Shown: piece by piece, positions 1 through 64,000 of the stretch | How positions within the stretch are numbered: position 1 is the first letter of the stretch | Layout: each line of letters starts with the position of its first letter | Made by a program: the position numbers and the translations under genes | DNA from: Adineta vaga | Taxonomy: Eukaryota; Animalia; Rotifera | Direction of reading: 5' to 3' | Assembly (NCBI GenBank): GCA_021613535.1 | Contig: CP075492.1 | Location: 11,904,001-11,968,000, forward strand | Length of the DNA: 64,000 bases | Notes under the pieces: generated by a model | What the model was told of the DNA's origin: nothing | Seen by the model: the letters and a program-made list of their open reading frames with translations, nothing else | Database searches by the model: none

Positions 1-1512
1 ATAAGTGTAAAACCTACACCGTCGTAATTCGTATTATTATTCGTATTACTATTAGAAACAGCTCGTTTGGCTGCTGATAGAATTGCTGTTCGTGCTAAAT
101 TTGTTTTATTTGAGGTAGCCGGTGGTGATATTGATTCATTAGGTCCATCATTTTCTGACAAATTATTTCGTTTACGAGTAGGATTTAATGATGAATCTAC
201 CAATGGTTCAATTGAATGTTCTGAATCGGATCGTGAACGTGTTTGTTTCTGTGAACAAAGATCTGGTGAATCATTGTTTACTATCGTAGAATCAATTGAT
301 GTTGAATAAGATCCATGAGGATATAAAGTTAATTGTTCAAAAGACAAATCATCTTTTAATAACTAGATAAAATATTTATAAAATCATCTTTTTAAATTGT
401 GCTTTTTTATAACAATACTTACACATAGAGCATGATTATGTAATTGCCAATATTGAGTTAACTTATCCATGAATTCATGTAAAGTTGTCGAACGTGATAA
501 TAGGATTTCTACATGAGGATATCGACATGATAAAGCAACACGCATATATGCATTAGATGATGCTGGACTTAATAAAATCTTTACATGTTTGGATAGTGTT
601 CGATCCGTTTGTTTACTTGAACCTAGAAATTCATGGTATTATAGTTTCTCTTCATAGAAAATCTCGAACTATTACCAAGTGTGTTGACTGTTTTGGGTGG
701 TTTTAATGCTTTGCCAATAATTGATACATGTTCTCGTTGTCCTTTGACACGTAAAAATGCATTACCATTACGTATTAATTGATGTAAAACAGTAATTGTT
801 GGTTTTTTATCAAAACCTATTTCATAAAAATATGATATGAATTGAATTTCTTGGATAAAATACTCACATTTCACTTTTGGTTTTAAACATAAATACGCCA
901 AAACAGAACGTAATTCCAATGAATCAACATTTGCTTTCTCTTCTAATGAAAAACCAAAGAAAATGACACGAAATTTGAATCAAGATGAAGAAATTTAGGT
1001 AGTTAACCTTCGGTAAATGTATATAATTTTGAAACTGTTCGAAATGAACGATAATAGAAACAACGTATCTGACCAAATGTACGTTTTTGTGCTTCAGGAT
1101 TTACATTTCGCCGACGAGTATTAAAAAATTGACCAAGTGCTTCGAAATTTTTGCCATACTAAGATTAAAAACTAGATAAAAACAATGATAAATCATTCGA
1201 TTAACATACAATTCGAAGTGCACTGAAAAATTGTTTTTGTTCTTCTAATGTCCATTTGATTTTGTCTGGTAATTTCGGTGCGACCTCTTTGGCCTTTTTT
1301 ATTTTAGGTGCAGGTGGTAGAACTGATACAGCTACAACATATTTAATGAATTTTAATATTGTAAAACTATATTTGAATTACTTACGTGGACTACGTTCAC
1401 GTTTTGGTCGTTTAGTAATTTCTTTTGTACGTGATGCTATTGAATCTTCGACAACATTTGTTATTGGTGGAAGTGGAGGTTCGATTTTATTATCTTCTAT
1501 TGTTTCATCCAT
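1..1512 (-). CDS. CRAMP1: Cramped-like chromatin protein (SANT domain), multi-exon, 3' end runs off the window
   Basis: Spliced minus-strand translation starts MDETIEDNK (ATG 1512). It contains the SANT motif WTLEEQKQFFSALRI/YGKNFEAL...GQIRCFYYRSFRTV, then ELRSVLAY, LHQLIRNGNAFLRVKG and VKILLSPASSNAYMRV...LLSRSTTLHEFMDKLTQYW, all resembling conserved Cramped blocks. Confidence 0.8.
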
Positions 1513-2138
1513 CACATTTACTTTCTAAAATAAACTAAATCAGATATATAATTATGACCTTGTGATTATGAGAAAGAGATGTAAATCGACTGGGAACATG
1601 AACGATCGATAATGGTGGAAAAGAAAAATAGATGATCTGTCAAAATACAATACTCTCGTTTGTTTTCTTTTTCGGCCAGTCATAAACGAGCGCAACCGTT
1701 CGTCATTTTCCTCCGCACAAATGTGGGTGTTTGTGTGCGTGTGCGCGCGCGCAGATAGATTGTAGATACCTCAACTGAGTTATTTCGATTCATTATGAAA
1801 CTGTCAAAACTTTGATAGAATTGAAATGATGAATAAGAAACTATGTTCTTTGACACGAACATTCTACATTGATCTAGCAGACATAGTTTTTCATATGAAT
1901 GCATTCTTTTTGTCAAATATTGTTTATTAAATACTTCACGCATACATCAATGCATCGTTTTTTTCCACAGTACAATACAACAAACCAAAATTTTGCTATT
2001 TTACATCAAAAAGAAAACTACGATTGAACAAAAGATATAAGAAAAAGCAACCTATGAAAGATACACATTATGCATCCATTATATCTGACTACATGCATTG
2101 TATAAAAAATCTTCAATAATGAACAATCGCTAGATTTC

Positions 2139-2588
2139 TCAACCACTAGAAATAAAAAGAAACATCGAATTGAAAAAGAATTCTAGTTTTTAAATTTTGA
2201 ATAGTAACTTACATTACAGAAGGATCATTCTGTTTAGAATAAGGATAACGTCTAACATTTCTTGATGCTAACATTGCAAGTATTTGTTCTATATTAATAG
2301 GTCCTTCAACAGGTCGAAATTCCGATGGATATTGATACATTTTTGTACGATAATCTATTGCTTTACGATAATTTTGTTGTAAATAAAGTTGACGATACAA
2401 GACATCAGCTGATTGCCAATTCATCATATCAATATTTCGTAGTTGACGATTTCTATATAGCCTAAATTTGATTGAAATTAGTTTTTTGAGTAATAAATCG
2501 AATCGACTTACTTGACATTACGATCCAATGGATACGCATTTAAAAGAGAAATCAAAAATAATATGATGATCAATCTTTGTATGATCAT
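2139..2588 (-). CDS. Secreted peptide precursor (~110 aa, 3 exons), candidate neuropeptide prohormone
   Basis: Signal peptide MIIQRLIIILFLISLLNA. Introns 2511-2462 and 2212-2146 (GTAAGT..AG) give a continuous frame ending RRYPYSKQNDPSVIG-stop. Confidence 0.65.
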
Positions 2589-2700
2589 AGTATATAAATC
2601 TTTTCTGTTAAAAGGAAAAAACGATGTATCTACAAGTAAATATATCGAGTAAAACTTTCTTTCATATTTTACTTCTTCTAACGATTCGTATATGTTGATC

Positions 2701-2733
2701 ATACATATACATATATATATATATATATATACA
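2701..2733. repeat. (TA/CA)n microsatellite
   Basis: atacatatacatatatatatatatatatataca. Confidence 0.9.
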
Positions 2734-3479
2734 TATTTTTTTCTTTTTCTTTGATTGATGCTATTCTCTTGTTTTTATCTAAGAATGAAACAGTATGTTT
2801 ATCTTCATAATAATGAATCAGATATTTATACGGAATTTTTATTGTTATATCTTCGAAAAGAAATATCACTTTTACATAACTGTATATCGAAATATTGAAG
2901 ATGAAATTCTGATGAGTAATCATAAAGTTTATTAAAGATAATATATTAAGATTATGAATATGGGCGTGGTTAAAGTTTATGAAGTATTTTTGTTCCACTT
3001 ATGTCTTTGTTTATAGAAGTTCTAAAAAGATAAATGCGTTTTTTTCTTTCCAGTACATATCGCCAGTAAACTGTACGTGTAGTAGTAAAAGCAAAAGAAT
3101 ATTATCGATGGAAACCTTGCTATAACTCATCTATGATTTCTATCGAAAATCAATCGAATTCTATATATGATAAGTTGTTCACGAAATGTCGGTTTGATTT
3201 TAAACATGATCGTTTGCTCTATTTTATGAATAGAATCATTGTGATTTACTCTGAGTCAACAATGTAACATTACTATTGTTGACGATCGTATCCGAAAAAA
3301 CGAAACGAACTAATCGTTTGAGCCTATATTTATTTTATGTATCGGACACGAACTTGTCGTTACTTTTTGCTCTGTCCGAAAACAACTTTTGACGACAAAC
3401 AATCATAACTCATCGATCGTTTTCTTTTTTCCATTTATTATTCAATGAATGATATTCATATTAACACGTATATTTAACA

Positions 3480-5218
3480 ATGATTTTCATACTAATATTA
3501 GTGAGTATGTTTGTTCCATTCATGAATTGTGATTGTGGTGGAGAATTCAAAATTATCTGTTATTTTTCATCTTGGACGGGAATTCATCCAGATGCAAAGA
3601 ATTGTACTCATATTGTTTATACATTTGCACGAATTGAAGATGATAATACACTGACTGGTATATATATTTTTGAGCAGTTTTGTTATGAAAAAAATAGACG
3701 TTTATTTATTTTCTAGGTGTATGGAATAATCCATTGAAAGATTTCAAAAATAATAAAGATCCTGAATTGAAAATTCTTATAGCAATTGGTGGTCAAGATT
3801 ATGCAATTCGACGAGCAAATGATATGATGTCTAAAGATGAATATCGACAAAAATTTGTTATTTCAACAACGAAACTTTTGCGAACACATGAATTCGATGG
3901 ACTTGATTTAAATTTCGAACCAAGCGAAGCATTAGGACCACCATCAACATCAACACCACAATTAGTCGAAGATAAACAACGATTATCAACACTCTGTAAA
4001 GTAAGATTATCGAAGCTGTTTTAAAAAGAAGAATGTAAATTAATCGTATTTAAAGGATCTTCACGAAGAGTATGCTGAAGAAGCTGGACGAACAGGAAAA
4101 CCACGTTTATTACTGACAATAACTGTTTCTGGAATTAAAAAAGAACTTGAATCACGTTTTGATTTAGCAGAACTTGCAAAGTGAGTTCGATATTTACTTT
4201 TATTTTTATTTTCATCATTTAAATAGATGTGCTGATTGGCTTAATATTCAAACGTATGATTATCGAGGTTCTCGAGATAAAATTGCTGAACACCATAGTC
4301 CGTTACTGAAAGCAACCAATGCTGAAGGTGATGATAAAGATTTAAATCAGGTTTGTTGGATTTTCGATGTTCTTCTAAGATAAATAATGTCAATATATTA
4401 GGATACAGCCGTTAAATATCTGATTAATAATGGTATTGAACCATCAAAAATCTTAGTTGGACTTCCAGCATTTGGAAAAAAATTTCGTTTGACAAGTGAT
4501 TTACATGATCTTGGTAGTCCTGCAACATGTGTTGGAAGTGTGCCTTATACTGAAGTAATGTATATAGAAAGATTTCACGTTTTTTTAAACCGTTTATTAT
4601 ATAGCTTTGTCGAAATATGATGTCTGGCTGGCAACGAGTATTTCTTGATGATCGTAAAGTTCCAATTATGATTAAAGGTTTTTTCATCACTATAAAGTCC
4701 ATTATTCTGATTAGAATAAGATAATTTTTCATTGTAGGTGATGAAGTTATTGGTTACGATGATTTACAAAGTATGGAATTAAAAGTAAGAAAAAAAAAAG
4801 TAGTCGTCAAATGAAATCCTTTTTCTTGCTCTTCAAATAGATCAATTATGCTAAAGATCAACGTCTTGGTGGTATGTTCATCTATCCAGTTAATTTTGAT
4901 GATAGTTCAGGTCAATCATGTAATCAAGGCAAATTTCCAATTGTTTCTCTTGTTAAACGTTTAACATCAAATTATACAGTTTCATGTACACCGCCAACTA
5001 CTCCAGCTGCAAATACTACAGTAGCACCTAAAAATCGTACGAAAATCATTACGCCAAAATGGAAAATACCACGTCCAGAACATTTCATTCCAGGAGGAGG
5101 AGGAGGAGGAGGTTATAGTAGATATCGTTCAAAAATACATAATGCAAGTTGTTTATCAATGTCAATACATATGGTTGTATATCTTTATCCGATCTTTTTA
5201 TTTCTGTTACTTGTATGA
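3480..5218 (+). CDS. GH18 chitinase-like protein, secreted and probably GPI-anchored (~8 exons)
   Basis: Signal peptide; KIICYFSSW, CTHIVYTFA, KILIAIGG, FDGLDLNFEP, QTYDYRG, IGYDD and GGMFIYP motifs; Thr/Pro stalk, poly-Gly and hydrophobic C-terminus. Confidence 0.9.
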
Positions 5219-5322
5219 TTAAATAATTAAAGAAAAAGAAAACATTTCCTTCATCTTTCTTTTCATTCTATTGACAAAATATGGATTATTAAACTGAAGA
5301 AAACGAAAGAGAATTAATTATT

Positions 5323-6110
5323 TTATTGATAACAACTAATGAAACGGTAATTAAGATCATAACAAAATCTGATTTCATCCAATTGACCTTGTTGATCCAT
5401 CCGAACATAAATCGCTGATGCAAATAATTTCGGTGAATTCAATGCAAGAAAAGCATTTTTGATTGATGTATATGTTGGATTTCTTATTGCACGAATATCG
5501 GGAATATTCAATTGATTGTAAAGACGTTCTATCGTTGTAAAATATTCCATTGGTGTTTCAAAATAACACGAGCCTAAGAAGAAAACATTCATGTAAAAAA
5601 TTCTCTCAATGAAATTGATGAACAAACCATGTTTTTCCCATTCTCCTTGCATAAGATCTTCATCAGGAATTAGACAATAGAATCGTTTGATCAATGAAGT
5701 TGAAAGTTGTTGATCATCTCGACAATTTCGAGGTTGATCACGAAATGATGTAGTACCAGATTTCTGGGGCCAAAGTCCATGTACAATTAAACCAAAAGAA
5801 TCAGAACGTGTACATTGAAATTCTCGATTACGTGCTGCAGTGGAAAGTGATGCACAGAATGATGGTGACCTAAAATGAAAATTAAAGAACTATGAAAGTA
5901 TTTTTGATTTGTTATTTACCAAGAAAGACTAAGCACCAGATAATCTGTTCTAGCATTGGTATTACTCCATTCATGATCTCGTGATTTCCAATTAAAATCG
6001 TAATTTGTTTTGAATTTTGGTGGCATTGGACAAGAGTTTTGAGTAACAGAAGCTCCATTTGCACAGAAAATACACAAGAAAATCACAACGCAAGAATATA
6101 CTCTCATCAT
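5323..6110 (-). CDS. Secreted ribonuclease T2-family protein (bacterial-type), 3 exons
   Basis: Signal peptide; YLVLSLSW|SPSFC; CAS I LIVHGLWPQ; CAS II LMQGEWEKHG|SC; C-terminal LDEIRFCYD. Confidence 0.92.
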
Positions 6111-6467
6111 TTGTATATCGTTTCGTCAATAACAGAAATCGCTATTTACTCAGTATGCATCAACATATATACTGTATCGGTGATTCATTTCAGAACTTAC
6201 CTTGACGAAAAAAGCGAAGCAAAATATTAAATAGTGTAGTTCTTTTCAAATGATTCGAAAAATATTTATTCGTCATAGCACAAAACTATAACATTTGTTT
6301 TGGTTTATGATTGATTGAATGGGTTCTTAAACAGAATATGTATATCGGCGTTTAGCATGTTTTCGTGAAGCATATATATACAAAATATCGTACCTTCGAG
6401 CATCAGAATATATATTTTTTCTCTCTTTTCAGATGATGATTAATTGATTTTGGTGATATTCATAGTT

Positions 6468-7999
6468 TTATTTCAGAATGATTCGTATTTGTTCATTATC
6501 TTCTTTTGTTAAACAAAGGAAATTTTCTACCTGAGTTTGAATACAGTATTTTGGACATATTTCAGCGAAATAATAACCTGAAAGTATAGTCGAATATTCT
6601 GTACACCAATTTTTAATATATTTCCTTAGTTTTTTCGATTGAGAAGATGATTTTTCTTCTAGTTTTGTCAATGATTGTAATGTTGTCTGCAAAAAAGTAT
6701 ATTTGCAATGCTTCATTTTGAAGAGATTCTAAAACTTACTGTGATTACAGAGAATGTTGAACATTTTGGATGAATATCTCCACATTCTGGTATTAAATGA
6801 CTGATAAAGAAACATTGATAAGGATGAAAATATTAAATTTTAACTTACTTTTTACATTCTTCACAAGAAAGACATTGATAAAACCACATTGATCCCACGT
6901 GCTCGTAATAGTTTCAACGCTTCGGAACAATGCATGTTACTAGTTCTAATACTATCTATGAGATAGAACAGTCGAGTTGGTATGACTAAATCACCATATA
7001 AACATATAGATACATTCGTTCGTTTCAATTTTTGATTCGTTGATATGCATTTCTTCTGATGACATATTCGATTTTCATCACATGGAGTACCTGAATATAA
7101 TGAAAAGGAACTTTGTGTTAATACCATCGAAAGCTCCATCTTTCCAATACATGAAATCATCGGATGGTTTTTGAAAACATCGTAATTCTTGACAAATTTT
7201 TTCTTTATACAATGTTTGAGTTTGATTGTATATCGTTCGAATAAATGTCATCGATTGTAATCCATAATGTAGTTGACATTGTTGATGAAGAGTAATCATC
7301 TGTCCTAGTTTAGTATGAATACTTGTAATTCGATTCTTCCAACATTTCGTAGTTGTAGTATCAGCAAAATAATGAATTGATATCTTCTTGAATCAGTGAA
7401 TATCGATGCAATGATGAACAAAGATCATTGACATATACTGAACCAGTACCTTCGATCAGATTGAATCGAGTAAAAGTCATAATACGATCAGCAGTTTTCG
7501 GGAATTGTTTTTTCTATTTTCGGTTTCTTTTTATTTGAACTACTATTCTTAGTTTTTGATAGTACTGTAGATTCTCCAGTGATAGGAGTGTGTACTTTCG
7601 ATAATTTGTTCGTACGTTGCTGGCGATTCCGATGCCATTTGATAAAGACGTGTGCATGTTCTAGAATTGAACCTTCATATTTAACGATATAGTTATTGAT
7701 TATGGTTCGTTTTGTTCTTACATTTGTAGATGATATCGATGAGAAAATATTATAGAAAGAATTATTCGAAACGTAAATAGTAGCAAATAATCAATCAAAA
7801 TCTGACAATGTACCTTTCATTACTGTGGTAATACTGAACTGATTCGTCGTTCGATTCAACATGATAAGTGTATATCGAAGATGAAGAATTATTAATGATG
7901 GAAACCAATTCTTCGTAACCAGTAATATTCAAAATGAAATCAAATGATGATTCTTTTGTATGAAAAATAGAAGCAACAGTAACATCCAATACATATCTA
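6468..7999 (-). pseudogene. Disrupted ADAMTS/M12B-like metalloprotease
   Basis: Fragments lie in different frames: furin-like site RTKR; ADRIMTFTR..GSVYVNDLCSSLHRYSLIQED; Cys-rich LGQMITLHQQCQLHYG..CQELRC..DG|TPCDENRICHQKKC. There are in-frame stops and frameshifts near 7490 and 7362, and no HExxH motif. Confidence 0.6.
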
Positions 8000-8248
8000 G
8001 ATTTCTAAATCTATTTCGAATATGAAAAGAAAAAGAACTCTTCCTATATACAATCAAGTGTTAATAGTTGTATAACACATATTCTTTATCTTACATTGAA
8101 TTACTTTCATCGACCTTCTTCTACACAGCACTACTAAACTCTTAAGAAATCTTGTAGATATTCGTTCTTTCGTTTATTATATACACATCGACAAAACAGT
8201 ATATTTCAATTAAAAGCGAAACGTTCTTTTGTTCTCTAATCACACAAT

Positions 8249-9094
8249 TTATTGTGCACGAATATACGATTGACCATATGAATGATTCACATCTCCAATC
8301 AAACAATGAACGATAATAATACCAACAAGCTATAAAAGAAAAATACGTTACATTATATATTTGCACCGAGAGCTTATTTTTACATACCATAGTCAAACTC
8401 ATGAATAGAGTTAAACCACCATTCATACCTAATAAAAATTTTTCTTCATCATACTAAAAATTATTGATTAGAAACATGAATTCAATAGAAATTTGGATTA
8501 CAAAAAAAGACACGTTACATTTTTTTCCACCAAGTTGGGATTAGTGATTTTGTCTTCATCTTTATATCCATCTATTTGAGCTAGAATGAATTAAAATTTT
8601 ATCGTATGAGAAAGAAAATCAATGAAACTAAAATTTACATGCAAAGATAATACCAATAATTCCAATAATTATACCAAGAATCATTAAAATCCATAAACAT
8701 GATGCATACTAAATGAATGAAGAAGAAAAAATAAGAGTTTTTTGTTCATCTTTCGACAGATCTTTTGATTTACTGCTTTTAACACTGATATACGTAATGT
8801 AATCGTAGCAATAATACCAATGATACTAATTAGAATACCAAGAGATCCGATAATTACAAGTAGAATGCCAAAACCAAGTTCTCGTCGATAAATTCGATCC
8901 GAAAATGTAAGAACATTTTCAAGTCGTGGAATACTTAAATGCCACGCACCAAGTACAATAAATGCAACAGATTCAAGAACCAAAAGGAATATAAATAAAT
9001 AAGATATGAATACGATAAACCAATGTAATGGACGTTCTCGTACATGTGTCCTTGTTGTATAATGAAAATGTTGAGATTCTATTTGACTGTGCAT
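8249..9094 (-). CDS. Tetraspanin-like four-TM membrane protein (5 exons)
   Basis: Spliced product has 4 hydrophobic helices (FIVFISYLFIFLLVL..., GILLVIIGSLGILISIIG..., YASCLWILMILGIIIGIIG..., GGLTLFMSLTM|LVGIIIVHC) and ends YIRAQ-stop at 8249. Confidence 0.65.
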
Positions 9095-10585
9095 TCTCTT
9101 CGTAAAATGACGTTGTCTTGACTAAAAGTGAGTTCAATAGACGACGAACTTCATATGCAAATAAGAATTAAAGAAAAAAGAAAAAGAAGAAGTAGAAGAA
9201 GGAGAAAAAAAAAAGAAATACAGAAGGAGTAAGAATGAGAAAGCTGCAGGTTCTACGAATGTCTTTGTATATGAGCGACGGTGTTAAAAGAAGAAAAAAA
9301 AGGCATAAGAAATAGAACTTCTTTCTCTCATTGTGCACTAGCTCGAAGTAAATTGGATGATATGTCACTCTATCGCGAAAGGGTAGGAGAATGAAAGGAA
9401 GAAAAGGAGGAAAGATTGTCATTATATTGGCATCAAAGTAAAGTCATTCTTCGATTAACACCTACGTTTGATTGCAAAATAATTGATTCGTATTATTATT
9501 TAAAATAGATCATGACTTTCTTATAAATATTTTTGTTCTATTAGCTATTGAGTAATTTGAATCAATATTATTTTTGAGACAATTGAATGAATAATCATTA
9601 TTTAGTTTAATACAAAACGATGAGAAGTAATAACTTTAATAAACAGTATAGAAATATCATTGCCAACCTTAATTTGGATCATGACGAGTAGTGCTATTGA
9701 TACCACGAAAGTTTCAATTACCTATGTATGAACAAAGAATACATTCAGAGCTAACACAACTATTCGACATCCGTGATCTATATTTAATTGATATTCTCAG
9801 AATTGCTGATATATCTGTGACTACACCAAGATCATTTAGAGTTATACTAATGGAATCATTTCTATCACTGATCGTTATTAATGTATGGGATTTAGAAGTC
9901 AAGAACACAGTATTATTTTTCAATCATCCATCTAGTACCCAAATGAAACTCAAGAATTCCAATCAATAACCATTTTTTTGAAATATGTACATTGATTTCC
10001 TAAAAGAACGCTCTGATTAATTTGGGTTATAATAATAGACTTCTATGTATCTAAAGTACGAGTTTCACATATGTGAATAACAGTCGATCAAAACATTCTC
10101 GTTATGAGGAATTCATTTTTAGTCAACACGAAAATAATAATAACTATTCATCTGCTGGTATCAGTATTCATATTCCATAATATCTATGAGATGTAATTTT
10201 CATGTGCGTCGTATTAGTTTATTTTTATTGCGAACAATTCATGTTCGTAGCTGACAAAAAGAAAAGAAACGCAATTACTAACGGAATGTGCGATACAAAT
10301 ATCTAACAGTATAAAACATATGTACACAATAAGAAAAACAAGTATGGAATGTCTTGCGAAATTTCAAAGTGTTTTCACAATTGACAAATGGACACAACAC
10401 TAAATATATGAAATACATAACAAAAGAAAAAAGGAATCAAGTATTTCATGTGTATTGAATAGGAAAAAAATGGAATGAAAAAAACGAACAAAGATAAGAT
10501 ATTCGTATGAAATAATTAGTAAAAAAAATACGAATAAACATACACAGCGCAGATCTGATTGAAATTGAGAAGATTAAACAGGTAT

Positions 10586-13500
10586 TTATTTAAATGACCA
10601 TAAGGCTATGAGCAAGATAAACATGATATTAAAGCATGGATATTCTTTGGATGACATGTTATGATACAGAAGACTAGTATCTGGATTGTAAACTGAAAGA
10701 AAAAAATGTTATTCACAGGTAAAGAAATCATACAAATGGAAAGAAAATACATACGTATTAAAAGTCGTCCATTTTCATCTATTTAGAAATAAAGAGAAAA
10801 AAAAAGAGTTATATTCAAGTAAACAAGATATTTAGATCTGAATTTATTCAGTTCAAGAGCTTCAATATTAATCTTTTCGTACGTGTCTGATAAAGACAAG
10901 AAAACTTACCAAATCGAAATTCTTTTTCTGGTGATGAATATTTTCCTTCACCTCCAAGTGACCATGCTTGAACACGTAATTTGTAATTACGATTTTTATA
11001 TAAATTATCAATGGTAACTTTATATTTCGATCCATCAACATAATAAATCGAAGCGTTTCGAATTGATTGATAATGTTCCCAAACTTTTACCTAGAAAAAG
11101 AAATATTATCTTACTTTCATATCGTTTCGACATAAACATCTTCTCCTTACCATATAACCTTCTAAAGGTTCTTCATCTGATGATGTAGATATACCTCGCC
11201 ATTCGATTTCTAATTTGTACATATAGAGATCACCAAACAATCTGACACGTCTGTCTTTTTCTCGTACTGGTTGTCGAATAGATACATATTGTGGCGGAAT
11301 AAGTGGTGGTAAACGGAATGTTCGATGTGAAAATATACTACTTTCAGGACCATCACCAAATTGTGTATAAACAGAAACGCGAACAGCATATTCAAGATTC
11401 GATTCAAGACCAATAATAATAGCACGAGAACGTTGACCAGGAAAACGACGTTCCCAAAAATTTTGAAGTTCATCAAGATCTTTGCGCCAATAGCGAACAT
11501 TATAACCTAGAAAGAAAATATATTCTATCATTGTAAACTGCATTACATTTTATATTTACCAAGTAAGCGACCACGTAACACGGCAAAATCATTTTCATCT
11601 ATCATATCCCACGTAACAGTCATAGCTGTACTATTGTATGGAGAACATTTTACATTAAGAACTTGTCGTGCTGGACGATCCTCAGCTGAACGTACTGTAA
11701 TATTTCCCGATACAGGTCCTTCACCAAGAGCATTTACTGCTGCAATACGAACATTGTATGGAAAATAATAAAGTTTATCAGATCTAGTTTAGGAAAGAAA
11801 AAGAAGAATAACAATAAGTTGAAAAACAAAATTTCTCTTGGTTTTTATCTTACAGATGTGTAATAAAGAAATTTCGTAGCGGATCATGTACAATATAAGT
11901 TTGTTGTCGATTTTCACCTTGTTTTTGTATATAAATTCGATAAGTAAGATTTGGTCCATTCCAAAAATCCATTGGTAGTGGATCCCATACAACACGTAAA
12001 TCTCCTACTTTTCCACCGCCACCACCTAATCGTGCTGGAGCTAAACCGGGAACATCTGGTTGAGTAACGCAGGGCGGTGAAACTTCTGATCGTTCACCTG
12101 ATCCATATATGTTTGTTCCAAAAATACGAAAACGATAATCTGTAAATGCAGAGAGACCAGTTAAAGTCATAGTTACGACTTTATTTGCTGGAATCGGAAG
12201 AGTAAAATTTCCATGAAAAATCCACCACGACCGATGATTAGATAAAGATTCAACCGTAAAATGTAATAATGGTGCACCATGATCATTACCGACAACCCAA
12301 GATAATGTTACTTGGCGTTGAAATGGTTGGGTACATCGTACACCAGCCATTGGGCCTGGTGGACCAAAGACATTCAATTGATAGGATGAAGATTTTTCAT
12401 CAACAGTGGTTTGTGCAACACATGTATATCGTCCTGCATTACTATATTGAGCTTGAACAATACGTAAATCACCAGGACGATCAGGATTATCTTGACGAAA
12501 ACGTCTATTATCAATAGTTAAAATTTCATTATTAAATCGCCAGTAGAATGTTAAATCCATTTGATTCATTGAACGAGCATCACATGGAATAATAATCGTT
12601 TGATTTAGAATAACATCTCGTCCACCTGGTGTTGAAATAATAGTTGTACCTTCTGGCATTACATAGACAAATGTACTTTGTTGTGCAACACCAAAGATAT
12701 TAGTTCCCATACATGAATAATTACCTAAAAATATAAACATGAAATTTTTCTTTTATTCTTATCCTATACAAAAAATACTCGTCTATTCATCTTTCAGACT
12801 GATAACAGAAATCTTAATATATTCTCATCTTACCAGCATCAGGCAATTGAATATTGGTAATGGCTAAGTTTCCATTGGGAAATACTTGTACATTTCCGCC
12901 GACAGCTAATGGTACATTATTTTTAAACCAACGTATTTCTGGTCGTGGTGCACCTTCTGGATTACAAACAATTGTAACTAATCCTCCAACAGTTGATCGT
13001 AATGTTGATGCCATTGTATTCTTACCAAATGTCGGTGCTAATGTAATAACACGTAATTCTGCTGTACTAAAACGTTGAACATTATTTTGTGTATTTGTCG
13101 CTGCACATTGATAAATTCCATTATCAAATGGTTGGACATTATTAATCATAATAAGATTATTGGTTATGGTTAAACGTTGTTTTTGTACTAAAGTTAAACG
13201 ATCCCAAATGATTTCTGTTCCATTAATAAACCATGAATAACGTAATTGATTTAAGTCATTTGGATATGCTTCACAGTACCACGAAAGTGTTGTACCAACA
13301 TCAAGAACTTGATCATCAAGAGGTACAACAAAAACAGGATCTATTTGTACTTGTAATGAAACAGATTGAAAAACAACAGCACGAGTATTGGATGCTTCAC
13401 AACGATATAAACCCATATCATCACGTTGTAAATTAGGAATGATTAATTCACGATTAAAATTCAATAGAATTACTTTGTTTTGTAATGAAAATAAATTACC

Positions 13501-15391
13501 CGATTCATCTTCACGAAACCATCGATAAGTTGGAACAGGATAACCTTCAGCAATACATTCAATGGAAGCATTTTCACCTAATTTCGGTAATCGGGTCGTA
13601 GGAAACACATGTGGAAAATTTGGAAAAATACGTGGACTACGTTCTTGACCAAATGTAGAACGAACATCTAATTCTGTTCCTTCACTCGTTTGTGATGGTA
13701 AGTAACGAAGATGAAAATTTTCAGCTTGAACAGCACAATAATATTTGCCCGAATCGCCATCGGTAACACGTGAAAAATATAAATTTCCATTTCGTGATAT
13801 AAAACGTTCAGCTGTTTGTTGTACTTTCTGATTGATAGCACCTTTGAACCATGCATATCTAAGCTAGAAAGAGAGAATTTCGTTTGAAGAGAATTTTACA
13901 AAACATATTCAGGTATTTACATCTCCAGTATTGGTGTTTTTATATAAACAATCAATGATAGCATCACGATGACCATCGGCAATAACTTTTGGTCGTTCGC
14001 GTTTTTCAAATTGGCCCAATGCTACAATGAAAATAGTGATATAAATTTCAAAATGAACTCATTAGATTGCTATTATATAATACAAAAAAGAAACATGTAT
14101 ATATAACTTACTTATTTCTCGCAAATAAACACGATTACTAATTGCTGTACCAAAGTAATTGTTTGCTTTACAGAAATATGTTCCACTATCATCACTCGTT
14201 GGATTGTTCATCTAAATATTCCATCAATGATCAACCTAATTTTCATTAAAAAGACAATCTTTACCATTAAATTTCCACCATGTTGAAAATATCGTGGATC
14301 ATTGAGATTCACGAGAACAGCTTCTGATATCACACCACTTGTCATTCGAAACCAACTAGAGAAAGAGAATAGAATGTAATTACAGTCACTATAAATTAGC
14401 ATATACGTACTAATAATCCGCAACGGGATAAGCATCAGCTCGACATGTTAATGTCACAACGATGGATATGGATAATTTACTAATACCAAATGTACTACCA
14501 CTACCAAGTGTAATTTGATCGATGCGACCGAATTCTTGATCATGTGGTTGTTCATAGAATTTCGGCGCTCGAGGAACAAAACGTTGTTCAATATTTGATG
14601 GAAGACCATATTCTACAAATAACTCAATTATTAAAACAAAGATATTTTCAGACATATCGGAACCTACCTATGCCTCGATAATTAGTCATAACACCATAGG
14701 TTTCACGAATAGGAACTTCACAAATGAAGGGGAGAGTTTCTCCTGGTGATATATCATATGGTAACCAACCCCATTGACTACCTAGAAATATAGCAAGAAA
14801 AAAAAAACAAATTAGGTCAAAATAAAAAAAATGACTAATTACGTACTTTGATAAGCATAGACAAGAAATGATCGTATACGTTGTTCCTGTTCCGTACGTG
14901 GTAGCCATCCTTGATCGAATTGTAAATTTAATAAACCCGTTGATTTTGCCCATTGCCAAAATGGGCCATTACGTCGACCACTTGTAATCCAACGTTGTGT
15001 TGATGGATCATTGATATTTAACCAATCTTGCACGAACAAATGTTCTGGCAATGATTCGACGCTCAAAAGACTTGTCTAAAAGCATATCTTATAAGAAAAA
15101 AAGAAGGACATTGAACTAAATCAACTGACCTGACAAAGAGCAGCAGCATTATCATAACTGGCTTTTGGATAACGAACAAAACGATAGCATGAAGCCGTGC
15201 CAATAAATTCCTTCCACCCGTATGGACATTCTTTTATGTTAGAAAAAAAACATAACAATTAGAGAGAGGTCATCACATGCATCGAGCATTATCATCTGTT
15301 AGTTAAAGAATTTTTATTACTTACCAAGAACTTGGGCAAAGGTAAGCGGTTGAAGAAAAACAGCGAACAAAGAGATGAGATGAATAATCAT
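10586..15391 (-). CDS. Cont: Contactin (C-type lectin + Ig domains + FN3 domains, GPI-type tail)
   Basis: Signal peptide at ATG 15391; CTL domain (ECPYGW..CYRF..FICE); Ig repeats (CRADAYP, CIAEGYP, CNPEGAP, DMGLYRC, NAGRYTC); FN3 repeats with the contactin hallmark GGGGKVGDLRVVWDPL; hydrophobic C-terminus. Architecture matches invertebrate Contactin. Confidence 0.92.
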
Positions 15392-16591
15392 CTGTAATAC
15401 AAAGAGAGAAAAATACAGTTTCAAGTTTCAATGCTCATGCACATTTTCAAACTATCAATGACCTTGTTCGTTTATTTGTTCTGTTTGAAAGGACACTATG
15501 TACGAGGTGAGAAAGGTATAGTTTGGATGAATTGATCTTATTTGATAAAAGTTATAACCGATAGAGGGCGTTCATACTAAGTTGAGTTCATTGTTTGACA
15601 TTGAAAAAGCTATAGTCGTCAAAAGAATGAAACTCGCAATGGATCTGATATGAACGATACTTTTCAACAATCAGATTGAATTGTGTAAATTATATTTGAG
15701 TTTTTACTATTATTGATTAAGATTTCATTTATCGATCTAATCGATCGAATGTATAATTCAATTTCTATAACATCGTCTCTAGTATTTTTATCTCGTATGG
15801 TTGTCTATCATGATAGAAAAATATAATTCTATATAATATGTTGTAGTTTTTAATTTGTTCAAGTGTAAAATATATGGATATTTATTACATTGACTTCTAA
15901 AGTGTCATAGCCTTTTACTATTGTTTATTGAATAATATAGGTGCAACTAAAATGATTTATCAGAGTTCGTTTTATATGTTTTTGATCATTGGCAACATGA
16001 TGTATGAGTAATAAAATACTTGATTCATGAACAATATCCATCGCAATTTTGACGAAAAAGAAATGTATATAAATCTAAATGATTATTTTCGTAGATGTCT
16101 TCTCGTTTTGTTATATCAATAATTGACTAGTCATTAATAGAGATTAGTCTTATTTCTTAATCGATCTGAATCCAGTAAGAGACTTTCTTGTTGATTTTCG
16201 CTTATATTTATCCAAATGATAAATCAATCTGTAGTAATCCTTAACATCGAACACTCTATTATTTGATTAATTGTTACAGACAGCAACTCCTGAAACGAGA
16301 AAAAAAAGAAAGAAACAATGAGACGATACAAAACAAACTATTCTCTCGTGTTTATAGACATATATGTATATCTAGAGAAGCAACGAAATTAATTGATGAT
16401 ACGTGCGTATCTTAATGATTTGTTAGTTATTAGGTGTGGTTTTGTTGATTGAATGGATTAAAAGAGCAAAAGGAAGTATACGACATGAACTATTCAACAG
16501 AGACGAAAAAAGTATGACAACGATCACTAGTCGCATCATTTCCCGAAATGTTTAATCTCGAAAATTGATTACGTTTTATATTAATTTTGAA

Positions 16592-19500
16592 ATGCCACAT
16601 TTACTTCATCATCCACTGCCGCCGCCGCCACCACCACCACCACCTCATTCTCTTCTTCCTCCTTCTGTACTACCACTACCACCACCGTCCCCCTTCGAAT
16701 CTACTCCACCGATTCCCCCACGAACTCGCTCACGTCCCGCATCTCAACAACAAACTAGCATTATAACATCTAAACATCAAAAGACAAGTTTTCTTTGTCT
16801 TGATGATCTTCCATCACCTGACCGTGAATGGCAATTATTTGAAAATATTGGTGATGGAACATATGGAGAAGTCTTTCGTGTAATGAACGCTAGATTCATT
16901 GATTTCTTCATCTTCATATTTCATTGTTTTTTGTTTTAGGCAAAAAATATCCGTTATCCAGATTTTAATGCTGCTGTTAAAATTATGCATCCAACGAATG
17001 AAGTTCTCGAAGAGATCGAACAAGAATATCGTGTTCTTCTTCAACTTTCAAATCATGAAAATCTTTGTCGATTTTATGGTGCTTATCTAAAACGTGCTCC
17101 AGCTCCACCGTTACCACCTCCACGAACTCCAATTACATCTCCTGCAGTACCTCGCGATAAAACAAGTCTTCTTTCAATTGATACAAATTCTGTCAATAGT
17201 TTTGTCAATCCTTCGGCAGCGTGTCAACTTGATCAACTATGGTTAGTCATGGAATTATGTACAAGTGGTAGTGTTACTGATTTAGCTAAATCAATGCTCA
17301 AAGCAAATCAACGTCTTGAAGAATCAATTATTGCTTATATTATTCGTGAAACATTAAAGGCTTTACATCATCTTCATTCAAATAATGTTGTTCATCGAGA
17401 TGTTAAAGGTCATAATATCTTAATAACAGGAGATGGTCACATAAAATTAATTGATTTCGGCGTTAGTGCCTATCTTGATCCGAATCGGGGACGACGAAAT
17501 ACGTCTGTAGGTACACCATTTTTTATGGCACCCGAAGTTATTGTTTGTGAAAGACAAATGGATTGTGATTATGATACACGTTCAGATGTTTGGTCCACGG
17601 GTATTACAGCAATTGAAATCGCCGAAGGTATGGAATAAATTCTTTCGCTATGAACGAAACTTCTGTTGATTTGAATTCTAACTATCTTTCATTCTCATAG
17701 GTGAACCTCCACTTGCTGAAATGCACCCAATGCGTGCACTTGTTTCTATTCCACGAAATCCACCACCGTGTTTACGTCAATCACAAGAATGGTCAAAAGA
17801 ATTCAATGATTTCATTCGGCAATGTTTAATTAAAAATTTTGAAATTCGACCAACAGTTGCACAAATGTTAAATCATCCATTTGTTATTCGCATACCTATC
17901 GATGGCATTGAAGCTCGTCGTTCGATTGTTCAAATTGTTCAACGTTATAAACGTTGTTATGATTTATGTGTAAAGAAAACTAGTCGTGAAACATGTGGAG
18001 TTAAAAATGGACATATTCGAGGTAAATCAGAAACATGTTCATCAGTAGCTATTGAAGCAGCAATCATACATTCACCTGCTATTGAACCAATTGCTCCACC
18101 ATCGAAACGAATGTTACAAATGATTAATAAACCAAATGAAAGTCATAAACGACCAGCTCCACCACCACCACCACCACCAGCACCACTACTAACATCGTCA
18201 TCAGTTTCCAATGATAATTGTAAAACAAAACGAAAATCTCAATCTCGACGACATCAAAAACAAATTCAAGATGAAAATCGTGCAGCACAAGTTTATTTAT
18301 ATGATAGAAATTCGGAAGATGCATTAGTTTGTCATCCATCCTTAAGTAAAAAATCAAATAATAAACATTTTTATAATTCAACATATGATTCAGTTTATCC
18401 AATTAATTCCATAACAACCGATGATTTAGCACAATTAGAAACATTTGATGAACAATCAATTATGACACATATGTATAATCGATTTTTATCCAATCAAATT
18501 TATACTTATATTGGGGATATTCTTGTAGTAAGTTTTCTGAACAACGAATGGTTACATTAGAGATTTCAAAGATAACAGAGAACTTTAAAATACTTTTTGT
18601 TTAGGCTGTCAATCCATTTCGTTCATTACCAATCTACAATAAAGATGTAATGAATCGTTATCGTTCAAGTATCAAAAGTGAACAACCACCACATATCTAT
18701 GCCTTAGCTGATTTAACCTATCAAGCCATGTTACATGATTTAGAAAATCAATTTATCGTCATCTCAGGTGAAAGTGGTTCAGGTAAAACTCAATCAGCTA
18801 ATTTTCTTGTTAAACAATTAACATATCTTGGTAATGCACCAAGTAAAAGTTTACAAGAAAAAATTCTTCAAATCAATCCATTAATCGAAGGATTTGGTAA
18901 TGCACGAACGATTATTAATGATAATTCTTCTCGTTTTGGAAAGTATCTCGAAATGTTATTTACTAAACAAGGTCGTGTTACGGGTGCACGTTTATCCGAA
19001 TATTTATTAGAAAAAACTCGTGTTGTCAATCAAGGAAATGGTGAAAGAAATTTTCATATTTTTTATTATTTATATCATGGTTTAGCTTCATCATTACCGA
19101 ATGATAAACAAGCTTTCTATCTATCAAAAAATCAAACGTATCGTTATATGAAAACAGATCGAGATGATGAACATCAATTTTCGGAAATTTTCAAAGAAAA
19201 ATTTCGAGCAATTGAAAAATGTTTTGAAATTATTGGTTTTCAATTAGATGAAGTGAAATCAATCTATCGAATTTTAGCTGGACTTTTACATTTAGGAAAT
19301 ATTAATTTTCATCAAAATGAAGGACATTTTATTGATGGAAAAACATGTTTAACGGATGGTTATTTACTAAATATTATTTGTGAATTATTTGGTTTGGATA
19401 TGGCTGAATTAGATTTAGCATTAACAACATGTAATATTGTCACACGAGGTGAAACAATTCAACGTTCAACAACATTACAAGAATCACAATCGACCAGAGA

Positions 19501-22500
19501 TGCAATGGCAAAAGCACGTAAGTTATATAAGACATTCATCATCGATGTTAACTAAATTTTCAACAATTGTTTTTTAGTTTATAATCGTCTATTTTCTTGG
19601 ATTGTCAATCAAATCTCAGCTTTGCTTTCACCATCAACAAATAATACAAATAATCTTTTTCGTCCAATAATCGACGAAGATTCCAGTATACAATCCTATT
19701 CATTCAATAATTACAATACCAATAATAATAATAATCACGACGATCAAAGTGAAAATGAAGTTGATGAAAATTTTGAAGATGACTATGATAAAGCTAATCC
19801 AAATGTGACAATGGTTACTTCATTTCCTCCACCAACCGTTATGTGTGCTATGCGTCGAACATTAGATTATCTTGATATGACACCATCGTCATCATCATTT
19901 CTACTTCAATTACAGCAATCTGAAGATGATTATGATGATGATGACGATGATTTTGATGAAGAATTGTTAAATACAAACAACAATAACAATGCTAGTAATA
20001 CGCCATCGCCAACTCCATCACAGATTTCAAATCCGAATAAATCAAATAATCAACGAAAATTAAATTTAATCAATGACTTGAATAATAAACCCGTTCAAAA
20101 TCTCATTGATAATTGGACAAAAGCGGTTGCTGCATCATCTAATTGGATTCCATCTATTGAAAATAAAACATTTGGACGCTTAAATCAATCGAATCGTGCA
20201 ATAAGTGAAACAAATCTATTATTACGAAAGAAAACTGTGGAAAGTAATGTTAAAAAACATTATCAATCGACTAGTAATCTATGTAATAATGTTAAACCAT
20301 CAACAAATTCATCATTGAAACAAGAATCAAATCTTGAATTTCATCAAGATCAAGATGCATTGAAAATTGCTATTTTAGATATTTTTGGTTTTGAAAATTT
20401 TTCAACTAATTCTTTTGAACAATTATGTATTAATATTGCCAATGAACAAATTCAATATTATTTTAATCAACATGTTTTTGCATGTGAAAGACAAGAATAT
20501 ATTAGTGAAAATTTACCTGTATTACCATTACCAGCAAAAATGGATTTTACATTTTATGATAATAGACCATTATTAGATATGTTTCTGAATAAACCAGTAA
20601 GTTACCATGATTTCGTTTTTTCATATGGATACAAAATATTCATTGAGAAATTCGTGAATTTAGGTCGGAATTTTGGCATTAATTGATGAAGAAAGTCGTT
20701 TTCCAAAAGCAACTGATTTTACTCTTGTCGATAAATTGAACGCAAACTTTTCCACTTCTCCAATGTTTATTCGTTCCAAATCTAGTTTTTCATCTAGTTC
20801 AATATCTTCTTCTTCATCTTCAACACATCAATCGATTCCATCATTTTCCATCATGCATTTTGCTGGACAAGTTCAATATGATGCTCGAAGTTTTCTCGAG
20901 AAAAATCGTGATTATTTAGCACCAGAAATCATACAAATTTTACGTTCATCACGTGTACAATTAATCAGTTCATTATTTCAATTACCATCATCAAAAATTG
21001 GTACATTACAAGAACCTGAACATTCACGATATGCATCTGAAACAAATCTCGATCTAACAAATACATTAATACCATTAAATGCCAGTCATAACCGTGTTCA
21101 AGCAACTGTTAGTACGTATTTTCGTTATTCATTAACAGATCTCTTCTCAAAAATGACGCATGGTTCACCGAAATTTGTTCGTTGTTTTAAACCAAATAAT
21201 GAACGAATCCCTGGTTGTTTCGATACACAAACTGTTCTGGAACAATTGAAATATAGTGGTATTCTAGCAGGTTAGTATTCATGTATCTCGAAGAGAATTA
21301 CATTAATTCAATTTTATAGCGGCAAAAATTCGTCGTTTTGGTTATTCACATCGGATTCCTATTGCTACATTTATTCAACGCTATGGCATTCTTGTTTATC
21401 CTGCAACAAGTGATCTGCCATTAACACGAGAAATATGTGAGAATATTTTAAATAAATTAAAATTGCAAAATTGGATAATTGGTTTGTATTTATCTCTTTG
21501 AGTTTTATCTTTTCTCAATGAATGATTTCTTTTTAAATATAGGAAAAAGTAAAGTTTTCTTGAAATATTATCATGCTGAACAATTAACACATATCTATTC
21601 GGAAATGATCAATGCGATTGTAACTATTCAATCTTTTGTTCGTATGCGTATGGCACGTGTCTCTTTCAAACATCGTCATTATAAACATTCCAATGATATG
21701 ATGATTCAAGAACTTCATCGACATCCGAAATTTTCACGCGTTTGTGTTTTATTCTAAACATTTCTGAAGAATAAAATTCGTTTGTTTTTTCTTTTCTTTA
21801 GTCAATCATTGATAATGAATATTCAAGAGAAAGTGCAATTATTCTTATTCAATCTTGTATTCGTGGTTATCTTCAACGTCGTCATTTTCATCAATCATTA
21901 AAAGAACCTTTAACACGTGAAACAGCAGCAATTCGAATTCAAAAAGCCTATCGAGGTTATCGATATCGTAAAAGTTTTTATCTTTATGTTCAACGTTTGA
22001 ATAATCAAATGTTTTGTTTCCTTCAACAAATCGAATTAATCAATAACGATTTTTTTATGAAAACAGTTCGAACGAACTATTGTGTACCCATAAAATCCAT
22101 TACAACTTCTCAAACAAATAATAAACATATTCAACATCTTTTTCCACCGCCGCCACCATTACCATTACCATCACCATTGATACATTCCGATGTTATAGTT
22201 CCAATTCATGTTTCATCAATACTTCCGTTACCATCAACATTTGGACTATCTCCATCACGTTCTCATTCAATGTTAACAACTCGTTCGCATCGATCTCCTT
22301 CACCGATTTCATCTGGATCAAAATTTGCTCATGTGCGAGATATGTTTGCTCGCGCTGGTACAACAACAACAACGACAATAACATCAACACTACATACCCC
22401 ATTCCTACAAAGACTTCTCTTCCAACTATATCAACCATTCCAAATTTTGAACAAAGCCGTAGTCCAAAAGCTATTACAGTTTTAAATGCCGTTCAAGAAT

Positions 22501-23263
22501 ATCAAAGACAACACATTAATAATCATCAACCAAACTCCAAACGTTTTACTCAATTTCATAATGGTGTCGTTGCCAATCTCAATCGTTCATCGACTAATGT
22601 TAATTTACGATCACGTAGTGTAGGACAAAATAATAATAATATCAATATCATTAATAATAATAGATATCCAAATAAACAAAATCTACCAGCATATGTAACA
22701 TCATCTCCTAAACAGCAACCAAAGCCGATTACACGGGTAATTTCACAAATATAAAAACAGTTCTAGGCGATTCAGTTCAAGGTCAAAAAGAATATACACT
22801 TTTCAAACAGAATAAAAAAAGATTGTACTTCGACCGATATTTCCCCCTAATTAAATTTTCAAGTTCATTTTTGTTAAAAAAGAAGACAATTTATAGTGAA
22901 AGATTTCAATGATATTTTATGTCATCTAGATAGTTGTTCGATATCCGAATACTTCAAATCTTTCTAATTGATATTTGATTTACAAATAAGATTTCTTTTT
23001 ATATACTTCAGGAACCATCAATGTCTACTCAACCAAAATATGCCTTTCATGTTTTGCTTCGTAAAACGGGACAAGATTTAAGTACTGGTCAAACTTTAAC
23101 TAAACATCGAACTACAAATGAAACGAAACAAATTGATTTTCGTAGTGTACTCAAATCACGACATACATTAAATGGTACAACAGACAATGAAATCATCATT
23201 CGATCGAACAGTTTTTCACATCATTTAAATACAGATAATCGAATGCGAATGAATGATCTTTGA
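16592..23263 (+). CDS. MYO3: Class III myosin (N-terminal STE20-like kinase, motor, 3 IQ, tail); one apparent frameshift near 22400
   Basis: Kinase motifs [22 protein letters not shown]. Motor P-loop [25 protein letters not shown] motifs IQSFVRM, IQSCIRG, IQKAYRG. Tail motifs FHVLLRKTG and IDFRSVLK. Confidence 0.93.
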
Positions 23264-24022
23264 CAATAAAAAGGAACTCAATCTAATCTATATACATCCG
23301 GTATGGATTTCATTATTCATTGACTAAGAAGAAGAAAAGGAAGATCATTTTTTTGTTATCATTAACAAAATACATGTGTGTGAATATTTAATTAGATGAT
23401 CTTCTTTAATTTTGATTTGTATGATTAGTCTAAGATATTTATAAAATCAATAAACATTTCTTCATATTTCCATTTATTAATCTCGATCTATTAGTTCTAT
23501 AAGGTATGTCTTATCGATTGTTACTCAATCTAACTATGTCAAAACCAACATATGTATTTCCACTAGTTCTATTTCATATGACAGGAAGACATATCGGCAA
23601 GGTGGTTGGTATAATACACAAATCAATAACAAGAAATAATCATTTATTTTATATTTCTTTTCTTTCATAACTAGACAAAAAACGGAAAATAATAGAATAT
23701 GTATGTGATTAGTATCGTATACAGATACATGTAGACGCAGTGCAAAACTATTTAGTCTTCTATTCATCATTTTTTTCTCTCGTGGGTGCTTTCTCCAAAA
23801 AAATATTCTGTATCTCTGTGCGTTTCCGCTTGTTATTCTCTTCGTTTTCTCTCTTCTTCTTCTTCTTCTTTTCTCCGAGTGAATAGAGCAGAAGATGTAT
23901 CGTCTTAGAAAGACGAGAGAATATTAGAATCTATCGATACTTTAGTACTTGATAGTTTTTTTCGTCTTCAAAAAAAAACACCAAGAAGAATAGAAATACA
24001 ATTCTTGATAATCTAGATAACC

Positions 24023-24895
24023 ATGGAATATTTACAATGGATATCAGCAAAGCGATCAAGTGTTTGCTTATTCAATCTTCTAATTATCTTTATGATTTTA
24101 TTCGGTAGGTAAAAAGGTTCATGGATTCTTCATTCGAGATTATTTCTATTCTTTTACCGGATGAGTTCTTATTCCTCTTGATTAAAATCCTGGTAAGTAA
24201 TCTCTTATTGATAAGATTATCACGCAATTCTTACATTAACTGACTTGTTATATCGATGATGTTTGAAAAATAGATTTGTCATGTTCGAATGCACCTACTG
24301 TGTTCTATCGACAGCTGTTTCAGTAGCCTGGAGAGTAAATGGCTAGATTTGTCATTTGAAACTGTGCGAAGGACAGAGATAAGAAGAGATCAAGCAGCTG
24401 CATATACATCTCATTACTTTAATATTACTCACTATCTCTTAGGTATCAATAAAATAATACTTGCCGGTTTCTTTTTCTTGAACAGGTGTGAATAAATGTC
24501 AAGATTTTCGATCACCATATGGTGCTCTTATTGACTGTGATAATAATCAAACGCAGATTGATTGCTCTGATGAACAACGTCTTTTATACTATTTAATGAA
24601 GTAAAATAGTCTTTGTTTTGTTTCTTTGTTTGTTTGAAAAATGTTGACTTTTTTTATTTCTATTAGAAATTATTCAAATAGTGTTCGACCAGTAAGAAAT
24701 GCAAGTCAACCAGTCCCAGTCAAATTAGGTTTAACATTGACACAGATATTTGATATGGTTTGTATGAAAAGATCGAGAGAAGAAAACTATGGAAATCTAA
24801 TTTGTTATCATTTGTGTTTAGATTGAAAAAAATCAGATTTTGATTACCAATGTATGGTTAGATCAAGAATGGTAAGTCACTTTTATCTTTTTTTG

Positions 24896-24927
<32 letters not shown>

Positions 24928-26477
24928 TGTCTTCTTAGGGTTGATGAATTTCTTCAATGGAATCCAAAGGATTTTAATGGTATCCATCGTCTTAATCTTC
25001 CATCAAAACTTATTTGGTTACCCGATATAGTTCTCTACAATGTATAAGAATCATACATTTTCAAAAATTGATAGCAGATTTTTTCGTTGATTTTTAGAAT
25101 GCTGATGAATTTTCCAATAGTAATACAATGCAAGCTAATGCTATGATTCTTCATAATGGAACTGTCTTTTGGCCAATTCCAACTCGATTAAAAAGTACTT
25201 GTCAAGTTGATGTCAGTTATTTTCCATATGATGAACAAGAATGTAAATTAAAATTTGGTAGTTGGACTTATAATGGTTATCAAGTATCAGTTGAACAACG
25301 TGATGGTGCCATTGAATTATCAAGTTATGTTCCAAATGGTGAATGGGATTTATTAGATACATCATATCAAGTGAATATTATTCGATATCCATGTTGTCCA
25401 GAACCATTTCCTGACATAACATTTTATGTTCGTATACGACGACGAATTTTATACTATTTATATTCGGTTGTTTTTCCGTGTGTTATGTTATCAATTTTAA
25501 CTCTTCTCGTCTTTTGTTTACCACCTGAATCCGGTGAAAAAATTGCACTTGGTATTACTGTTTTACTTGCCTTTAGTGTCTTTATGTTAGCAATTGCAGA
25601 AAGTATGCCGGAAACAAGTGAATACATTCCATTAATTAGTAAGAAATTAATTTGTCGAAATATTTTAGTATAAAATTTTCTTTATATCTTATTTCAAGGC
25701 TTATATTTGACTGCAGTTATGGCTATGACGAGTGTTTCAGTTATGATGACTGTATTTGTACTTAATCTTCATTATCGTGGTCCAAAGAAAAATGAAATAC
25801 CATTTTGGCTTCAACAGATGTTAAGTTTATCCATCGCAAATGTAGTTCAATCATTTCGACGAAAGAAAAAATTTCAAGTATCACTTAATAATCAAAAAGA
25901 AACAGTGAGTAGTGCTATCAACAATGATATTCATCGACATAGTCATGAACATGAAAATCCTACCAATCGTTCATCTGTCAATGGAATTTTGTTATCATAT
26001 ATGAATATCAATGAATCGAAAGGAAAAACACGAACAATATCTGATGTAAATCGAGTGATGATAGAGAAAAAAGGTTTATTATAGTGTTGTTATTTTCTTT
26101 TTTTTTCTCTTTCAAAGGCACCTACAATGCAAATTGATCATCACGAACAACAATCTAATGAGAAAAAACCGCGTTGTTCATTGCGTTTACCATCCGACGA
26201 AAGTCGTCTAAAAAATCGGTCAAGTTCGATTGCAACTATTCATGATGAAATACAAGATACATTACATAATTTATTACGTAAACAAAAAGAACTTGAACAT
26301 GATCAGAAAGTAACCAATGATTGGAGAGCGGTGGCGACAAAAATTGATAAAATTCTTTTTTATATTTTTCTTCTATTAACACTTATATCCACCGTGGGTC
26401 TTCTTGTCATTGTGCCATTATCACGTACGAATAGTCAACAGAAAACTAAATTATGGCAAGGATCACGACGACCTTAA
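24023..26477 (+). CDS. Nicotinic acetylcholine receptor alpha subunit (alpha9/10-like)
   Basis: [17 protein letters not shown], Cys-loop [18 protein letters not shown], vicinal YPCC, M2 [17 protein letters not shown]4 [10 protein letters not shown]. Confidence 0.95.
24897..24927. repeat. (TA)n microsatellite inside an nAChR intron
   Basis: tatataatatatatatatatatatatatatt. Confidence 0.9.
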
Positions 26478-26541
26478 TAAAACGGAAAATCATCGTTCGA
26501 TGTATTATTGTTTTCTTAATATAAATAAAAGATTATTTTCC

Positions 26542-27379
26542 TTACCATTGTTGTGCATGTTCGACTAACGGTGATTGATAAGAACATTTTGGACATTGAA
26601 CAATATTTCCGTGAGGAATATATACGGAAATATGTTTACAAATTGGACATACTTGTTGAGCACCATTGTACGCTACTAATGATGAAGATAATACATAGGT
26701 TTTTTCATTGACATTCAATCGATTTGATCCCACTAATAATTGAGATTTTCGTGATGAAGTTGGTAAACGTCGACGTACTATGGTCGTTCGAACAGGTGAA
26801 ACAGATCTTGTTGAATCAATACGTTTTGATGTATGATAACGTTTAATAAACAGTACTATATAAAGAATTGAAAGTATTATATAAATAATCGCACAAAGAA
26901 GTTCACATAGAATAAATGCACGCTTAAGAAAATTATATGTCGATGAAGAAAAATAAGTTGATGCTTGTTGAGAACATTGAAATCCCAAACATAAACTAAA
27001 ATCACTTGCAACAATTGCAATTAAAAATCCAATAACTAATAAAACGACAACGATTGATATTGATTGAAGAATTAATGCAATAAATGATTTTGTTCGTGTT
27101 CTTTTCGTACAAACTACAAAGTTCAAATCTATTTTTCAATCGAATTCTAAATCTACTCTTACCATATGCATATGTGGCAAGTGTTGCGGCAATCATAAAT
27201 GGAAATGACCAAAAACCTGAATATACATTTGCTCGAAATAAATCTACAATAGCATTGCCAATTTCCATGCCCAAAGTACCTAGTGTCATGAGTAATTGAC
27301 ATGTGGCTAATAAACCAATTAACCATGGGTGCCAATAATTAGATGATGAGATATCATAAGGTTTTTCTTGTTCATTCAT
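26542..27379 (-). CDS. MS4A/CD20-like four-TM protein with C-terminal CxxC..CxxC (2 exons)
   Basis: LLATCQLLM..MEIG, NVYSGFWSFPF, four hydrophobic segments; intron ~27162-27108 joins the two ORFs; tail contains CPIC...CPKC. Confidence 0.6.
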
Positions 27380-28601
27380 TGTATTCTTATTCAGATTTTT
27401 GAAGTAAGAGTTATTTTCATCAATGTCATGATTTCAAGTCATACAAAAAGAAGAAAAAAATGCTTGTCTAATGGTTTTTTTATATATTCTGTACGCAATA
27501 CAGTTCAAGTGTTCTGATGAAAGTTTGTACTTCAGTAGAATGTTTATACTATTTTTATCAAAGAAAAACGCTTTGGTACACTTCGAATGATTATGAAATG
27601 TTCGTAATGATCATAAAAATCTTCTTTCTCTGTTTACGATAGTTAAAATTAACATTTGAAATGATTCAATAAATATAAATGATTATTGAGTACAACAAAA
27701 CAATTGCTTGTGCAAGTTTCGAAAAATTCATTATATATTTCTGCAGAATAAACATTATATTAAGAATATTTTTTTCAAGCAAAAGAAAGAAAAAAAACAC
27801 GGCAATGTGTCAATCCGTTTATGTTGATTATGACATATGATAGTGCATTGATTAGAAAATATAAAATACTTTGTCATGTTTTATAAACAGTATCTAATAT
27901 TATTAGAAAAATCAACACATAATAGGACGATGAAGAATGTGTTTTATACAAAATTTCAATGAATGACATGTTGTCTTGGAAAGTATGAAAATAATCAATC
28001 ATTCTTTGTCGAAAACGAGTTCGATCATTCTTTATTAAATTCGATTAATTCCTTTCCAATGAACAATAACACTATCGTCTGATCGAAATTGAATAAGAGA
28101 TGCATTTTACATCATCCTACTGAGAAATACGAAGAATAGACTATAAAATAAATGCTTATTCTCCGGAAAAAGACTATTTATTCAGTTGAGCTCTTATGTT
28201 TTCTTTTCTAACTAACAAAATAGTTCTATCATGATCTGATTCATACTACACCTCTCTCTCTCTCTATTTTCCTTTTACTCATAATGGATGAATATCATTG
28301 TTGATATCCATAAAACAGTATGTTTTTGATAACACTGTCTCCCTTCTGTACGATCTAGTTAGAATATTATGAAAAAGCGAGATATTTCTCGTTCTTCAAA
28401 TATTTAGATTACATTTAATCATAGAAAAATTAAAAGAACGACGGGAAGCACGTCAGTGAAAAGTATATATATATAGCGTGATCTTTTGTCGGAAAAACAT
28501 CACTCAGTGACATTAATAATTCTATAAAGAGTACTGTTAGTAACTTCAATCCACAACAAACTTATCCATAATTAGAACGGTTATTGAATACAATCGTTAC
28601 T

Positions 28602-29126
28602 ATGAATACAGATTATACCGTATCAAACCAATCCGACACCAAGAATTCAGATGGAATTCATTCTGATTATCCTAATGTGTCAACATCTGTTACAAATGTA
28701 GCACCACCACTACCACCACCACCACCACCACAATACTCATCAACAGTACCACCATACTTTGTAGCACAACCACCTTATCCGGGTGCATATCAACCATCGA
28801 CTATAATTGTTACACAAGGCCACCCATCTTACCAAGGTGTATTAGTTCCCGGTACTCTTGCAATACCTCAGACAGCTTTTATTCGAGATTACCTGGTCTG
28901 GTCAATAATTAACGTGTTCTTAGGAGGTTTTTTGCTAGGTATTGTAGCAGTCGTATTTTCAATTCTAACCCGAACACGTAAACAAGAAGGTGATTTAGAA
29001 GGTGCTAGAACCATGTCAAAAATTACGCTTGTTGTGAATATCTTGATTACTATTGTGTTTTTTATCATGACAGCATTTTTGATTGTGTACTTTGTTGCTA
29101 TTGCATCAGTTATAAGTTCTGTATAA
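28602..29126 (+). CDS. CD225/dispanin (IFITM/PRRT-like) membrane protein, single exon
   Basis: Pro-rich N-terminus with PPQY/PPY motifs, followed by DYLVWSIINV..LGIVAVVFS..KQEGDLEGARTMSK and a C-terminal TM segment. Confidence 0.85.
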   Translation: MNTDYTVSNQSDTKNSDGIHSDYPNVSTSVTNVAPPLPPPPPPQYSSTVPPYFVAQPPYPGAYQPSTIIVTQGHPSYQGVLVPGTLAIPQTAFIRDYLVWSIINVFLGGFLLGIVAVVFSILTRTRKQEGDLEGARTMSKITLVVNILITIVFFIMTAFLIVYFVAIASVISSV

Positions 29127-29246
29127 GAAAACTACAATCATGATATTTACACACAAATAAAATAGATATCTCATATACGAATCTATCTACTTGGTAATGA
29201 TGAAATGCGCCAAAAACAAGATGACATACTGATATTATCAATCAGA

Positions 29247-30337
29247 ATGATAGGAGAAGAACAAACGATTGAAGTATAATATTATTCTATTCATCTAACG
29301 AATATACATTATTTCATGATAGATTGTACCAAAAAACATTACATTGTATTGGATGTCGGGACAGATAGACTCATGGAAAATTCGCATTGCACTTGAAGAA
29401 AAACAATTGCAAGGCTATAAGAGTATTATGATTATTCAATCTGATAATATTGATAAGAATGATAAGTTTTGGAAGAATAATGAAGATGGCATTGTTAGAA
29501 GTATTGATCACTTCCTCTTTATTATCAATAATTTATTTTAGATACCATCATTGAGAATAGAAACTATTACGTTAAATGGTGTTTTACCAGCTCTTCTATT
29601 TCTTGAAACTTCGATGGCAACATTCTCGTCTGACTCTTCATCAGAAGATAAAGCGCTCATATTCGAGCGAGCATTTGAAGTAACGATATTATCTTTTTCT
29701 TTTCAGACATTTCAATCTCTTTCAAATTTTATTTGATTATCCAGAGTTTAACTTTTCAACGCATTTGTTCCGAAGATTTAATCACTAATATTTTCTCTCT
29801 GAATGATTTTAATACGTCATTTTTTGAGATAGATCAACGCAATAAACATGAAAAGGCTCTATATGATGAATTAATTCGTTGGAATGAATATCTTGCACAA
29901 GTAAATACAAAGCAATTGACTTTCTTTTAAAATATCATTGATAATTCATTTCAATTAGGATTCTCACGATAGTATTGCTCATTCATCATTCAATTTAGCT
30001 GATATGTTATTCTTTCCTGAATTGGCATTAGGTATACGCTTTGGTTTACCAATTCATGACTTCTCTCACCTTCGTAATTAAGCAAAAACGAACTTGGCGT
30101 ATGTGTGTATACAATTTCTGTATAGAGAATTATTATGAAATACATTCAAAACGACAATCCATTTATAAAACATGGCCTTATCATTGGCTTCATACTACAC
30201 TTACATATGATTGGTTAGCGAATATTAGTCGATTTAATCAAAAATCATTAGAAGATACTTCCATTATTCAGGACACAAGTGACAAAATAAACTCTTTTGT
30301 TGAATCATCTGAAGAAACAAAAAGTGTCGATGATTGA
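29247..30337 (+). CDS. Glutathione S-transferase rho-class-like protein (6 exons), divergent G-site
   Basis: TLYWMSG..WKIRIALEEKQLQGY, FNLADMLFFP..RFGL and RQSIYKTWPYHW resemble GST-rho consensus blocks. Confidence 0.75.
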
Positions 30338-30713
30338 ATCTATGTTTATACATAAATATGTCCTATATAATCTCGATTATCGTTCATAGATGAGTAGGAT
30401 GAAAACGAGAACGTCAAGGATTACGTGTACACATGTTTACATTGATCCTTCTCTATGCGTATTATGTTTTTTCTTCATTGATCGAAAGATTTCATATTGA
30501 AACAGCTTGGTCAACAAATCTTTACATGTATGCAAACAATTAGTTTCCGCCTTCACAATCGGCGTCGATCGACTCAAATGACTTTCGACACGAATCAATT
30601 AGGAGAGAGAGAAAGAGAAATTGAACGATTATAATCATTACATAGATTTGAAAGGGAGAGTTTATATAACAATGATTGAAATCAGTTGAGAAAAGCATCT
30701 TAAGATACCGCCA

Positions 30714-33253
30714 ATGACCAAGGGCGGCAGTGGTAAACCGAAAACACTAGGTACGTAAAAGATTAAAACTTGTCTTTCTAGTAAATTTAATTCATTAAAG
30801 GTCGTCTGATCTTTGGCGAGAAGCGAAAACAACATGCTTCCCCAGCACGCCATCGTTCCACAACACGAAATGGTGTTAATACGGGAGATGTACCATCAAC
30901 GAATGGTACTACAACGAATAAAAATGCAATCAATCTACATGATTGGGCGGTATGGCGAATGCAACTAAATGAACATATGGGATTGAGTATAAATGAACAA
31001 CGAACGGATCTAAAACAAATGCGGCAATTTCTACAATCGAATCCATTTTATCAGCAACACAGTCGAGATCCATCGAATGGTCGATACAATGGTGTTCGTT
31101 TACTTTTCTCGATTCCGCATGCTAAATTAAAACCAGAATTTCTAAATGATACTCAGGAATTAATATCTAAAAATAACGAAAACAGTGAAATAGGAGATAC
31201 AATTCTCTATGAACAGAAGAAAATCCGATCAAATAGTGATGATCGAACTACTACAAGTGTCAATTCAATTTCTGCATTACAACCGATGATCCCCGAAAAA
31301 ACGATCGGTCAATTGTTACCGAAGGCATTGCCAGTAAATACAGGTGGTTTTCTACAAACAAATGAACACATGATCGCTATGGATGGTATACGTACACGGT
31401 AAATAGAATAAAGCCGCTTGTTTTTTTTTCTTTTATCAAAGTTTACATTTTAGTCGTACAACTCGAAGTTCATTTGCTGCATCGGATCTAATACATTCAA
31501 CCCTACAAAAAGCAGTTAAAGATGGAAATGTTCTAGAGAAAATTAAAGCATTTGAAATGCAAGCTGCTGCTGCTGCACAAGCAGATTCGATTCCAAAATT
31601 AAATGGAATAAATTATCGTATGCAATCGATTCAATCCGTTGCTCAACGTACTTTGAGTCCAACTACAATACATCCTGTTCAACAGATCATATCTCCTATT
31701 CAAATACAAGAACAATCTCTTTATCCTAATCGAAGTCGTTATGCTCATACAATTCACCAACGTCAAGATAATTCACAAGCATTAATGCGTAGCCATGAAT
31801 CTCGTAAAGGTACACATATTCTTGAACCAGCTTGTGGTGATATTATTCTCAAACGTCGAACACCTTCACAAAAAACTGCCAATGATGAAGAATATTCAGC
31901 AACAGTACTAAGTTCTATGCCATTATCAGCTTCTCAAGGTCATCGTCGACATCAAAATTATTCGCATTATCATAATCAACGTCATCGATCAAGTGTTTCA
32001 CGTTCTCGACATCGACAAGAAATAACTTATGATAAACGTACACCAAGTCGTCATGGAAGTCATTCACGTAAACATCAATCCAAACAAAAAGGAACGATCA
32101 CACCATCTGCTAAATCCTCATCGACACGTCGTCGTTGGCTTAAAGGCCGTAAAGAAACACCTGTTGAACCTCCTTCAACTCAAGGTACTAATCAAGACAT
32201 CGCAAATAATTCATCAAATAAAACAAAAAAGAAAACTATTGAACAAACTAAATCTGATGTGAAAAAAGTAACCAAATCTCTTGGTAAAGAAAAATTGTCA
32301 TCGGATAATAATCGTGTATATGGTGTACCAAATCCAAATTTTACTGAACAAACAAAAATTGAAGAAGAACATGAACGAGATCGGATCGATAAGATCAATA
32401 GTTTTATACCAATAAAAGAGGATGATATCAATCAAAGTCAAGTATGTGAGACAGTCATTGAACAGCAACAACTAAATCAAAAACAGCATCAACAAAAATT
32501 ATCTAGTACGGATGAAGACATTTTAGACAAAGGCAATGAACATCCTCAGTTTGTTTCTTGTGACTTTCATTTCTTTTCGAAATCTCTTTTTCTTGTATTC
32601 ATAGACTTTCACGTTCAAATGATAATCATATTCATCATTCTGAACATGATGACGATGATAAAAAGGCTGATCAAAGTGATGATGAAGTTTTTATTGAAGA
32701 TAAACCTAGTAAAACAACATCGAAGGTTACACGTCATCAATCAGTTATCACTCTTCCAAAAAATGAATCGCGTCGTTTTCAACAACAGCGATCAATTAAT
32801 GTTCTTCGTCGTCATGCCAGTCAATGTTCAGCAGATGAAATAGCTTCACTCAATTCGAATGCACTCAAGAAACAACAATCACCTATAACATTAATTACTC
32901 GTAAAAATCATATTAATCGAGATGAACCAATGTTATATGAAACACCTCATTCCGAACAAACTCAACCATCTGTATGTAATACTTATACAATGAAGAAAAA
33001 ACGTCCATCTCATACAAATAATACTGCAGGTTGTAGTAATAATAATGGACAAAAAAATACTAATCAACAAATGAGTAAACAAATTCTTCATGCAATTATG
33101 AATTCAATGAATAACAATCAAGAACCATTGTCAATGACACCACCACCACCTCCGATTCCAGCATCACCAATATCTGTCAATGATGATTTTTTCGAGAATG
33201 GACCTCTTACAAACCCTGAAGAAACTATTGCCAATATGACAGTTTCCTCTTAA
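30714..33253 (+). CDS. Uncharacterised low-complexity/disordered protein (4 exons, ~780 aa)
   Basis: ATG 30714 (MTKGGSGK). Three short GT-AG introns (~30751-30800, ~31399-31452, ~32549-32603) link the long ORFs. S/R/Q/N-rich with no recognisable domain. Confidence 0.7.
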
Positions 33254-33547
33254 AGATTAAAAACAAACAAACAAGCAAACATTTTTTTCTTGTAAAAATA
33301 AATATATTCATTATAATTTTATGTTGAATAATAATGTGTTCAGAACTACATCAGAAAATTCTTGAAAGACGAACATACAAGCGACAATCATGATGATGTC
33401 GCACTCTGATAAGTTCTATAGATCAATCTATTTGACCAATGATAAGCTATCCGTCAATATGTTGGATTCCTTTTTCCTTATTTCATATTGTAGTAAAATG
33501 TAATTCAGTTAATCGATATTTTAGTTCTAGTTTAATTTCATTTCTAG

Positions 33548-34036
33548 ATGACAACAAATAGTTTAATTCAACGTAAAGTTCGTGAATATGAAACATTTCT
33601 TAATGATCGTCTTCGTGCTGATTTACAGCGAGCATGGAATGAACGCGATCGTCTCTTTTCTGATATAGCTGAATATGAACGTTTACGTGTTACATTGAAT
33701 ACTCTTGATGAGCTATATAAAAATCGAAAAGAACCAGATATTGATGATCCATTACAAACACAAATGGATCTTGGTTGTTCATTTTTTGTTCAAGCTGAAT
33801 GTCCAGTAAATAATCGCATATTTATTTCGATTGGTTTCGGTCTTTTTTGTGAATTAACCTATGATGAAGGAAGAACTTATATTGACAAAAAAATACCATA
33901 TTTACGTGAACAAGAAGTTGAATTATCGAATAAAATTGCACATATTAAGGCAAATATCAAATTGGTATTGGAAGCATTAAAAGAAATACAAACGATTGAT
34001 GATAAAAAAGCACAAACAACTGTTTCACCTTTTTGA
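33548..34036 (+). CDS. UXT: Protein UXT (alpha-class prefoldin-like)
   Basis: KVREYETFLNDRLRADL, TQMDLGCSFFVQA, IFISIGFGLFCELT, IAHIKANIKLVLEALKEI. Confidence 0.92.
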   Translation: MTTNSLIQRKVREYETFLNDRLRADLQRAWNERDRLFSDIAEYERLRVTLNTLDELYKNRKEPDIDDPLQTQMDLGCSFFVQAECPVNNRIFISIGFGLFCELTYDEGRTYIDKKIPYLREQEVELSNKIAHIKANIKLVLEALKEIQTIDDKKAQTTVSPF

Positions 34037-34592
34037 TATGCAACATAAATAAAGATCATTATCTTGTTTATTTCATTTCTCTTATAATATAAAAGATCTG
34101 ATAAATGAAATTTTCGAACGAATCGGAGAATATCTCATAGTTACAGAAAAATGAAATTTAATTCTATTGTAGATCGAATTCAAACTCACTGCATCATCAA
34201 AATAAAGTAAAAACATACAAGATCAGTTTTCTATGAGACATTTGAACTTTTCGAACGATCATTCAACTATATGAGACACAAAACAGATTTCTTCTTTGCC
34301 TTTCAAACATATGATAAAGACGATAACAATTGAAATTGATCGAATACAGAGAATGATTATTAACTAGATTGACGATCATACATGTTCGTCATTTTTTCAT
34401 TGAGTGCACTATGTGCTATACACATACCTTGTTTTAAACCAGTTAGATCACCTAGAAGAATAGAAAAAAAAATCAAATAAAAATCGTTGTCTTTCTTTCT
34501 TTCTTTTTTCCATTGTTTTTTCTTATTCGTCATATTATACAGCAACAACGACAAATCCTATCGATATTTTAAATATGTAATTTTATTTTTAG

Positions 34593-36804
34593 ATGTATCC
34601 AATCCGTCAATATTCCTACTCTTTTTTTCGACGTTTATATTCACCAATTTCGATTCGTTATCAATCAACTACAAGTACTGATCTAACGAAAACGTCTCCA
34701 TCTGATCTTGAACAAAAACCAATTCAAGATTATACACCATGGGCAACATCTGAAACCAATCGATTAATTGATTATTTATCCATGCGAATCAAAGCAGCAG
34801 GACCTATCACAGTCGCTGATTTTATGCATGAAGCATTATTAAATCCTCGATATGTACGCCATTTCTCATTCTATTCGTAGTATACCTATGAAAAAGAATA
34901 AATACAATCGTTATGATCATTTTTTTTCTCTCTTTCTCTCTTCCTAGGGTTATAATAAACGACATGAAATATACGGGAAAAAAGATGCTCTAATCGCAAC
35001 ACCTGAAATTAGTCAACTATTTGCTGAAGTAAGAAACAAAAAAAACACAACTTTGACGTTCTTCGAGTTTTCTTTCTAATAAAATGTTAAATATTTATTT
35101 ATTAGTCATTAGTTAAATGGATTATGCATGAACATTCAACAATCGGAGGAAATGTATTACAATTGGTGGAAATGGGAGGAGGACGAGGTATAATACTAAA
35201 TCGAATTATTTCAGTAAGTATGATTAAAATTGAACAAAAACAAAAATCATCTTTCGATTTTCTAGTTATTGAAACAAAATCGATATTCTTATCGATTTAC
35301 ATTCTTTGCTATATACGAAACGAATCCATTAATGCGAAGACGTCAAGCAGAAACCTTATTGGGCCGATCGGTATAATAAAAACATGCAGAATATTCATTC
35401 GAAATTGTTCGTTAATCTTTAGTTTAATCCATTAATTGCCAATGATTATAGAGTAAAAGATGGAGATTATTCATTAATATGGATTGATGATTTTAAACAA
35501 TTACTTCCACATGATACATATTTTCTTGCGAATGAATTTTTTAATGTTTATCCTATTCATAAATTTCAAGTAAGATTTCTTATTAACATAAAATCATGTT
35601 TTAAAAAAGATTCATGTAATGTTTAAAAGAAAACTTCACAAGGTTGGAAAGAAGTTATGATTGATTGGAATCCATTATCAAAACAACTTCATTATGTATT
35701 ATCAATGAAAGCAACATCAATGAGTCGACTTTATATGAATGTATGTAGGAAATATTTAGAAAGAATTGATTTATAATGGAGTTTTGATTTAGTATTTACA
35801 AAGTATTACTAATCGAGAACATATAGAAATCAGTCCACAACGAACTATGATGATGCAAGCAATGTGTAAACATTTAACAAAATATGGAGGATCAGCTTTA
35901 ATTGGAGATTATGGTCATTGGGGTGAAAAAGGTGATACATTTCGTGTAAGTAGAGATGATATACGATGAATGAAGGATTTGTGTATAATTTGAGGTTTGA
36001 AAGTAAGATAAAAGGCACTAGAACTAAAACTAAAGAGCATAGTATTTATATGAAATATTAATTTCTATAAATAGAATATATGCATCTTGAAAGGAAATGT
36101 AAGTTAAGGATATATATATATATATATATGGAAAGAAAAAGAACAAAAGTCAAAGTCTTTTAGCAGACCTTGTCTTGTCAGAATTAGTCTGTTTTATTAG
36201 ATTAAGCATAAAAATATGTGTTCACAGGCATAGTTTTCTATTATTAGCAATGAGAAAAATTGGTTTAGATATTAAATTGTCCGGAAGGGTTATTTATAGT
36301 GATGGAACAAGGATGAAAATTTAATTTTGATTTTAATATATATATTATGTTCCATTTACAAGGCTTTTCGTAAAGATGAATTAGTCGATCCACTTGCCGA
36401 TCCTGGTAATGTTGATATTGTAGCTGATGTTGATTTCGAACAATTATCAATACATGGAATGCAAGTACCGAATGGTAAAATTCTCTAACACAACTTTTGC
36501 TTCATTTATTCTGATAAATTTTAGTTCAATTCTTTGGACCTATTTCACAAGCAAGTTTTCTATATAATTTAGATTTTCACAAACGATTAGATGTAAGTAC
36601 TATGATTTTTAATCGATAGAATGAACTTAAAAGTTTTCTTTATAGAAAATTCTATGCAACAAAACACCGGAAGAACAAGAAGACATTTTGAATGATGTAG
36701 AGAAACTAGTTAGTTCAGAATATATGGGTGAACGATTTTTATATATTTGTGCACAACGAACGAATAAAATAAATGCACCTGCGGGTTTTACGTCTTCGGA
36801 ATGA
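34593..36804 (+). CDS. NDUFAF7: Mitochondrial arginine methyltransferase NDUFAF7/MidA-like (multi-exon)
   Basis: Arg/Ser-rich targeting peptide; GPITVADFMHEAL, TPEISQLFAE, LVEMGGGRG, ANEFF..PIHKFQ, DYGH..DTFR, ADVDF, MGERF..PAGF. Confidence 0.88.
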
Positions 36805-36812
36805 ATAGGAGA

Positions 36813-36832
36813 TTGATTTTGTTTCTTTTCAG
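36813..36832 (+). promoter_or_regulatory. Polypyrimidine tract plus CAG splice acceptor directly on the TKFC start codon (candidate trans-splice site)
   Basis: ttgattttgtttcttttcag|ATG, with no GT donor that could form an intron within the 28-nt spacer. Confidence 0.6.
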
Positions 36833-38994
36833 ATGCCTGGACATTTTATTAACGAAATTCATTCATGTGTAGATGATTCATTAGTTGGTTATGTTCGTAC
36901 GCATAGCCATTTAGAACTCGCCGGTCGAGCGGTTATTACACGATCACCCATACCATCTGTTGCTATTATCAGTGGAAATGGATCGGGCCATGAACCAGCG
37001 ATGGTAAGATACCTGAGATAATAAATTATTGAAAGATGTTTGAAAGATATGCTTAGGTTGGTTTTGTCGGTCGTGGAATGTTATGTGCTTGTAAGATTTT
37101 TCGAAAAAGACAATATGGAATATAGAATAGATTGTTTATTCTTTCAGCTATTGCGGGTTCGATATTTGCATCACCACCTTCATCGGATATTTTTCGATTG
37201 ATTGTGGAATTGAAACGTCGTGGAGCAAAGCAAATACTTTTGATTATCCTTAATTATACGGGCGATCGACTTAATTTTGGTTTAGCTATGGAACGTGCTC
37301 GAGAATTAGCAATCGATATTGATATGTTAGTTGTCGCTGATGATGTTGCAGTAAGCAATCCAATTGGGTAAATAATTAAAAAAACAATGTGTAGATGAGA
37401 AACAGCCGTATATTGTTGTGAACATTTGTTTTGTAGACCTCGTGGTTTAGCAGGAGCTCTATTAGTTATCAAGGTGGCAGGTGCATTAGCTGAAGAAGGG
37501 AAAAATATGAGTGAAATTGTTGATGTTTGTCAACAAGTTCGTGGACATTTACGTACCATTGGTTTATCTGCTTCTGGTATCCGAGCACCAGGTCAACAAC
37601 AATCATTTGAAGTTTGTTTCCGTCGTATTGATTCTTTTCAAACATATTTGACAATTTTCTTTGATTTTAGTTACTCGATGATGAAATGGAACTCGGTATG
37701 GGTATTCATGGTGAAAGTGGTGTTCAAAAATTAAAATTATTACCATGTCGTCAGGCAATTGATTTAGCATTAGGCCAATTATTCAATGGACCGGGTACAT
37801 TAGATCTCAAACCGGACAATAGTGTACTTTTATTCGTAAATAATCTTGGTATGTATTGATTTGTACGATTTTGTTGAAGTCTTCTTTTGTTATTATAATT
37901 TTCTAGGTGGCTGTTCAAATCTTGAAATAGGTATTATTGTTAAAGATGCTATTGAAAATTTAGAACGTCGAAAATTTCATGTTAAACGTGTCATTTGTGG
38001 TGAGCTGATGACTTCATTTAATATGAGAGGTTTTTCATTAACTGTACTTAAAATTGCATCGGATATGAGTACAACAATTTTGAATTTACTTGATTCATCA
38101 ACGGATGCATTTTCATGGCCAAAAACAATTAGTGCAACACAAGCAGCAAATAGTATTCAAGCATTATCAGATTCGTTAGAATTCAATGATCAATTCAGTG
38201 CACAACTTGTTCTCAGGTAAAAAAAGATTTTATTAAATAGAGACAAATCAAATTATATTGATCTTCTAGTGAATCACATCTGTCATTCGATGCATCAGTA
38301 GCTGATTTAGTTAAACAAGCTTTACATGCAGTTGTTCGACAACTTCACAATGATGCTGATGCACTTAATCATTTAGATGCTGTATTAGGTGATGGTGATA
38401 CAGGTACAACATTTACTCGTGCTGCCGATACTATTGCGCGTGATCTTACTAATGGAAAATTAGCATTCGATCGTCCCTCCTCACTATTTCGTCGTCTTGG
38501 TCTTATCGCAGAAAGTCGGATGGGTGGTACCTGTGGAGCAAGTAAACAATAATTTTGCTATGATTTTCATCTCAATCGTTTTTTTCTTAGTTTGTGGTTT
38601 ATTTTTTGCGGCAGCTGCTAAGCAATTATCTCTATCAAATCATTCAACGAAAACTATTGAAAGTCTTTGTGATGCATTCGAAGCTGGTATACAATCCGTT
38701 GAATCATATGCACGTGTACAACCAGGTGATAAAAGTTTATTAGATGCACTTATTCCCGCTGTCGATTTTATTAAATCTAAACGTGCACAACAAACATTTA
38801 CAGTGCACGATTGGAAAGAACTAGCTATTGTAGCTGATCGAGCCGCTCAGGAAACAAAAACTTTTGCACCAAAAGTTGGACGAGCTTCGTATGTTAAAGC
38901 AGTCGACATTCATACAGCTGATCCAGGTGCTTGTGCTATTGCACTTATTCTTAAAGCTATCAGTGATGTTTTTATTAAATCATCTAACCATTAA
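36833..38994 (+). CDS. TKFC: Dihydroxyacetone kinase / triokinase-FMN cyclase (DhaK + DhaL domains)
   Basis: ISGNGSGHEPA, GSIFASP, NYTGDRLNFGLA, RGLAG, ELGMGIHGE, LDAVLGDGDTG, MGGTCG, GDKSLLDAL, GRASY, DPGA. Confidence 0.95.
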
Positions 38995-39494
38995 ATCTCA
39001 TTTATACTGCAATCTAACACAACTTTATATTGACATCTCATTTTTTTCTCTTCGACATTTTTTTTTCTTTATTCAGCTGCATTCCAAATTGATTCTTTTT
39101 TTCGTGGCAATTTATTAATATGTATTTGAGTTTTAATCGAACGTTGTTCTTTTTGAATATTATCAAAGATAATAAAGAATTATTTCATAAGATTCGAAAA
39201 TAACTATCCATCAAAAGTAAGCACGAAACTTTGCTTTTACAATCTGAGATGTACTGATCGAATTTTCATGATTGTATACATATAAGTCGAAATCTGTCGG
39301 TGATTTATTTCAAAACATATAACTTTCGTATTCTCCTGTCCTTTCATCGGATACGCAAAAAAGAAAACAAATAACAATCAATATGATTTTCGTTTTGTCA
39401 TACGAGAAAGAATACATAAAACAATACTAACAAGAATGAAAATATCTGTACATATACACAAACACATTATCGATCAAATCTCAATTAAATTATC

Positions 39495-42400
39495 TCATTC
39501 TGGTGAATCAGATTGGAGAACTTTTTTTATCGTTATACCTAATATATTTGAATTGTTCGTACTAATAACATTGTATGTGCATGGTGATTGTACTTCTTCA
39601 ATTGGATCTGTCTCTTTTGTTAGCTCTGATGCCGTTGATGAAGAAAGAATATCAAAAACATTCGAATCTTGTTCCATTATTTTCACAGAATCATTATTAT
39701 CGATTGAAGTGGTGTTTTCTTCTACAAGACGAGTCGGTATTTTCACTGATCTTGTTCGTGTACGACGCAATTCATTGAATGACATAAATAATGTTCGTAG
39801 ATGTTTTTCGATCTGATCACGTTGAATGATTGTTACGAATGGTAAATTATCATCATTATCATCAATAGAACGAGGTTTTTTCACTGTTCGAGGAGTGATC
39901 GAACGTGGTCGTATACTAGATTTACCATATTTATAACGTTGTCGTTTTTTATTATTTTTTTTTGAATTCATTGAAAAAATCATTGAATCATTGACTGTTT
40001 TTTTCAATAAATCTTCTTTCGAATCTGTCGTTGAATTCACATCATCTTCATTCTCATGATTTTGAGTATCAGTATTTGTAAATGCTACTGACGATTCATA
40101 ACCAGATGAACATGAAGGAATGGTGTCATCAAGTTGAATTCTTTCATCATTACAATCACTGGAATCAACAATAACAAATGAATTATCAACATCTGATTGA
40201 TGTAAATCTTCAATTGGTTGTTCTTCTTCCACAGAAGCAACTACAGGCATGACATCATCGTCATTGTCATCATCATGATCACTGACTATCGGACATGTTA
40301 GTTGACAATTTGGTGATTTCATTGAAATATCATTGATGACCAATGTATTTGAATTATTTGGAAGTAAAGGTTCGATATCAAGTGAGAGAGTATCCGTAGA
40401 TGGATTTGATTCATTGATAATTGATGGCGAAGGTTGAGAACGAGTTATTGGAACTATAGTTTTACGTTTTTTGGCTCCTGAAATCGATATGAATATATGA
40501 GAAGAAAAAACTATAATACACATACCTGCTAATATAGATGCTTTCGTCATCTGTTGTTGGAATAATTCATTTTCTGATGTTGGTAGTAAAGTCATATTAA
40601 TTGATCCATGTTTTAGATCATTCAATAGTGCAATACATCTTTCAAGATGTCGTTGATAAATAAAATCATCATCATCACCCTCAACATAATCGGAATGATG
40701 TTTCAATACTTTTTTTTCTTCGTCATCTAATTTAACCAATGGTAAAAGTAAATTTGTTTGACACCATTGAATAAACTTATGATAGTCAATATCGAACGAA
40801 AATTGTCGAAAGATATTTTTAATCAATATTTTCCAATCATTGACGGGTGTATCAACTGATTTTACAATTGCATTTAAGGAATGACGATCATGAAAGATCG
40901 TCTTTACTTCTGGTTGTTTTATCGATTGAGTTTGTTTCGATGAGGAATAATTATAAAATGATGGATGATGAATCATTGGATTGACTACGACATTCGTTGG
41001 TGGACATTTGCTTGATTTACATGTTGCTGCTGACGACACAGCTAGAAAGATGAAGAAGAAGAATGTTTTGAAGTAAAAATTTTTATCATACCAATAGGCT
41101 TCGATGAGGATGATGTATTGTTTATAATTGCATTCGATAATTTATTCTTTTCATATTGTTGATGTTCATGTAATGTTCGAAAATGAATCGGTGATTGTAA
41201 ATTTGAACATTTTATATTAAATATATCAACAAGTAATGTATCATGTGTGAGTGGTGATGTATCAATAGAAAAGTAGATGAATAGTAAATTGATATAATCA
41301 ATTTCATATTGTCTTGGTGCACGTGCACTACGTTTTGCTTGTAGAAGTATATTGGGTAATGTTTGAAATGTATATAATAATGGAACATAAAAACGATTAT
41401 TTTGAACAATATATGGAATCAGTCTATTATCATTCATTAACAGTGCTCCACCTTTATGTGTTAGAACATTTGCATGATATTTATTCACTTGTGTTCGTGG
41501 TTGTTTCGTAGGTAAAAATTTGATGTATAGAATACGATCGATACCAGCCATCACATGATAGAGATTGACTAGTAGTGTTTTTTCTGGAACTTTTTCATCG
41601 AAGATATTAATATTTGTAATGAGACTATTTAAAATGTCAAAATCTTGTTGCGTAGCTTTGATAAGTAATTTTTTGAATGAAAATTCTTGATCCGAAAAGA
41701 TGTTACATTTAATAAGAATTTCATATGGTACATAAAATTCACGTTGTAATTGAGGAATTGGTTGACGTGAACGAGATTTTATTGAGTCATTGTCACGTAG
41801 TTTCATTTTGACAATATATGGTATGAAAACATTATTGATTTGTACCCAACCTGATTGTTTTGAATTAGTTGAAGATTGTTCCTGTTGACGAGCTATTTGT
41901 AAGGAAACATCTGAAGTATTGGGAAGTGATTGAATTTTAGATGAATTTTTCATAGATGAAGTAACTTGTGTAGGCAATTCAAATGATGATACGTTCGATT
42001 TTGATGGAAGCGCAGGTGAGAGTGTTGTTGGTGGTCGTGATGGTAATGTAGCAATAGGATTTTTAAATGTCGTTGACGATATTGAATCGCGTAATTTTCG
42101 TAATGTATTATAAAACTCTAGAAGATCTTCGTAGCGAATAAGACAATCTGTCGTTGGAATTGTTTTACAATGGACACTTGCTAAATGCCATTCAACAATT
42201 GAACGAAATAATTTTAATTCAGATTCGGTATATGAATAAGAAACTAGCGGTGGGAGAGAACGAGCTAATACTAAATGTCGTTGCCAAGATTCACTTTGAA
42301 ATAGAGTATTTTCCACATACATTTTCGATGTATAACGATGACAGAGACTATTTTCATATCTGAAGGCAGAATTACAATGATAAATATGTTTGAAAAATGT

Positions 42401-44351
42401 TTTCTTCATTTATACCTGTAGATCACTGGTAAATATCTTCCTTCGATTTCTTCCCATGAAAATTGATTTAGACGACTTGTTTGATCCATTGTTGATGATA
42501 TGTAAGATTTTCTTATTGTGGAATTATTTGTTGTTATGTTACTTAGTAATTTTGTCATTTCTATTGGATCGACAAGAGATTGATGAGGATAAGGATGTTG
42601 TGCGTTGATATGATTAAAGTGATGCATATTTAGAGGAGGAGGTGGAGGAGCTGCAGTAATTACTTCTGATAGATGCAGATTTTTAACCATGGCTAACTGT
42701 TGTTTATTCTGAAGATTTTCAAATTTAATTGGTGATGTCATATCTGTTGTATTAGACGAACATTGACGATCATCTAAAGACGAAAACAAACATAGATAAA
42801 CTAAGGTCGAATAAAATAGGTACTTATGGTAGTTACAGAAAACGTTTAATTTTCATGTACTTGTATGTTATCGTATAGTCTATTTTTAATGTTCTTGATA
42901 AGAGGGAAATTTATCTGAAGTACATAAAGTTTTTCTGATATTTTTCTCATCTTTTCAATGCAAATCATGTGAATTTTAATGTAAACGAAGGGCTAAAGAG
43001 TAGGGCCCGACCCTTCGTTGTACTTCTTCATTCTCTCGATAACGATAGCAGTAAGGACGGCTACCATTTTCAATCGTTCGCTCTCTCTGTCTCTCTCCCA
43101 ATGCTGCCTTTTCTACATCAAGAAAGTATGTACGCTTTTGCCTGTAACATATTACACATTAAAGTGCGAACAAAAAAACCTCGTGTATAGAAAAGGAGGA
43201 AAAGAAGAGACATAGCCGACGTCGGTGTTGTACGTACCACGAAGAAAAAAGCTGATTGGCTTTGTAGGAAAAGTTTTCCATTCATAACAGATAGTGTATA
43301 AGAAATAATTCTACAACTATTTTTCTTCTTCTTCTTCTTCTTAACAATGATCAATCTATCAAAATGGTACGATTTTCAAAATCTCATCTTATGACAAATA
43401 TAAATTCATACTTATTAACCTCATCTCCAACATTGTCGAACCATAGAAGATGAGCGAAGATTCAATGATAAATTTCAGCCAATGTGAGAAAGATTCTTTC
43501 TGATAGTATATGTTTAAAACAAAATACGGCGGAACTGTACACAAGTTTTCATTTGATGATTATTTTGTAAAAACAACTACATACACACATGAGTTGCTCA
43601 TAGCAACAGAGAAAGTATCTTATACACAAGTACACATACATTGTTTCTTGACAACTAGAAAACATTTAATGAAGACACATCTTAGAAAAACGATTGTTAA
43701 AGTCATTGAAAACTTTCTCCTAGATTAACGTTAGTTACAAAGTATTCTTTCTCAAATAGTAAGTTGAGAAAAGAAAAACTTAAGCACTCAAACGAAAAAG
43801 GAAACTGTATCTTTAGTAAACGAGATTTTGAAGGGGCGTGTATGTGTACTTGTTAAATAAAAAATAATATGTAGAACAAGCATTTTACCAATGAGAAAAG
43901 TACACGCGTATTTTGAAAATTTCTCTCCCACATTCGTTATCTTTTTTCATTATTTACTAATAACTGTGCTTTTAAGGAATAAGTAAAACTAAATTTTATA
44001 CATTTTTGTATAAAATTCCATCGACTTACCCAATTCAATTGAATGATTCGATAAAATTTTTCGATTTTGTCGTCGCCGACGACGATGACTATCAACAGAG
44101 ACTATATCATGTCTTGAAAGATCGTCAATAATCGGTGGATGATTATGTTTGATCGTAAGAACTGGTAATGATCCATTGCCAACTAGTTGATGTGCACGAC
44201 CATTACAATGTGATCGATCTTCACATCGCCAATAGATCGTACGATTTTGAATTTTATCTTGTACATAACGATGACCGCAATATATCAAACAAGGTTTATG
44301 GCGTTTTGTTTCAGCAAGAGAATATTCATTCGATTGAATCTCTGTTGCCAT
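39495..44351 (-). CDS. FLYWCH zinc-finger protein with four putative Ski/Dach-like repeats (5 exons)
   Basis: The FLYWCH exon (LIYCGHRY..IYWRCEDR..CNGRAH..HNHPP) ends at a phase-1 donor at 44029 (GTAAGT), matching the phase-1 acceptor at 42774. Further short introns join ORFs 42406-42789, 41042-42409 and 39495-41039. Confidence 0.65.
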
Positions 44352-46144
44352 AATTGTTGTAAACAAAGGCGTACAAAGTTTGATTTCGTTACCTTTTTTT
44401 CCTGTAATTTCAGCTATACGTATAACTGTGAACTTGCTGTAATATGTTAATTATTCGACGAAACACAAGCACTACCCCCACTTGTCAGCCCCACGCACGC
44501 ATATGTGGAGTGAGCACGGCTTCTCTCGTTCTCTTCGTTTTTCTTCTTCTTGTTCTTCTTCTTTTTTTTGTGATTCTTTTATACGTTCGCACTTTTTTCT
44601 AATATGGTCGTTTCTATCGATCTATTTTAATACTAGGCAACGATTTTGTAGTAAACAATATTCATAACATTCTATTAACTTTTATGGTCAATTGAAATAT
44701 TTTCTAATTATGGTATATATTGTTTTTCTTTCTTCTTCACTTTTTTTTCGTTTCATTTGTCAACATTGATGCGGTGTCTTGACAATAAATATACTTCTCA
44801 ATTTTTGTTCTTCAATAGACTTAAAAGTGAATGGCAATCGATTCGTGATGTTTTTCTCTATTCGCTTTCGATTCTTTTGCACGCAAAGAACCTCTTCCAT
44901 CCGTTCGTTGCTTTTATTTATTCGAATTTCTTTTTCTTGTTCTATTTCGTACCCTTATCGTTTTACATTCGCAAATTCTGTCCTATAGTGCATGTAATAG
45001 AAAGGTTTGTGGAGGAGAGAAGAAAAAAAAAGAAATGCACCGAGAAAATGTATGTTACAGCGAGTAAACCCTCGTTTGTACTTTGACGTAGCATTCAACA
45101 TAGTAACTAACAATGTTAGCCCATATGACAAGAGGACGATGTGAACGGACAGAACAGAAATGTGTCGTTGACTTGCCGTCACAGAGCAAGAAATGAGCAT
45201 TCAACTTTATTGTGTTCTCTCGCCCAATCTAGTCATCCAATCATTTTTCGTCGAACGAGTACACGGTTAAAAAATGATCTGACTTGCATGTTTACTGTTG
45301 GCTGATAGCCAAGTGTGGGGCAAATTTTAGGGCAAAAGTGAAAATACAGAGAGAGAGAGGGAGAGAAAGCAACAAGAAGAAAGAAATGACAATTTTCTAT
45401 GTCGACATTCAACTTTGGCAAAATGATAATAATAGAAAAAGTTTTAGCCAAGGTCAAACAAAAATTTCTCATGAAGAATTTATTCAAGGCAAAAGTCGAA
45501 GTCTTTCTACACTATAATCTAAAATACGATGACATTATGATTTTCTTTCAAATTCTAACATTCAGCTTCAAATGATTGAATAGATAAAATAAAAATGATG
45601 TTCTAAACGTTTCAATGGAACTATCTGATACTCAAGGATTGATTCTATGGAATTCATGAAAAATATTTCACGATAAAAATTCTTTTTTTTTCTCAGTTAT
45701 ACTATAAGTGTAAATTGACCTTGTATCTTACTTGAGTAGACAACAACAAGGACAATCTAGCTTTGTTGTATATTTACACATGATTCTCGAAAACTTCGTT
45801 TATTTCATCAATGAAAAAATAAAGTGTCAATGATTATTGTCATACCTTTTCTTAAATTCATCTGTACATGTCTATAACCGGTTGATAAAATACACATGTA
45901 CAATTAAACATCTAAAATTAAGAGAAGAAAGTTATTCTTAGAAAAGAATAAAGCATCAACAATTGATATTTCCTTCTTTTTTTTCATTCTATCGAGCGTT
46001 GGAAGATAGACGTCAGCAGTGAGGCATATCCATCGAGGAGGATAAATTCGACAAAATTGAACGGACGAATTTTCATACTATTGTCAAAAAGAGAAATGTC
46101 TGCTATATAGACATTGTGATTTCATTCATCTACATTGATGTACA

Positions 46145-47784
46145 ATGTCTCTAGTGGCAAGTTTCTCTTTAGAAACGAACTCAATAGAAATTAAACATCG
46201 TTATTTATGTTCCTTTTGTCATTCTCTACTTGTGAATCCAAAATTTATTGCTTGTGGTCATCAATATTGTTCTCTTTGTCTTGAAAAAGTGCTTAAGTAA
46301 GATCTATCTATTGAATAAAATCTTTTGTTATTATCAAATTCTTTAGAACTCAACCAGCTAGATGTACAGTAACTGATTGTAATAGTATAATCACAAAAGA
46401 AGGAGTAAATTATAGCGAACAAGTTTTAACATTATTGATATGTGATTGTTTTGTTTAGATTTATCCAAATATACCTATGGAAAGTGAATTAGAACGTTTC
46501 ACAGATATTCTTTGTCGTAATCATTCGAATGGATGTGCTTGGAAAGGAAACTATCTATCCTATAAAGTAAGTTTGTCGTATGTTCTGTATTCAAATGATC
46601 TCATTTTTCCTATCAAGAATCATCTTGAAACGTGTCAATTCGAACGTTTTCAATGCGAATGTTGTTCAACAACTTTTCCTCAACGACTTGCATACGAACA
46701 ACATTATGTAATTTGTCCAAAAGCACTTGTATCCTGTCCATTAAGTCAATTTGGATGCAATGTTCAAGTAAGTTTTCCAAAAGGACAGAACATAATTGTT
46801 GCTCATCAACCTACAAAAGCATAGTGTGGATGCATGATTCTTGAAGCTATGCGTTAAAATTCGTATGTACTCATTCATTTCTTTTAGTTACTTCGAGAGG
46901 ATCTTTCCAATCATGTTCTATCATCATCAGTCGAACATCTACAAATTATTGCAAATGTTCTTTCAACTCATCAAACTGAACCACAGATTCTATCTCCACT
47001 TTCAGTTTCCAATCCTATTGAATTGAATTCTCTAAAAACTGAACTACTTCGATGTACTCAATTTCATGAACAATTCCGTTCAGAACAACAATCTCATCAA
47101 GCAATGCTTATGAAACATGAACGAGATGTTAGTCGTGCTTTAGTTAATTCTCAATTGAATAAAGGTGATATTTGTACATTAGAAAAAAAAGTTCCTTCAT
47201 TGAAATCTTCCAATCATAATGATGGTACTTATGTATGGATTATTGAAAATATTCAAGATTTATTTCGTAATGCAAAAAATGCTCCTCAACCAATTCATCT
47301 TATCTCTTCTCCATTCTATACAGCAAATGATGGATATAAACTTTCATTGAAAGTATATTTAAATGGTGATAAATCTGTTCGAGATACTTATCTATCTGTA
47401 TATGTAACAATGCGTCGAAATGATTATGATGCTTTATTAAATTGGCCATTTATTTATCCAATTACATTATGTCTTTTCGATCAAAGTATCAAACATGATC
47501 ATGTCGTACGAACATTAACACCTGATATTGAAAGTAAATGTTTTCATCGACCAGAAATGGATGCAAATATAAGTGCTGGCATACCTGAATTCTGTCCATT
47601 ATGGAAAGTATTTAGTAAAGAATTTGGCTATGTACGAAATGATAAGATGTATATTAAAGCATGTGTTGATTTCAATATATTTCCAACAAAAATTTGGTCA
47701 CATTGGTCAAAATTACAATCCTGTGGTTTACCTAATCATATACAATATATAAAATTAAAAGAATTATTAGATAATGAACAATAA
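46145..47784 (+). CDS. TNF receptor-associated factor (RING, TRAF zinc finger, coiled coil, MATH)
   Basis: RING CSFC..CGHQYCSLC; CRNHSNGCAWKG; CPLSQFGC; MATH motifs DGTYVWII, SSPFYT..GYKL, YDALLNWPF, FHRP. Confidence 0.93.
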
Positions 47785-47836
47785 AACTGATTGATTTATG
47801 AAAATCTTTGCTTTTTGCTTTGAAATATTTATTTCA

Positions 47837-49352
47837 TCATTGAAGAGACAAGAATCCATGGAATGTTAATAATAAAAATAGCAGTAAGATAGAATTGAGT
47901 TGATTGAGCATTACGGCCATTGATATTGGTTGTGTTTGATGGGATGATATTTTATTCGTCTCTATATATGAAATATTGCTTGAATTGATCAGATCAGTTT
48001 CGTTTCTTGTAATGTTTATCAATTGAATGGGACATGTTTCTTGTGATGAGATTGAATTCGTACGATTCCATTGACAGAGATGTTCTTTTTTCTGTTGTAA
48101 ACAAAAATCTAATGTACAATTTGAAAAAGAATTTGTTATTTTCGATATAAAATATTGATCTTGTCCTTGTTGTGTACATGTTAAATCCCAAAAATCGATT
48201 AGATAGTTTTGAAATTGTATTAAAATACAATTACATTGTAAATTAATATTATAATTTACATCGATAAGATTTCGATTTGTAATATTATGATCTAATAATT
48301 GACATAGTAAGTCGGAAAATGTTTCCATTGAAAAAAGATTATTCGAACGAAACGATAATTTTTCTAATGTTAAAATATTGAGAAAACAAAATGCACGAGA
48401 TGAAATTGTATCTAAGTATTGATTTGAATCGAAATCAATAATACGTATGGCATGAAGATTTGATGTAAGATAATCATTTAAATATCGAATATGATTCGAT
48501 GAAATATTCCAAATTTCTAAAGATGAACTGAATAAATTTGGAAGATATTCAATTGAATTCGAAGCTAGATTTAATATTTGTAAATAATTTAATGTTCGAA
48601 TGAAATCATTCTCAATGAAATAAATTCGATTTTGAATTAAACGAAGTTCAACTAAACTTGTTAAACCATCGAATATATGATTACATAATACTGTTAAGTT
48701 ATTTGAGCTTAAATCAAGAATTTTGATGTAATAATGAGATTGATTGTCAGTTAATTTTGATAATGTTGAGAGACTTGAATCATTGATTTGACAGGCAACA
48801 GCATGAAATTCTCGTAAGAATGGTACTTGATGAAAGATTTCACCAAGATTTAAATATTCAAATGGATTATTGGATATATCAAGAATTTCTACAACGAAGA
48901 AATCATAATAATCTTCGAAAATCAATACATAACTTACCTAAACTAACACCAGGTGATGTAAATACATTCGCATGTAAATCTGTCAATTGATTTTGATTAA
49001 TTAATAATTGTCTTAGATTTTGTATTTGATCAAAAGCAGTTACATCAATTGTTTGTAAATTATTCAAATGTAAATCTAATTTTTCCACATAAATATCCGA
49101 AAAGACATAACTATCAATAGATGTGATTGAATTCAATGAAAAATCCAATGCATACCAACGCATATTATTTGGTAATTTTGGTAAGAATTCTAATTGTATA
49201 TTATGGCAATGTAATTGAGATTCATTGCCAGAATGATAACATTGACAACGTTCAGGTAAAATTAAATGTGTACAATCCGATAGAAGATATTGATTTGTTA
49301 AGTTTTCAGTTAATATCAAATGAATTATTGTGAAATAGAAGAGATATTTCAT
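47837..49352 (-). CDS. Secreted/GPI-type leucine-rich repeat protein (2 exons)
   Basis: Signal peptide, LRRNT (LPERCQC), about 10 LxxLxLxxN repeats, LRRCT (NLQCNC..LTC), hydrophobic C-terminal tail. Confidence 0.88.
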
Positions 49353-50735
49353 GATGATATGATCACTGGATGCTCTAGAATATAAATAGAGAATAAAGAA
49401 CAATGAACATGTCAATCAATCTCTCATTAACATCGAATGAAGGAATCTTGCAATCTTAACACTCCAGATATCATTATCGACAGTATCTTCTTGAGGATAT
49501 TTCTCTCTTCCTGACTGTCATATCTCTATTATCGTTCTGATGGATAAATCTATGCTTTAGGAAAAAAAAGAAGATCAGTAGATAAACGAGTAATTTTCCT
49601 TCTGCTCGAATACTAATGAATATAGAACCAGAAATCAGAAGTCTTTTCTCAATGAAATGGAAAAAAATCCGATTGTTTCTTCTTTGTTCGTTAAACACAA
49701 GTCTTCGATCTTTGATTTCCTATATTTTTCCTTTCTAGTCAGTTGTGCACATATATACGTTACATTTTGTCTGACATTTGAGTCTTGATATGACGCACAT
49801 ACTGGCATGTTTCATGCTATCATCTTCGTGTTCAGATTAATATATAAGGAGAAGTTCAGTTGATTGATTATTGTATCAAACAAAACACGATACTATATAC
49901 ATAATTCAGTAACAGTTATAGTTTGTAAAAAGTCAAAAGAAATACAAGATCATATTAGTTTTCTTCTCTCCATTATAGATATATAGATCAAGAAATAAAG
50001 TCGCCAACGAGATTATGGTGAAATATAACAGAAGTCAAATATGCGTGTTCTTTCATTGATGTGTTCTATTCGCGTGTCATACTACGATTCTCGTGTGTCA
50101 GTATTGATATATTGTACTATACTACTAATAAGAAATCATTATTGACTGAAAATATATGTTAATGAAGTTCTTCATTTACTTCTATACATGCAAGAAAATG
50201 AATCAGATTTCACTTACAAACGGAAAATATTTTGTTTTCCATATGAATGTTAATCATTTTTGTTTTGTAATTCAATCTGTACAAGATGTGATGTTCTTTA
50301 TTTTGTTTAAACAGAAACAAAGTCCTTACTTGAATATTACGTCGCTCCTACATAGATACTTTAATACACTTGCAATAAAGCACACTCTGTAATTGTGTAT
50401 ACAGACTGAAGAAGAAGAAGAAGAAGATGATAATCAATGTATATGACAAGACGTTGGATAACGACATCTATTTTCACGTTTGAAAAGTTAATTTATTGAT
50501 TCTGGCGAGTATTCCTGAATATAAAAGTAAAATTAAATCTTTATATATTTTATTTGAATTTGAGTTTTATTATTTATTAATCAAACATTTTCTGAGAGTC
50601 CCTTTATTTCTCAAGATGGTAACTGTACAGTTTTCGTCTTATCATTATTATTGTTTTTGTTTTCTTCTCTTCTCTTCTCTCGTCTCGTGTCTATAATCAA
50701 TCAAAAATGTTCTATCTATTTTAGATTAAAACTTA

Positions 50736-51432
<697 letters not shown>

Positions 51433-52314
51433 TGAATCAATTTTTCTCTTTCATCTATCTCAATGTGTGAACTAACTAGTCGCAAACAAAAACACTAATA
51501 TCTTGTTAAACTAGTCGTGTGCAAGTGTTTTTTTCTCAGAACAAAAGAACAACACAAAAAAAAGAAACTAAAGACATCTAATTTTTTTGGGCTTTTTTTT
51601 CTTTTCTACTCATTATATTACTATTACACTTAACCCTTTTTCTTTCCTATTCGATTAATGTATATTTCATTCTTATCATGATTATTTCAATATTCTGTTC
51701 TGCTGTTGCTTATTTGGTCAAGAGTTTAAAAATGAGTGTGCGTTTTTGTATAATAAGTTCAACCCTTTGGTTTTTTTTAACAATAAAGGCAAACACACAT
51801 ATTTGAATGAAGAAAATGAATTTTCCATCACATATTTAACCTTAATTTCATTCGATTTTCTTGTCATGATTTATGAAAATCTATAACTTCGAAAAATATC
51901 ATCAACAAAGCACATCTGCTTCCACGATGATTGATTAATGATCTATTACTTCGTTTGTTGATGTCAAGAGAACTTGTCAGAAAAGAACATTGTACCTCTG
52001 TGACAAGTTTAACGGTCGATACGACCATTATATTAACAAATCTTTTTATAGACTTGAACGGCAAGTGTTAAATGTCCAAATAATCTTATACTTCTTAAAG
52101 ACTTAATAAAATAATTAATTTGTCTATTTTTATAATGTTATACAAAGCCTATAAGTGTAATTTTTTTAATCAAAATATTACTAAATTTTCCGAACAGATC
52201 ATCATCGAATATGATAGACAAAAAAACTAATTTTCAAAACTTGATCTCCATTCAGTTTCATGCTATCAATATTGATAATCGTTTCGCAACAGACCATATT
52301 ATCATAATTAATAG

Positions 52315-52466
52315 AATATGCTTGAGTCATGGTCATGGTCACATCGATTACAGTCATGACCATGACTAAACAATATTGATTACGCTAATCTCCAGTTCAT
52401 AAACAGATCAAATAAAACTTGACTTTCGAAAGATATACATCCATCCTGAAATGATATCTTTCGAAA
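52315..52466. repeat. Two adjacent 13-bp perfect inverted repeats (hairpins)
   Basis: AGTCATGGTCATG (52325-37) pairs with CATGACCATGACT (52355-67); TTTCGAAAGATAT (52424-36) pairs with ATATCTTTCGAAA (52454-66). Confidence 0.8.
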
Positions 52467-53225
52467 AACTCTATAGAATAGAATTGATGTCACTAAATGT
52501 TAAGAATTCTCTTTATTACTGAATAAAGTGTAAAAGAATGAATTGCTCGGTTTAATTATCTTAACAAGTACATAATGTACTACAATTAATTATAATTTAT
52601 CAATGATGATTAAAGTTTTCTTCATTCTAAACAATCTCAAATGATTGTGTAGATTCTAATGATGAACGCTTTTCGAATGTTCTCTGCAGATAAAAGAAAA
52701 CGTTGTGTGTGTTGTCTTATTATTTCCGAGTAATAACGATGATTGCTAATTATTAATCTTAATTGATTTATGGGAAAATAAATTTTGATAAAATTTATCT
52801 TGCTTCAAGCAATGATTTCTATATATATCCGTTTCATATTTTTGATTAGTATGTTTTTCGAAAAATATTGTGATTATCTTCAAGCTAGAAATCTAATTAA
52901 TTTATCAAATCTCTTATCTGATAAAAGAAAAAAAAATACCAAAATGTGGATAATTTATGCTGATGTTTTTCATCAGATCCTTTGGAGTTATGTTACTATG
53001 ACTGAAATGTGAGATCTTATTTCTTAGTACCATAATTTCGGTTGACTGGAACAAAATAGTCTGATGTACTTTAGTCGATGATCTTTCTATTATTGGTCAT
53101 TCGTTTCGAAGTGTATCATCTGTTCTATTAGGATATTTATTTCTTATTGATATCATGTTTCACAAAATTGGCCATTCTTTTAAGCGGCAAAGTTAATTAT
53201 AGTTGTCCTTTCTTTATTGTACCCA

Positions 53226-53660
53226 ATGTTTAACGTAGTTGTTTTCTTATCTATGATTCAGTACAGTTTAACATTGAGATGTTATGATTGTTTGAATTGT
53301 CCATATCCATGGTCAAGTTATGGTATACAGACGTATGGATCTTTTGTTGGTGTTTTTTCACGTGTTCAATCTTGTTATGTAAGGTTACTTGTGGAACAAA
53401 ATGAAGATAATCGGAATAGTTTTGTTTAGAAAAAAGAATTTTATAATGCAATTGATCGACAACTTGATCGAGTTGTGCGTGGTGGCCTTGATCGAGAATG
53501 TCACGCAGGAAAAATTGAAACCATTGAAGAAAGATCTATCACTTATTGTTGTTATTCAAGTTATTGTAATGATACACAAAGAAAAGCTCATATAATTCAA
53601 AAACTCATTACTTTTTTAGTTACGCTTTTGTTTTTCCATAAGAGAATAAATAGAAATTGA
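53226..53660 (+). CDS. Ly6/uPAR three-finger (Quiver-like) protein, probably GPI-anchored (2 exons)
   Basis: Signal peptide, LRCYDC..C, SCY|KK, CCYSSYCN terminal motif and hydrophobic tail; intron ~53379-53429. Confidence 0.8.
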
Positions 53661-54747
53661 AGTCATGAAACTGTCACGACAACAGATAAGATTATTATTA
53701 ATAAGGAAAAAAAAGGGAAGATCATCAAGTATCTACGTCATTGACTGTCAAAAGAATTTGATTTTTGACATTTTATACATTTGAAAACCTCCGTTTACAA
53801 TAAACTGTCGTATAATCAGTTAACTTTTGAAATCAGAAATAATGATACACGCATTTTGTACTTTTTGTAAAGAGGGAATTCTTTCTTTGACAAAAACTAT
53901 TCATCTATTCTATCATGTTTTCAAGTAAAGAATAATAGAATATAATAAATATTTGAATAACTATTAGTATAGAGAAAGAGAAAATTACAGTAACGATTCA
54001 TACAGCTCTTTTGATATTAAAATAACATAATTGAAATATGAAAACATATTGAAGAGAAAATCGACTTTATAGATCAGTGTAATAACTGTGAACGTAAGAA
54101 GGATTTATTTTGTCGTCTTTAGTTTCGGTGCAGGACAAAATATTCATCTATTTATTGTTTTTTTTAATATTCTTCGCTAATAAGAAAACGTTGAGCGTGT
54201 TTATGTGGAAACCAAATGTTTGATTAGAGTACATTCGTTATGATTGCCTTTAGCATTCAATACTAAAGACAGTATTTATTAGAAGCTGTTAGGTATTCTT
54301 TGTATTACGTCGGAACAAATGTTTTTGTTGATTCTAGTTTTATTTGTAAGAGAAGAAAAAAAAGATAGAAAACGTTTCTCTTCACTCATTGTTTATCTGT
54401 ATATAATTCAATATAGATGACTAGTGATCATATTGTTCTCATATTCGTTTTGATCATTCCGATAATCAATTAAATTATGTAAATTTGTATATGTTCGAAT
54501 AGTTTTGTTTTTACTATACGATGTGAAGAAATTTGTTTGTTGTCAGAAGGGAAAAGAGAGAGAGAGAGAGAAAGGAGGATGACAAGTGCTGAAAGGAAAG
54601 AAATATTCTATAAAATTAGAGCAAAAAAAGAGATAGAGAGAAGAAAAAAAACTAATGATATTAATTTTCTTGTCAAAAGTAGTTTCTATTCTCATTTCAG
54701 AAAATACACATCTATATATTATTAACTATCAAACAAAATTTACAATA

Positions 54748-56086
54748 ATGAATGAAACAAAGTTTTTTTTTGCAAATCAATCATCAACTTGTACTAGTAA
54801 TCCATTTATTAGCTATCTACAATTGTTTTACATTCCTTGTCTGGCTATTCTTGGTATATGTGGAAATATCATCTGTGCAATTGTTTTTTCTACAAAGTCA
54901 TTAAGGTAAAATTTGGCGAATTAATTTTACTTACAAAACTATTTGATTTGTTTTTAGACGCCTTCGTTCATCATCGTTTCTATTTTTGTTAGCAGTAAGT
55001 GATGTTTTCTTTCTAATGGATCTTATACCCGGATGGATAAACACAGCTTTTGTTCGATCATTGTATCATGGTGCAAATTTAATCTGTAAGATTCAAACTT
55101 ATGTTTCATTTGTCGCGTCATTTGTTCATATATGGATGGTGCTTGCTTTTACAGCTGAACGCTTTGTCGCCGTTAATTTTCCTTTACGTCATATGTCCCA
55201 ATGGACACCTCGATTTTCTCGAACGATTATTTTAATTATAATAACACCTGCAATAATCTTCTATATCTACCCATCATTTTTTGCATCGGAAGTTGATAAA
55301 GATGGACTATGTCGTGAGAAAGAAAGTCATGTTCGTTATCTAACTCATATAAATACAATTGATACGATTATGACAATGTTTTTACCATTTATTCTTGTTT
55401 CAATCTTAAATATATCAATTATTCGAAAATTATTCTGTTCAAATACATTTCGAAAACATGTCTTTGATAATGGTTCAACGTATCAATGTCGTCGAACATC
55501 AAATTGGACATCAGATCATACGTGTACATTAAAACGAACAGAAAAATCCGCATCAACTACACGGAAAAAACAGCCACAACAACAACGAAATGATTCAACT
55601 CGTCGACATATTTTAACGGAATTACGCTTGACAAAAATGCTCTTAGCTATATCATTAACATGTCTTTCATTTAATTTCCCTTCATATTATTTACGTCTCG
55701 TTAGTTTTTATGAACAAACAAATGAAAATTTAACAGTCGATGATCATTATACAGCTTTTGCACTTTGTCGAGATATTCTATTACATTATATGTCCTATTT
55801 AAGTTATTCGATGAATATTTTTATATACATTCTCTTTGGAGCAAACTTTCGTCGAGCATTAAAACGAGTTTTTACCACAAATAAAAAACTCAATTCAAAA
55901 TTAAAGAATTTAAAATCATTTAATCATGATAATGATACATATTCTTTGGATTATTCAGTTGGAGAAACAACTCCGTCATTGAATGGTTCCATACGTGGTT
56001 ATTCTAAATCTCCTAAACTACGAGAGCACTTCATTGTTCATCGAGACTTATTGAAAAAACAACCTCCTCTACAAACAATACAATAG
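54748..56086 (+). CDS. Rhodopsin-family (class A) GPCR, probably peptide-binding (2 exons)
   Basis: N-glycosylation sequons at the N-terminus, TM1 GICGN, TM2 LAVSD, TM3 CK..FTAERF..V.FPL, TM5 LPF..LN, TM6 FNFP, TM7 SMNIFIY. Confidence 0.92.
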
Positions 56087-57425
56087 AAAAGAACCCTTTT
56101 TTTTCTCAAGTACAAAGAGCTTAAAAAGAATTGATGTGACGTCAATACTGATTGTACTTTGAACGAGTTCATCAACAATTTTTCTAACTACTTTGAACAG
56201 ATTTTCGATGAAGAAGAGTTTTGAATAAATATAAATCGATATAAGAGAATCATTTATTATCACTACAACGAACATATATCTTCTGAATGATATAAACAAA
56301 AAAATTGTTCTGACAAAGAAGAATTGTTTATTTATAAGTAGAAGAAGAAGAAGAAATCTGCTTCCCGTAATTCATTCTAACTTGATTTTCTTTTCGTATT
56401 CCATTGGACAGAAACCGAACTTAAAGCATGAGGTAGTTCAATTAGTAATTCCATCAATGTTCATTTAAAGAATTTCTTTATTCATGGTAATTGATTTTGT
56501 TCTATTATTTATTAGAATTTTAATTAAAAAAATATCCTATTCTCATCCATGAGTCATCTTTGGCATTGACTATTGCAATGTTTCTCGAACAAAGTACAAA
56601 ACAAGGGTTGAATAGAAACAAATTTATATTTAATAAGAAGCGAAAGAGAACCTTTCATTCATCTTGATATCAATAATTCAATGAGTAAAATAAAATACTT
56701 CTTCACTCTCAATTCTCTTCATTATCTATTTGTGCTCGTATTAAATGGAAAATAGGTTATTTGGTTTATATATATGTATATATATATTTATTTATTAGAT
56801 TGAAAATTGACGGATAGAAGAAGAGAATTGGATATGAACGGAAATCAATTATGATATGCAATATGACCTATTTTAAAAATAAGGATTCACACTACGACTT
56901 CAATCATTTTTGTTTTGATTAACATCAATCAAATATACCTGATACGATCAACTTTGATTAACTTTCATGCGAAGAAAAAACGCCTATCTAGATGACGCTA
57001 AAATCTCTGTGATATAACAGCAGCGACATATTTCTGTAAAGGTATTTCTTTCCAATAAAAAAATTCATCGTTTTATTGAAGGAAACAAAAATATGTTTAA
57101 GTCTATTTATGAGTATTTAGTTAAGTATTCATATCTATTTATCGACAAGTGTTAAAATGGATGTTAATATAATCCAATGAAAATGATAAAAAATGAGTGA
57201 CTGATGATGCCTTGTCAATTCTTCGTCTTTTCATCATCATTATCATTTGATATAGCGAACATATTTTTCTCTGTTTATTTATTCGATATTTGTTTTTTCT
57301 TGAAAAGAAATATTAATTGAATGAAATAGCTTCATTTCTTTTTTTTTTCTTATATGGTATCGAAATCAAATATTTTCTTCTGTTTAGATGAAGACATTTT
57401 CTTTTAGTTATGACTAACAATTTCA

Positions 57426-60400
57426 ATGGAACACGAACGGTAAAAGACTCATATTGTCTAATTTATATATATATATATATACTCATTTGTAATTACATTT
57501 CTCCATGTTGTTTGTGTCTAGTCTTTTTTCGTATTTGATTGATCCCGATTTACCTAATGGTTTGTGTTAAATATTTGAGAGTAAAAAATCTTGTCATTCA
57601 ATAATTATCAATTTTAGGACTTGAACAGAAAAATGTCATTATTCAAAGAGATCGATATGGTTATGGATTGACAGTATCTGGTGATAATCCTGTATATGTA
57701 TTGAGTGTACGTGATGGTGGTGCTGCACATCGAGCTGGAGTTAATGTGAACGATCAGATAGTAAAGGTAAAATCTCGAATTCCAATGAAATCTATTGCGT
57801 TGTTGTTGTTTTTTTTCGAACGATATTTTCTTGTTTTGTTTTTTTACGTATGAATCATTTTACTTAGTCATTTCATAATAGTAATACGAATAGAGTTGGA
57901 TATTATATGTTGATTAATAAAAAATCAGTTAGAATAAAAGACAAATAGACGTTTTTGTTTATTTCCTGTTGTCATTAGGTAAGATTCATTGGAATTGTTT
58001 TGTTGGCAGCATAAACAAAAACTGATTAATGGCCTTGGAAAATAGATAGACGAGTATATTTTTCTTCGTAAACTTCGTTATTTTTTCCCTCGTACAAATT
58101 GTTCTGAGTGAATACACCTGTTTTTTTTCTCTTCTTCTATCCATGACAAATTTTGTACGATCATAAAGTTTGAAAATTTTTTCATTATTATACTGCATCG
58201 TGTTGAAAGTCATAATCACTGATTTGAGATTATCAATAGTCAAGATATATATATACATAGCTGATTTAGTGTTGATGACAAGTTTATTTCTCTATTGATT
58301 TCTTTTCAGGTCAACGGCACGCGTGTAACCCATTGTACACATGCTGATGTAGTCAATCTAATCAAATGTAAGTTTGTTTTTTTTTATTCTCGAATTAATT
58401 AGTAACGAGTTGATAAGTTGAAGAGATCAATTTTCTTGTCTATATTCGAGCATTCTAATCTATGAATGTTCAAATAAACAAAGAAGAAAGATGCTTGATC
58501 AGTTGGTGGCCAACTAATATATTTGTCTTAACTGATTTCGCAATATGTTGATAAACATCATATTATCTCATTCCATATGGATTGTTTATTTTTTTCTTTG
58601 ACCTTGATTGATCATATGTTGTGGATGTACGTGATTAAAAAGACTTTTCGAGTCATTAATTAATTACATATCTTTCAACAACTTTCATGTAATCTCTATT
58701 GAATGTTTTCTTATTCGTTTACTTCATCCGAACAAACTAAATTCAAGGAATGTATTCGACAAAGATATGAAAGATCAAATTTCCTTGATTGATTCTTTTC
58801 GCTCTAATTATTCGTAATCTTAATCTTCGATAGACAAACTACTGAAAAAAAAAAGAAATCAGTCTTTCTTCTATATAGAAGATACATCGAGATATATATG
58901 TATGTACGCATAATACAATCGAAGAAAATTCTCCTATTACTTTGTTTGTATATATCGACTGAAAAGGAGAGATAGCTGATGCTATATTTCTTTCTTCATT
59001 CTCGTTTTGTCGGCGTCATTACGGACAATTTCTTTTGTTAGAGACAAAGGCCATATGCTCCAGCTATGTTTTTGTGTATTAAGAATTAACAATTTATCAT
59101 TCTGAAAATAACATACTAGTCGATTGTGTCAATAAGAAGAAGTTATCTTCGAACGGAATGATATCATTATATTGAACATCATTCTTCCGTTTGAGTCGCT
59201 TTTTAATCAAGCAATTGATTGTGAATCATTTGCATTGATAATCTTTTAGATTTTCGTCAAGAGACTAAGAAAAAGAAACGATATGTCCTCTTCGATATCG
59301 GTACGTATCCCAGATTGTAAATTAGGCACTGTTCGTGTCGATCGAACAGTCGATATTTATCCGATTTCGATAATACGTGATGAACCTATCTTCCATGCAC
59401 AATCTTGTGTACCACAATTGGTATTACAACAACAATTATCAACAGTCCCAAGTGAATTCTTCATTGAAACTCCTACAGAAGAACGTGAATATATTCCTAA
59501 AACGAAATGGAATTATCAAAGTCGTTCTGAAAATGAAGATGAATCTGATATTGCAGTTATCTATTCGCTTATACGATGTGCAACAACACGTCGAACATCC
59601 ATACCATACTTATCTGTTTTACCATTAACAACAAATGTGAACATTCCTCGACCGTGCATAGCTCGCACATATAGTTTAGAACCATCATTAACTCCAATTG
59701 TAACACATATATCAAAACAAGCTCAAATAAAAACATTAACATCGACACGTACAATAACAACAATAACAACACCATCAACAACTGTTACTCGACTATCACC
59801 ACCAACGCGTATTCAAACTTCAACTTCATTTACATCACATGATCGACCATCAGCGCCGTTAATTGCTGTTAAACCTCGACCATATTCCTTTAGAAGTTCA
59901 GGACGTAATGTGATTGAACGACAAATTTCTCATATAACAGAACGTGTTTCACAATTACATGAGAATTTTATTTCTCGTCTGTCAATCGCGCATCCACCAC
60001 GTCAACCACGAAATCGTTCTCTATCAACTTTCTATCCACCATTAACTACTTCGAATCTAGATGATTCGACTCAATTAGATAATCGTTTAATAAGACCGCG
60101 ACCGAAATCTGAAACTTATGAGGATCATCATCGTGTTCAGACAGGTAAAATATCATTATCATATGAACAATACATCTGCATATAACAAATGATTTATCGA
60201 GATGCCGAGAAGACAAAATTGACACTAGGAGACATATTTGAAGTCTCATCTATATGCTCTCAACGAGTATGTTTCCATCTTTGTCTACCATGTTGACATT
60301 TAAGACATTAATTTTTCCGTTTCGCTGTCATTCTTTCGTCTATTATCGTTAGTATGTTGATGGATGTAGAGAGAAGAGGAGAGTTCCGCGATATACATTA

Positions 60401-63400
60401 GATATTCATTAATCTTTGCCATTTTGACTATTCCTTTTTATGAAAAGAGAAGAGAAAAAGAACTATAGTTATACATATATATATATATATATCTTTATTT
60501 TATTTAGCTGGTTCCTATGCTCAATTAACTCTTCTTGGTCAACCAAAACAAAATTCACAATTTCAAACACAAAAATCCGTTACATCTGATACGCAAAATG
60601 GCCGAGTACAATATCGTACACAAATGTCTACCCCTGAACGTCCAACAAGTACGATTCATTCAAATCCAACATCAATGTTATTCGAAGGAAAAAAAGCACG
60701 TGAAGCTTATGAAAAAATCTTCAAACTATTTGAAGTATGAATCGATTGGTATCTTTCAACTATATAACTTCTTTTTAAATTTTTAAGAATGCAAAAAAAG
60801 AACTTGATCGACAACGAGCTAAAGGTCTCAATCATAATCCTGCACGAGTAGGTCAACTTGAAAATCAATTACGACAATTTGAACAACAATTAAATGAAAT
60901 AAAACGTCGTTTAGAATTCATTGAAGTAATATCATATTCTTATTTTTCTTTCTATCGTAATCTCTTATTATTCTTGTTAAATTAGCCAATTTCTGATTCT
61001 TCACAAAATAAACATGAAGATAATCAAGTCAATCGATCGAATACATTCATTGAATCATCATTAGCAAATCGATCCAACACTGTAAGTAAAGAATGATGAT
61101 GTCCATTCTTTTTCTCGTGTATCTCTGAACGATATTTTGATCCTCGTTTATCCCGACGTATATTTCTCTAGCTCTCTCATGGCATAAGTGGTCACAAGAA
61201 ACAGAATTCATTACCTGAATCTGCAGTCTCGCAAATCATAGCAGGAGGTCCATTATCAACTAATGTGAATTCATCATTATATCATTTTAAACGTAAATTT
61301 CAAAGCGGAAAAACTGAGGCATATGATCTTGTTAAGGTAAAACTAGATCAATTCTTTTCATTTGATCTTCTTGCTTTCTTACTTCGTATAATGCTTCACA
61401 TACTTTATGCTCTTTTTGCTAATAAAATCGTTAATTAAATAATTTCTCGGAATATTTTAACTTTATAATCTTTTCTATTTAGAATACGGATTCATTGAAT
61501 AATATTCCAACTGAAGAAATATTTAAATTTCGTGTAAGTATCACATTTATTAATTCATTTGACGTCGACAAGGATTGAAATACACCTATTTTTGAGGAGA
61601 GTATCAATTATTTCCATTAATTGATGTATTTTTTTAATACAATGATGTTCTTCGTTTTCTGTATATCATTAATGCTAGCGAATAAGGACATGGAGATAAA
61701 GGTCAACATATACTAAACATGTGCGTAGATAAAATCGACAATAATAATAAAGACTGGAAGGAAAACAAAACATGTCAATATAATTAGAATAAATTTCGTT
61801 TGTTTCTAGGAATCTAATGAAAATGATGAGGAAAATGTTCATCCCATTTCATCCAATGCTCAAACAATATCATCATTTGATGATATTCAACAATTGATAA
61901 ACACATCTAATTGGATCCCATTAACTATTTTTATGAATTTTTTACTTACTGATACGAACAATGATCCAAGTCATTTGGTAGGATGCTTTTCTATCTTTTT
62001 TTGTTCGGAAATAAAAAAAGAAACAATTCTTTTGATTCTATTTAGTTATTTTATATTTTAACGGAAGAATTTCGTTTGAAAAAAGTAGAAAATCGAAGTG
62101 AATTAATTCGATGGATATTTGAACTTCATTCAACATTTACAATGTATAGTAGTGTAAGGGAAACATTCATCGATTTATTTCTATTCGATTCAAAGTTTTT
62201 CTTCTTTCATATAGCCTCTATACATTGGCCTTCCTCCTTCACAAACGGATGCTATAAGTCGCTGGTTAGATATTCATCAACACGATGCAAATGAAGATAT
62301 GAAATTAATCTTTAATGATGCTAAAGATTATGCAAAATCTGTTATAACTGATCGACAAATACCAGAGTTTAATCAAAAACGAACTTTAACTATCAATAAT
62401 GATTTCATATTAAAACAAAATCATTTTATTGAAGAAAGTTTACGAGCAATATTTGAATATCATTATAAATCGATCTCAGCAGATGATTGGAATAGTCCGA
62501 AGAATAATCGAAGTTTAGCATTATTATGTTCATTAGCAACATATTTCAAACGTTGTGATATAAAGAAATGTGGAAACATTCCATTAGAAAAAATTCCGAA
62601 ATTTCTCGATAGAGAACCAAAACGTCTTCTAGCAAAATTACAACGAGCAACACCAATAAAAAAGGTAATGAATCGACAAGAAAAATTCTTAATTCATCGA
62701 TTTGCATCTTTAGATCAAAGAACATCAATTTAATGAACATCAATTTACCAGTGAAATTCTATGTCAATTTTGTTATAAACCATTATGGGGAATCAATTGT
62801 CAAGGATATCTCTGTGGATGTAAGGAAAATGTGAATAAAAATTTCAGATTTAGAATGTTTTTTTTTTGTGTTTTAGATTGTCAACAAGCTTATCATCGTG
62901 AATGTGCATTGAACAGTGAAAAATGTTCGAAAGATCGTACGAAATTTCGTAAAGTATCAAGTAATCGAAATGCTTCAAGTAAGTAAATGATTTCCTTTAC
63001 CAGTTTGTTATTATTGGATTCCTTCTGGGTTCGAGAACTATGAGCGTATAATGTTTATTTTACATAGTTCATAGTTGCGTATTCCTTTTTTTCCAAATTT
63101 CTAATCTTAAGAAATGAATCTTTTTCACATTATCTTCGCTCGCAGGATCAGTTTCAGTAGACAATGTAACACATTGTTACTTCGTTTTTCCTGCTACATC
63201 CTCACAACAACTCGTTTTTGGACGACGTTCAGTTGGTGGAAGTAGTACACTGTTCAATGGTATAATGATGAATTCTACTGGTATTTTATCTGTTGTATAA
63301 ATAGCATTTCTTGTTGCCTTTCGTTCACTTATTGTATATCTGTCTGAAGTAAAAATTGATAAATATTTTCTGATATCGATTTCATTTTTCTTCTAGGTCC

Positions 63401-64000
63401 AACACGAACTGAAAGTATGATCGAAGGACGGGAAGGTAGTGTCGGTAAGTGACCAAAAATTGTTTGGATTTGTAAAAAAATGATTCTAATTATAGCAAAT
63501 GATGTTAATGAAAATATGCCGGGTTCAACTGAAGGAATTGGTAAGACGAATGAAGATAGTATAAAACAAAATATTATCATTTGATTGATTTTAGATCCGG
63601 ATGGAAATGGATCGGCTAATGAACAGAATAAATATCCAACGTACATCATTTTCTGTTCAATCTCTTATTACGAAAGTTAGATAATATTTTTCTCTTTAAA
63701 TAGAGTGGGACGATGTTCAAGTGATCGTCGAGCAGCGCCAGATCGACCATCTGCAACAAAGAATCGTTCGAGCAGGTAAATATTTCATTATCTATCTTCA
63801 AACTATTTCGTCAATTGGAGTCGAATATCTTTCAGTGAAAGCGACGATAGTAATGATGAGGGGTATCGAATTTTGTTTGAATAATATTATTATAGTTATG
63901 ATTTTCATCCCATCTTTTACCTTTAATGCGCATGATAGCTATTAAGAGCAAAACAGAGATGAGAAAGATAAATTCAACTAATAAAACTTGTCATATCAAT
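57426..64000 (+). CDS. RGS-RhoGEF, RhoGEF2/ARHGEF11-12-like (PDZ, RGS-like, C1); DH-PH expected beyond the window
   Basis: ATG 57426 (MEHER|LFSY..). PDZ GYGLTVSGDNPVYVLSVRDGGAAHRAGV..VNGTRV..HADVVNLIK; RGS-like DPSHL|LFYILT..FELHSTF; C1 HQF..CQFCYKPLWG..QGYLC..C..YHREC. Confidence 0.88.
59283..60144 (+). CDS. Probable alternative first coding exon of the RhoGEF (S/T/P/R-rich, ~287 aa)
   Basis: Long ORF inside the intron that splits the PDZ domain. It ends at phase-1 donor ACA G|GTAAAA (60144), compatible with the phase-1 acceptor at 60507. Confidence 0.65.

Follow-up and report, generated by a model that had tools for sequence, protein, structure and literature searches.

How is a separate messenger made for a gene whose start codon lies only 28 nt beyond the stop codon of its neighbour? 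This question is raised by two co-oriented genes of the bdelloid rotifer Adineta vaga, which lie in a 64,000-nt stretch of contig CP075492.1 that was analysed as a whole and is referred to here as the window. A first-pass annotation of this DNA had placed the NDUFAF7 stop (TGA) at 36802-36804 and the TKFC ATG at 36833 on the same strand, with a T-rich tract and CAG directly on that ATG, and the window sequence bears this out. Gene models built by coordinates close without internal stops for both genes. The features needed for the argument are as follows.

34587-34592, plus strand: acceptor-like site abutting the NDUFAF7 ATG (TTTTAG in the window, TTGCAG in one relative and TTTCAG in most)
34593-36804, plus strand: NDUFAF7, the upstream cistron; 10 exons, 434 aa, Pfam Methyltransf_28; the faster-diverging of two ohnologs
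36593-36645, plus strand: NDUFAF7 intron 9, with a phase-0 donor joined to 36646 in all four RNA studies
36646-36804, plus strand: NDUFAF7 exon 10, constrained as coding sequence (differences at the three codon positions 0.20/0.12/0.43)
36763-36773, plus strand: two overlapping AATAAA hexamers (36763-36768 and 36768-36773) in the NDUFAF7 coding sequence, candidate poly(A) signals
36800-36805, plus strand: AATGAA overlapping the NDUFAF7 stop, a possible alternative poly(A) signal
36805-36832, plus strand: intercistronic spacer of 28 nt (26-69 nt across 19 bdelloid loci), still present in a relative's dicistronic RNA contig
36813-36832, plus strand: putative branch site TTGAT, pyrimidine tract and TTTCAG acceptor (36827-36832), the TTTCAG invariant in 19 loci
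36833-38994, plus strand: TKFC, the downstream cistron; 8 exons, 587 aa, Pfam Dak1 and Dak2
39171-39176, plus strand: AATAAA at the end of the unit; one RNA contig stops at 39192

The spacer itself cannot hold a cis intron, as had been claimed at the outset, because its sole GT sits 12 nt from its end and the shortest introns at the locus measure 49-50 nt. We compared 19 junctions of both ohnolog types, from loci that include A. ricciae, three Rotaria species and many metagenome bdelloids; these loci are interrelated and two are near duplicates, so that they do not amount to 19 independent events. TTTCAG abuts the TKFC ATG in all 19 while the other spacer bases vary, which places the acceptor beyond chance. 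The same hexamer accounts for 7 of 186 cis acceptors in these two genes, and none of their 16 cis acceptor sites is invariant. Seven of the 19 spacers contain no GT at all and only two have one at least 40 nt from the AG; a usable cis donor ahead of TKFC is accordingly absent from the other 17, and no cis joint into 36833 was listed. The invariance of TTTCAG and the poverty of the spacers in GT together mark the site as a conserved acceptor that lacks a donor of its own in the spacer. Across the genome, no enrichment of TTTCAG before ATG was shown (p = 0.24). Stop-codon read-through was considered as a reason for the spacer lengths and rejected: 12 of the 19 are multiples of three (naive p = 0.007), yet just four are open, neither copy in this genome is in frame, and the lengths of two near-identical versions differ by a single base.

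The tight spacing is kept both in related species, with a median of 51 nt over the 19 loci, and in the homeologous region of this genome, where the copy on C6 (NDUFAF7 at G000:C6:3421470-3423250) has both genes separated by 34 nt. Since both ohnologous copies retain the unit, it is, judged from sequence comparison, older than the duplication that produced them. Window-type NDUFAF7 has drifted in its GDF-T-PE and ELGPGRG motifs in several species and the C6 type keeps both; the diverging copy may have been retained partly through its position at the head of the TKFC operon. In some bdelloid lineages (L044/L045, P0065), TKFC intron 1 has been lost. Loss of the NDUFAF7 stop was met with twice, in P0094 (JGI 3300050821), which reads in frame into TKFC, and in L032, which gains six residues before a new stop.

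The surroundings of the pair were also inspected. A GTA lies 16-31 nt upstream of the acceptor at the NDUFAF7 start in nine of nine loci (the window at 34577-34592, the C6 copy, L020, L022, L024, L025, L027, L040 and L043), several of them with a full AG|GTA donor context; it could belong to a 5' intron of very small size, to tandem acceptors or to a processing element. Further upstream, the ATG of a UXT/prefoldin gene (33500-33547) likewise stands on an acceptor (TAG), which is kept in Rotaria and L027 and absent in A. ricciae. UXT, whose coding sequence is intron-less, is 87% identical to that of A. ricciae and has been lost from the ohnologous region. That absence, together with a UXT-NDUFAF7 gap that varies between 340 and 2292 nt among measured loci, led us to reject UXT as a first cistron of the unit. 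Downstream, on the minus strand of the window at 39495-42409, there are long open reading frames with no Pfam match; the matching gene carries a FLYWCH domain annotation in A. ricciae and is found in synteny on C6.

We consider it probable that NDUFAF7 and TKFC form a dicistronic operon resolved by a spliced leader, as the first-pass annotation had proposed. The conserved acceptor on the TKFC start codon, the leader genes of this genome and a spliced two-gene RNA in a relative all speak for this proposal. A search of the six-contig, 100.8-Mb assembly for the published rotifer leader gave 42 genome-wide matches to its 23 nt, and in the copy that was read a GT donor follows the leader; the 110-nt leader RNA has a folding z of -3.5. 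The first base is T in all 42 copies and G in the published leader. Many of the leader genes form head-to-head pairs about 131 nt apart on C1, C2, C5 and C6 (for example L008:1347-1523), an arrangement that suggests a small bidirectional promoter. The leader was described for the 5' ends of bdelloid mRNAs by Pouchkina-Stantcheva and Tunnacliffe in 2005, as cited in PMC1925144 and PMC3795323, and it is carried by more than half of bdelloid mRNAs (PMC1925144).

Molecules that span both genes, a further prediction of the first annotation, were found in another bdelloid. Two contigs, L034 (JGI 3300002346) and L047 (SRR5248462), run through NDUFAF7, its stop, a 65-66-nt spacer ending in TTTCAG and a whole TKFC frame of 582 aa, with an AATAAA about 18 bases from the 3' end, and show no intron gaps when aligned to both spliced models. 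Genomic fragments 95-96% identical to their TKFC run into TKFC introns 4 and 5, so that the contig represents spliced RNA, or at least a copy of one. The two are 99.9% identical and possibly from one sample, belong to another species and the other ohnolog type than the window, and are assemblies in which overlapping mRNAs could have been merged. Building such a contig requires reads that span the spacer and the ATG. At NDUFAF7, L047 starts with GAG-ATG where the genomes have CAG-ATG, which fits the last three bases of the leader; this is a single diagnostic base, and an upstream exon could also supply it.

RNA of A. vaga itself was available as Logan contigs from four studies, which drop short and rare pieces. 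Both genes are spliced in them as in the models: at least 13 of the 16 introns are listed as joints, two of them shifted by a few bases, and there are two further joints beyond those listed. By depth arithmetic, three runs have NDUFAF7 contigs that stop at 36794 and another has one that stops at about 36811, with no tail seen, and TKFC contigs begin at 36871, 30 bases before an allelic difference; positions 36795-36870, including the TKFC 5' end, thus lie outside contig coverage in three runs, and the listing shows no loose ends. Within these limits no two-gene RNA was seen in the contigs of this species, and no leader tail was present in any contig retrieved from it, where the TKFC 5' end is not reached, or from its relatives. 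RNA contigs from two studies extend over part of intron 7 (35946-36362, 417 nt, containing a TA repeat), which is therefore retained or slowly spliced.

The first annotation had offered, as its alternative, that the phase-0 donor at 36593 could splice to the acceptor at 36833 and give a fusion that might carry a mitochondrial presequence. The arithmetic of this proposal stands: the 36593-36832 splice is in frame and would yield 969 aa, which is the length of a public A. ricciae model, the models of R. sordida and R. socialis are fused as well, the NDUFAF7 N-terminus is basic and acid-poor, and one metagenome frame (P0094) passes through the spacer after loss of the stop. As the main product, however, the fusion finds no support. 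The donor is joined only to 36646 in the four studies (the 36592-36646 joint), whose RNA contigs list no joint into 36833 and hence no 36592-to-36833 junction. Exon 10, which such a splice would skip, is under coding constraint and in all RNA contigs, and with a stop it is retained in every locus read and, together with the spacer, in the relative's RNA contig; a frame continuous from NDUFAF7 into TKFC was encountered only in P0094, at the protein level. A search of the PDB with exon 10 gave no significant match. The fused models themselves come in four lengths (969, 984, 1001 and 1021); a single species supplies two of these lengths from sequence that is alike across the junction. In other assemblies the annotation has two proteins, of 434 and 586-587 aa. 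The fused models look like chimeras of gene prediction, an error known to occur at operons (PMC7986045, PMC12582326), and we regard a real fusion, from this or another phase-0 donor, as very improbable. Because contigs drop rare variants, a slim chance is left for the acceptor to act as a switch, giving cytosolic TKFC in trans and a minor mitochondria-targeted fusion in cis from 36593 under some condition such as desiccation. A related proposal, that the genes are independent and TKFC acquires a cis-spliced 5' UTR exon from within NDUFAF7 with no leader, can appeal to flatworm acceptors, which are often common to cis and trans splicing (PMC12582326). It is hardly credible given the missing joint into 36833, a spacer with no usable donor and the dicistronic contig of the relative.

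A more serious, if still unlikely, rival is that TKFC is transcribed from a promoter of its own within NDUFAF7, the leader replacing an outron, and that the two-gene RNA is read-through or a merged overlap (or comes from a hybrid operon that has both promoters). Monocistronic bdelloid genes commonly receive the leader (PMC1925144), the 417 nt of intron 7 in the window might house a promoter, and start sites are invisible to contigs. Yet a long intron is not common to the loci, being intron 7 in some and intron 8 in others and absent in five, where all measured introns are about 100 nt or less. Exon 10 bears no extra synonymous constraint, its third-position divergence equalling that of TKFC exon 1, and the relative's contig is spliced from the start of NDUFAF7 to the end of TKFC. 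The lack of a shared long intron and the synonymous divergence of exon 10 appear, at the level of sequence, to weaken the case for an internal promoter. That same contig, with its intact spacer and 3' AATAAA, could instead be taken for a two-gene mRNA that stays whole, TKFC being translated by reinitiation and TTTCAG serving as translation context rather than splice site. We give this little credence. The motif, a pyrimidine tract followed by CAG, resembles the site that precedes the NDUFAF7 ATG, at which the RNA contig has GAG for CAG, and Ciona operons also yield unresolved dicistronic cDNAs (PMC1488885).

Under the operon reading, a single transcript would start upstream of NDUFAF7 and run through TKFC, as in the assembled spliced RNA of the related bdelloid, with the introns removed in cis as seen in the RNA joints. 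The 23-nt leader would then be trans-spliced to TTTCAG, giving a capped TKFC mRNA that begins on its ATG with G rather than C at -3, a better start context. The 3' end of the NDUFAF7 mRNA would fall within the 28-nt spacer or where the spacer ends (one contig reaches about 36811), and each cistron would give a separate protein. The only AATAAA signals near the junction are, as first annotated, those within the NDUFAF7 coding sequence, the next lying at 37020 in TKFC intron 1. We rejected the in-frame pair as a selected signal: its Asn and Lys codons do not vary, but AAA is also used at another Lys column in 16 of 16, AAT prevails at other Asn columns and some loci lack the hexamer, a pattern that codon bias explains. 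Several relatives have no AATAAA- or AATGAA-type hexamer after the NDUFAF7 stop; in Ciona, most upstream cistrons lack AATAAA (PMC1488885).

Of the marks of a leader-resolved operon, four were found in bdelloids: co-oriented genes with a very short conserved gap, an acceptor at the downstream gene with no usable cis donor ahead of it, SL RNA genes in the organism and, in a relative, polycistronic RNA in the form of an assembled spliced contig; a leader joined to TKFC and a single promoter upstream of NDUFAF7 are predicted. In the literature searched, which left out most subscription papers, we found no paper showing a rotifer operon. If the reading is correct, leader-resolved operons would extend from nematodes, tunicates, flatworms and chaetognaths to rotifers, and the unit would be of such age that both halves of the duplicated bdelloid genome contain it; to a specialist, operons in a leader-using animal will be expected rather than startling. 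A 28-base spacer in which 3'-end formation and trans-splicing must share the same bases would provide a compact test case for operon resolution. Monogonont rotifers are reported to lack the leader (PMC1925144), so that gain or loss of operons would become testable inside one phylum. The NDUFAF7-TKFC fusion protein of public bdelloid annotations would then be false, and operons may also lie behind further fused models.

Among known systems, the unit resembles the operons of Ciona intestinalis and the SL1-type operons of C. elegans in its unrelated co-oriented genes, very short gap and single leader type, and in the unresolved dicistronic cDNAs (PMC1488885, PMC12582326), of which the relative's contig is the bdelloid counterpart. 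In those operons the upstream poly(A) site abuts the acceptor, while the bdelloid unit is known by its stop-to-ATG gap, which neither establishes nor excludes this class. Oikopleura dioica, with intercistronic regions of 23-30 nt (PMC1488885) and a single leader, also offers a likeness to the 28-nt spacer, but it belongs to another phylum with another leader, and the distance here runs from stop to ATG, not from poly(A) site to acceptor. With the SL2-type operons of C. elegans the unit shares a TTTCAG-type acceptor and the co-transcription of unrelated housekeeping genes; unlike them, with their intercistronic region of about 100 nt and dedicated SL2, it has a stop-to-ATG gap of 28 nt (26-69 nt in the 19 loci). 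On this spacing the NDUFAF7-TKFC pair does not qualify as SL2-type; a single leader sequence was sought and found here. The closest relatives with described operons are the chaetognaths, also Gnathifera (PMC12460157), in which there is no operon-specific leader and the leader differs from that of rotifers; the same paper refers to rotifers once, in a general sentence about operons and trans-splicing, and shows no rotifer operon. The leader with 42 copies in this genome is the one of the 2005 description of bdelloid trans-splicing, which, as cited in PMC1925144 and PMC3795323, concerned mRNA 5' ends, and for which we here propose a role in operon resolution.
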